A DNA stretch of 64,000 nt from Phoronis australis (lineage: Eukaryota > Animalia > Phoronida): NCBI GenBank assembly GCA_002633005.1, contig NMRA01000027.1:285265-349264 (forward strand), written 5' to 3'. The first letter of the stretch is position 1; the number at the start of each line of letters is the position of its first letter. Below the pieces are notes generated by a model. It ran no database searches. It was not told the DNA's origin and worked only from the letters and a program-made list of their open reading frames with translations. Positions 1 through 64,000 of this stretch are shown one piece after another. The position numbers and the translations under genes are program-made.

Positions 1-3000
1 GCGAGTTGATACTCGGATATTGAGATTATAAATATGTTGTCGTTGCTAAGTAACTTGCGTCATTTCTATGGCTAATCATGGGCAATAATAGATCGGAGCC
101 GTCCAGTACCTACGGTCGGGTGTTAGTCACACTTTAATCCTGGTCGCATACATCCGAAAGCAAGAACGCATAGATGTTTCCTCAACAGCCAAATTTCATG
201 AAAATCTACCCTAACTACGACAAACAGAGGCAAACGTAAAAACTACAATTGCTACAAGGGGCGCGCGACTGCAGTGAGGCCCGTCCGAACATTCCCCAGT
301 GCCGTGTCATCCATGAAAGGAAAATGTCTGCAAAGTTTCACGAACATTCATAGGACAGTGGACCCCGAACAGTATGGCAGCATAATGCGCCTCCCTCAAG
401 AAACACACAGACACATCGTGCACCCAAGCACAAACGCACACGCACGAACCCGCCACTATGATACACGCACACATATACACACACAAACTAATATGTGGAG
501 GCACAAATCGGATACTAAACCTTGCTTTGGCCGGGTCTTTTAGTGATTTGTTGACTATTAAATCTACTGTAAAACGATGGTGGGTAACACTCCTCAACTT
601 CCAACAGTTTGGAACAATTTTGAAAACTCTGCTTAATCGACAAGCATGACGAACGAGTTACAAATTGACTGTGGAGAAATACCGTCCACCCAAATACTAC
701 ATGGTCCACTTAGCACATAATGCTTTCAACGCTATGGGAGGCATCAGCAGGAGACAATACCCGAGTCGCCAGATGGCGTGTCCGTCTCGTCCAAGATTCG
801 GCTCACACAGAAATAATGATAAACAGCACGTCGTGGAAATCGACATTTCATGAAACCGCTCAAAAATGGTTCGATAATGCAGCAATTTACAGGAAGGTGG
901 AATAGAAAAAATATCAAAATACAGAAATGTTCGCTTAGTATTGCTTTTGACGCTCGATTTTACAATATAATGCATGATTTTTTTAATGAAAATGCCGGAC
1001 CTGGTTGCATGTGGAGATAACCTGACCGGATCTATTAAGATAATGCGATAGTGTTGGATTAAGGAATTGATGGCTCATCTAAAACTGCCAAACAACATGT
1101 CCTGGAAATGGAGCACAATTTGTGAGTTCACTCAAAAATAGTTCGACAATGAAACAATAAACTAGTAATGGAATTAAGGTGAAGAGATATAGCCCAGTTA
1201 TCAAAAGCGAAAATGATCGCTTGGCATTGCATTTGACGTCCGATATTACAAGATACTGTCATGCTCTTCTCGCATGGAAATACGCACGTGCAGACAATCC
1301 GACCGGATCCAAGTAAGATAATACACGCCAGTTTTGACTTACGAAGTACACGAAGAACGCCAGCATAGGGCGAAATCACCAACAGGGTTTAGTATCCATT
1401 GAAATTGTTAAGTAATGAAGTCCTCGAAGTAAACACCATACAATCCCGATTTCGCAATAATTTCGACAGATTCAATGTCGTCGTTTTTACAAACCATCAT
1501 TTGGCAAAAGTCTACATGTTATCAAGGATTCACAGTGTTGGTGGAACTTAATTAGCGCTTTTAAGCAAACTAACATGAGAGCGCTGCGATAACATACATG
1601 TTGTTAACAGGTTCGCCATCGTGTTTACTGTAAAACGCAAACAGGATAAAAAATTGCTCTGGTACACGTACGTCTTATAACAAAAGATACACACATTACC
1701 ACCTGGGTTGTGAGTCATTCTCTGAACTTCTTGAACTCCAAACAACGTAACTTGGCTGGGGGGAGCAAAGGGCGGACAGACTCATAGTCTACATGATCAT
1801 TGCCCGAAGGGTACTTGACAAATCGACACAATTTAGACAATGAAGATTATGAATCACGTCCAAGGGAAATTCCCCGACATCACCATTCACCGTCGCTATC
1901 ACAATAATTATGACAACATTCTGCAGCTTTTTGACTGAACTGTGCGGCGACAAAATTTTCGTGAAAAGCCAAAACGTACCCCGTTCAATTGCTTTACGAA
2001 GTCCTCAGATGACGCTTCCAATAATTACCACAATAGCAGCGTTCCCATGTATTTCGAAATCCCGGAGATATTTAAAAAAAAGTTTGATCTTAGCTACGTT
2101 CACACATTCAAACAATAAAAAGCACCCTCTTCGCGTGAGTGATTTTTCTATTTTAGATAAAAGAGTAACACATGTTCAACAGGAATAAAAATAGCACCAA
2201 ACAAAACTAGGCAATACCTTTATTACTCGAGACATAAATTTAAATTTCTTACAAAAACAACAGCAATTGTTCCGCGCAAGCGTCGGTAAAACGGATCCCG
2301 ATATCTCCCGATGTCGGCAATAAGCCGAGCAACATGTACTACTTACTGCTGAGTGAATCGTGCAGACAAAGACACGAGTTAGTCTGGCAAACCTCACAGG
2401 GACTGATCGCACATCACATCAATCACGCATTGACGTAGCACGCAATGCATCAAGCGATCAGTGCTACTGCATGAATTGGCAAGCACAAAAATACGCTAAT
2501 AGAATTAGTATGTGCCTTTGCCCTTACTTCAGAACGAAAAATTCCCAGCAACCACAAATCATGCACGTCACGGGAGTACTTAAGATCAACAGAACCGCTG
2601 CGAACGCACGAGAGCAAGAATATCGGCATTTTCTTCAAGAACGAATCTTAAAAAAGCGCTAATTAAATATTGAAGTCTCACATGTCATTACCCCCAGAAA
2701 CTCTTCTTACTTCACAAGCTACGGGGAGAAATAAAAAAATGCGGGGTTTGTAAGACGTGACCTATCACTTCTAGACAACCCACAACGCCGTTGAAATGAA
2801 ACTGTAATTTGTCATCACCATTTCCGACAGATTGTGAAGGCGTTTCCCATGACAACAAGGTAGCTGATAAGAAATGCCCTTGAAAAAGTGCGCGTTCCAC
2901 AGGCTGTTTTTCGCATTGCTTGTGGCTTGCATAGCAAATGTGAAATGCACAGGCAATACGTAGTTTGGATATTTGTTGCATGAGTCACGAACGATGAGCA

Positions 3001-3931
3001 GATTGCATGTTATACCATCACAATGGGTCAATCCCATAGATCACATGAATTAGCGATTTGGCCGACTTTCAAGTCGCCCGGGAGAAAGAGTAGAAATAAC
3101 ACGCGAATTGGCATCCGCTCAAAAATGACGACCGTTTTTTTATCATTGCATGCAAATACGACATGTAGGAAGACTGCATTGGTTTCGAATATTAGTTTTT
3201 GGTGTGTAACAGTACGAGTGTATCAGAGTCAGTGCAGATATCTAGCACTGGCAGTTTGTAATTAATGTACATCAATTAAACTACCGTTCTTAACTGCAGT
3301 TCTAGGTAGGGACGCGTAGCCAACAACATAGCCGAACGCAGTAACTCAGTTGTCTCTCAAATAACATTTTCTGAAAATTTTGTTAACAATGAAGGCTTTT
3401 GTGAATAACAGCGGATTTTTTTTCGCTAAAAAGTGACCCAGTTGAGCGGTACAATTTGACCGTACCTTGTGAACGAGAGCACCAATGAGGGCACCGCATG
3501 TATTGCAATAAAGCCTCCCAAGACCCTTCAATAAATAAATTACAAGCTAAATGACTGTCGTCAGCCCCGTGATTGCTGGTTGACAAGGCTACAGACAATT
3601 CGCCCAGTCAGTTCATGATTAGATGTCAGAAATTAGTATTTCGATTGCTCACAAGTACGTGATACACTTTAACAACAAAAGGTCATGTTGATGATAGCTT
3701 TAATAATGCTAGTATTGTGTGCGGCTGAGCATCGTAACGAGTCACCAATAGTCCATACAAGCCGAGTTTGGCAACTCGCACTAACACACCAGGGGCGGTA
3801 CACAACACATCCGATATCTTGAACACAAGTTTTATGAATGGGGTGCTAGATGAACTCGGAGGGAACTAGTATACACAGACAGGGCACAATAAATAAAAGA
3901 AAACACGTATATATTAGGTGTCAGATTCTTA

Positions 3932-5632
3932 CTACGCTTTCTCCTTTTTCAAGTTCATTGTTTGTCCTGCCTCGTACTCTTCCCCCAGAATAGTGGCAAT
4001 CTCCCCATGCATGAACGCCCAAGGCACGCTGGAGCCGAGAAGAGGACATCTCTTGCCGCTTGGGCAGTAAACCTCTGACCCGGCGCCTTGTCGGCGTATA
4101 CTTTCCTTCGAACACGGGAAACAGAACTTGTGGTCGGCCACTGAAGGGCACTGGACGAAATGTGTGTCCTCCAGTCTTTGTTGGCACAGAGTGCATTTTA
4201 AGGACTCACTCCCGACAGAGTCGGAACTCGGCTCGCGAGCGCGCGATCTGCTCGGAGGACTACCCACCGGCGTAGTTTTTCTGTCCGATGGACTTCCGGT
4301 CACAGGCAGATGATCGGTAACAGACATCAAGGCTGCCATAGGTGAGCGTCCGTGGTTGGCTTGGTCCGGTGGGCTTGAACCACTACCAGGAGAGACAGAT
4401 GAAGAGCTGATAGAAGCAGGTGCGGAGGGGAAGCCGGCTGAAGCAATCGTAAGCTTCAATGCTTCAGCTTGACTTTGCATCCACTGCTGCCTCTTATGTT
4501 GCTCGTCCACTGACCTCATGGACGTCCCAGCGTCAAGAGAATCAGGCGAAGCCTTACGTTTGCGACAGTCCATTACCCCGCGACTTGGGGGTTTGGGCAG
4601 GGGCGCTCGACTCATATTTACGACGGGGTTGGGCAGAACAGGAAACCGCTTGTCAAGATGGGGTACTGGCAAAAAGTCTTTGTTCACAGATTCTTTGAAA
4701 AATCGCACCGACTCCGGCAACATGTCACCAAGCAGCCTCCAATCACCGGACTCGAACTTAACTTCATATTCCAAGTATTTAAAACCAGAAGAAAGCCCTT
4801 TCCCAAAATCCTTTAGACAGTCATGGTACATTTGTTTTGCAACACCGGAAGCACTGTTATACACAGTTCCCGAACCCGTCGGGTATTCCACGAATATTTT
4901 CAATTCGAAATCCGAACCTGGTTTTGCCATTGCATCAAAAGCAAAAACGCGACCAACTAGGCCATGTTCCTTCTTAAAACGCACGTCAAACGGGACGCAC
5001 TTCGAAAGTGTCATAAGAGTCTCACGCACAATTTCCGGTTGGGAAGGTGACGACACGGTTTTTCTGTCGTCTGAAACTTCATTCACATCTTCGGTTTTCC
5101 TTCCAGGTTTCGAAGCAGCGTTCAAATGACCTACGGACTGAGTAAGTACTGGCGGTGCTCTTGTTTGACCGGCAGTGCTCAAAGCCAGACCCGCGGCTGG
5201 TTGGCCGCGTGATAGTACCCCATTCTGTAGCCTCCATTCCTCGTCCGGTCGGTGGAGCGGCAAATGTGTTCCATGTTGACGGAAGTCAGGCAAGGAGATG
5301 TCACGATGGCCACGAACATCGTACGGGTTTAACCTGTCGTTTGGCTTAAAATGAATTGGTTTTGACCCGGTCGTAACACCTGTAGTGGGCGGTACAGAGA
5401 TGGTGTGCTGTGGAGCCTTCCGAGCCTCGTGAAACCCATGCGCACGCTTCATCTGTCTGGCTGACTCAATCACCATTTCTATGCGGTCGGCACCCTCGTA
5501 GTTCACGCAACCGCGGCACACCGGTTCGGAAAAATCGTGCAGCATTGCCCACGGTGTACGCGGCAAGTCACACAAATAACAGTGCTGTCTCTGAGACCGT
5601 TGAGGAATCGGCCCAACACTTGGCTCAAACAT
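3932..5632 (-). CDS. IRF2BP: Interferon regulatory factor 2-binding protein (IRF2BP1/2/L family; Drosophila Pits-like), intronless, 566 aa
   Basis: N-terminal C4 zinc finger [35 protein letters not shown]; middle domain [17 protein letters not shown]...GFKYLEYE; NLS-like RKRKASP; C-terminal [32 protein letters not shown]. Start context GAAAATG, stop TAG. Confidence 0.97.
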
Positions 5633-8600
5633 TTTCGCCGATTTTCTCTCAACAATTCCAGAAAATAACAGCGTGAACTCCTATACACAAAACCCCAACT
5701 TCGTTCACCATTCTCTGAATGACTTAGCGCATGCGTGATAGGCGCCTAAATAACATAAACATTCCAACATATCACGTGTTGTGTCTGGACGGGTTAACAC
5801 TTTATGAATGAAATGACGCGACTGGCTTATGTGAACTCGTTCTTTGGTTGGCTGATTCCAAAGGTTGAACCGGTTGATACGCACACACACAAACATACAT
5901 GCCTATAGCCGGAAAGTCGTATCACGTATCTAAGCTGCGGCGTTTTCTCCGTTGCTTAGAACTGGCTGCCACAAAATCCCAGTTTCATCATAACATTTCA
6001 GTCACGCAAGCGCAGCAAGGATCTATCTAGACAAGGGCTCTAATTTGCTAAATCGATTTTTAGCAAAGACACGTGCCACAGACGAGAGGAAATGCACACC
6101 TCCCACGTAGTTGTGTTTTATAACCGGGATTAAATATCGGTGCGACGCACTCAGCGACGTGCGTCAGATAATAAATTTAATTAGACACCGCACGATCAAA
6201 AACTGAATCTCAAAAAAAAAAACGATTTGACTACACGGGTTAAGCTATGCGCGATAGCCCATTTTTTCAAGGGGCACTCGTGTCCGTCTGCTTAGGTTCG
6301 TTTCCTTTAGCACGCCCACGATTGTAATTTGTAGTCACACAAAAATGAAAAGAATGCGATGTGAGGTGGATCTCAATAATTGAAACCACAGACCGATGGC
6401 AAGCGCAGCCCTCTAGCTATAATTAGTACGCATCGATATTTACCATCTATATACATTTGCTACATGCATCGATACGTAGTTGTGCATCTTTTGTATTTTG
6501 AGAAGCATGACGTATTTCATGGAGTAATCCATTATAACATGCAGTCGAACACAGTGAAAGCTTCAATCTCGGAACTTCAAGCATAGAACTCAATTCAAAC
6601 AGCAGTCAATAAACTACATAGGAAAACATAGCTTTGGTGATGTCCATCTTGTTCGTGAATCGATTTATGCGATATTAGTAACAGCTAGTGACGTAATTCA
6701 CTCAAAGAGAAAATGATACGCAAAGTTAACAACGCCGACCTCCAAATCCTCACACAAATAGGTCTACGATTGTACCCGTCCCCATGAAAATTCCCCGCCA
6801 GATAAATAAATTTGCCCGATAATGTTACCAGAGCGACCAAGAATGTGCAGAGCACCTGACGTCATAACCTTATTTATTTGGAGCGATGCCAGTGGTGATT
6901 ACACCTGCTACCGCTGATTCCCTGATTTCAACCCGAGGTCATACGTTAAGAATTTTTAGCAAAACCACGTGTAAGTATGCCAGCAAGGAGGGAATCCCGT
7001 CATGATGTGTGCTCGTTATAATTAAGGAAACTGCACAATCTCGTCCCGTCTTCGGTCACTACACGGTGTAAATTTTCAAAGTAATACCGCTGGTGGACCA
7101 GAGACATAAAAATGAGTCGCTAAGACTGACAGATACCAAAACTTTTCAACGATTCACAATGTGCAGAAAGTTTATGAAGGCTAAGTGGATTGATTTCAAA
7201 ACCAGTGAAAACATTGACGAATCTTTACACGGCTAATCCGAGCTATTATGTGTCGTGACCCTCCCCCGTGACTGCTTAACAATATTTGGAAATTGCTTAC
7301 GATTTGATGAAGTATTATATGAATACAATTTGCCATGAGAAAATCGTCTCCGGGGTTAAACTTCCTTTTCCATAATGCGATTATTCAGCACTCTTGAAAA
7401 TAGCACAAAACGACGTCCACAAAGTTTATAATCCTAACGAAAACGACTATAGCAAACTCGAGCTGGATAAATACCCAAAGTTGAAAATTTGTTATTAAAA
7501 ATCTCTAAAAAAGTCATCAGTGCATTTAATTATGTTCCTAAAACAAAAATATCGACAGCTTTGAGAATTGTCTAATGCAACGTTACGTTCTGAAATGTTC
7601 AGTTCTGATAAAGTTCTGCAAACCACGTTCGTAATACCGTGACGGACTCAAATTTTTCGTGGGCATGCATTCGTGGCCATACTACAGTCGTGGTATGACG
7701 ACAGACAAAAGCGGCAGGATTTAATGATAACGCCTAGTCGATAATATATTTTGAACTCTTGCCAAGATCTATTTTCTGAGCCCGTGGGCGTAGGATTTCA
7801 CAGTGCGGTTGAGACAGCTGAGTGTTTCCTGGTCATGGGATCACCGGACGTCAGTAAATCATGCTGTGGTTTTTAACCGGGGGGTACTCGTAGGGGAGGT
7901 ATTCAAGACGTGCAGCTGAGTGGACCTTCGAAAGGGTGCTTGTTCATACAAAATTACTCTTGTTAAAGGTTAATTTTATGGACAACAGCAATCCGCACAA
8001 GAAATTCCTACATTTAGATATGTTGCGTCTCGGTAAAAATTATAGTTCAAAATTGATTGTAGGATCTGAATTCAATAAAGAAATATCTTGGTGGTTCACG
8101 TCCCTTGAAAAAGAATGGTAGTATGTGAAACATCAGCAAGAGTCAAAATTTTCTCAGAAATCACTAACAACAAATGAGTGCTTCGTATGGTGAGGACAGT
8201 GTGGATTTGCATCTTGCACACCACACAAATGGGAGAGCCACCTAACGGCGCCCCTGTCAAACATATCGTCGAAAATGTCTAAGGAGTTATGTTACGTCGC
8301 GGAGATCTTGGCCACATAAAATCAATCATGTCACTATTTCACCCTTCATAAAACAGTGACACAGAGTTCAATAGACTAGACTTGATCGTCAAGCGCATAA
8401 CCAGATAAATGATTGTTGGATAACTCGGGTATGATGACCTAATTCTAGTGAATTAAAGCATCCATTCACTTCCAAGGCACTTGTCTCCATATAATACAAA
8501 TAATACATTTTTAAAGCTACTCTTGCTATTTTGGTCGATGAAAAAGATCGAGTCTATGTCCCGATTGTTATGACATTTCAAAAGTTATCCCGAGCCCTGT

Positions 8601-9619
8601 GTGAATTTGATTTATTACCTTGCAATTTCCGGGGGGGTAATGAAAATCTATCGTGCACGTGCTGTTGAGATCATAAAAACTTTTGAAAGGCAGCCAGAAA
8701 TCCAAAATACAACTAAAAATGTCCAACAAAAATTGTTACTGTGCCATAGAAAATCGATGACCTATTTAAAGCAAGATTCTCGCAATAGCAGGTTCTTACT
8801 TTACTTCAACGAAAATGAATTGGAAAATCTCATTTACTTTAAAACGCAATAAGCATTTTACAATACTGACAAAATCGACCCCATATTCCCTACCATGAAT
8901 GGATTCAATTTACGTTGTCAACAAAAACATCTAAACCATCAGCGCGAATAAAGAAAATGCCCTCGAGTTTATTGGGTTTGGCTAACCCTAACATTCCAAA
9001 ATCGAAAACGGTGCATTGGCCGACTTGAGTCGGTAACAGAAACGGCATCCTGTCGTAACAAGAATAATAATGGGACCGAATAATGAAAGTACATGTCTAG
9101 TTCAATCTTCGAACCAACTGTCACAAATAATTAATCTTTCATTGACACGAAGCCCGGGTCAGCGACTAGGCTTGAAGATTAGTAAATCCTCACGTAGGAA
9201 AAGGTAACACAAAAGATGAACAGGCCCAAGCTTACTTTTTCAAACATTTTGCGAATTATGTCATAATTGGGGACAGGTTGCGTTTCCTGAAATGCGCGGA
9301 ACTTGGGAAGACGAAGTGCAACAGAATCTAACGGCTCTAAACCCAGTAACCATGGTAACCACTACAGAAAACCACACTGCTGACTTACAGAACACTTTTC
9401 TCCACCCACATCTGTTTTGTGGAACAATGTACCAGCCGACATATAACATTGAGTTTCCATCTGGAGGTCTCCAGGGACGGAGCACTCTACTAGTTAAACC
9501 CGACACAATACACTCTTATGCACTTTGCACACACTTGTTTCTCATAACGCCAGTTTGTACATGTACTGTAACAAGCAACAGTTAGGTGACATAGGCTAGG
9601 GCTACAGACACACAAATGT

Positions 9620-10158
9620 GAAGGCTAAAGGGTTCTTAAACGAGTATATGGAATTCCAAGTATGTCAGTAGGTAACGCGTAAACGTTTTAACTTTACGCG
9701 GGCATGTTATACAGGTTTTACGCGTGAGCGCCTGCATGTTTTACACGTTTACGAGTTATGCTAACTTTTAAATTGATGCGACTTACGATTCCCGAGCCAA
9801 TGAACTGAGGCACTACATTCACAAGATGACGTCGATAATCGTGTAATTAATACTTGACCCCTACACTAACGTGTAAAATTCAGACTTTGTACACGAGAAT
9901 GGCTGACAAGCGACGAATTGGCGACATTTTGGAAGAACTGTAGGGGCATAGTGTACACAACTCCCCATGTCAATGTGTAGGAAGGACTGTCATTCGACAC
10001 GCATTTCATGTCATTCACACGACTTAGGGTTAATTAAGCGCCTTTCGGGGTTGGATTGAAGTGCGTTCGGCGGTCGTGTTAACTCGTCTTCGCAGCACCT
10101 TAACCCGTTACAAAAATATTAACGTGTAAACGAGTCAACAAGAACCCTTTGGCGTTTC
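9620..10158. mobile_element. MITE-like insertion within a small tandem repeat
   Basis: Inverted ends GCTAAAGGGTTCTT / AAGAACCCTTTGGC; flanked by copies of AACAGTTAGGTGA...AGGCT at about 9577, 10164 and 10227. Confidence 0.5.
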
Positions 10159-10509
10159 TAAGTAACAGTTAGGTGAAACCATCTTTGGTGAAACAGGCTG
10201 CGGTTACGGACACACGGGTAACAAGTAACAGTTAGGTGATACAGGCTAGGGTTACAGACGCACGCGCAACACCGTGCTCTTAAACGTAGGATCGGAATAT
10301 TTAGTGCTTAATCGATTGTGCAAAATGAGTATGAAGGAGTCCTCCAACTGCTTGCTTCCTCGTGTCATGGTATATAGGTTTTAAAAACAGACATGAGCTG
10401 CCCAAATACCTCAGACCTGCTCTAAACTTTAACTAAACCCCCCAACCAATACACAATCTTTGATTTAGACCATTGATCATAAAACATCTGGTCTCAAAGT
10501 GTTCCTTAA

Positions 10510-10862
10510 ACGGACCCTAAACCCTGTTTTGGTGTTTTCAACTAATCCTTGTTCTGTCACCTGCTAATGGGTCATTGGTGTCCCACTGAGTAATAAAAGC
10601 AGGATTGAACTAAAAATTCCTGCTTTCTGTGTCACAGATTGGATTGGGATATTTTTGGTTCTTGGCAGGTGGTCTTGTGCAACACTTCTAAAAGAAGCTC
10701 ACCCTCGCCTATTTAGCAGACTTGTAAGGAATTTTCAATTTTTTATCCAAACGTTTGAGGGTTGTCATGGGTTAGGTAGCATTTCTATTTTATTCCAGAA
10801 ATTAAGTAAATGGAAAAGTTGTTTTTAATGTATGTTCGTAAGCCAAAACCGGGTTTATCCCT
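10510..10862. mobile_element. TTAA-flanked MITE (Kolobok/piggyBac-like)
   Basis: TTAA on both sides; imperfect TIRs ACGGACCCTAAACCCTGTTTTGG / CCAAAACCGGGTTTATCCCT. Confidence 0.6.
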
Positions 10863-11761
10863 TTAATGAAATAACACTTATTTCCAAAGACTAAATCAAA
10901 GTGCCCGGTTTTCAAAAATGGCATTTCGAGAGGCTAGGCATGGCACTTTTTCCAGTGGCTGATCAAGGGAGCACTTCCGTCTAATTCACTGCCTATATGA
11001 CAATTGTAAACCAGGGCCCTCAATACCTTGATTTTGGAGCAGAATATTGGCCCCATTCTTCTGGGAAATTTTTTAAACCTGGTTAAAAACGAAATTAGAA
11101 TTAGGTACTTTATCCTAATAAAATGTCTCACACATTTTTTGTTGTGGTAGGATTCTTATTTCTGTTAGCGGAATATATACACCCCGATTGCACACATACG
11201 CGCAAGCACGCGAGCACATGCACACACATATATACGTGGGCCCATAAAAATGCTCAAAAGTTCAAAGTGGTAAGTTAGATATGACAAAAAACAAGGTCAA
11301 CAAACAAACAAATCTATAACACAACACTTAAAGTGGACCCTGTCTACTAGACAATGTCAATGTAACCACTTAATAGACTACTACACATAAAACAAGCATT
11401 GAAAAACTGCAGTAAGGGGGCAGCATGAAGCAATGTTTGTGCACAACAAAGCACTAATACAAATGTCATCTCATTACGTTAATACCTCACTTAGAATAGA
11501 AATTTTTGGTTCACTAACTGCACAAGACGACAACCCATAAGTTGCAGATGAAATAAATGTTCACGTCAGCGCTTTAATTAGTGATCAGCAATAAATGATT
11601 AGCGAGGGGTAGGATTGCAGGTACATTGACACATGACATAAGTCGAGATATGTTTCAGTATCAAACCACAATTTTCTCACTTGTCATGACATGGGTATTG
11701 TAACAACAAGCAATATACTTTCTCAGTTTTCAGTATTTATGCACAACGTGGTCCAACAGGT

Positions 11762-13528
11762 AAACAAGAGCAACGCAAAACACTGAAGTGCACCCACGAC
11801 TGCAACGCAAACAGTATGTTTCTAGGACTGATAATTCGCATCATAAAAATGGCCGCTACATGGCGCAGAATCAATTGAAACCTATTTGAAAACTGGAATG
11901 TGCCATCAGACGTTAAAAACTAAAATTGCCACTAGGGGGAATAGCGGTTGTCAGAACCATCATAGGCCACATTTATAGTATAACACTTGTAAAAGAAAAG
12001 ACAAAATCACAACAAGGAGGTGCCAAAGTTGTCACATCTGTCCAAAAATCAATGCCTTCTCTCCAGGAACACAACTGTCAATTTTTTTAAATGATGCTTT
12101 AGCAGTTTGGAGGATAAAGAGTCGGATACCAAAAAACGGACTCTAAAAATAAATAAAACCACTTGCCACTAGGTGGTGCAAAAATATGTTGAATCCATAA
12201 GAAAATGGAGTTTATCGTCAACCCCTTAGTAGAAGCCTATCCGCCAAATTTCACGAAAATCCATCAATGAAAAAAGCTAAAACTGCCACTATAGGGAGCA
12301 CAGCAGTAGTCCAATGGGTCTGAACTGAAACTCATCATAACATGTTGTGAGATTTATAGATTACGTGTCTGTCAAATTTAACAAAGATCCTGCAAAGGGT
12401 TAAGGAGACACAGCTGTAGTGTCTGCACTAGGGGGCACCAAAGTAGTTAAATCCGTCTGAATATCATCGCCTTCTCATCACAAAACCCGTCTGGCAATTT
12501 TTACAATCATCTTTAAAGCAGTTTGGCAGATACGGAGGCAGATGCCAAAATTAGACTCGAATATGATAAAAGTTCCCAATAGGTGGCGCACAATACATCA
12601 AATTTGTTGGAAAAAGGAAATGCCATTGTCATCACCTCAGTCAAAACTCATTTCCCAAGTTTCATGAAAATCCATCCATGAACTCTGAAGATACACAGGA
12701 TAAAGTAAAAAATTTAAATTGCTAATAGGGGACACATCTATCATCAAATTGGTCAGAAACTCATCATTCATAGTCAGCTCCACATCTGCCAAATTTCACA
12801 AAGTTCTTGGCAAAGGTTAAGGAGATACAGGAACAGACGAAGAAACAAATCCCCACTAGGGTGCGCCAGAGTAGATCAACATGTTTGAAAATGTACACCA
12901 GCTGTCGTCTCTTGATCAGATAAATAATAATAACTGCAGGCTGTCTGGTAAATGTTTACTGTACATGCGCAGGCCACTCAGGGGGGCCCTTTGCACTGAT
13001 CACATGAAACCATTTTTATGCTTTATAATTAGTTAAAACCGAGCTGATTAGCTAGAGACCAGTCTCAAGGATCTAGTAGTGTGGCCCAGAGGGACTCGAA
13101 TCCACGACTTCCCACCAGGCCACACTGCCTCTTTTCTTCATCAGAAACACATTTCCCAATTTTCATAATAATCGTTGAAGTAGTTTGGCAGACAGAAAGG
13201 TGCCAAGAACACACTCGGCCACTAGGTGGCACAGAATTGTCAAAGCCATCCGAAAATACAAGGGTGTCGTCTCTTTAGTGGAAACCTATTTGCCAAATTT
13301 TAAAAAAAATTCCAAAGATACAGAAACAACCCACTAGGGTGCACAGCGGTTGTCAGGTTGGTCTGAAATTCGTCGTCATCTGTCACCAGCTTCATAGGTA
13401 CACACCTGCCAAACTTCATTAAGATCCTACCAGGAGTTTAGAAGATACTGCAGCAGACGCCAGACGTCCAGACAGAGATGATGGCAATATGCACCCACAT
13501 ATAAATATGTAAATTAGTGGAGTATAAA
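11762..13528 (-). mobile_element. Helentron-associated non-autonomous element (HINE/DINE-1-like) with internal diverged tandem units
   Basis: Reverse-complement homologue of 51955-53230: ends AAACAAGAGCAACGC...GTGCACCCAC and ATGCACCCACATATAAATATGT, GACG/GACA microsatellite remnant, about 10 units each with a CCACTAGG(G/T)GG-like motif. Confidence 0.75.
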
Positions 13529-13540
13529 CCAAAAAACTAA

Positions 13541-13633
13541 CAGTCAGTCCTGACAGTCAGTCCTGACAGTCAGTCCTGACAGTCAGTCCTGACAGTCAGT
13601 CCTGACAGACAGTCCAGACAGTCAATCCTGACA
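13541..13633. repeat. 13-bp minisatellite (CAGTCAGTCCTGA)n
   Basis: About 7 tandem copies. Confidence 0.9.
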
Positions 13634-13877
13634 TGCAAACCGACGTCGGAATCATTGGACTTTCCTAAAACTTGTGGAGACGTCACTTAGAAATGGGAAG
13701 GCGAATCTATGCAAACGGTGTAACATTTGAGAGCCACAAACTTAATGAACAAACACAGAAACAACGGGAGTAGCATTTTAGTTGATGATTGAAACTCAGT
13801 TTCAATGTCATGGCATAGCATCTCAGTATAAAAACAAAAAGCTGACTTTGAAAAACTAGAATCATCACGAGAAGATA

Positions 13878-13975
13878 GAGTGGCCTAGTGGGCTGTGTGC
13901 CTGCCTCCATTCCACAAGGTCATAAGTTCAAATCCCACTGGACTCCACTGCTACACCCTTGAGTCAGGTCTCTAG
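13878..13975 (+). mobile_element. Degenerate tRNA-derived SINE head
   Basis: TGGCCTAGTGG (A box), AGTTCAAATCCC (B box), then ACCCTTGAGTCAGG. Confidence 0.5.
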
Positions 13976-14577
13976 CTCCACACCTGTCTTATTTTGTTGA
14001 AAATGTCTGTGTGTTATTTGTATACATTAATAATGAGAAATGAATTCAGGTGTTTGATACAATGGTCCCAGCTGAGTGACCTGTGGAGGTTTGATACGAT
14101 GTGCATCAGACCACCTGCACTATTTTTCAAATTGTCACTCGATCACGTGAGAACAGTAAAAATCCATCCAATATTGTACAAGATGCAAGACAAATTCTAT
14201 CTGTAGACACACAGATGAACAGTAGTGTTGTACAAACAGCTCACAAGGGTGCGCTGCATGCTGGCCCTGTTTGTTTACTACTACATTTACTGCTTTGGTG
14301 AATATTGAGTGGTTTGTGACCTAAGTTTTGTAACCTGTTGTTGTAACTGTTTGCCTTGTCTCACTGTAATTCCACTTGAAGATAGGACATGACCAGTCTC
14401 AAAATATCAACGTCTTGTTAAGTATCAGAGTAAAGTCCTTGTCGATTTACTCTATTTGTGCACATAGGAGGATTGACAAACATAGCGGAGTTTGAACATG
14501 TGTCTGTTAAAGCAATAACTAAACAGTTCAGTCATGTACTCAACAATAACAGGAAGTTAAAAATGATAAAAAATCAC

Positions 14578-17500
14578 CTCTGTTTTGGAGTTTCAAAATG
14601 AACCGCAGAATGCAGAGCAGGACGAGATCTGTCTGGAGAGAGGATGTTATGTGGACTGCGTGGTCTGTAGGGAGTTTCATCTGCAGCTAAAATGGCTTCA
14701 AATAAACTTTGGCCTGAAATAATATGAAAATACGTAGAAGGCTTTACACAACAGACTTTTACAAAAAACAGAATAATGGTCACAATAGAAATTGTTAACA
14801 AAACATCAAAAAATGTTTCTTTGTCTCCACGTTTCCGTAACTAGATTCATTCAGCATGCTACACCGCATCTCTAAATTCATCTACCTGCTCATATTTCAA
14901 GATGAGGCTTCGATTCATTGTAAAATAAAGCTTCACATGCTGATCTGGTGATCTGGTCTGGTGTGACAAAAATAAGCAAAAGATCATGAACAAATATTGA
15001 TCACAACATTGGCCAAATGCTAGGCAAGGGCTGTTGACATCATCCAATTAATTGAAATACCCAGCAATCTGAAGATCACCGATCACTGTACCATATCAAA
15101 TAATACCACACAATGACAAGCCAATAATATTGTCATCGTTAACATGTGAAGTCATCAGATCAATTACGGAAGTTATATATGACTATGGCAACTTCTACTG
15201 ATCAGATAAGAATCCCCCATCACGCTAGACTTTGGGATAGAACATAATCAACAAAATCGACCACGCATCACCCAACGTATGACTTAAGCATAAACAAATC
15301 CATGGTGTCTTTTGGCGATGTACCACAGGGCATGCTAATATTCTCAAAATGGACTACACATTACATAAAAAGTCAATTCAAGCAGTACGTGTCCATATAT
15401 TGCACCTGAATATTGCTTGGATCAATAAGAAAACTCCAACTTTTGTTATTGGCACTTTACTGCTATTTCCCTCATCACTATGAATGCAAACTGGTACTTA
15501 AGTAAGTTACAATACTGTGTAGCAACCAAAACAGTATACACAGCCACAAGATTAACTGTGACTGGGTTGGCTCAGCTTTACCACCAGGCTGTTATATTCA
15601 CCACTCACTGAGCCTAAGGGGGTAACATTGATTGTGTCATGTGTGTAGCATTGGCATAAGGGCTTACAGAAAACAAACCAATAATTGCTTATTCTGGGGT
15701 TAGCCTGCTGCCACTACTTCAACCAAAAATAATGTTTTTTACCTTTCTTAGTATTGTCTTTAGATGTTGGTAGAGGTGGCACTCGTCTAGGTGCGGGGGT
15801 GTCAAGGGGGGAGTCTTTCTTCTGCATTAAGTCAGACTTGATGTCTTGCCTACTGGCTTGCACCCGCTCAGACTCATATGAATGAGTATGTAGATCTGTC
15901 AAAGGCCTTTGATAAGGTTGATCACGACTATTGCCCTGGATGTTGGAGATGTCATTCAGAGCAACAGAATGTGGTGACCCAACATCGTGTGTTCCAGGGT
16001 GACTTGCTCTTACATGAAGTTGTGGCTTTTGTTGAGCAGCATACAACATTTTTGCCTAAACACAAAGTTAACCAAATTACTCATTTAAATAAGTACCTAA
16101 TAACTAGCTCAACTACACATAGTGTACCTAATTATCGGACGGAACCTAAATANTCTGGCGGTCATGTTCAGTCCTCGGCGGTCCTGTTTTCTGGGTGCGT
16201 CAGTCCCATTTTCTGGTGCGACGGTCCCATTTGATCCCCGGAGGTCCCGTTTTGGGTGAGTCAGTCCGATTATGAAGACCGGCGGTCATGTTGTTTCTCA
16301 CCCGTGAAACTGGTACTTAAGTAAGTTACAATACTGTGTAGCAACCAAAACAGTTTACACAACCACAAGATTAACTGTGACTGGGTTGGCTCAGCTTTAC
16401 CACCAGGCTGTTACATTCACCGCTCACTGAGCCTAAGGGGGATAACATTGATTGTGTCATGTGTGTAGCACTGGCATAAGGGATTACAAAAAACAAACCA
16501 ATAATTGCTTATTCTGGGGTTAGCCTGCTGCCTCTACTTCAACCAAAAATAATGTTTTTTACCTTTCTTGGTGTTGTCTTTAGATGTTGGTAGGGGTGGC
16601 ACTCGTCTAGGTGCGGGGGTGTCAAGCGGGGAGTCTTTCTTCTGCATTAAGTCAGACTTGATGTCTTGCCTACTGGCTTGCACCCGCTCAGACTCATATG
16701 AATGAGTTTGTAGATCTGTCAAAGGCCTTTGATAAGGTTGATCACGGCTATTGCCCTGGATGTTGGAGATGTCATTCAGAGCAACAGAATGTGGTGACCC
16801 AACATCGTGTGTTCCAGGGTGACTTGCTCTTACATGAAGTTGTGGCTTTTGTTGAGCAGCATACAACATTTTTGCCTAAACACAAAGTTAACCAAATTAC
16901 TCATTTAATTAAGTAACTCATAACTAGCTCAACTAAGCGCCAAACAGAACCAAAAAATTCTAAAATTGCCACTAGGGTCAAAGCAACAAGCAGACATAGA
17001 GGCAAAAGCAAAGACTTAAACACCAAATGCCTGGAATAAGATACTGCAATATGCATCCACATATGTTTACAGGGAGCACAAAAATTATCAAATTCAGGAA
17101 GTACCTGCCACTCTAGTTGTTGCTGCTGTAACTGTTCAATGTGCTGAAGTCTTCGATTGGTTAATTCAGAAAGTCTTTGTTCCAATTCAGACACTCTATC
17201 TGGTTGGATGGTAGGGTTCACCACAGGAAGCTTTGAAGTCTGTTCCAGGTGAGCAATTTTGCTCAGAATACTTTCAAGTTGAAGTTCAAGTTTAGTTTGA
17301 ATCTAAAAAAGAGACCAATAACTTTTTAAAGTATTAGTTTATCATTTTTCTGTCAGTTAACATTTGCACACACAAAAAAGCAAATTAGGTGTGATCTTTA
17401 CAAAAAAATGACACATTTTTTTCATAATTCATGAGACAGACCACATGGTGCAAGTAGGAGGCATTGTAATGTTGGCATTGTCAAAATAGCAAAGAATATG

Positions 17501-20500
17501 CCACGCCAGTACAACTGTCTAATATTTATGAAAAAACAACAAAACAATTTATTATTTTTCTGCTTATCGGATTTGTAGCTGAATGATATTGTAAATGGCA
17601 TGAGACATGTGGGGATGACCTCTGAAAAAAAAAAATTTAGGTGGGTCTTACTTCAATACGGAACTTGGTCAACAGAGATTATACAAGTCTGAAAACAAAA
17701 AACACCAGGCCAAGAAACTAGACCAGTCATACACAGTCAAACATTTCCTCTAAATTTCCAATATGCACAAATTAATTCAAAGATAACATTTGTCTAAAGG
17801 AATTTAAGGATGTTGCTTTTGCATTTTTAATTTTACATGCAGTCACTTACTTTCATTAAAGGTTGAGTTGCAGCCACAACCGCTGCAGTTGCCAGAGATG
17901 TGGTCGCAGATTGCACCTTCTCTGCAGTTTCTGTAGTTGTCTGCTGAGCTGGGATAGCTTCCCGAGTAATGAAGTTTGGCTTGACAACTCGTTTAGTTGG
18001 CACATTACTTTGGGAGCGTCTTCAAGTAAAATGTAAGTACATTTAAACTTGACTAGAACAATAGGCAAGAGTCATACGTAGTGTAAATTGAATGAATAGA
18101 CACTGTTATCATGACAAGTATAGACAACTGAATCAATAGACAATTGTATCATGGTAACTAGAGTCAACTGAATGGACACTTGTATCATGATAAGTAGAGT
18201 CAAATGAATGTCTAGACATGTGTATCATGATAAGTAGTCAACTGAATGAACTAACACTTGTATCATGACGAGCAGAGTCAACTAAATGAATGGACACTTG
18301 TATCATGGTAAGTAGAGTCAACTGAATGTCTAGACACTTGTATCATGGTAAGTAGAGTCAACTGAACGTCTAGACTCTTGTATCATGGTAAGTAGAGTTA
18401 ACTGAATGTCTAGACACTTGTATCCTGGTAAGTAGAGTCAAATGACTTCTAGACACTTGTATCATGGTAAGTAGAGTCAACTGAATGTCTAGACACTAGT
18501 ATTATGGTAAGTAGAGTCAACTGAACGTCTAGACATTTGTATCATGGTAAGTAGAATCAACTGACTGAATAGACACTTATATCATGACCAGTAGCATGAA
18601 TGAACAGACACTTTTCCAAATAATTCAAAGCCTTCTCTGGTTCCACTGGATTTACCCACAATGCCGCACCACTGCAAGATGTTAGTCCCAGGGTTATACA
18701 ATGCTGCAGTGCTAATTACAATCTTCAAAAAATTATTTTCACATTGCTCAATGAGTTGCAATGCACAGAGCGTGATTTATCACTCTTCAATGGCATCTAC
18801 ATTGATGAGTTTCCAAACAGGTCCATAGACTTACAAACGAGTGAGCTTGCTTTAAGGAATTCTGAGTACCTACAACATTGCTCATAGACACACCTTGCCA
18901 AATTTTCTTTTGCCGCCAGTCGTCTAGAGGAAAACCTTGAAACTGTCACATCACTTTCATCTGACTTGGACATATGTTGAGCACTATCAGGCAAACCTTG
19001 CTTGATCAAGGAGGACTACAAATTAAAGATAATGGAACAAGTTCAAAATGATAAAAAATGTGATGCAAAAACATGAATCTGGTCATCTGGAAACTTTTCA
19101 GATCAGATTTGCATTTTGGCATCAAGAGCTTCACTAAGATGAACGATAATGCCTATCGCCTTGTCTAGGATTATGGTACATATGGAATTCACCAAGAGAT
19201 CAAAGATTCAAATGCAGTTGCCACTTTTTGCCTGAAGCGTGTTTCTGCCACACAATTCACCTTCAACAAAGTAATTGACAAAAACAAAAACGGCACAAAA
19301 ACAAGTACTAAGAATAAAAATAGAACATTATGTTTGCGTTTTATTTTAAAGGGCAATTAAAACTGTGAATTAGTGATTTGAGCTTACATCTGACACCATT
19401 GAATATATTATTGTTATAGTTAACAACTCAATGTCTTCCATCACAAAAACCAACTTTTGATTGCCATAATTGGTCTCAAGTTGTTCTTTAATCAAAAAAA
19501 TAGTATCCTACACGAGTCTCACGTTTATGACATGGGAAAAACCTCTTGGAAATTTCGTCAAAATCTCGAGGCTTGCCAAGGATTTTGACGAAATTTCCAC
19601 GAAATTTCAGCCATGTCATAAATCTGAGAAGAGTGTAGGATTTGTTTTCTCACATGGATCGTAAAAACAATCTTTTTTGCCGAAAAACTCAACGTGTCTA
19701 AAACTTTCAAGCACATGTCACGACTTTTGTAAAAACACGCTTGCGCAATGTAAAGTAATTAATAAGGTTACTTTTTGCTAATAGTTTTATTTCAAGCTTA
19801 ATCTTTGAAGTTGTAATATTAAAACTTAAAAAATGTTAACTTTATAAATAACGGTCAGCAAAGCTTCCCGCGTGTGAGCACTGAATTGACCTTGAGATAG
19901 CACAGCTAGACAGTCTCGCCGCATTTCTTGAGTTGGAGCTTGTCTCTGTTTGAATAAAAGTGGATATGGAATTTGCTGCCGAAGATGGGCCCATTTAAAA
20001 AGTTGTTTGCATGTCCTTCCAACTGGAAGTACGTACAGTTGCAACACCCGATTTGTCAATCATAACCTTGTCACCTTCTCAAAATTCCAGCATTGTTTAG
20101 TTGGTGCGCGTTTGTTTGTGTTTTGCAGATGATAAAATGTAAGGCATATGGATGTCTACTTTGCACTACTTTGCACTACTTTGTGATTCGCCCACATAAT
20201 ATCAAAAAACTACGTACTCGATGTTATTAACCAGTTGTGTCATAACACATTCTAGGTCATGTGAGAAAAAATGATATCAGGCCTTCCTAAAAACTAAAAG
20301 TTGGTTTACTGCTTGAGAGTAAGACCATCAAGTAGGCTTCTCGTGGTGTATCATCTTATACCACATGGTCTCAAGGAATAACATTCTGTCAGTTCTTTAC
20401 AGTTCATAACACAGACATCACCCTTACGGTGCAATTGTAACAATCATTCACAGATATCACCTTTATAGTTCAACTGTAACACTCATTCACAGAAATGACC

Positions 20501-22858
20501 TTTACGGTACTACTGCTAAGCAAACAGAAAGGTTCGCTACCAGAGCTTGAAAAGACCAATGACAAAAAGAGGAAAATTTTCTAGGTGATGTATCGTTCCA
20601 CAAATAAATAGGCTTGTGTAATAGAAATATTTTTGCTGTATGAAGAAAGTCAAAATAATGAAATATTTTTGCTGTGTGAATAAAGTCAAAATCATGAAAA
20701 AAGAAGCGAAAAAAGAGGAAACTTGAAATCATAAAGAGGAAATCCAAGCCAAAAAAGAGGAAAATTCGAAGCCCTGATTTACAGTTGCAACCTAACAAAG
20801 TTTACAGTTTTAGTTCTTAAATTACTTTTATTAACAGTCCAATTTGTTTAGGCTGGCGACCATTACTTCAGAAATTTAATCAGCTGATCAAAACAGGTCT
20901 CTGACAAATCTGTTCTGAACTGGGTTCAAACTTGAAACTTTCTATAATCAGTAAAGACACTCTAATCCACAGAAGAAATGATTCCATTACATGTTAATTC
21001 ACTAATGAACGGTATTCATTTCCTATCCGCCTTAGAAGACAACACATTTGTCAAGTTGTGGTAAGTGTACCCAGAACTGTACCAATCCTGGAACATACAA
21101 AGAATTGAATATTCAAGAGGAAGGCCTTACCTTATTAGGCTGTACAGCGTGCAGTTCAGTGCTTTCATTAGAAGAGCTGTCCAGCAGAGAGGTCTGAGCG
21201 TGAACAGTTGTGATAGTGTCCACTACTGTGACTATATCTGATGCACTGGAATCAGGCTCACTTCCTGTAAAGCAAGACATCTGATGTATTCACTGGTGAC
21301 CAATCATAGATTAACAAAATACAAATCCATTGCTCAGTTAAGAATGTTTATGAAAATGCCTAACACAACTAACGATAAACACAACATTGTTGTTTAATCA
21401 TAGCCAAACAACAGTTAGAATGCACGTTCGCTGTCTTACATTAAATTTCAGTCTTTTCTTTACCTTTTTAATGGATAGTACGTTTTGCATATGTTTTACA
21501 TTTATTGTGAAAATATATTACACTTAAATATGACCGATGATTAAATGTTAATGAGAATTTATTTGGTACCTGATTTGCTGCCCTTCGTTGGCGATGTTTT
21601 ATAGACCAACTTTTCCCGCACACCTTCACCACTTTCATGTTTTTCGATGGTAGCCACTAACACATTCCTACCACTGGATGATGTTGCTTGTACCATTCCA
21701 GTGTCCTTCCGCCCATCTTGGACATTCTTACTAATTGGATGGAAAGTGGTCGAAGCTATGCCATTTTCCAATAGCCTCCTGGATTTATCATATTCTTGCT
21801 GTCTTAATTCACGTCTTTTGAATTCCTCCCAAGACTCTTTAACTAAAGGTGGCGCCACTTGTTCATCTACTACCGCCGAACTGTTACCATCCGAGATATC
21901 TTCAAAGGGTGACCTGATTTCTCTCACACGGCTAGAAGCAATGCGGACAGTTTTGTTTTTTCTGTTTAAGGAATTCAGGCCAGCTTTAAGGTGATTACCC
22001 GTGCCATCGTTATGGTTTGACTTAGCTGAAGTAGACTGTATGAGCACATCACTATCTGTAGAACTGTTGGGGTTAATGTTTGATGCTACAGGTGACACAC
22101 CAGTACTAGAGGGGCTAGGGTGCACAAAAGACCTAGACGTTTCTTCAGGTATACTCTCCAGATCTCTCCCATGTTTTATAGTCTTGCCACTGTTTCTGTC
22201 AACAACGGCTTCATCGTGTGTGGTACACGCTTCTCTTGGGTTTGTTTCAAGAGCTGTATCTGTAATTCTTAACACCTCTTCTAACTCAAGGCCGCCTATA
22301 AAAGTCAGACAAAATAAAGTGCCACAATGTCTCTTTCACACACGTGCATAAATATGTTTGAATAAATGTTTATATTACATAGGTCTAAACAAGAAAACAA
22401 ATGAGCGCTTTTGCCAAAAATCTCATATTTATAACACAAATAATAATACTATACACAAGGTCAGAACTTTTAGTTACTTTGCTCAGAACATCATCAGTGG
22501 GTAACTACAGTGTAATCTTCTGGTTATGGCCAACACAACATGTGTATTGTAACAGGAAAACTTTCTCCATTTCGAGAGAATTTTCTGTTCTTCGAAGGTT
22601 CGATTTGAGTATATTCTACTTGATAATGGATATTGCTCTCAAACGTCAAGCTAGTAAGGACAGTGTCGAGTTAAATGCTTCTACACCAAGTGTTTCCCAT
22701 TTAAAACTTCAGTGTCTATCACTATTACCAGGAAGAGTATTGCTTAGTATCGCATTTCTTTTTATTTGTTGATTGAACGAGTGTTTGGTCTCCTGCTGGG
22801 TAAACCCCACCCATGTGGCAGTTTTTAAGTCGCTATTTGTGACCTTAGTTGGGGTCAT
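14578..22858 (-). CDS. KIAA0586: TALPID3/KIAA0586 centriole/ciliogenesis protein, N-terminal part (about 640 aa traced; 3' end unresolved)
   Basis: Phase-consistent GT-AG exons: 22858-22729 (tentative start MTPTKV...), 22295-21570, 21264-21131, 19015-18894, 18019-17851, 17302-17105, 16875-16563 (or its copy 16055-15743), 14713-14578. TALPID3-like motifs: SATTSLATAAVVAATQPLMK-IQTKLELQLESILSKI, RLQHIEQLQQQQLEWQ, SPLDTPAPRRVPP, SLFEAIL. A possible short terminal exon lies at 14503-14452. Confidence 0.82.
15489..16935. repeat. Tandem near-identical duplication (about 625 bp, offset about 820) containing one TALPID3 coding exon
   Basis: 15489-16115 matches 16308-16935. The 313-nt exon copies differ at 6 sites. 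A single N at 16153 lies between the copies. Confidence 0.9.
18095..18612. repeat. About 40-bp minisatellite
   Basis: TAGACACTTGTATCATGGTAAGTAGAGTCAACTGAATGTC, about 13 copies, no spacers. Confidence 0.92.
19505..19641. repeat. Palindromic end of a non-autonomous DNA element
   Basis: ATCCTACAC...TTTATGACATGG ... CCATGTCATAAA...GTGTAGGAT, with an inner GAAATTTCGTCAAAATC / GATTTTGACGAAATTTC palindrome. Confidence 0.6.
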
Positions 22859-23499
22859 CAGTAAGAAAACTGTTATTGTTGGCAATTCACTACTTATAAA
22901 CTTCCCAAGGAAAATGACACTTTGAACATACAGACTAATAAACTAGGGCAAACCAATTCTCATGTCATGTTGGCAAGTGATTTTATTATCAATCTGTTAA
23001 AAGAGAATGAGAGACACAGTTGTTTGGAGAATTTTACATCTCTGTGTCTTTGAATGTTTTTTCTCCAACAATTACTTTTCCCACTCGTTTCTGCTTCACT
23101 AATTGCCATCATTTTCTATAAATTTAATACGTGTTCTAACATTGATCCGGTTTCCAGGATCTATTTTTCTAATTATGTGATTATTTACTCAAATTTTCTC
23201 TTGTTTTAAGAGAACATTAAAAAAGTAAAAGTTCCCAATTTTTTTTACAGAAATGTCATTAATGACGATAGTTTGAGAAAGATGTACGATGAATTTTTGT
23301 CATACACTGTATTTTCTCACGTGGATACAAGTTTGAATGGAGATCTTTGAATTGTATTTACTAGAGTACTCTGTTCATGCTTGTTTTTAAACAGTGCATT
23401 TGATTCTAAGACTTGAACCGTTAAATACTTGATTATTCAAAAAAATCATAATTGTGTCGATTGCGGTACACTGTCGATAAACTGATGCACGGATATTCC

Positions 23500-24038
23500 T
23501 GTTGTAGATGTGCTTCCGGTGAATTATATGAGCCTCTGTTAGCTACTCGCTAATGGGCAATTGCCTATTAGCTGAATGGTTAGCACGCTTGCCGGTTTTA
23601 TGGGGGTCGCGGGTTCGATCCCCGGGTCGGGTAATCTCGGCTATTACTACAAATGGCGTAGTCGGCAAACGGATGATCTACCGATGAAGCACTGCCAACT
23701 AGTACCCACGAACCTCGGGACAGTGCGCGTGGAAGGTTCCAGGAGTCAAGGACCTGTATGAGAGACAACCTTGTGTTCACCTGTGTTGTGGTGGTAAAGG
23801 TACCAAGGGACGTTGATGACCTGTATGCGAGACATCCTGGTGTTCACCTTCCTGTCGCGTGCCCGTTCCGTAGGAAAGGGGGGAATGTTGTAGATGTGCT
23901 TCCGGTGAATTATATGAGCCTCTGTTAGCTACTCGCTAACGGGCAATTGCCTATTAGCTGAATGGTTAGCATGCTTTCCGGTTTTAATGGGGGTCGCGGG
24001 TTCGATCCCCAGGTCGGGTAATCTCGGCTATTACTACA
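23500..24038 (+). mobile_element. Complete non-autonomous mini LTR retrotransposon (TRIM) with tRNA-like sequence in both LTRs (Helenus/TRIMp3-like)
   Basis: LTR1 23500-23651 and LTR2 23886-24038 (TG...CA; 4 substitutions and 1 indel). PBS TGGCGTAGTCGGCA at 23654-23667. PPT AGGAAAGGGGGGAA at 23872-23885. TSD TTCC at 23496-23499 and 24039-24042. A box TAGCTGAATGG and B box GGTTCGATCCC in each LTR. Confidence 0.92.
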
Positions 24039-25449
24039 TTCCTGACCAGGTTTGAGCCCATATGCCCTTTGGGTGTACCTGATGACGTGCCCAGTAGACT
24101 TAGTGTAATTTAAGTGGTGACATATGAAACAGAAACCCCAAGTGCAATTGTAAGAACAGTCATGTTCATGTCTAACAATACATGGATATTTCTGACCAAG
24201 TTTGAGCCTGTGCCCATTGGGTGCACCTGATGATAAAAAGTGTGCCTTTTTCTTTTTTCATGGCGCAAAGGCGCCGTCCAGGAATACCCGTGCTGATGAT
24301 CCTATCATCAGTGTATCACATTCACAGACATCGATCGGGCATCAATAAAATTGCAAAACGATTCGGAAAGAACCTCCGCCTCCGGCAGTGACAGTGACCC
24401 TAAAGTTTATTTCCGAAAAAGCCCACATAGGGGATTTATCTAGGTGGGGGCCCTTTCCCAAATTCCCGGTACTACCATCATCAGCTGCCTCGTCATCCAT
24501 AGTTCCACATGTAGTCTACTGGATGTCTGTCTGAAAAACAATCACATGTATGTTCAAAACTTCCGCCAAACTGTTATGGACCAGGAATTTAAGGTCTGCT
24601 CTAATAAGTATCAAAGTAGAAAAATAAGGTATTACTTTAAATATTAAGAGAGTTGTAGTCATTTTGTAGGTTTTAAATAACAATATTAGTAATTTAATTG
24701 TAGTTAGCTTTAAATATCTATTATTTTAATGACAGTTATTAGTATTTTTTAAAATAATTTATAAATTTCTGTTACCTAGTATTTTGAGCGAGCGTCATCT
24801 TTTGAGTGTAATTTTTTAAGTTGAAAATAAATCTTTTGTATTTTTCTATGATTTAATAGAATATTACACAATTTCATACCGTGAAATTCTTCTGATTAAA
24901 TATTTTTGGTGTATATTTTGCTACATTTCCAATGGTTAACCGCAATATCATGTGTTTGTGTGCATCATAGTATTACATTCTGTCAGCGACTAAGTTCATT
25001 TCATTTTTGTCGTACATCCGCTGAGGAACTGAACGTGATTGTGGGTGAGCTAGGACAATGTCTTTTTTACGCATTTCTGACAATTTCCATTCTCGCACGT
25101 AAATTCTTTGACTGTTGTAAACATGTAAACACTAAAACTAGACAAATGGCTCCAGTCGAATATAGCGGTCCGGCGGTCACTCTTGACCACCATCTGTAGC
25201 CAGACACTTGGTTCTGCCTCTGGCTCTGCCGCTCTGGTTGTGTTGTTAGCCAGCCAGCTAGCTGTATCATGTATGAAGACTATCCTCAAAATACAGCTAG
25301 GTACCACTGTGTGTTTTTCTTCCATAAACCCCGAAAATCACACAGCCAGGGTAGTTGTGCTTGTCAACTCAGCTTGAAACCTGTATCAACATGTAGAGCT
25401 AAGACCGGATGGAGTGCATGCAAAATCTGGGAGTCAATTGACACTCACC

Positions 25450-27480
25450 TTTCCTGTTACAACCATTTAAGTGAAAATCAATACAACAAACGTCATTGTC
25501 TTGCGTCATTCTCGACCTTTTGTAACAATGAAAAGTGTGTTGTCGTTTTGAAAACAGTACGCTCGTGTCACGCGCACGCGCCATTCCTTAATTATTTGCG
25601 ACAACTTCGCAGCAGCAAAATTTGTTCTGAAATTCATTTTTTCGGCATCGAAATTCTAAAACCAGTTCCAATAATTTGTTGTGGCATGTATGCAACCTTG
25701 TGAAAGAACAACATTTAATTGAATAATCGGAGAAAAAAGAAACTGGCCAATAGGTGACGCAATATTTCATGGCACTGAAAGCCGACGCAGATCGCTCCAC
25801 AACTTTAGCAACATAATAATGGCAGAACGCCATTTTTTCCAACACCGTTAAATAATTTAGTTTACTCAAAGAAGATTGTAGTTTTTAATGACACTAATTT
25901 TGTGTCAGATTTTATCTTACCACTTTTTTACTCACATCGGAACAAAGCTGTATATTTAGTATACAGCTTTGTACCAAGGCTACCAGGCTGTATGCACACA
26001 GCACAAGCGTGCTTCTTTCAGTCGGTTCTGATCGTCCCCAACAATACTCTTTCTTTATGTAATACTTAGAAGTATGACACTGGGGACTAGAAGTTTCACG
26101 GGTGCTTCACTTCAGCCGTCCATTTCAACCGCAAATCTGAATAAATTAACACAAAATAGGGATTCAACAAACCGTGAGCAATTGTTGTTTCTCCAGATGA
26201 TATTTACACCGCTCTGGTCCAGCGAGTTCACAACAAATTCGCAATGAAAACACAAAATTCTTCCCAAATGGTTGATGCATAGGAACTCCTGTATGACAGG
26301 TCATGTGAGGTAGCCATTTGACATGGAAGGAAGGTCACAACTGTAACTCCACACTTATCCCCAAAATCTCCAAACCATTTCGTAACCTCCTGTGATGATC
26401 CGGCAAATGCTATTATCCATGTGAAACTCAGTGGGTAATTCTGTACTTTTTTCTGTACTTTACCTACAACCAACTCGCGTGATTTGTCTTAGTTCCAAAT
26501 GTCACCCAATCAGCCAAATGAATGCTCAGTTCACGAATTCACAAAAATGCAAATGGCGGAATGACATTCGAAAGATAAGACGTTGAATCATTGAGTGAAT
26601 AAATTCTTTCGAAAGGCTTGATTTCCATGCAGTCATTTTCGCCGTATTATATGCGCAGATAAATGTGTTTAAGCGATCGCAATTTCGACGTATGAAATTT
26701 GATGTCCAATTCGAGTGTGACTCAGGACTTGGAATTTTCCTCTTTTAAGAGGTAGAGGATTTCCTCTTTTTTGGTTTCGATCTCCTCTTTTAATATTCAG
26801 TTTCCTCTCTTTCATCATTATTTTAGCTTTATTCATGCAAAAATGTTTAATTCAGTAAAATTTACATCACAAAAAGTATTTTTATCACAAAGCTTATTCA
26901 CACCTGGAAATTTTTCCTCTTTTGTTATTCGTCGTTGCAAGCTTTGGTGACAATTTCAACGTACGAAGTTCCAACCTGCCAGCTAGCCTTGGTGCAAAAT
27001 TGTATGCTAAATAATATACAGTTTTGCACCAATGTGGGTGAAAAATTGCCAAATAAAATGTGACACAAAATTAGCGTCATTAAAAATTACACTCTCATTT
27101 GACTAAACTAATTTATTTACCAGTGTTAGAAAAATTGGCATTCTACAGTTATTCTGCTACAAAAATTGTGGAACAATCCTTTGCGTCGGCTTTGCGGTGC
27201 CATGAAATATAGATCAACTATTGGCCAGTTTCTTTTTTCACTGCTTCTTCAATCAACTGTTCTTATTCCATGAGGTTGTGTACATGAAACATCAAATTAT
27301 TGGAATTGGTTTCATTTCATTTGTAGTATTTTGAAACCCGCTAAACCAAATTTCACAACAAGCTTTGCTGCTGTGAAGCTGTCATCATCTCGTGAGAGAT
27401 GCAACAAAAAATTAAGCGCACTGTATTCCAATGGACAACTGACTTTTCTTTGTTAAAAAGCCAGAGAATTATGCTTGAAA
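25450..27480. repeat. Diverged inverted repeat pair (about 25450-25984 and 26984-27480) around the TALPID3/TIMM9 intergenic core
   Basis: The reverse complement of 25741-25984 aligns by eye with 26984-27235 (TAGCCTTGGT..., GACACAAAATTAG, GCGTCGGCTTT, GTGCCATGAAATAT, TATTGGCCAGTT). A third partial copy lies at about 27525-27650. Confidence 0.75.
25990..26720. promoter_or_regulatory. Putative bidirectional promoter region for KIAA0586 (-) and TIMM9 (+)
   Basis: Main non-repeat, CpG-containing sequence between two divergent genes; YY1-like AAATGGCGG at 26551. Both ATG exons are preceded by acceptors, so their 5'UTR exons must lie in the intergenic interval. TSSs were not located. Confidence 0.5.
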
Positions 27481-27687
27481 ATTTAGTTTATTAGTTTGTA
27501 TTTCACTTAAGAATGAGTGCGCTGATGTGGGTAAAAAATGGCCTGACACATAATCAGTGAAAATTGCACTCTTCTTTGAGTAAACTAAATTATTTACGGT
27601 GTTAGAAAAATTGGCATTCTGCCGCTATTCTGCAACTAAAATTGTGAATTGGTTAACCCATTAAATTCTCATTCTTTTCAGGAAGAA

Positions 27688-30600
27688 ATGACTGAACAGC
27701 TCACAGAACAGCAACAAAATGAATCTGTTGTTAATCAGGTAATATTGAGAATAAGTTTGCCCTGATCAGGGTTGGCACTAGGGTCAGTTGATATTGAGTA
27801 ACAGGGACTTAGTGAACTTAAAAATCCAGAGTCCTTTTCAAATCTGTCAATTTCCAATCTGTGATCCATTCCTAATTGTGCACTGAAGTGAGTGCAGGCA
27901 GTGCTGTTTTACAACTGAAACCTTGCCATTCATTTGAAAGTGCTTGTCACACCCTTCTAGTCTTGACATTTGATAATAAAATGATTTTATTACGTGTCTA
28001 TTTCAGTTTAGAGAATTCCTGATGTCTTACAACAAGCTATCAGAAATGTGCTTCAGTGACTGTGTACATGATTTCACTTCGCGCAAGTCTCCAGAGTCTG
28101 AGGTTAGTTTCTAATTTTTGTTCACCCATATAGGTATGTGTAGCTGGGTGTTGTTGTCATCTTGTGTGGTTGGTCAGTGGTTCGGTTGTCTGTTCGATGT
28201 CTCAAAAAACCCCTGGTCAGATATTGTGGTTGAAGGCTTTTACTTAAATTGTGCTTGCCACTTCTCAGTACTTTGGGGGAAGGGCATTTCCAGTTGGGAT
28301 AATAAAACCGATGGATGGATTTCAATAGAACTTGAGAGAGAGGTTGTGAATGCAATGCGCCGACATTAGTTTAAGTTTGGACAGATTCAAGCTCTGCAGC
28401 AGCCCTTACAGTACTGGTCATTTTGGTTTTGAAAAGAGACTTTGTCAGTACTTTTGGGGGAAGAGAGTTTTGGGATATCTGGAAAACTCAGTTGACAAAT
28501 ATAAATTAAACTAGACACAAGTGTATGCAGTACTCGAAAATACAATGGATGGCGTATTTTGGACTTACATTTCCGGATTTTTACTTTTTGTACTCTTATT
28601 TAAGTACGCCCGAGTTGTTGAAGTTGGCACTTGGTTTAATGTCTGCCAGAGCCTCTCGTACTACCTAACGAACTTGTTCTTCAGAGAACCATTCTATTCT
28701 TGTAGTTTTCAAAGCCAAATCTTGGCATTGTTCACATCTCAAGCTGAAATAACAGGTGCTCTACATGACATTTTGGCTTTCCTATTTTTTCATATCTAAG
28801 ACACATAATCAGTACCAAAGTAGCAAACTCTAATCTCCCAATAACCCAAGGATTTTGATGCTTTTTATTTCATAAGTAACCAACATTAGACACAGGATTT
28901 TTTTCTTGGGAAATCTGCACTGCATCAGTCTCGCCATCAACAGGTCATTCAGTCTGAGCCTACAATTTTTCGCAAGTTTTATTTATTAACAGGAAGTTTT
29001 TCAATGGTTTGAATAGTGAGAACAAGTGGAGGGAGTTTTCTTGGATTTATTTTGTTTCCATCTTCAACTACTTTGATGGCATTCGTTTGGCAGGTCGGTC
29101 TTGGAATTTTGTATTATTTCTCCCATTTCAAAGTGCGTCCGCAGGTATTTGAATTTACGTGTCGGCTAGAGAGAGCCGATTTCACATTCGCATTGTCAAT
29201 TAGCCTTATGGTTGTCTAGTGGGAAATCTTTTGAACTTCGAGTCTGTGTAGGCTACTCCAATTTCACAGGTTACATGGGCGACTGCCTGGCTCACTAAAT
29301 AAGTGCCCACACCTTGATTTTCTGGATCTTGAGAGCTTTATTGCTGTTAATTTGAACATTCAATTGGCAATTGTTAGGAGGAAACATGACTTCTCAAAAC
29401 AGGTGGAGGAGAATGCTGAACACTAACGCCGAGTGTACAGCTGGACACTGACGCCGAGTGTACAGCTGGACATGTGTTTGCCAGCAGGTGCAACTACCAA
29501 AAAAACGCCAAACATCCGCTCTGCGCCCATTCAATAATACGAGTGAGCTCAATTTCTTGCTGGTATTTAACTTTTTCTACTCGCATTTTCGAGCGTGTGT
29601 ACTTGCTCATGTGGAGCCCTGATATGAGACTGCTATATGCCTGTACAAGTCGATTTTCAGACGTCTAGTGCCTGTTTTGGTCGTAAAAATGGTCTTTTTC
29701 AGTATTTCGGGGGAAGTGCATGGATCTTTCCACAGTGTTATCTGACAGCAATACACCAGTACCAGTTGATTTGACAACTGCAACACCCCCTAGTGTCTGT
29801 TCCATTTTGGGAGGTGATGACAGTCACCAGTTGTGATTAGATTCCAACTAGTCGTGTGTCTACTACGTCATTTTTTGTCCATCTTTACATCTACCTTACA
29901 TTATATTGATAAGCACCCCATTTGCATTGTAATGTGGGTACATATCAACACGTTATCTTGCTCTTGTTACTAAACTGTTTTGCGTTCAACTGACATTGTG
30001 TACCCTGTATTTAAAGTAAACTGCTCAAAATTTGGTTATTGCTTGTTAATTCCTGGTCGAAATGTTGCGAAAATTTAATGAAATATGTGCCTCGTTCTTT
30101 AGGCCAAGACAAAACTGTCGTGGATGAGTAAAACTTGTACCAATGAGGGAATTAGTGTGAGATAACATACCTGCATTTTGAGAACCAGTTGATGTGTGTT
30201 ATTCAGTGGAGAAAATTGGTTTCCAAAATGCGGGCACTTTATATCAACCTATTTATCTCAGTGCGTTCTAACGTGTAAACAAGATCAATGACTGAACATA
30301 AGGCATGTCTTATCTGCTGTCGTGCGAGTATTTAGCATAATATCAATGTGCAAATCTCTAGTATTCTGGCCAATCACGATGTGCTAGCAGAAAATATCTA
30401 CATATCACATCAACATAATGAAGTTTTCTCTGGGATGGAAGGCAGATCTGTCACCTGATTTAGGAACAGACTATGATAAGACCACAATCAGACGTCTGGC
30501 TAGTGATCATGTCTGTTCTGATGGCATATCAGGTATACCTGACTGTACAAATTTCTTGTGTCTTATTGCCATTACTTTTCATTAGGCATTAAAAAGGACT

Positions 30601-30829
30601 GAATCATGATTTAACTTAAATGTATAGGAACGTTCAGCAAAATACACATTTTTATAGAGCCAAGTAGTTTACGTTGAATGTCTGTTCCTAGGTGACATGT
30701 GTTGTCAACTGCATGGAGAAATACCTGAAAATGACTCAGAGGATATCTCAGAGGTTTCAAGAGATTCAACTGCAACAGAGTGAGGGCGCTACCGCAGCAG
30801 CTCAAGCACAGAGTCTTTTGAAGAGGTAG
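27688..30829 (+). CDS. TIMM9: Mitochondrial import inner membrane translocase subunit Tim9, 94 aa, 3 coding exons
   Basis: Exons 27688-27738 (MTEQLTEQQQNESVVNQ), 28007-28102 (FREFLMSYNKLSEMCFSDCVHDFTSRKSPESE) and 30692-30829 (VTCVVNCMEKYLKMTQRISQRFQEIQ...SLLKR*). Twin CX3C motifs; all introns GT-AG phase 0. AATAAA at 31201. Confidence 0.95.
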
Positions 30830-33462
30830 CGGCCGATAATCTATAGGACTGTAATGTTTTACATAAGAGTGGAAGTCATGGCATAATCTAATCATGAGGT
30901 CAATTTACTGTAAAGCAATTTTTTAATCTATTAGCTGGTGACATTTGTCATAAGTTCAACACAAGGTTATCTTGATGTAACCAGATGTGGATGCCATTTT
31001 GTTCATTTCGCTGATTGTTGTAATACACTGTATTGTAAAACCAACTGTGTTGTCAATGCCACAAGCTGGGGTAGACTACCAGTCCAGTTTTGAGACAAAA
31101 TAGTGGTCAGTTCAGTGCATCCTTGAAATCTGAATGACGTGCTTAGTCAGTGTCCTTAGTTGGCAAAAGAAATTTTATCCCCCATAACGAGCAAGAACAG
31201 AATAAAAGCACCATCATGGTCTTGAAGAACAAGTTGCACACACTTAGCTGGTTGTGACTTGGTACATTTTGGTCAAACAGATGTCCGCTAAATGCGATAA
31301 GATATAAATAATGTAAAACAGTCTAATTTTACTAAATATAATGAATTTGGCTAGCATAGTTACTTCAAAATGCTGTTTTCAAAACAGAATAATTTTGAAT
31401 TTCCTATGATCATAAGAGTCGTGGGTATGAAAAGTTACATGCATGCTCATCTCAGATATTTTGTAATTTGACAATCAGTACACTCGATTTTCCTGAAACC
31501 TAAGCACACAATGTTATGAAAATACTATTTGTGTGTTTGGGGGGGGGGGCGTCTGTGCATCTGACTGCCTGTCTGTCTATGTGTGTTTCTGTGTGTGGCG
31601 TGTGCACATGATGAATTGCAGCAAATGTATGCCTGATTAATCATGAGGAAAGAGTATGTAATGTATTTCTGACAGCACATTCATTTAATTATAAACTTTA
31701 AAATCAATCTCATCTAGTGATTAATAACAAAATATTTATGATATATCATATGCATAATAAACAGTTATCTAGAATATATATTATATTCATGTAGGCACGT
31801 GTTAAAAAAATATGGCAAACAGTTCTTCATATTAGTTGGTCATCAAAGCTTAAACACTCAGTGCAAATTTGGCACTCAAAATTTACCCAGAGTCTAAACT
31901 ATCTGTAGTCTTGGCTATCAGCAAGGAATGCAAAGAAACTAAATTAGTCATCCCTTCTCAAAAGTTAACTTGCAGTTGATATCCACTAAACTAGTGACAA
32001 CAAAGTCAAAAAATATCACTGATATGGTTGTTTCTGTAACTCGTATGTGAATTCAACTAAGCTCTTGTTAACATGGCAATCAAACAAATATTTGTTATAT
32101 TTATAAAACTGAATATTGAACAAAATCATACCACAAATAGATTTCCAAGAAGCATCACTTCTAAAAGTCGCGTGTATCTGTGAAAACTTGAGCACTAGCT
32201 GTATTGAGCAAGCAAAATATCAACGTAAGTGCAATTTTGCATAGGTAAAAACATATTTCTGAGCTTTGTGTACTCGCATAGAGGTGAATTGAGTAATAGA
32301 ATAATGAAGCACTAGCAGGCATTTACTCACAATGCACAAACGTGCTCCTTCAAGGATTACAAAATGAATACCTGAAGGGCTAACACAGAGTAACAATTTG
32401 CTAATTTCTTATTTAACACTCATTTAATAAGACGATTCCATGTGTGGGTCTATAAACTATATATTATTAAATGAAAAACACCTCACAGAAAATAGTACAC
32501 TTTGTCGTGCATCTTGTATTATCGCCTGAGTTATTAACAACTCAAAAATTCTACGATAATTTCTCTATCAATTTGAATCAAGACATTACCTTGAACAACC
32601 CAAATTGTCACCAGCCACCTACGGAAGTGTACATACTACCCAAAAATTGCACGATTAGGTAAAAAATAACAATTCGGGATTTTTCGTGGCACACATTACA
32701 CAAAGCATTTCCATACTGTATTCAAGGCACTACTGGCAGGCAGAAGCATCATCCCCACGATTCCGAGCAGTCTGAAAAAATAAAATGTTGAGTACACTCT
32801 CATCTCGTCTTGGCTCTCAAACTCAAACTTGAGGAGCAGTTTATGGCACCATGTAACAATAACCAATCAGACTTCATGATGCAATTTTATCTTGGTAGTA
32901 GACAACACAACTAATAACGGAAAGTCAGGATGAACTAAGCTTCAGTTGCATGATTCGTTGGTGTTGCATAGACACTTAATGTGGTTGGTCACGACTTCGA
33001 TAATGACAATGATGAAATTTTGAGTAGAGACAAGAACTAGTTCGAAAGAGGTGTGAAGGTCATCTTTATTTAGACATTGAATATGTCACTCAATAGAAAC
33101 AGAGGTGACACATTTGCTCCATCTACTGCTTGAAACGCTGCTGTCCATCAAATCTCACGAGAACATAAAGGTAGGCTCCACCTGTCCTGCCAATCTAATC
33201 ATTCCACAATTCATCAAGAAGCGAGCAGGACGCTCTGAGGGCTTACGAATTTTTGTTAGTATCTAAGCCCAGTTGAACAGATTTAATTTCTCTTTAATTA
33301 TGAAATTTCCTAGCAGATAGATATCTACATTTCAAGTCTTGACTCTAACTTTGTGATTGTTCCTTGAAAATGTAACATCCTTTCAAGTAAGGTACTAAAG
33401 CATGACATAAATTTTGACATTTTGCGATACCTTGAACAGAACTAACATACTCACTTTGTGAA

Positions 33463-36400
33463 CTACTGATGTCTGATTTGTGTCAAGCGAAGGTCTCCAT
33501 CCACCGTCAACTTGTCAATGGTGTGCAGACTCTTGATGCGGTGGTTATACTCTATGAAATGCCTGTTGTTCACTGCAACCTGCAATGAAAAACCCAAAAC
33601 AAGGTCCCAATATTCCAACATGTTGCCAATCATTTTTTGATTGTCAGCCTGTTACCAGCCATATTATGTCAACCCAACTTACTCTGAGCCAGTCAGCAGC
33701 CATATGACACGTCATCCTAAGTACACAGGTGTGTATACAAAGCAAAGTGACATGGCTGAAGAGGTATGTTCATAAATTCGGACTTCAAAGACTGAGAAAC
33801 TTTCTCATCAAAATCAACTCACAAGCAATACACATACAAACTTCACAGATCCAATTGTAAGATATCAGTATCCCTTGACACAAAATAAAATATAATACAA
33901 TTGCACTGTTTTAAATCAGCGCATCGATATGATATCAATAAGAATTATTAGTCTTCATACACACCATATGATGGCCACATCATATGACCTATAATTAAGT
34001 AGGAAAAGATCTCTACCCCAACTGGATTTCAAACCTGTGACATTCTGCTAACCCTGCAGATGCTCTAGTCCAGTCAACTGAGCTATCGGACCACAGGTTG
34101 ATTACAGGAATCTAAACAGACTTAATATAAAGCATCTTACCAAAATTTTAGATTGCAGATACATGTTTATAATTGTGTTATTACAAATCAACAGATTGAT
34201 ATCATAAACACATGTACCGATAGCTCAGTGGGTTAGAGCGTCTGTACGGTCATCAGAAAGTCGAGGGTTCTAACTCCAGTCGAAGCAGATATCTTTACAG
34301 ACTTGAATATAGGTCACGTGATGTGGCCAACATCTGGCGTGAATGATAATTCTTATTTATAGATTATAAAAATTATCATCACATTATGTCACAAGCTTAG
34401 CAGCATGATACCTTGAAGCAGTTGGCTTCGCACAAGAAGATCATATCAAAGTTTCCATTGGGTACGAAAGGAAAGTAGCTGGCATGCCTTTCTTCCGATC
34501 CCCAGCGTCTGCCAATCTCGGAGTTGCGCACAATAACGTGACGGTCCGAGCCAAAGCTGAAGCGTACGTCAAAGTGAAAAGCGATCTCACTACTTCTGGA
34601 ACATCTCAGGTTGATGGTGAACCTGATGAGAAAAATATTCATTACACCATACTCAATATTCATTATACCATACGCAATATTCATAATACCATACTAAATA
34701 TTCATTGAACCACACTCAATATTCATTGAACCACACTCAATATTCATTGAACCACACTCAATATTCATTGTACCACACTCAATATTCATTGTACCACACT
34801 CAATATTCATTATACCATACTCCATATTTATTATACCATACTCAATATTCATTATATCATAAACAAAACTCAAGATGTGGACGTTAAGCTGCACATAGAT
34901 ACTTAAAAGCGACATTTCTGTGATATCAGAGGTTGACGTGTTCCCAAACGGTCGATAGGTTAATGACCATTGAGTAATGGTGGTGTCACACTCCACGTGC
35001 AACAGTTAACTGTGACATCAATGACTTGTAGACAAGGGAGTACAGAGCTTAACGTCTAGAATGAAGTGATCGCGCACAATAGTTAAGTAGTAAGACATGG
35101 ATTTTTATGCAGCAAAGTGTTAAATTTTCGAATACAAACATTAAGGATGTAAAAAGCTGGCCACACACTGCTTACACGAATGCTCTATTTTCTACACACG
35201 TATGATATCATTAAAAAGTGCATGAGCCAAAAGAATCATTTCACGTCTCCTTTGGTAAAGAGCAAGAGTGGGAGAGTAAGGTAAGGTAACACTGAGATTG
35301 GCTGATCGTTACCGAAATGTAAACAATGTGCATACTTTTTAAGATAATTATTGTGATGATTATGTTCTTGTCTTTTGTTTTCTTTTGGCATATCTGCTCA
35401 ATATTATGTTTTGCTTAAGTAGGTCATTGTTTTATTAAAAGCCTGGATATAATGATTTGCTTTCTGGACTAAATATTTGTACTTAATGTATTTTTTATTT
35501 GTGTAGCCGTAAAAAAATGAGATGGGTGTTCACAAAGACGAGGCACTTGTAAGGAAGTAGGGCAGTAGGCAGAATATGGCAGTTTCAAAATGAAAGTCTG
35601 TAACTTTCAGGGGTGGACAGTAACTGACCAACTCCCATGATAAATGCCTTGCCTTCTGTCTGTCACTCAAATGTTCCTCTCACTCAAATGTTCCTGTCTA
35701 TCACTCAAATGTTACTGTCTGACTCAAGGTCCAAGGCCGTGAACACTTAGAGAAGGTGAAGAAATATTTGAAGAAATCAGAAAGTGACTATTGCTAAATA
35801 GGAGTGAGATGGTTATGCTACGTAGGGGGAAACTATTAAGCCACTTTTCAAAAGTCTTTGGCGTTTTATTTTTTTACATAGAGTGCATTCCAGCTGATTT
35901 TTCTTAAAGCCATCTCAGTGCCGTGATTGACAGGCAATGGTGATAAAATTAAACTTGGTGTAACAAGTTTGAAAATAGAGCATAAAATTACACTTGTATT
36001 ACCAAAGAGGACGACTGACAAAAGCGATAACACGCATAAAGAGAGCGGTCGTGTTGTGGGTCATTTTGACATGCTACCATATAAAAGGTGTCTTGCACCT
36101 TTTTGGTTGATTTCTATCAAATGAAAACAAAATTCTTGGAAAATAATTCTTCAAACCAGAAGTGTGATGCTGTAATCATGTCACATAATACAAACACTAT
36201 GTGTTACTGGCTGAATCCCTGTTCTTTTGGTTTTATTACCTGTCTCTGGCATTTTTGCTCTGACAGTGGCAAATTGTTAACGTACCATTAATTTCATTTC
36301 TTCTTACATTTGCTTCACCACTAAAGCAAACTTGGTGTGCTTGTAGTTGTAGTGACTTACTAATACTTAATCGAGCACACTAGTAGACGGGAAGTGTATA

Positions 36401-39400
36401 GTGATCAAGCAAATATGTGACGTGAACCATTTACCTCTGTACATTAGGATTCACTATTCCACTAATGTAAACCATGCGACCAGGATAGAAACCTCCAGAA
36501 ATCATGCTTTCGTGAGGAACTGGCTAAAAGTAATAATAAAACAGTAAAACACAGGTGGCATGGTGTTAATAACATGATTATGATAACATCACTTGTTTTA
36601 ACAAATAACATGATTAGTGTTAACAAAAAGACTTATGTTAAAAACATCACTTATGTCAACATCACTTGTGTAAACAACAACACTTATGCTAACAACAACA
36701 CTTATGTTAACAACAACACTTATGTTGACATCAATATCTTTAACTAACAACATGACTTGTGCTAATATCATGGTGACAAGTTACCATAGTTTTAAGGCTA
36801 GCTCAACTGAAAGCTGCCTCAAGCACATTGCAGTTACAACAGAGTGTGCCTGCCTAAATTGCCTTAGAGCATTTCCAACGCACACTTCTGAAGTAAACTC
36901 AAGCAGAAGCCAGCAGCAAGGCAGTGTCCCATGAAAATCAAATGGGTCATATTTAAACATGAAAACATACTTCCAAAAAGTTATATCATCACAACACATC
37001 ATTTCGTTTCACTCTGACTGGATTTTCTGTGTGTAAAATAAAATAGCTGCATTCCTTTTTAATACTTACTGGGTTGTACAGTGGGCTAGGCAGACCACTC
37101 GGCTGCACCATACCTGCAGGTGGGCCACTAGGGGGCGCGTGTGCAGGTGGGTAGCCTGAAGGAGCCTGGAATAGATCAATACACACAGAGCTTACAAACT
37201 TGGGACTCATTTAATAATGTAAGTTGATGACACCTAACATGACCAATGGCCATATTAATTGAAACCTGACAACATTTCAATACTTAAAGGACCAATAGAC
37301 TCGAGCCCTCTGTCAAGAATCAGTTACTGACAAAAGCAGTCTCGTCTTGTTCCTTACTGAGGTTAGAAATGATTGGTCGACTTGACACATTGTTATAGTT
37401 ACAGACCACACCCATTCAGTTACTTGGGTTAGGTAGTTATTTATGTTGCTTGTCACAATCGACTGGTTTCAGCCCGGCACTCTGGCAATACAGCCCTCAG
37501 AGAAATTTCAGACGATTTATTGTAAAACCATTTTCACTTCAAACAAAGTATAAGAATACAATGATATTGCTTTGGATGGACAAGGACGAATGTGAGGACA
37601 AGTGATGGTTGATACCGGCTTCACCATTCACTGTAATATTGTATGCAGAGATGGTATGCTTAATAATGGCTTCACCAAACACTGCAATATTGCATGAAAA
37701 AATCCGCAAGCACTAACCTATTTACTCGCCCCTCGGAGTGGAACATTAAAATTTTTCGTAAGTTGTCAGTAGTATTTTGATTTCGTAGAAAGCATTAAGA
37801 TACAACTTAACAGGTAGATAAAATTTATCAAAAATTTTTCAGAATGTCTGGAGAGAGTGTTCATTATTTGTCGTGCAGATTAACAATTCAAGAATAGCCT
37901 AAGGAGTGTGCTCTACACACCATTGGTGCACAAAAATTATTAAAGATGCATTGTGATGCCAATCTGAACATGGAGACTATTTCTCAGAAATAAGTGATGT
38001 AGGCATTGACCTTATTAACCTTACGGTAACTGCATGTATATACCATAATAAACAAAATAAGACTTCCTAGATTGTAAAAACATATGGATAAGTTGATCCT
38101 TCTAAGAAATTTGATGACGTCAAAGTTATGGGTCTAAAACACACTATACAACATCTTAAATAGTGAAAATGTAAGAAGTTTTCATCTACCTGAAATCTGA
38201 TGGAGGTCAGGTTGACATTGCCATCCACCATCAGGGTTGTCACTCGTTCCATCGGCAGGCGATGACGAAACTCAGTGAAATGAACCCCATTAATGGCAAC
38301 CTGAAACAAACCACTGATAAATATATGTTACCTGAATTTTCAAATATAAACCCTCTGATAAATATATATGTTACCTGAATTTTCAAATACAAACCACTGA
38401 TAAATATATATGTTACATGAACTTTCAAATACAAACCATTGATAAATATATATGTTACTTGAATTTTCAAATACAAACCACTGATAAATATATATGTTAC
38501 TTGAATTTTCAAATACAAACCCTCTGTAAAGATTAAGATAAAATCTACCAACTGGCAAATGCCATTGAGTAGTCAGTTATACATATAACCTACACACATA
38601 TTCCTTTTAACAGATAAAATGGTAATTGAGCCACTCACGACTTCAAACAAAAATGTTTCAACAAACTGCTATCCCAGAGGAATGAAAAGTGTCTGAAGAA
38701 GATGGCAATCAAAAATAAATTAAATACAGGAAGTTGACCTCTTTTAAGACACTGAGTTGAGATTTTCACAAAATTACTTGAAAACTGTCTTCACAAAATG
38801 GTTTCTTGCAGTTTTCCTCAGAGTTCAAGATTTTGAGAGTGAGCCAACAATGAGGGCAATAAATAACAATATGTCTCGGTACTTGCCTGGGATTAATACT
38901 CATATAATGTAGTAAGGATGCTGAAAACACTTCAGTGAGATTAAATTAGATAACCCGTGAGCGTGTGCTTTGTGTGTGTGTGTGTGTGTGTGCTTTGTGT
39001 GTGTGTGCGTGTGCTGTGTGCGAACATGCGTGCATAGAGTTCATGTACATTAGAAAAGTCATCAAAATTTATTTACTCAATATGTAAGGAGGACCTTCAT
39101 TACTGAGGTGCAGAGAACACTACTGCCACCAAAATATACAATATTGTGTGTTTGGACTTTTTTAATACAATGAACTCTTATCAAAATTAGTGATGCTACA
39201 ACACAACTTCACACAGCATGTGACACCAGACATACATTGTTGGCATTCTCACAACACTATCCCTAACAAAGGTTTCATCCTTTGACCTACATCAAGGAGT
39301 GGAGAATAAACAAACCTTGTAGCAGTCACTTTGCACTAAGATGATCATTTCTAACTGCATTCCATGCTGAAACGGGAATCCACCATGGCGCTCCTCTGAA

Positions 39401-42400
39401 CCCCAGCTGTTATATTGTCTTGAGTTACGTACCACCGTGTTCAACCCCTCAAACCGTGGATTAAAGTGAAACGCAATGTCAGCCGTGGAGCCAGAACCAC
39501 ACACAAGATTCACGGAGAACCTACAAGACAAAGACAATGTAGTCCAGGCCAGCTGTATACAGACACGCGCACACTGTCATAAATCCCAGCAGATGTCTCC
39601 CTCAATTGAGATATATTTTCTTCAGTACTGGCCAAGTTTTTATTTCCATATGGCCCATGCTCAGCACAATGCCTACCCTCAATTTATATCAATAAAGTTT
39701 TCTTTGGAAGTGTCCATCTGACACTAATCTTAGCTCCCAAAACATGACATTCTATGGACGCTTTACCGCACTCCCACTTTAATAATGTCTACCATAAACA
39801 TTGCTCCCTGGGCACTGAAGCCCCAACGATCATTCTGGTAAGCACCTAACCCTGAATTTTCAAAATGTTCCGTTCCTTAACATCCATGCTCAGGTAATAT
39901 TGCCAACCCCAGATTATTTAGGTTCTCCATAGATACCTTCAGTGATTCTGTCCACAAGAGGGCGCTGCCATCAAGTCAGATATAGTTTGGAGATTGCGTT
40001 AGCTGTTGTGGAGAGTAACAGCATTGAATAAATTCAATTGTTCTGAATAGCTTAAATAAAGGTGAAAAATAACTCCCTTGGTACTGCAGCAGGTTAATAG
40101 AGATAAGTATTTTACTAACTATTAATTATTATGCGATGGATTCAAGGGGATTCGGAGGAGAAACCAGATACATTGACGTCACTTGCCCTCTAACCGTAAC
40201 ATATCGGCCACCCTTGCTCCTAGCACAACTGCAGACATGGTTTTTGGATTTTTGGCGTGAATTGTACGAAGATTTGTGTGGTAAACTCGCAGACGATCTT
40301 GTACGCTCCATACTTTCCCAGACATTTTATTTACAATGCACTAATTTTGTTTTGAGTGAGGAACGACCTTCCGGAACAATCCGAAGTTAACCTCATGATT
40401 GAGTGCCATAACTAGACAAATTATCACAAATGTACCTGGCTGGATTCATTACATTCCAACACAAACCCAACACTTAATTTTCATGATTCTTTAGAAATGG
40501 TAAAGTAATCTGATTTTATTTAATTTTCTAACGTAAAGCTCTTATGAATACACTTATTTTGTTGGGCTCGACTCAAAAAAATGATGGTCAATATTCATAC
40601 AAGCTGATCACATTTATTGAAATCATGAGATATATGATTTGTTGTGCAGACTCATTTTCAATCAAGAACAACATCGAAAAGTATTTCTGGCGTAAGATGA
40701 CTAATTACCTTCAGCAACCACCCTCTAATGATTTGGGCTGGGCAGTTTAGACAGATCATAACAGTTATCTATCCGAGAACACATTATCAACACTTTTCAA
40801 AATGTCAAGAGTGAACGCAATAAAAAATAACTGCGCCAACCATACGTTTGTCTCATTGGATAAAATTTGCTTTTATATTTTGCATAAAACTAATAAAAAA
40901 ATAAATTTTGGTCTACCGGGTAAGTGTTGTATCCGTTTGATAAATACAAAAAATTGTGAATCCTCGTCTAAGGCCATTGTTCGCGTTCATCATTGCATAT
41001 AGACAGACTCTAAGTATCTTAAAAATTACCTTATTGTGAAAAATGGTACGATTTGTACTTAATAGATGGAAATGTAATTGGTGCAACAGGCATCCAGGAA
41101 ATGTTTGTTGTTGCAAGAAGACACTACTTCATCCCTCACTAGTTAGGGAGACACCACTTTATCCCTCACTAGTTAGTGAGACACTATTTTATCCCTCACT
41201 TGTTAGGGAGACATCACAAACCACAGAGCTTAAATCTCAGTTAGTGAGTCTTGGCTGGCAGACGACTTGTATCTGATGCAGCGCCACCAAGACGATTAGT
41301 CTCCTATCCCATTTAATCACCTAGGGCATAAACCTGGACAAATAATTTTGTCCTAGTACGATGTTGCGCAACAACTGTCCATAAACAGGGAATGAACCCA
41401 ACCGAAGTCAAGCAAGAAAAAGAGTTCACTTACAAGTTTCAAAAAGTAATCAGCACAACACCATGGCAGTTTGTTGTACGCAAACTTTCATAACAAAAGC
41501 CAAGTCAGCTGGCCTATTGCGTATACTTGACATGGGGTTTTCTAATGTTTCAACAATACAACTGGTTTCAAAAATGTTAAAGTACAATGTATTTAACCTA
41601 CCTGCCTGCCCCATAAGGTACAGAACCATTAACGAAGATCATCAACCCATGCTGCACAGGGCCCTGAATAGGCCCTTCATATGGCACTCGCTGCGGGGAA
41701 GAGCAGATCACTAAGATATCGTACAATCAATGTATAAAATAACAGAACACACTTAAAAATGTATTGTCTTACAAAAATAACAAATTGGGGTTTTGAAAAG
41801 TATGCACAAAAGACAATGACAAAACAACAATTGTGTTTGTATTCGCCACCAAACAGCTGTTAACTTCCTTAACTACGAAATTTTCATCAGGTTAATTTCA
41901 TTCAAACTGCAAAGACTTTTGAGATTTGGTGTTATATGAACCAGTAGGTAGTACTGCTTACATATTGTTTTCTACTGTTACCGGAGACCAATGAGACCAA
42001 TATACTGAGACCAATAAACTGAGACCAATACACTGAGACCAATATACTGAGACCAATATACTGAGACCAATACACTGAGACCAATACACTGAGACCAATA
42101 TACTGAGACCAATATACTGAGACCAATATACTGAGACCAATACACTGAGACCAATATACTGAGACCATCCCACATCTGACTTTGTAACAAGAATACACAT
42201 GTATGGTCAGACATGCAGAAACTCTGGCATGTATACAATGAGGACATGTTAACACACTGGGCATAAACAGCTCGATCAACTTGATGCTCAAATGTTTTAT
42301 TGGGGTTTTCATGTCCAGATTCCCTACCATTTCAGATTTTAATAGCTTATGAAAGAGTTCACTCTGGTACTTCGCTGCTTTAATTTGGTGAATTGGTTGT

Positions 42401-42548
42401 CCACTAGGCAATTACATCACCCTGGATGCCGCAGGCATACAGGGGCAATAGTACGTCCCCATAAAACGTTACACATTTCAAGATACAGCAAATAAAATCG
42501 AATGAAACATGCACAAATGGATATGGAGCTATAATTAACACATACCAT
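33463..42548 (-). CDS. Tandem-repeat (two-CRD) galectin, about 306 aa
   Basis: Exons 42548-42546 (tentative ATG), 41690-41602, 39520-39316 (HFNPRF...VVRNS...WGSEER), 38300-38190, 37165-37070 (Pro/Gly linker), 36523-36435, 34622-34412 (HFDVRF...IVRNS...WGSEER), 33579-33463 (stop TAG). Total 921 nt, in frame. The two CRDs share exon structure (89/205/111 vs 89/211/117 nt). Confidence 0.93.
33938..34358. repeat. Head-to-head inverted pair of tRNA-derived SINE-like elements
   Basis: + copy 34214-34358 has A box TAGCTCAGTGG (34221) and B-box-like GGTTCTAACTCC (34266). The - copy 34097-33938 shares CCGATAGCTCAGT and TATAGGTCA(C/T)(G/A)TGATGTGGCCA...TAATTCTTATT. Confidence 0.7.
34633..34860. repeat. 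21-bp minisatellite
   Basis: AATATTCATT(G/A)(A/T)ACCA(C/T)ACTC, about 11 copies, 10 bp from a galectin acceptor. Confidence 0.92.
38305..38525. repeat. About 42-bp minisatellite
   Basis: ACAAACCACTGATAAATATATATGTTAC(C/T)TGAATTTTCAAAT, about 5 copies, overlapping a galectin 3' splice region. Confidence 0.92.
41985..42166. repeat. 14-bp minisatellite (GAGACCAATA(T/C)ACT)n
   Basis: About 13 copies. Confidence 0.92.
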
Positions 42549-43992
42549 GACTCTGAATACAATTTAGTCAACATAACTTGAACATATCCATGAAAATCTG
42601 TCGTGGTTCGCTTGAGTTTCTCTCACCGGGTGCCATTTTGAGGAAGTTACGAGAAATCACGCCTGTTAACGAACAAAAAGTCACAAAGACTACCTGATAT
42701 CTTCCCTAGCTATTTTGAAAGTGTCACGCGCTCACGCGCCAGGTCACGCGCTTCGCTCACGGTCTCGCGCTAGCTCACATGACGCAGTTGAAATATTTTG
42801 TGGTACCGCACGCGTAGTGAAAAAGTTAACAGTGACCAAAAAGTGGAGTTGGAATTCTTCCCCAAAATCACCTTAATTCTAGTAGATATGCTTCATCGAA
42901 GATATGTGTAAAAGTAAAAAGAACCACTGAAGAAAGTAAGCTCATTTTTAAGTGATAGTTTTGAGTGTAGTACATATGTATTTTTGATGAAGTGAAAACT
43001 CAAAATCAGTGGCCGGATTTGGCCTTCCGCCAGTTTAAAATACATGGCACGAAATGCATACAGAAAGCGATGGGAAGTATTGTAGCCCCTAACCGGCCAA
43101 CTTACGAGGGGCTACGTGTTGCCTAGTTGTCCACATGTTCGCAATTCATGGGATCAGTAATTGAAAATAGGCCTGCTGTGTGTGAATTTGGAATCCTGCT
43201 TAATCTCAAGATCATATGTAGGTGAACTTGGAATTGAATATTCATTAAGGCAATCAAATGACATTTTGTTCAGTGTAAAGAATTTTTGTAATTACTGTAT
43301 TGGCCTCATCATCATCCTCCGCCTTTATATTGACTTGTGTTACTTATTGTTACTAAAATCAATTATTGTTTAGAGAACAAGATCGTAAATAGTTGAAAAA
43401 AGGTTGGTTAAAATTTACATTATTTTATCAACATGTAATTTGATTTTGTGCAGTGCAAATTTTTATCAAGGTGAAACGTGATTATTTGAGTGAGCGTGTC
43501 AAGTGTATTCCAGTTCACCCATACGCGATCTTGAGATTAAGCAGGATTCCAAGTTCACCCACGGCCACAGCTGGCAACACATCATTCATTGCCAGGCTAT
43601 GTCAGACTGTTGATATATTTACATAGCCTTGTAGTCTACCAAAGATAGTTGGTGTAAGGTACAGATTACGTAACTAAATACTGTTACGATTACAATTACA
43701 ATTCTTACCGGATTCATAATGGGGAAAGACATCCTGACCGCCAAAAGTCAAACACAACTGTCACAACTTCCAAGAAATTAGTTGCAGCTCACAGGAAGTG
43801 TACGAATCTCATGACTATCACGTGGTTAGTCACACCTCCCACAACACGCCTGTAATAAAAATGTCATGGCTCAGTCCTCGGTACGTACGTACTAAAAGGA
43901 CTAACAAAAAGGCAAATTTTATTCATTTATAATGAAGTACTGAAACACACGATGAAAGTTTTGTTATTAAATAAGATAATATGTGCTACAAC

Positions 43993-44154
43993 CAGTGGTG
44001 TAGTGGTAAAATTAGAGGTATTTAACTATGAATTAAGTAGGCGCCCAAAGCCCACCGTCACCGCCTTGAGCACTGAACGTAACTTACGAGGCGCTACCCA
44101 TGCTAAAAGTTGGAAGGCTGCGCCTACATGCGCCTACCCCCCACTACAGCACTG
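43993..44154. mobile_element. Short hAT-like MITE
   Basis: TIRs CAGTGGTGTAGTGG / CCACTACAGCACTG (13/14); 8-bp TSD GCTACAAC / TCTACAAC. Confidence 0.7.
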
Positions 44155-47062
44155 TCTACAACTTCAAAGAATACGAACCTACCTGAACCCGGCGATTTAA
44201 TTTTGCACGGTCCCGACGAGCTTGTCCCGTCCCACTTTCCTCTAAAATCGTGAACGCTCGATCTGTAACCATCGACAACCGTCAACGTGTTTGGAGAAAT
44301 TTTTGAAAACTCCTTACAAATTCTGCTAAAGGCGAGCAAGCGTGACCTGACTGTACGCTTTAACACGGGCCGGCGGCGCAGCACTGAAGGGGCTTTAGCC
44401 GGCCCCAGAGCAACGGTCCCCCTTGCACCGACGGTCAGCCCGTCCGTGAGCGGCCTACGCAGTGCTCAGTGGTTGGCAGGAGGGGAGGAGGGGGCTATAA
44501 CCCCCACCCTCCTATGGTGCGCCATATATGCGACAACTGAGTGGGAAAACGGGCCACACACCTGCTAGACCGTAGGTTCCGCAGTCAATCACGCCGTCCT
44601 CTGAATGGGACTGATGATGACGACGGCAGGTGACAGCTAGAGAGAGGCCATTGTTTGAAATCAACAAATGAAACATGGGTTTAGTATCATTTAAGTAAAA
44701 TGTATTCAATAAAGAAAGTGTATATAGACCGGCATCCCAGAGATTTTTGTACCATGCCTAATCGAATCCTGCCGGGGCTTTGAAACCATCGGGATTCACT
44801 ATGCCGCGCCGGGTGGTTACAGTAATGGCACTCATCGAGGTTCGCTCTCTGGCCGGGTGAGTGTGGTCAAGAGGTCCATGAGAATGGTCTAAACTAGTTG
44901 AGCTCAGGCCAAAAGTTATTGAATCGTACGCATGAAGACGGTTACAATTTACTCTACGACAGATCAATGTACCACTGATGAATTAACACTGCCAGAAAAA
45001 TTCAGTGGTGGAAGTACCTCGCCAGACACCGTATCTCCGACATTGAGCTAGTCAAACCCACCAGGCGGTTGAAACCAACTGTATCTAGCAGGTCCCTTCA
45101 CGTGGCACAGAAGTCACATGCCAGGCAATTTCAATCGGTGGCGGGGTGCACTGCCAGATAAAAATAACCGGGGTCCCACAATTGAGCTAGAGTGCCCCAA
45201 TTAAGGTAGCCGCATAAAATCTGTTGCAAAATATTCATGCCTGAAAGAACACTGCCAGACAATTCCAGCGATTGGTTAACACCGACCGCCAAACATGCCC
45301 AAACCTCAGAGTTCAGTTACCTCAACCAGGTAACAAATTGAAGCCAATACATAACGTTCGGTATCACTCCACATGACACAACTACAACTGTCATACGCCA
45401 AACATATCAGTGGTGGGGTGCCTCTATAATGTTGTCCCAGAGCTAGATTAATCCGCGGGCCAACATATAACCACATGAAACCAGTTGCAAAATATTCAAC
45501 ACAAAATCATGTGTCTTGAATGAGATGACTTTGCCAGATTCTTTGGATTATAATCCAAAGAATAATAAAAAAATAGACCGACCGAAACGTCGTCACAATG
45601 TAAATAGACAAGAGGTTGGTGTAAATAGACCAAGAGATTTTAATAATAGTTGTAACACACCACCGCCTCAGAGCGGTTTTAGAAAGTCACAAATGGTTAT
45701 ATTACCTTTCTGAAGATGCTTTTTGTCAAACTAGCATATTTTATTTACTCAGAACGATATTTTGAACCTTTTGTGCCGATTTTGTGAAAACGAAATCGTA
45801 CAACGCAATTACCTTTGTTTCAGTGAGCAAAAACATACGTGGGTTTCCATTTGTGCTAACTTTGCTGCACAGATTTGTTAACCAAATGTTCTGGAAGAAA
45901 TTTGCAATGCTTTATTAACACTGTTGTTAGAACAATCCTCTTGTCTTATTCACCTCCCTACACCAATGCACTCTCAAATTATAGAAATCGTCCGTCCAGC
46001 GCCACTTAAAATACGCAACAGGCAATAACAAGGATTAAATCTCAATCAACATGAGTCTGTACTGAGTCCAATCTAGGATTGTCAATGAGAATCCTCTTCG
46101 AAATGAAATTTGGAAAATATTATACAACAAATATGCACTATATGTATTGTCGCACACACATCAAAGCTGGCGGGGAATGATTGGGGGTTGCGAACAGTCC
46201 TCCCGAGTGATGTATGGACGATTAAGTACAACTTGGGTGATTTAATTAGCTTGGAAATTTATTGATTAAGAAAAAAAAATGAAATTTAACAAAAATGGGC
46301 ACTAAAGTGGTTTCTTTCTCCTTTAAACAATGTATTTTTATAGACACAAACTTCTTTATAAGAACTTACCGTAAAATATCGCGAAAAGCCATTTATTTTT
46401 AGACAGAGAAACATGTTCCCCGAGAACATTACAAAAGGAATGCAGCGTCCCCAAATATAAGGTGATGGGCTTTTTTCAATTCTTAAGGCATTCAAGACCA
46501 GCCTGGTGTGTTGTCTTCCAACAACGCGCGGAAGCGATGATAACCTGCGACAATGATAACCTGCGACAATGATAATGACCTGCAACAATGATAACCTGCG
46601 ACAATGATAACCTGTGACAACTAACGAAGCACTGAGTGGTTAAAACTTTTCCAAGAAAACAACGAAACTCAAAATGGCAAAATTATGTGTTCCGTGGCTT
46701 TACTAATTAAAGCCATTTTTAATTATTAGACCATAGTATTATACGCCGAATATTGCTATACAAATCATTCATCAGCCGGTAACAACACTGAAAAGGAAAA
46801 CCTTGGATGTGTCATCGTCTGGGGGTACTGACATACATAAACTTGAGTCGGTACAGAACCGTTCGTGGCACTAACTGACTGACGGCTAGCTACGGAACGG
46901 GTGCAGATTTTTTGTATGAAATTTAACTTATCTAGAAACTGATGCACTAATTAGCAAATTCGAAACTCTGGTAGTAATTCAGTTCACTGCCCTGAAGTCA
47001 TTTGTCATGACAACCTGAACGTGTAGGTGTGCTGGTGTGCAGACACACAGATATAATAGACA

Positions 47063-47355
47063 GAATTTGTTAAATGCACGACACTTTTCATTGTTCAGAG
47101 TCTTTATTCCGTACTTTCGGAACAAAACTCTACTCTCAACTGAACATAGATACAGTAACTGACCTAGCGACATAATTAAAGACTCTGAACAATGAAAAGT
47201 GTCGTGCCTTTCGAAATATCGTGTGTCTTTTAATTATGTCGCTAGGTCAGTTACTGTATCTATGTTCAGGTGAGAGTAGAGTTTTGTCCCGAAAGTACGA
47301 ACGTAACAGAATAAAGACTGTGAACAATGAAAAGTGCCATGCATTTAACAAATTC
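47063..47355. repeat. About 290-bp imperfect palindrome (foldback)
   Basis: Arms 47063-47183 and 47225-47355 are reverse complements; the spacer contains an extra inverted copy of 47076-47102. Confidence 0.85.
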
Positions 47356-47378
47356 AGTATAACCGAAAACTTGCTCCC

Positions 47379-47627
47379 NNNNNNNNNNNNNNNNNNNNNN
47401 NNNNNNNNNNNNNNNNNNNNNNNNNNNNNNNNNNNNNNNNNNNNNNNNNNNNNNNNNNNNNNNNNNNNNNNNNNNNNNNNNNNNNNNNNNNNNNNNNNNN
47501 NNNNNNNNNNNNNNNNNNNNNNNNNNNNNNNNNNNNNNNNNNNNNNNNNNNNNNNNNNNNNNNNNNNNNNNNNNNNNNNNNNNNNNNNNNNNNNNNNNNN
47601 NNNNNNNNNNNNNNNNNNNNNNNNNNN
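47379..47627. other. Assembly gap (249 N)
   Basis: Run of N. Confidence 1.
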
Positions 47628-50600
47628 CATTTTTTTAACCAGGCTGAAGGTCAGAAGTTGCGATCCTACCGGCGAACTTTGAAAGCTGAAGTTCCCGCCC
47701 TTTGCGTACGTGCTGCCGGGAACCAGCCGTGCATTTGCCGTGTTGTTAAACATTAAAATGTCAAATATGTGCACAAAGACTATTGAATGTCATATCAACA
47801 GCATTTATTTTTATCAAATACAAACAGTTTCAAGTAACGCCAATTAAAGACAAGTATAAGTGGTGGCATTTTGGAAACGAACATTTGACTCACAAGACCG
47901 CAATGGCTCACCTTTGGCCTATTTAAAAATTATTGAGGTTATGAAGTCACATCACCTAGCGAGCACGGTGAAAAATTGGAGCGTGCGCAGTACAAAAATT
48001 TTGATTTCACGATTTTGGGAACTGAAATAGGGACTGATCGAAGAAAAAGTTTCATAACGGGAGTATTTGTTGGAGTTGGAAGGACTTAAACACATCGTCA
48101 ACCTCCTAAGGTGTTCCTCTATGCGCAAAAGGTATTTATAACAACGTGACTTTGATGGTTTAGTCGGTGCGAAGCATAATTCGCCGAAAAGCTTCCGGCG
48201 TACAGAGCGCCTATAGCCTCTACATCGCCTCTGGTTCGGGCCAACAGAGGCGATGGTCATTGCCTAGGGGTAGTGTAGCGTAACTTCAATTAAAGTCAGG
48301 GGTACGCTTTCATATTTCAGATACTTTCCATTCTTAAGTATTTCGAAAAAAGCCTTAATAATGGGATGAATCGTATACCCTTGAGCTTTCAAGTGGTGTC
48401 GCTTAAGAGAAAAATAATCAAGAGCCAAAATTTTTGCAAGGCAAAGTGTTTGAAAATGTACAGCACTACAGCAGACAGTAGTATAACACTATTTTAGTAA
48501 TTAACTTTGGCACTGATGTTGCTTACAAAGAAAGTGTGTATAGCTTACTATGAGTCTACTGAGTAGACATAACTGCCTGCATATTACTCAGTGAGCAGTG
48601 TACCCTTGGGTAGTGACACCCAACTGCTCAGTGTCACCAATGTCACGTCTGTGGATCAGATATAATTTCCTGAGTTCTAGCACGGGGCACTAAGCGGATA
48701 TAACATACCCTATTGTATTCTAAATAAATCCAAATTTGGGTGTTTATCAATGATTTTGGTATCATTGCATTCCTTGACAGGTAATTGTTTACAATATGGC
48801 GAAATTGACTTACATGATTTTAGCATTGTTTGATTCCGCTTATCGTTCTCATTCCAAAAATATAAGAATATGTCCCCAACCGCATTTCCTCACTATTTTA
48901 TCGTCAAATTTATGTTCACACTTTTTCCCTGTTGACACCTGTAGTCATGTTTGCTCAACTCAAGATTACAGTGACACCTGTTGCTAATAAATGAAACAGT
49001 ATCATCGATTCTGAATAGTGTTTGCCAGCGAGATTCCCCCTAAAGTTTTCTTGATATAATATGGACGAACAAGGAGCAGCATTTCACACTTTTTAAACTT
49101 TTTTAGAATTATGATCATTTGACCACTTTTCTGAAGTGATGCCCTTTTCACGAATTTGGACCTCGAAAACCTCCTTTTTTCACGGATTCTTGCTAGCATC
49201 TAGGGAGATGCGTACCAGGGTCACCATAGGATCAAATTCGAACCCATGGGATCGTAGCTCGGGCCCAGGTTCGACATGTCTTGGTCAGTTTGAACTTATG
49301 AAAACCGATGCTCTGCAGAATTTAGGTGTCGGTAGATTACTTCAGTTTTTAACTGCCAGGTAACTCCTTCCATTCAACATGGCATTTTTGCACTACCGGG
49401 GAATTGTGGAAGCTGAAGTTTGACGATAAGATTCGAAAGCAACGGGGTAGGAGACATTTTCACGTATTTTTGGAAAGATAATTGAATGATACCAAAATCG
49501 TGTGTAAGTCAACAGCGTTTGAAATACACGCTGGCCCGGTGTCAGTGGATTTGGGGCCATGTCTGTAAACTTTCACATATAGGCTTAAGTGGATCTGGTC
49601 TATTCATGTAACTGGCCGGGTGGGCCAGCACATTTATTTGCTGAAGCTCGAACACTGTAAGTCATATTGTTAACAATTACCCCTTGACATGTAATCATAT
49701 CAAAGGAAAGGTAACAGTTATGAGCTGTGTCTGAGCAAGCTTATGGTGTACTCTATTGTGGAGATGATGCCTGTACAGGAGTTAAAGTCAATAAAAATAG
49801 TTCAGCCTGAGTTTTTATGTATTCATGATTACCGTACAGTATGTGGAATTATGATGACTTTGGGAAAATTTGTATACAGCTGAACATAAAGCTAATTTGA
49901 TGCTAAGAAGTAGATTTTTTAAAAATTTAAAATGCTTTAAGACTTTCAAATAACAGCAACTTGCCCCTTGTTGAGGCAGTTTAAGCAAAAGGTTACTGAG
50001 ATCGAATCTAGCAGGATTTCCTTCTTTTCATCCTGGAATTTCAACTTTCAACCTGGAATTTTTGAAGGTCAAAATTGTCTAGCTCTATCCAAAACCACAT
50101 TTTGTGATAGCCATATTGCATGCAAGAGTTAAAAAATTCATCAGAATACTGGTGATATTCAAATAAGGTGTTTCAAGTAACTTGACATCCCCACTTTAGC
50201 ATTTAAGGTGGGATTATAACAAAGCATGGGCATTGAAATGAACACTTTGTATAATTGAATGGACCTGTGTTTAACCAGCCTGTGTAAGTATACTACTAGT
50301 TTTCTCGATGCTTTTTCTCAAAATTGTTTGTCTTTTACCTCAAGTTTATTTTCATACACGAAACACTTGGTAATTAATGCACTCTCATTTCACTTTTGTA
50401 GAAATTTTGTCATTGTTCACAGGTCAACTTAAATTCTGATGAGAACACTTACTTTTGTATAGGTAGTGAACAAATGGTGAAGAATTGTTTCCATAATTTG
50501 TGAATTCCCTTAACAGATTATTATTTTGATTGACTTGTTGTTATTATGACTGAGGCAAGCTATTCAGTTTTGAGGCTCAAAAATGGTACCCCCTATATTA

Positions 50601-50787
50601 GTAGAGGGGGTCCCACTCTTTGTCCGCCTTTGCACAAGGCGCCTTATATTAACAGAGGGACCCACCAGAAGGCCGCAGTTCTAGTTTTGTGTTTTAAATG
50701 AGCAAGGTACTTTCACCATGGTGCTGAGTATGAGCACACTTTGGGTGTCACCATGGTTACATGAACTCTTTTCTTGTTTTGTTTCAG

Positions 50788-53700
50788 ATGTCATTGGGTG
50801 ATGATGCATTTGAAAGACTAGCAAGAAGCCCAATAGCTCAGGTTAGTGTTCGCTGATGAAATGTTTCTTGTTAAGGTATTTTGTCACTTGCACGGGTCTA
50901 GCATTTTCATAGCCAGTTTTCTCCTGTGAATAACGGGCATCAAACTAGGTCTCAAAATCCAGGATCCATGTAAAGTGACTATTGGTCTTGTTGGTATTTT
51001 TTGACCTGTGCATCTATCTAATGTTTTGGTGGTTTTATAAGGCATCTAGTTTATTAGAACCCCACAGTATGTTCAATTCTCCCTGAGGGCTGTGGTCAGT
51101 CTACAAAGCTAGAACATCATATGTAGGATGACATACTTACCAAATTTGCACAGCGATACATTTATTTGTGAGGAGGTGACAAGCACATTTATTCAGAGTG
51201 ACTACTGCTTCTGCACTAAAAGTTCTAGACAGTATTTTAATCCTTGTTACATTGTGTGCATAGAATAGCGATTGTGACGTTCTTGGTGATAAGAATGTCA
51301 AAAATTTTCATTGTTTTTACTAAGCTCTTGTACGAGTTGAGTTGTTAGAAAGAGTTTAGCCCTTGTGTTTGTATGAAATAGCACTGGTCAAGATAGAACT
51401 GGTCAAGGTAGCACTGGTCAAGATAGCACTGGTCAAGTGATATGCTGTAGTAAAATCTTATCAATTTCGGACAAACGCTATTCCCAAAATTGTCCCTTTT
51501 CAAAGTCTTCTAGCATTGTTGTGAATGCTCACATGTTTTGTGGTAGCCATGGTGTAGCATATCTTGTGTTTTAAATCTGTGAGATTTTACCACATAACTA
51601 ACACCGGTTCATCCTTGCCCCTGCCACGTACGTTATTTCCTAATGTTGTTGCATTTCTCCACAGGCTGTCACTCATTCTTTGAAGTACAACACCCCTCTA
51701 GATTATGCTGTCTTGTCTACTGAGCCTAAGATTCTTCATTCCCAAAAGAAAGTGACGATAATCCAACACGAAAGAGACAACAAAGGATTTCTCACCCCTA
51801 AGGTGACATACATTTTTAGTACATGCTTCTGATCTGCCATGTTGAGTAGTTACTTCTTAAATATCCACTTTAGGTACAGATGCCTCTGGATTATAAGAGT
51901 TGTTTAAGCTTGTCTGGCTGCCATGGTGAAATTGCCAAAGTAAAACAGTAGAACTTTTTTATGCGCCCACATATTTATATGTGGACGCATTATGCCGTCA
52001 TCTGCGTCTGTCCGTCCGTCGGGGCGGCGTCCGTCCGGCGTCTGCTGCTCTATCTCCAAAACCGATTAAGGTATGTTCATGAAATTTTGCACATGTGTTC
52101 CTTTCATGGATGGTACGGCTTGAGCGAACTTTCGAACAGATTCAGCTACCAGTGTGCCCCCTAGTGGCAATTTTACTTTTTAAGCTTACCTTTGTATCTT
52201 CAAAAGCCCTAAACGGATTTTCATGAAATTTGGTATGTAGGCATCTATTAGTTAGATTATGCTATCCTCCCATTTTCGGATGGATTCAACGTAGTTTCCG
52301 CCACCTAGTGGCCATTTTTTACTGTTTTCGAGTCTGTTTTTTGCGTCCACCCCTCTATCAACGAAACTGCTCAAAGGATGATTGTGAAAATTGGCATGTG
52401 CTTACTATAAAGAGGACGTTTGACGATGATTTTCCGATTTCGACTACTGTGGCACCTCCTAGTGGTAGTTTTTTTTAACGCCTATGGCTGTATCTCCTAA
52501 ACCGTTCGCAGGATCTTTACTTACTATAGCAAGTGTATTCATATGATGTTGACTACGGATGACGACGGCTTTCGGACAGATCTGACTACTGCTGTGCCCC
52601 CTAGTGGCAATTTTAGTTTTTTACGTTTAACTCTGTTTCTTCAAAGGTCCTCAACAGATTTTCATAAAATTTTAAATATAGACATCTATTGGTGTGATGA
52701 CGCTATCTTCCTGTTTTTCGATGGAGTCGAGGTATTTTGCACCGTCTAGTGGCCATTTATGCTGTTTTCAAATCTTGTTTTTGGTGTCCAGCCCTGTATC
52801 AACCAAATCCTTTGAATATTGGCATATATGTTCTCAGTGTGAAGACGACCTTTGATGATGGTGACTGACTACTGTGGCTCCTCCGAGTGGTAGTTTTGTT
52901 TTGCGCCCATAGTTGTATATTCTAAACCCACTGCAGGATCTTTACTACTAAGTGTATTTATATGAAGATAACAACAGACGACGACTTTCATGTGGATCCA
53001 ATGGACACTGTGCCCACTAGTGGCAATTTCATTTTATCCTGTTTTCCTTTGTTTCTCTGAAGTTCCTTTACAGATTTTTATGAAATATGGCATGTTCCTG
53101 TTTTTGGATGGATTGTATGTTTTTGCGCCATCTAGTGGCCATTTTTATGATACAAATAAATAACACTAAAAGCACACCATTTGCAATGCATTCGTGGGCG
53201 CATTTCAACGCTACGCGTTGCTCTTGTTTTAAAATGTGGTCAAATTTTGAATTTTTCAAATTGTGACCCAGCACGACAAAATGAGTCTTATGTCGGAAAC
53301 TCTATTTCCTGACCAGACTACAAACAGTCGCTATCGGTGAAAATTAGGTCAAAATTTTTTTATTGCAGATTATGATTATTTATTCATTCTTAGACTACTT
53401 CACAAAGCATTGCTTTAAAACAAGAAAACTTCATTTTAAGCCTTATTTATTTCATTTTGAAAAATATCACCTCCACGACTGCATAGCTGGTGAAATTTTC
53501 ATCAAAATTTGCCGGTTTTCGTGCCCCCATTGCTCAGTCACCTGATGACCCAATTTGCTCGTAAACACATCAACAAAAGGTTCAAACTCTGCTCATTGTG
53601 CATGTAGTAAATGCTTTGAATTTTTCGTCCAATCACAAGTCGTAATATCACTTTTTGCATTCGGGGTAAATTCAACAGAAGTGTCACTCACCAGTCTTTT

Positions 53701-56700
53701 ATCTAGCAACGACCTTTTAACCTCATACATCGCTGACCTCATTCGCTAGAACTATTTAAGTGGGCGTGAAACTGTGGGGTCGAGAGGTCACGGCATGTTT
53801 ACAAGACAGTAAGATGGCTGATCACCGTGTAGCTGATATCTCAGTTATTAACTCTTGCCTCTGACTGCCGTATCAAGTTCAGCGAAAATTAACTGAACTC
53901 ATCGAAGAGCACATTTGTGGATGGAGACAAGGAGGAATTTTGTGACACCGACGAGTCGTCTGACGGCAGCAACTCGTCACCAGCTGAGTTTCTTGATCGA
54001 CCCATCGCAAATACGGTTACGTTGGATTGGAACAAGCAGAACAGTCCGGATTAGCTTAATCGCAGAACAATGCCTTGTTCCTGCAAAGCCAGTGGATCGG
54101 GGTGCAAGCAGCTGCATATTACTGCAAGAGAGAACAATCTTCGATAGGGCTGAATCACTCGGTGAGAAGTCGAGGAAATCAGTGCTCTTCAGTCAGTGTC
54201 AGTGGACTTAGATAGGGATGAGTGATTGTCATTTTTTTTCAAAATTATGCTAGCGTAAAATTTTGAATTATTGTGAACAAAAGTCAGCTACTAATGCGTA
54301 TTTTGTAATCTACAGGACTTCATTTTATTAAACTTCTCCAAAGTACACTTTAACTACCTGTTTTACTTGCGGTAACCCCTCCTACCACAAGTGGACTGAT
54401 CCTGTATACATTAGCTGGGAAATTTATTGACCCAGTTGCAGCAACCCAACATGAATATCACTCCTTTTTGGCTGAAATTACGTAATAAGGTCTATATTTT
54501 TACTAATTTTTGATTACTTTTATTTGTTTATGTTGTTGTGTATACTAATAACTCTAAAATGTAGCATTCAATTGCAGGTGCTATGGAAATTTTAAATACA
54601 CTATCAGCACTTTTTCTTGGCCATTTTCCTTGACCTTTGAAAGCTCTAAATTTTCGCTGTCCCCGACTAGAATTGGCAATAACTCAGTTATTTGTTAAGA
54701 TAAGGACATGTTTCATACCTCAAAATGATCAGAAAATACTGTATTTTCAGAAAAAATAACAATTACAAAAATGTAAAATCCCTACTTAAGACTCATTTTG
54801 TGGTGCTGGGTCACAATTGGACACTTAATGTAAAAATTGAAAGCTAAGATCTACTTTTGCAGAGTCGACCTGTGAGAGCATCAAGTCCCAGTGTCGGCCA
54901 GTATCAAAGACAGCAAGTAGTGACCAGTCCTCTTACTCACCATCATAACAGTGAACCGTGTCAAGAAAGATCTTTCAGTTTCCCATCTTCCAGTGTTGTT
55001 CAGCCTCACAATAGTTTAGCAAGAAGTGCAACAGTCCCCAATTCCTCTAGCGCACTATCAACTGTCAGCTCTAAAGAGCCATTGTTGCGTACCAGCAGGG
55101 ATGTTAGTCTACATTCTGTTGGGAAGTCGATTGAACGATTACAATCACGACAACTTGAGGCCAAACTCACTGTAGATCTTTTCAAACCTCCAGCAGAGAG
55201 TGCAAGACTTGTTGAATCTTATTCATCGCACGTGCCTGTTGCCTCGGACAGCCATATTTTATTGGGCCTAAAGAGTCCTAACATCTCTAGACAGAGTTCA
55301 TTCGTCATTGATGAGGATTTGAAGGAGGAATTCACAAATGTTGATGCACATAGCAGATCTAATTCAACTGTCAGTGGTGACAGAAGGAATACAACACCAT
55401 TCTCATCACGAACTGGAAAAACAAGTAGTTTATTGAATTTGTTTAACAGCATCAAGTCTGGAGGCCCTGTCCTAACAGATACCAAGCTCAAGACGTTCAA
55501 TGGAACTCTAACGCATGTTGGCAACGATCAAGACGAGTTTTCCGAATCCAAAAAAACGTCAAAAATTGTTGAAAGTGTGAGCAAAACTAGCAAAAAAGTT
55601 GATGAAAATGATAGTGATTATGTGGAAAAATGTAACAGTGGCTCAGACGACGACTTTGAATTGATTACTCCTGCCAGTAAAACAGTAGCGATCACGTTGG
55701 ACAAAGTAAAACGAAGAACAACAAACGCAGTGTTGATACCTAGGAGTGAGATGAAAATGGGAGTAAATGAAACATCTAATTGTGATGCAAGCAAAGATTG
55801 TAAAACTCCAGTGACTGTTAAATCAAATCTTGATGCAAAATATAATGTTGACAGCAATGCAAAGGGAAAGGTAAGTTGGCGAAGTGTGATGAAGTCTCTG
55901 TTTGCAATGGGAACCTGCTGTTTCCTGTACAGTTGTATGTCACTGATCCTATCTTCACAAAATCGGAGAAATTTTAACACCAAAGTTTTTTTACCTATTA
56001 ATTTATAACAAGTGAATTAATTTTCTTCGGATTTGGGTCACATTTTTAGCCAAAACTTCAATAGGAGTAGTTGATTCCAACATTTTTTAAAGCTACCTTG
56101 TTTGGGCGGTCTTGGGTTACACAGCAGTAGAACTCTTCTTTGTCCCAGAGATAAAGCGCTTGACCTCGTTTTGGAAGTCAGGCACATATTCGTGTCTCTG
56201 ATTGATGTCGGAAAGACAAAGAATTTCACATCATGCATCCATGGGTATTTGTCTAGTTTATCAAATTTTCTCACATCAGAGTTGCAGCCCACAACACAGC
56301 AGTAATGCTTGGTTGTCATTGGAAGGATGAATAGAGTAATGCAACGCAGAAATATGTATAACGAATCAGACAACAAATAACATGTGAAATTTCAATGGGA
56401 CAAAAAGGAGGTAGCAAATGTGCCTGACGGCTGTTTGCGGCATTGTGGGTAATACAGTGAGATTCAAGTGTCGCTGTGTAATCTGGGAAGGTCCTATTCT
56501 TTGCCAAAACATGGCAGCAGGCCTTCATGCAGCCTACGTCCTGGGCGTCCAAATGGACGCCCTAGCGCTAATCTGAGCTCCCTGGTAAGGATGCCCAATG
56601 TATCATTTGGACCCCCACTGTCAATAGGAACCTTTCAAGTTTGGACTCACACATTGTAATGAATACTAGGAAGCCTCTGAAGGCTCACAGTGGGGGCTCT

Positions 56701-59700
56701 TTTTTCAAAGCAGGAAGAAATATACAATGTATATACAAAGTATATAAAATGTTGCTATTTTGACGCTTGATTGACAGCATTGTAAGTCTTGGTCTACAGT
56801 TTTTTTAGTAAAAATGCTCACCATAGAAGGCTGTTTTATAAACTTAGATGTAAAAACCTTGATCTATACATTTTTTGGAAAAAAATAGTGTGTGTTTGGG
56901 GGTATTGATGGGGATGGGGGGTTACGCATGGGAATCATGGACGCCCTGGAATATTGGGAACCCCATTTTGGACACCCTATTTTCAAAATCCTGGATAAAG
57001 GCCTGCATGGCAAACAAGTGAAATTGTCAAGTTACATGTATTTTTTGCACTTTGGGTCTGAAGTGAGGGTTCTTTTAAACATTTAAAGCAACTGAAGTAT
57101 GTAGTTACTCTCGAGTTCCGAATAGTTGTAGAGACAGCAATAATAGTATAGAACGGAAAATTTCACGATTTTTAATAATAGTAGAAAAGAGTTGGTTTAC
57201 GATTCAATTTGTCACACGTATGGGATGGTGTACTGACGTCAATGCTGCGCCGTTTAGCCAAAACGCCACCAATTGGCCAGAATAACGATAACGTCACAAG
57301 CCAAGCTGAAGTCTATGACATGCGGACGCAATGTCGCTAATTTTTGTAAGTTTTAATTCCAGTATCAGACTCAAACTTGATCTGTTTTCTCAACTGGATG
57401 TCTCAAATTTTCATGTTTCCTTTGAAAGGTTCGGCACTGTTCATTAATTGCACAGGAATTTGCACTTCGTTGACTGGCCGCGTTATCACCACGGCTCGTA
57501 TCTGTAGCTGGATTATTTGTCACACCAGCATCTGAATCAATGTCTGTATCTGGAGCATCTTGTGGTTTGTAAAATAATCCTCGATTTCTTTAGGCCTTGG
57601 CATGGCAGACGACATGATTAAGTATGTGGAATGCGCATGTCAATCATGACCGAAACCGCAGATGACACTGGCTGTGTAAAATTACTCTCCCAGGAAACGC
57701 AAACGTCGGGGACAGGCACAGTGAAGAGTTGTAATGGCTTGATCCATACATTAGAAAAATGAAGTTCCCAATGTTAGACAAATTTCTTAACATGTTGTGT
57801 GTTTTGTAGCTTATGAGTGTAATATTTCTAGGAACACATTAATGATGTCACGGTTTTTAATTTTGAGTCAACGTGAGGGTGTTTGCCAGTGCGAATGTTC
57901 TCAAGGATTTCACACTGCCCAACTCTTGCCCCGAGGAGGCCCCTCAGTAAGAGTCAAATTTTTAAAAACTTTTCGAAAAGACCGAAATGTTGACTAAAAT
58001 TACTGCTGTATTAGGTAGATCATAACCACAAGAATGAAACACTATCATGTTGCTCAAAACACTGAGCAAAGCATAATTTTAATAGTCGCATACAGCGGAC
58101 CCCCACTTTGAGAACCAGTGTTTTCTACTACATAACAAGAACCAGTTTTTCACTGAATAGCAGGCGTTAAAACATGTTCTCAAAATGCGGATTGCCAGAG
58201 AGTGACTATTGCCTGGATAACAATCCAACCCACCCAACACACAAGAAACCGTCAATTTGGGTTAAGTGACCCAACTTAAAATCTTTGAAGTACCCTGACC
58301 TCCCAATTTTGAAATGTGAGATGTTTTTTGCAACTACCCGGTAGTCATTTCAACGAACCAGGTTTTTTTAAAGTTCGCTTGCTTACAAAGTCTAACTTCA
58401 GGATGCTTTGATTACAGCGAACCATAGTAGTTTCTGAATGTTTTAGAATGGTTCGGGTTTTGCAATTAGACTGAAATTAATAGATTGTTGCAAACTGCAA
58501 CACTTGACATCATGTGAACATGGAAAGCAAAAAAATGAAACAGTCGACGAGTCGAGTCCAGGAGAGAGAGGACACTTGCATAGATTGCTCATGGCCAAAT
58601 GTGCCCCTCTGACCAGTGACTCAGGTATTGCAAAAGTCACCATGAAAGGGTGAATTTCCAAATAAATTCCACACAAAAATATTTACTTTTAGGGTTGAAC
58701 TGTAGTGTATAAAATGATCAATTTTTGCACCAAAACCACTGAATGTTTCATATACAACTGAGGCTTCTTGTGTTAAAAAGAATACAGTCCAGCTTTTTGC
58801 TGAAATTCAATTCCCTGTAAATAATATGCATAATTATGTTATCAGAAAAGTTGACTATTCCATTGAGGCTCTAACCAAAATGGGTCAGTTTTAATGACTG
58901 TGCCAACTACCAAAAGGATGAGGTTTTATCTTGCTGATTATACTAAAGAGTGGGTATAATTATAATTTCACAACAACAAACACCCTCCGAAATAATTGAA
59001 CACTTCTTACCACTGTAAGATGGCAGTCATTGCTGAATGGCACCGCCAAAAGCGATAAAGTCAGTCATAATAAAACTATTGCTAGACTACTTAATGTTTG
59101 TCTGTTTAGGACCATTGACTGCATTTCTATGCTCCTAACTTCTGTTAGTAGTGACAAGTGTGCCACTCCACTATGCAATGACAATGAATAATAGCAGAAT
59201 TTCAGCATATATCCTTATCTGACCCACTAGTTCAACCTTCACGGTATTTACGGGAGCTTATATATAACGTACATGAACATGTTAATATACGAGAGGGTGT
59301 TCTCTGAAAAGATCGAGACAATCTCCCGTGGCCGCGATGTACTCAGCCACTCCTTTCCCACTATTCGGTGCTATAGTACGCCTAAAATGACTGTTTTGTG
59401 GGTGGCCTAATTTCTTCCACAAATTATTTCGTAAAAAGTCACATCACTTCAGAATCCAGCATAGTATACAAGATAATTATCCTTAAAATGTTTCATATAC
59501 GTTACTGGTGATGTATTCTTTGACTCGTTAGCTTTGAAATGCGGGAGTTTGATAAAAACAGAGAGATTTAAACGGCTGTAAATCCATCGACATTCTTTTA
59601 CTGGAAGTTGCCATGTTGGTGAACTAGTTTGACCTATTAATTATACAACTGACCAATAGAATGCCTTGTTTCTTGAAATCGGAACAGCCAATGATATTTC

Positions 59701-62700
59701 AAGAATGCGGATGGAAAAGTGCCCTGTAGCAGACCCCAACCTATCTGGTGGGTCTGTGCAGGAGATTACATGTGACCATGGTACGATATCAGCCTCCTGT
59801 TCAGTAATGCTAGGACCTCGCTAAAAAGCAAGACTTCACGAAATTACGAGATATTTCGGTGTATTTTAAGTGAGAGCACGTGACTTAAGCTAGATTTTAG
59901 CTAGGTCCTAGCGTTACTGAACGTACGCCCGGTATCAACAGTAAAGTTTTTGTGTAACAAATTTGTATTGAATGAAACAAAATTGATGAACCAAATAAGG
60001 TGGAGCGCATGAAAAGTTTGGAAAATTAATAAACGTATAGACCCGAATAAGCGTTGTAGACCGGAAAACGAATGAAATAAATAATCATATAGATACGGCT
60101 ATTTGGAACTCGAGAATACAAGGGTGTTTAAAAATGAAAATGTGCAATATTCAAAGTTTAGTGTTTAATGTACCAAAGGTGTGATCCTGGATTAATACAG
60201 CATTTAGTTTCTTGTGAACATTTAGTTTTTCAGCCCTGGAGGCGTGCAGTCAGTGAGTGTTGTGGAATTAGAAGACTGGAACTTGGTGCCACTCTGGTCT
60301 TCTAAAGCTGTAGCTTTGGCTGGTCACAAGTTGTAAGTTATGCGACAGTTCAATGATACATTAGAAATTTCTCTCCTTCACTCTCTTGTGAATGACACTG
60401 TTAAAAAATTACCTTTTGGGCTTCTTTGGACTTTGTTTTTCTACATGTTATTTTCTGTTGTTCATTAAATCTTGAAAATATTATTACTTTAGAGGGACCG
60501 TACTAGTATACTTGTGTTTTGCTGGTCTCAACATGTTTTCCAGATGAGTTGGAGGGCTTGGAAGGAAGTGGCAGTTTGTTATTGCTTGAGAGCATTCTTG
60601 GTGCTAGCAATGACAAACTTGAGACCATTCTTGGTGCTTGCAATGATCTGTCATGACAAACTTGGGAGCATTCTTGGTGCTAGCAATGACCTGTCATGAC
60701 AAACTTGAGAGCATTCTTGGTGCTAACAATGACTCGTCATGACAAACTTGAGAGCATTCTTGGTGCTAACAATGACCTGTCATGACAAACTTGAGAGCAT
60801 TCTTGGTGCTAACAATGACCTGTCATAACAAACTTGTCGAGCCTGATCTCATGTTATAACAAACTGTCAATTCTATCAAAGCCCTGAAATCATCATTAAT
60901 TTCATTAAGTAATAGTTTGAGACCAATTTCATAACAGTAAGTGGGTAAATGTCTTAATTATAAGTTTAGTTGTGACATAGGCTGGGCTTATGGCTGCTTT
61001 AATGTTTATTTTGTTGTTGTACAACGTCTGTCATCACACACACAAAAAATACCCACTGACTATTTTTTAGCTGTATTACACTAGAGATATGTAGTCTTTG
61101 GTCTCTCAATGACATTGGGAAAATAGAAAATCACATATTTAGAGACAAATTTGTTGGTGACAGACATTTCATCCTGGAGCACCTGGCCTTTATCAATGAA
61201 TGGATTGATTCCCGCCGTACGCTTCTTAACTAGATTGTTGCACAGGGGAGATAACTGAGCAGCGCTGTCCTGGTTGGGAAAATATGCTGCATTCTCGTTA
61301 AAGTAACTATCATAATGAGGATGCAGTACTCCTTTGCCAGTGATTTTTCTATTTTCGCGATGTATTATTGCTGTATCATAACTTCTTAGTTCAACCAAAC
61401 AGTTTAGATAGGAAGAGGGGAATCTTACCACAACTTCCATTGGAAAATGTGCTACGTATGGGAAATAGCGCTACCAAGTGGCTGTGGTCACTGTGGTAGA
61501 TTCTATAAAGCTCAGTGTGTGGATATGCAATTTTGCGTGACTCCATCGCACACGATGCAACAGGTACACATGTAATCCTGAGTTGGTATCTGCTTCTATG
61601 GCTGTCATAAATTAGGCTTCACTTGCACACAATAATTCGGATGACATAAATAATATGGCTGTTTCCTGGTTTCAGAGGGACACCGGCAGATGAGTTGTGG
61701 CGTAGCACTGCCATCAAAGAGAGGCTGAACCAGCTGGTGGTGACTACTGCTAGCGGCACCATGTACATCCTAAAGGGACAGTTTAACAGGACATGTTCTC
61801 TGGAGGAAGGTAGGCTGCCAAAGAGAGGGTGGGACTGCTGTGACTGATGTGTCCAATGAGAGACTTGTTAGTCCAAGATGGGCAGGGCTTGGTGAGATGG
61901 ATGTGTCCAATGAGAGACTTGTTAGTCCAAGATGGGCAGGGCTTGGTGAGATGGATGTGTCCAATGAGAGACTTATTTGCATGAAAGAGGTGGGACTATC
62001 CAATGAGAGGCTTTCCTCTTTGTCTGTTTAAGAGGGAGGGGGTGGTTAAGACTGAGGTGTGCATTGAGAGACTTGTTTGTCTGAGAGAGATTTGGCTGCT
62101 TTGTCAAATGCATGAGCCGTGATTGACACCTGCTGCCACCTGAGTTGCTACTCAGTTGTGTGTTGAGGCTTTTGCTCTTCACAGCTCGTGATACGGAAAC
62201 ACATATTTGACTAGAGGTGAACTTAATGTCAGTTCCCCACCTTGATGAAAAGGCAACTGGGCTGGGATTCACACATACATTAATTGTGTCGTAGGACATC
62301 ATTTGATCTATGGCAGAAAGTAAAATGAAGGTCTTTCACACGTCACATAAAAGGACCAAAGTGAACTGAAGGTTTAATCAGTTGAAGTGTTTGTGTAATT
62401 TATGCAATTTTGCATTTGAGTGCTGCATCATTGTGCAGTTTAATCCACTGTTGGATGATAGTCATGGAATATCCTTGTGCGGTTTAATCCACTCTCTCAC
62501 CTAAGTCATAGACATCAGTAAACACATGAGAGTCAATTTGCATTGATTAGAATTTACCACTGGTATTTTCGAGTTTATTTCCTTATTCTAAACCCAGTAC
62601 AGTGGCGGATCTAGGATATCACAAGGGGGGGGCCCAACATTTTGTCCGGCAGCAAACATTTGTGCAAACTGAACAATTGTAGATTCGCATAGCACCGAAT

Positions 62701-63716
62701 GGGAGGTCGGCCCAGGAAAAATTTTTTTGCCTCTAAAAATCAAGCATTTTCTTTGATTCCTGAAGTATTATCCAAGAAAAAAGGTAAAAAAAAAGAACGT
62801 GTCAAACAGGAAAAACTGCAAGTACAAAGACTCGAACTCACGACCTGGTGGTTAGAGCGCGCGTGCGTTACCACTACACCACCATGATCTAACTACTAAT
62901 AGCTTACTAAAAGAGCTACTTATTTATGGTCCACAGCGTTTGCACGCGAAACCTACTTCTTTTTGTAATGCTTATTACACGTTTTATATTTTGTGCCATC
63001 AATTCTTAACAAATTTGTCGTATTTGAAATAGTCTTCAAATGCCCAAAAGACCGAATCCATTTTTCGTGTTGGCAATAATGACGGGATTGCTTTGGAAGG
63101 TAAGGTTTGTCAGAGAGAGTATTGCGAGTTTCTGAGTGATTCACTAAAGCTTCGATTAAAATTCACATCTTGCCAGCAGCTTCTGTTTTTTCATCGTCAC
63201 TCAGATTCCATTTTCTTTAAAAAATGAAGTAAATTTTCTTCATTGCACAGTGGAGCAGACTACGGAAACGGAGTCGTAGTGCGCAGCGCCACTGCCGGTC
63301 GCCTTGGATATCGCGGGAGAGCCTATACTTAGCCATAGTTCCGTTACGAATGGGCCGTGTTCCGAATTTGACACTGGAAATTGGATTTGAGCCCCCCCAA
63401 TACTAAAACTGCACACATTTAATTTTTTTTCATCTGTATAATTTTAATTACCGGGGTTGATTAATAAACTCACCATTTCCCTAAGCTCTTACTGTTATAT
63501 TTTTTGCGGCAGCCAAGGGGGGGCCCGGGCCCCCTGGGCCCCCCTCCCCTAAATCGGCCTATGCAGTAACATAGTTGACACTACGTTGTTGATACTTGAA
63601 GGTTTGTCCAAGGAGGTGGTGAAGCAATTTGAGCAAGGCTTTCCACCAAACTGGGAAAGGCGTCTGCAACGATTCTTTCACGACCACTTTGAGAGGATGA
63701 AACTCAAGTCACAGAC
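50788..63716 (+). CDS. MIS18BP1: Mis18-binding protein 1 / KNL2 (SANTA-domain CENP-A loading factor), 5' part; continues beyond the window
   Basis: Phase-consistent exons 50788-50841, 51665-51802, 54863-55870, 58447-58649 (inferred from phase only), 60234-60332, 61676-61809, 63602-63716. The last three encode a SANTA domain: LEDWNLVPLWSSKAVALAGHKL-GTPADELWRSTAIKERLNQLVVTTASGTMYILKG...VVKQFEQGFPPNWE. Confidence 0.85.
51955..53230 (+). mobile_element. Helentron-associated non-autonomous element (HINE/DINE-1-like)
   Basis: T-run, 5' subTIR ATGCGCCCAC with nearby IR GTGGACGCAT, GTCC/GTCT microsatellite, 8 units of about 145 bp, 3' subTIR GTGGGCGCAT (53194-53203), hairpin CAACGC-TAC-GCGTTG (53206-53220), then CTCTTGTTTT. 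Confidence 0.82.
53262..54815. mobile_element. Non-autonomous DNA transposon with 29-bp TIRs and AT target duplication
   Basis: TGTGACCCAGCACGACAAAATGAGTCTTA at the left end and its reverse complement (1 mismatch) at the right end; AT on both flanks; no transposase ORF. Confidence 0.85.
56190..56319 (-). pseudogene. Truncated THAP zinc-finger fragment (transposon-derived)
   Basis: MTTKHYCCVVGCNSD...KFFVFP matches the THAP N-terminus (CxVxGC...FxFP). The downstream W and CSxHF motifs are absent. Lies antisense in a MIS18BP1 intron. Confidence 0.6.
59799..59922. mobile_element. Short palindromic MITE (Harbinger-like)
   Basis: GTTCAGTAATGCTAGGACCTCGCTAAAA vs TTTTAGCTAGGTCCTAGCGTTACTGAAC (26/28 inverted). 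Confidence 0.6.
60586..60836. repeat. 43-bp minisatellite
   Basis: TTGAGAGCATTCTTGGTGCTAACAATGACCTGTCATGACAAAC, about 6 copies. Confidence 0.9.
61846..61974. repeat. 57-bp tandem repeat (about 2.3 copies)
   Basis: GATGTGTCCAATGAGAGACTTGTTAGTCCAAGATGGGCAGGGCTTGGTGAGATG repeated. Confidence 0.85.
62600..63563. mobile_element. hAT-like MITE with 5-bp TSD and an internal tRNA-like segment
   Basis: Imperfect TIRs CAGTGGCGGATCTAGG / CCTAAATCGGCCTATG, GC-rich subterminal GGGGGGCCC blocks, CAGTA on both flanks; A/B-box-like segment on the minus strand at about 62828-62886. Confidence 0.7.
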
Positions 63717-63909
63717 GTAAGTTGGTCAGCTTCGTTGTACACATGTTACCGTAAATGTGAGAGTGCTATCCCGAAATTAAGACTTCACCAAGTATTGAGT
63801 TGGATGCATGTGCTCTTTGTTTAAATGTGATTTGTGGATGAGCACTACTTAGATTCACACTGACACATTGTTCCAATATATCTGTTATCTTCAATCAGGG
63901 CTCCCCTTT

Positions 63910-64000
63910 GTTTTGTAGTAGGATACAGTTGTGTTACATTTGTTGTAGGATACAATTGTGTTACATTTGTTGTAGGATACAGTTGTGTTACATTTGTTGT
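63910..64000. repeat. 27-bp minisatellite at the window edge
   Basis: GTAGGATACA(G/A)TTGTGTTACATTTGTT x3. Confidence 0.85.

Follow-up and report, generated by a model that had tools for sequence, protein, structure and literature searches.

The DNA stretch analysed here, 64,000 nt long and called the window below, with all coordinates counted from its first letter, carries a protein-less mini LTR retrotransposon of the Helenus type, which is probably transcribed by Pol III from the boxes in its own LTRs and mobilised by the enzymes of a tRNA-Ser-primed Gypsy element. The element occurs once in the window and many times elsewhere, and the predicted hairpin that its LTRs share with Helenus elements of bivalves, ribbon worms and fishes would point to one common origin of these families.

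Structure and dispersal of the element

The features collected in Table 1 had largely been proposed by an earlier sequence-only reading, and the two LTRs, the 234-bp interior, the PBS, the PPT, the TTCC TSD and the A and B boxes were all recovered when they were measured again. The LTRs align with 148 identities, four substitutions and one indel, and the PBS begins 2 nt past the end of LTR1. Both LTRs carry the A box TAGCTGAATGG and the B box GGTTCGATCCC at an A-to-B spacing of 43-44 nt, and a pair at such spacing was found only in these two LTRs on either strand of the 64 kb. The longest Met-initiated ORF of the element has 61 codons. The element's only two T4 runs occupy equivalent positions between the A and B boxes of the two LTRs; a TATA-like TATAT lies at 23525-23529 in LTR1, and no AATAAA was found in the LTR sequence. 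The region of the 32-bp interior repeat folds no better than its shuffles (z +1.58). At this locus alone a 5-bp TSD (ATTCC, with the LTR ending in TAC) could also be read; other copies leave the reference exactly after 23651, so the CA end and the 4-bp TSD were kept, TTCC being read on both sides of one insertion only.

Table 1. Positions of the element, its parts and its host repeat in the window
Feature	Position	Strand	Basis or remark
5' TSD, TTCC	23496-23499	+	Sequence
Whole element	23500-24038	+	539 bp, LTR-interior-LTR
LTR1, TG...CA, 152 bp	23500-23651	+	Contig loose ends exactly behind 23651
Hairpin module of LTR1	23539-23572	+	Arm a TTAGC 23539-23543; a' GCTAA 23549-23553; palindrome 23555-23566; a'' TTAGC 23568-23572
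tRNA-like block of LTR1, without cloverleaf	23562-23633	+	A and B boxes at tRNA spacing
A box of LTR1	23569-23579	+	Fits TRGCY..YGG given in PMC10886601
T4 run of LTR1, between boxes	23596-23599	+	Candidate leaky Pol III stop
B box of LTR1	23612-23622	+	
PBS, 14 nt complementary to the 3' end of tRNA-Ser	23654-23667	+	Shared with a human tRNA-Ser template (PMC3299991)
Interior 32-bp repeat, copy 1	23751-23782	+	
Interior 32-bp repeat, copy 2	23818-23849	+	91%
PPT, 14-nt purine run directly before LTR2	23872-23885	+	Sequence
LTR2, 153 bp	23886-24038	+	Contig loose ends exactly before 23886
Hairpin module of LTR2	23925-23958	+	
A box of LTR2	from 23955	+	
T4 run of LTR2	23982-23985	+	
B box of LTR2	from 23999	+	
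3' TSD, TTCC	24039-24042	+	Sequence
Host repeat interrupted by the element	24043-24255	.	Multi-copy tandem unit of ~150-165 bp; joints going back 143-166, high depth
Paralogous empty site	24184-24200		In the next unit of the host repeat

The tRNA-sized block had been described as tRNA-derived, of which one part stood: the boxes lie at tRNA spacing, but ARAGORN and Rfam (E up to 1) each returned nothing in the block, and its fold was no better than shuffles (z -0.05) and formed no cloverleaf. The block is therefore a promoter-like relic and not a tRNA gene, and the label "tRNA-derived" refers to its A and B boxes and its likeness to Helenus LTRs. Likewise, the insertion had been called recent, which holds in a relative sense only, the LTR divergence being 2.6% with a 95% interval of 0.7-6.7%. 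At 23972, 23977 and 23986 the state of LTR1 was found in other copies, and these differences look like changes that followed insertion. The copy is young but not fresh.

Dispersal was assessed with four DNA runs of this organism, all from one sample that is possibly the window's own, by mapping their contigs onto 23000-24700. Contigs running into unrelated sequence exactly behind 23651 numbered 21, 22, 17 and 29 per run and those with unrelated sequence exactly before 23886 numbered 29, 25, 15 and 25, the agreement among the sequences beyond these two points being 0.38-0.40. With 15-29 different flanks per exact terminus per run, the element is thus a dispersed multi-copy family with separate insertion sites and the same TG and CA ends, as had been supposed, and not a single-copy locus. 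Two tRNA-derived SINEs inserted near each other might in principle mimic a pair of LTRs, each repeat being SINE-sized and provided with A and B boxes, but the ends are TG...CA, the PBS and PPT abut the repeats, an A-rich tail is lacking, a single TSD surrounds the whole unit, and elsewhere, too, the LTR is found joined to the interior, which is itself high-copy. This explanation is already refuted by full-structure copies at other sites and deserves practically no credence.

Summed depth in run X1, which is not copy number, was 15,000-27,000 over the interior and up to 167,000 over the LTR, with about 30 at the nearest unique flank, and implies a large family. Its members vary: 413 of the 2179 pieces mapped over the whole stretch in that run were at least 99% alike and 478 were under 90%, and some members lack 76 bases (23781-23856) or 181 bases of the interior. 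No variant in the A or B box of LTR1 was found among the variant rows listed for the DNA runs (40 of 115). RNA reads from three other samples also depart from the reference at 23651 (62, 52 and 134 reads). Moreover, run X5, whose kind is uncertain (RNA is a guess and it may be DNA), yielded one 416-nt contig over 23603-24019, corresponding to one LTR-plus-interior period (386) and 30 further letters, with eight differences, so that a subfamily almost identical to the element exists as a complete unit. This contig has the form that assemblers give to a closed ring, and it fits a linear LTR-interior-LTR RNA, tandem arrays or circles alike. In run X3, loose ends at 23601 and 23625, inside the tRNA-like block, lead into other sequence that bears a B box; related families or SINEs with a similar head are probably present in the same genome.

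Helenus affinity, primer and transcription

The sequence-only reading had named a tRNA-bearing animal group with 4-bp TSDs, Helenus (TRIMp3), as already reported, and this proved accurate, both as to the existence of the paper (Kojima 2024, Biology 13:119, PMC10886601) and as to its content. Excerpts of that paper describe a TRIM of less than 1000 bp with a tRNA-like segment in the LTR and, in animals, a 4-bp TSD; its members range from 311 to 1263 bp, box A follows TRGCY and YGG and box B GGTTC, and most of the tRNA-like blocks are non-functional as tRNA. With Helenus the element has in common the boxes in both LTRs, a PBS that follows the 5' LTR and is directed to a tRNA 3' end, a PPT before the 3' LTR and the 4-bp TSD, together with a length of 539 bp, two LTRs, no coding capacity and an interspersed multi-copy distribution. 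By structure it is of the Helenus kind, and that kind itself has been published since 2024.

Among the catalogued families excerpted from the same source, the element (152-153/234/539) comes near to the mussel family Helenus-2_MyGa (144/226/514) and to Helenus-2_LimFor (141/251/533), both of which are directed to tRNA-Ser. Its PBS, TGGCGTAGTCGGCA, is nevertheless not catalogued, the Ser PBSs in the catalogue being TGGCGCTGCG and TGGCGACGAGG. It also differs in having no T-rich tract after the tRNA block, as many catalogued LTRs do, the only T4 of each LTR lying between the boxes. The three Helenus families given for Lingula anatina are without the hairpin module and have a different primer. 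The PBS and six other motifs gave no match in the whole supplement of PMC10886601 and, judged against that supplement, the family looks uncatalogued, in line with the earlier suggestion of a possibly undescribed family. The element adds to Helenus a young, intact and abundant family whose primer is unlisted and whose host lineage lies beyond the species in the catalogue.

Other small elements resemble it in part. Cassandra of plants and Ajax of nemerteans are, like the element, non-coding LTR elements with an internal Pol III promoter in each LTR (as excerpted from PMC10886601), but these are 5S-derived, while the promoter of the element is of type 2 (A and B box) and gave no Rfam 5S match at E up to 1. 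The TSD of Ajax is given there as 5 bp, in contrast to 4 bp here. The biv-TRIM described by Satovic et al. (2019, PMC6934838) is likewise a small lophotrochozoan TRIM; in the portion of that article at hand it is without a canonical PBS and carries a hairpin in its interior, whereas the element has a canonical PBS and its hairpin in the LTR. SINE2 elements have a single tRNA head, a simple-repeat tail and a TSD of variable length, and no LTR, PBS or PPT, in contrast to the LTR-PBS-PPT-LTR order seen here.

With regard to the helper, the PBS is identical over its 14 nt to the start of a human tRNA-Ser template given in PMC3299991, and the same 12-mer serves as PBS in two sponge GAG-POL elements and in one fly errantivirus, which are Gypsy-type elements, in the part of the supplements of PMC13524379 that was available. 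For the PBSs of animal Helenus elements, only Gypsy elements are stated to resemble them (Kojima 2024, PMC10886601, in excerpt). A tRNA-Ser-primed Gypsy helper is therefore likely for the element.

At promoters of the tRNA type, the Pol III start lies some 10 nt upstream of the A box. In the mechanism proposed here, TFIIIC would bind the boxes of LTR1 and Pol III would start at that distance from the A box, which falls at the loop of the long hairpin described below (~23559-23562). Partial read-through of the T4 run of LTR1 and a stop at that of LTR2 would yield an RNA of ~430 nt with a terminal redundancy (R) of ~40 nt, enough for strand transfer; as a counterpoint, the T4 run within LTR1 could halt Pol III before the PBS. 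The particle of the helper would then package the RNA, tRNA-Ser would prime at the PBS and the PPT would prime the plus strand, and the integrase would leave the 4-bp duplication. Of this RNA, only the 3' end would contain the complete hairpin module, placed at the U3/R border; its role there would be in packaging, end formation or strand transfer. The model is borrowed from Cassandra, whose RNA extends from a start in the 5' LTR to an end in the 3' LTR and has a short redundancy, and the Pol III promoter of Helenus is itself expected but unvalidated (both according to excerpts of PMC10886601).

Transcription was followed in run X5 and in three raw, stranded RNA runs labelled as the same species (library selection unstated), all mapped onto 21400-26200. 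The exon at 21561-22295 had reads on one strand only in two of the three RNA runs, which fixed the direction of the libraries. On this basis, in the three stranded runs the LTR1 bin was antisense-rich (121/72, 106/64 and 201/55) and the interior mildly sense-rich (47/35, 47/31 and 37/14), and there was no place on the element where many molecules begin or end. In RNA depth the element resembled an unrelated repeat located 1.5 kb from it. The pattern is in line with copies embedded in host transcripts and offers no sign of a separate Pol III RNA; an RNA that is short and non-adenylated might be missing from such libraries. It is conceivable, if improbable, that the element is an ordinary Pol II TRIM whose tRNA-like boxes were left by an ancient SINE insertion and whose copies arose from transcripts made by Pol II or by read-through. 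The lack of a start peak and the presence of reads on both strands would agree with that origin, as would the T4 run inside LTR1 and the TATAT, which could serve Pol II. On the other hand, both boxes match the consensus although the rest of the tRNA shape is gone, they have been kept across Helenus families of several phyla (PMC10886601, in excerpt), and the LTR sequence shows no AATAAA, all of which speaks against an ordinary Pol II TRIM.

The hairpin module of the LTRs

Each LTR holds a module with the layout YTAGC-loop-GCTAR-palindrome-TTAGC, which straddles the expected Pol III start; the loop has 5 nt in LTR1. The arm a'' is the start of the A box, and a' can pair with either a or a''. 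In LTR1 the long hairpin is predicted at -15.9 kcal/mol vs -8.5 for two short hairpins, and in LTR2 at -11.9 kcal/mol vs -8.4; in a comparison that gave -14.5 kcal/mol for the long hairpin of LTR1, none of 200 shuffles of the module was as stable.

Inspected by eye, the catalogued Helenus LTRs excerpted from PMC10886601 show the module in 13 of the 14 from ostariophysans and 33 of the 51 from bivalves; all three nemertean and both coelacanth LTRs have it as well, and the two from sturgeon and paddlefish carry it with altered letters. Examples, likewise by eye, are the oyster families Helenus-1_CGi and Helenus-2_CVi, the nemertean Helenus-1_LiLo, the coelacanth LTR1_LCh and the zebrafish LTR-11_DR. 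The words "hairpin" and "palindrom" are absent from the main text of that paper, and no prior description of the module, or of Helenus in phoronids, was found in the open-access literature.

A search pattern built from the window and part of the catalogued Helenus consensuses (PMC10886601) matched the window twice and 100 shuffles not at all. It matched six loci in metagenomes (L001-L006), and none in viral contigs or in GTDB genomes. Two of the six are Helenus LTRs with the same module layout as the window LTR, namely L002, with a PPT and a TG start, and L006, with A and B boxes; by eye both are like catalogued oyster families and do not look like new hosts. The folds of these two are by themselves unexceptional (z -1.0 to -2.1). 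In the module alignment the stems hold with one-sided and two-sided changes, its four rows being too few for statistics. The remaining four loci (L001, L003, L004 and L005) were set aside as one unrelated hairpin family with no B box or LTR; they represent one conserved non-coding locus with two strong hairpins in a row, possibly a phage or bacterial terminator. A scan of the viral contigs for the PBS junction gave one chance match inside a long ORF, which was discarded.

The module being common to four or five phyla argues for a single lineage among aquatic animals, and it is put forward tentatively, as a possibility rather short of an even chance, that the hairpin-bearing Helenus elements of bivalves, ribbon worms, coelacanth, sturgeons, ostariophysans and the present host form one lineage and not separate SINE captures; this lineage would either predate the protostome-deuterostome split or have spread horizontally between aquatic animals. 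The same proposal holds that the three-arm hairpin at the U3/R border would be a two-state RNA signal for the ending, packaging or strand transfer of a Pol III transcript by unrelated Gypsy helpers. A shared module challenges the published view, since separate births of Helenus have been argued for molluscs, fishes, wasps and fungi (Kojima 2024, PMC10886601, in excerpt).

A module that arose convergently, by fold-back duplications of the tRNA 5' end in each phylum separately, with a birth of its own for this family as the excerpts of PMC10886601 propose per lineage, is a fair rival to common descent, although we regard it as rather doubtful. A fold-back would produce just what arm a' is, a complement to the start of the A box, and the pattern caught the unrelated hairpin family in 4 of the 6 metagenome matches. 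Moreover, in a tally by eye of the excerpted catalogue the module was absent from 18 of 51 bivalve LTRs, all three of Lingula, the ctenophore family and all 11 wasp LTRs viewed of 40. Against convergence, three arms recur in the same order and spacing, one and the same position in them is often variable or unpaired, and pairing survives changes in stem letters and loop lengths (all partly by eye in the excerpted LTRs). The alignment between the window LTR and L002 extends upstream of the module (TTATATG, CCT). Finally, five 9-mers from the 3' end of the module had 40 matches in the supplement of PMC10886601, the first of each standing after the fungal entries (29 among the matches listed).

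If the host is a phoronid, which one gene tree permits without establishing it, the element would bring to Helenus a seventh animal phylum, six being given in the excerpts of PMC10886601. The module is a concrete cis-element candidate for the terminal redundancy and helper-particle entry of Pol III-driven TRIMs. Its sequence and structure together can also serve to detect Helenus in any genome; of its 6 metagenome matches, 2 were Helenus LTRs. The zebrafish family LTR-11_DR, in which the module was seen by eye in the excerpted catalogue, has thousands of copies and makes the proposed cis-element role testable in a model animal.

Insertion site and neighbouring genes

The element interrupts a host repeat, and an empty-site paralog had been placed at about 24183. 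It was borne out with an onset at 24184, where the left flank is alike in 10 of 12 letters and the right flank in 15 of 16; further to the left the agreement drops to 9 of 30. An empty allele, seen as a joint from 23499 to 24043, was not found among the joints listed for the DNA runs, possibly from the window's own sample (15 of 84), or for the RNA runs and X5 (15 of 43). The host tandem repeat reached a depth of ~15,000 in run X1 and may be a satellite or a MITE-internal array. A hammerhead reading of the motif CTGATGA in this repeat was dropped, no Rfam hit having been obtained. Further along, 25247-25982 and 26978-27510 belong to a multi-copy MITE-like element with sharp ends of RNA reads at 25247 and 25982 and an inverted paralog at 73%.

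The gene in question is TALPID3 (15714-22335, minus strand), with Pfam support at 15717-16055 (E 1.5e-7) and weaker support at 16904-17302. The insertion had been placed 5' of its coding start, which the exon layout did not confirm: the nearest co-oriented exon opens at a splice acceptor at 22295, has no Met for 199 codons, its first Met being codon 200, and is without Pfam support, and one frame-compatible candidate first exon lies beyond the element, at 24500-24476. Seven candidate ATG-to-donor exons were counted within 22295-26200, on both sides of the element, and no splice joint of a first TALPID3 exon was located in the RNA runs over 21400-26200. Searching with a fragment of TALPID3 likewise returned no match. 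From this exon layout, the element may lie upstream of TALPID3 or in its intron 1. No DNA contig of the four runs mapped to 24311-24538, a segment that contains the candidate first exon. Within the gene, 629 bp that include a TALPID3 exon occur twice, alike at 97% (15488-16115 and 16307-16935), and an N stands between the two; overlapping haplotypes in the assembly are the probable cause, a tandem exon duplication being the alternative.

An intronless IRF2BP gene lies just downstream of TALPID3 (3932-5632, minus strand). Its protein is 51-53% identical to its best matches, including those of Lingula (Lingula anatina, 51%), Capitella and Haliotis. In the tree it stood with Lingula and one further protein on a long branch inside the protostomes (SH-aLRT 84; 90/91 in a second tree with 17 of 41 rows), and it thus appears weakly grouped with Lingula. 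Topology tests rejected a placement with bivalves (p-AU 0.025) and did not reject a grouping with the nemertean Tubulanus (p-AU 0.108). On this one gene, the host is best taken as a lophophorate distinct from Lingula anatina. A turbot protein with both Pfam families, probably a fused model, hints at an old gene neighbourhood. Galectin exons (PF00337) were also present in the window, at 34397-39576 on the minus strand.
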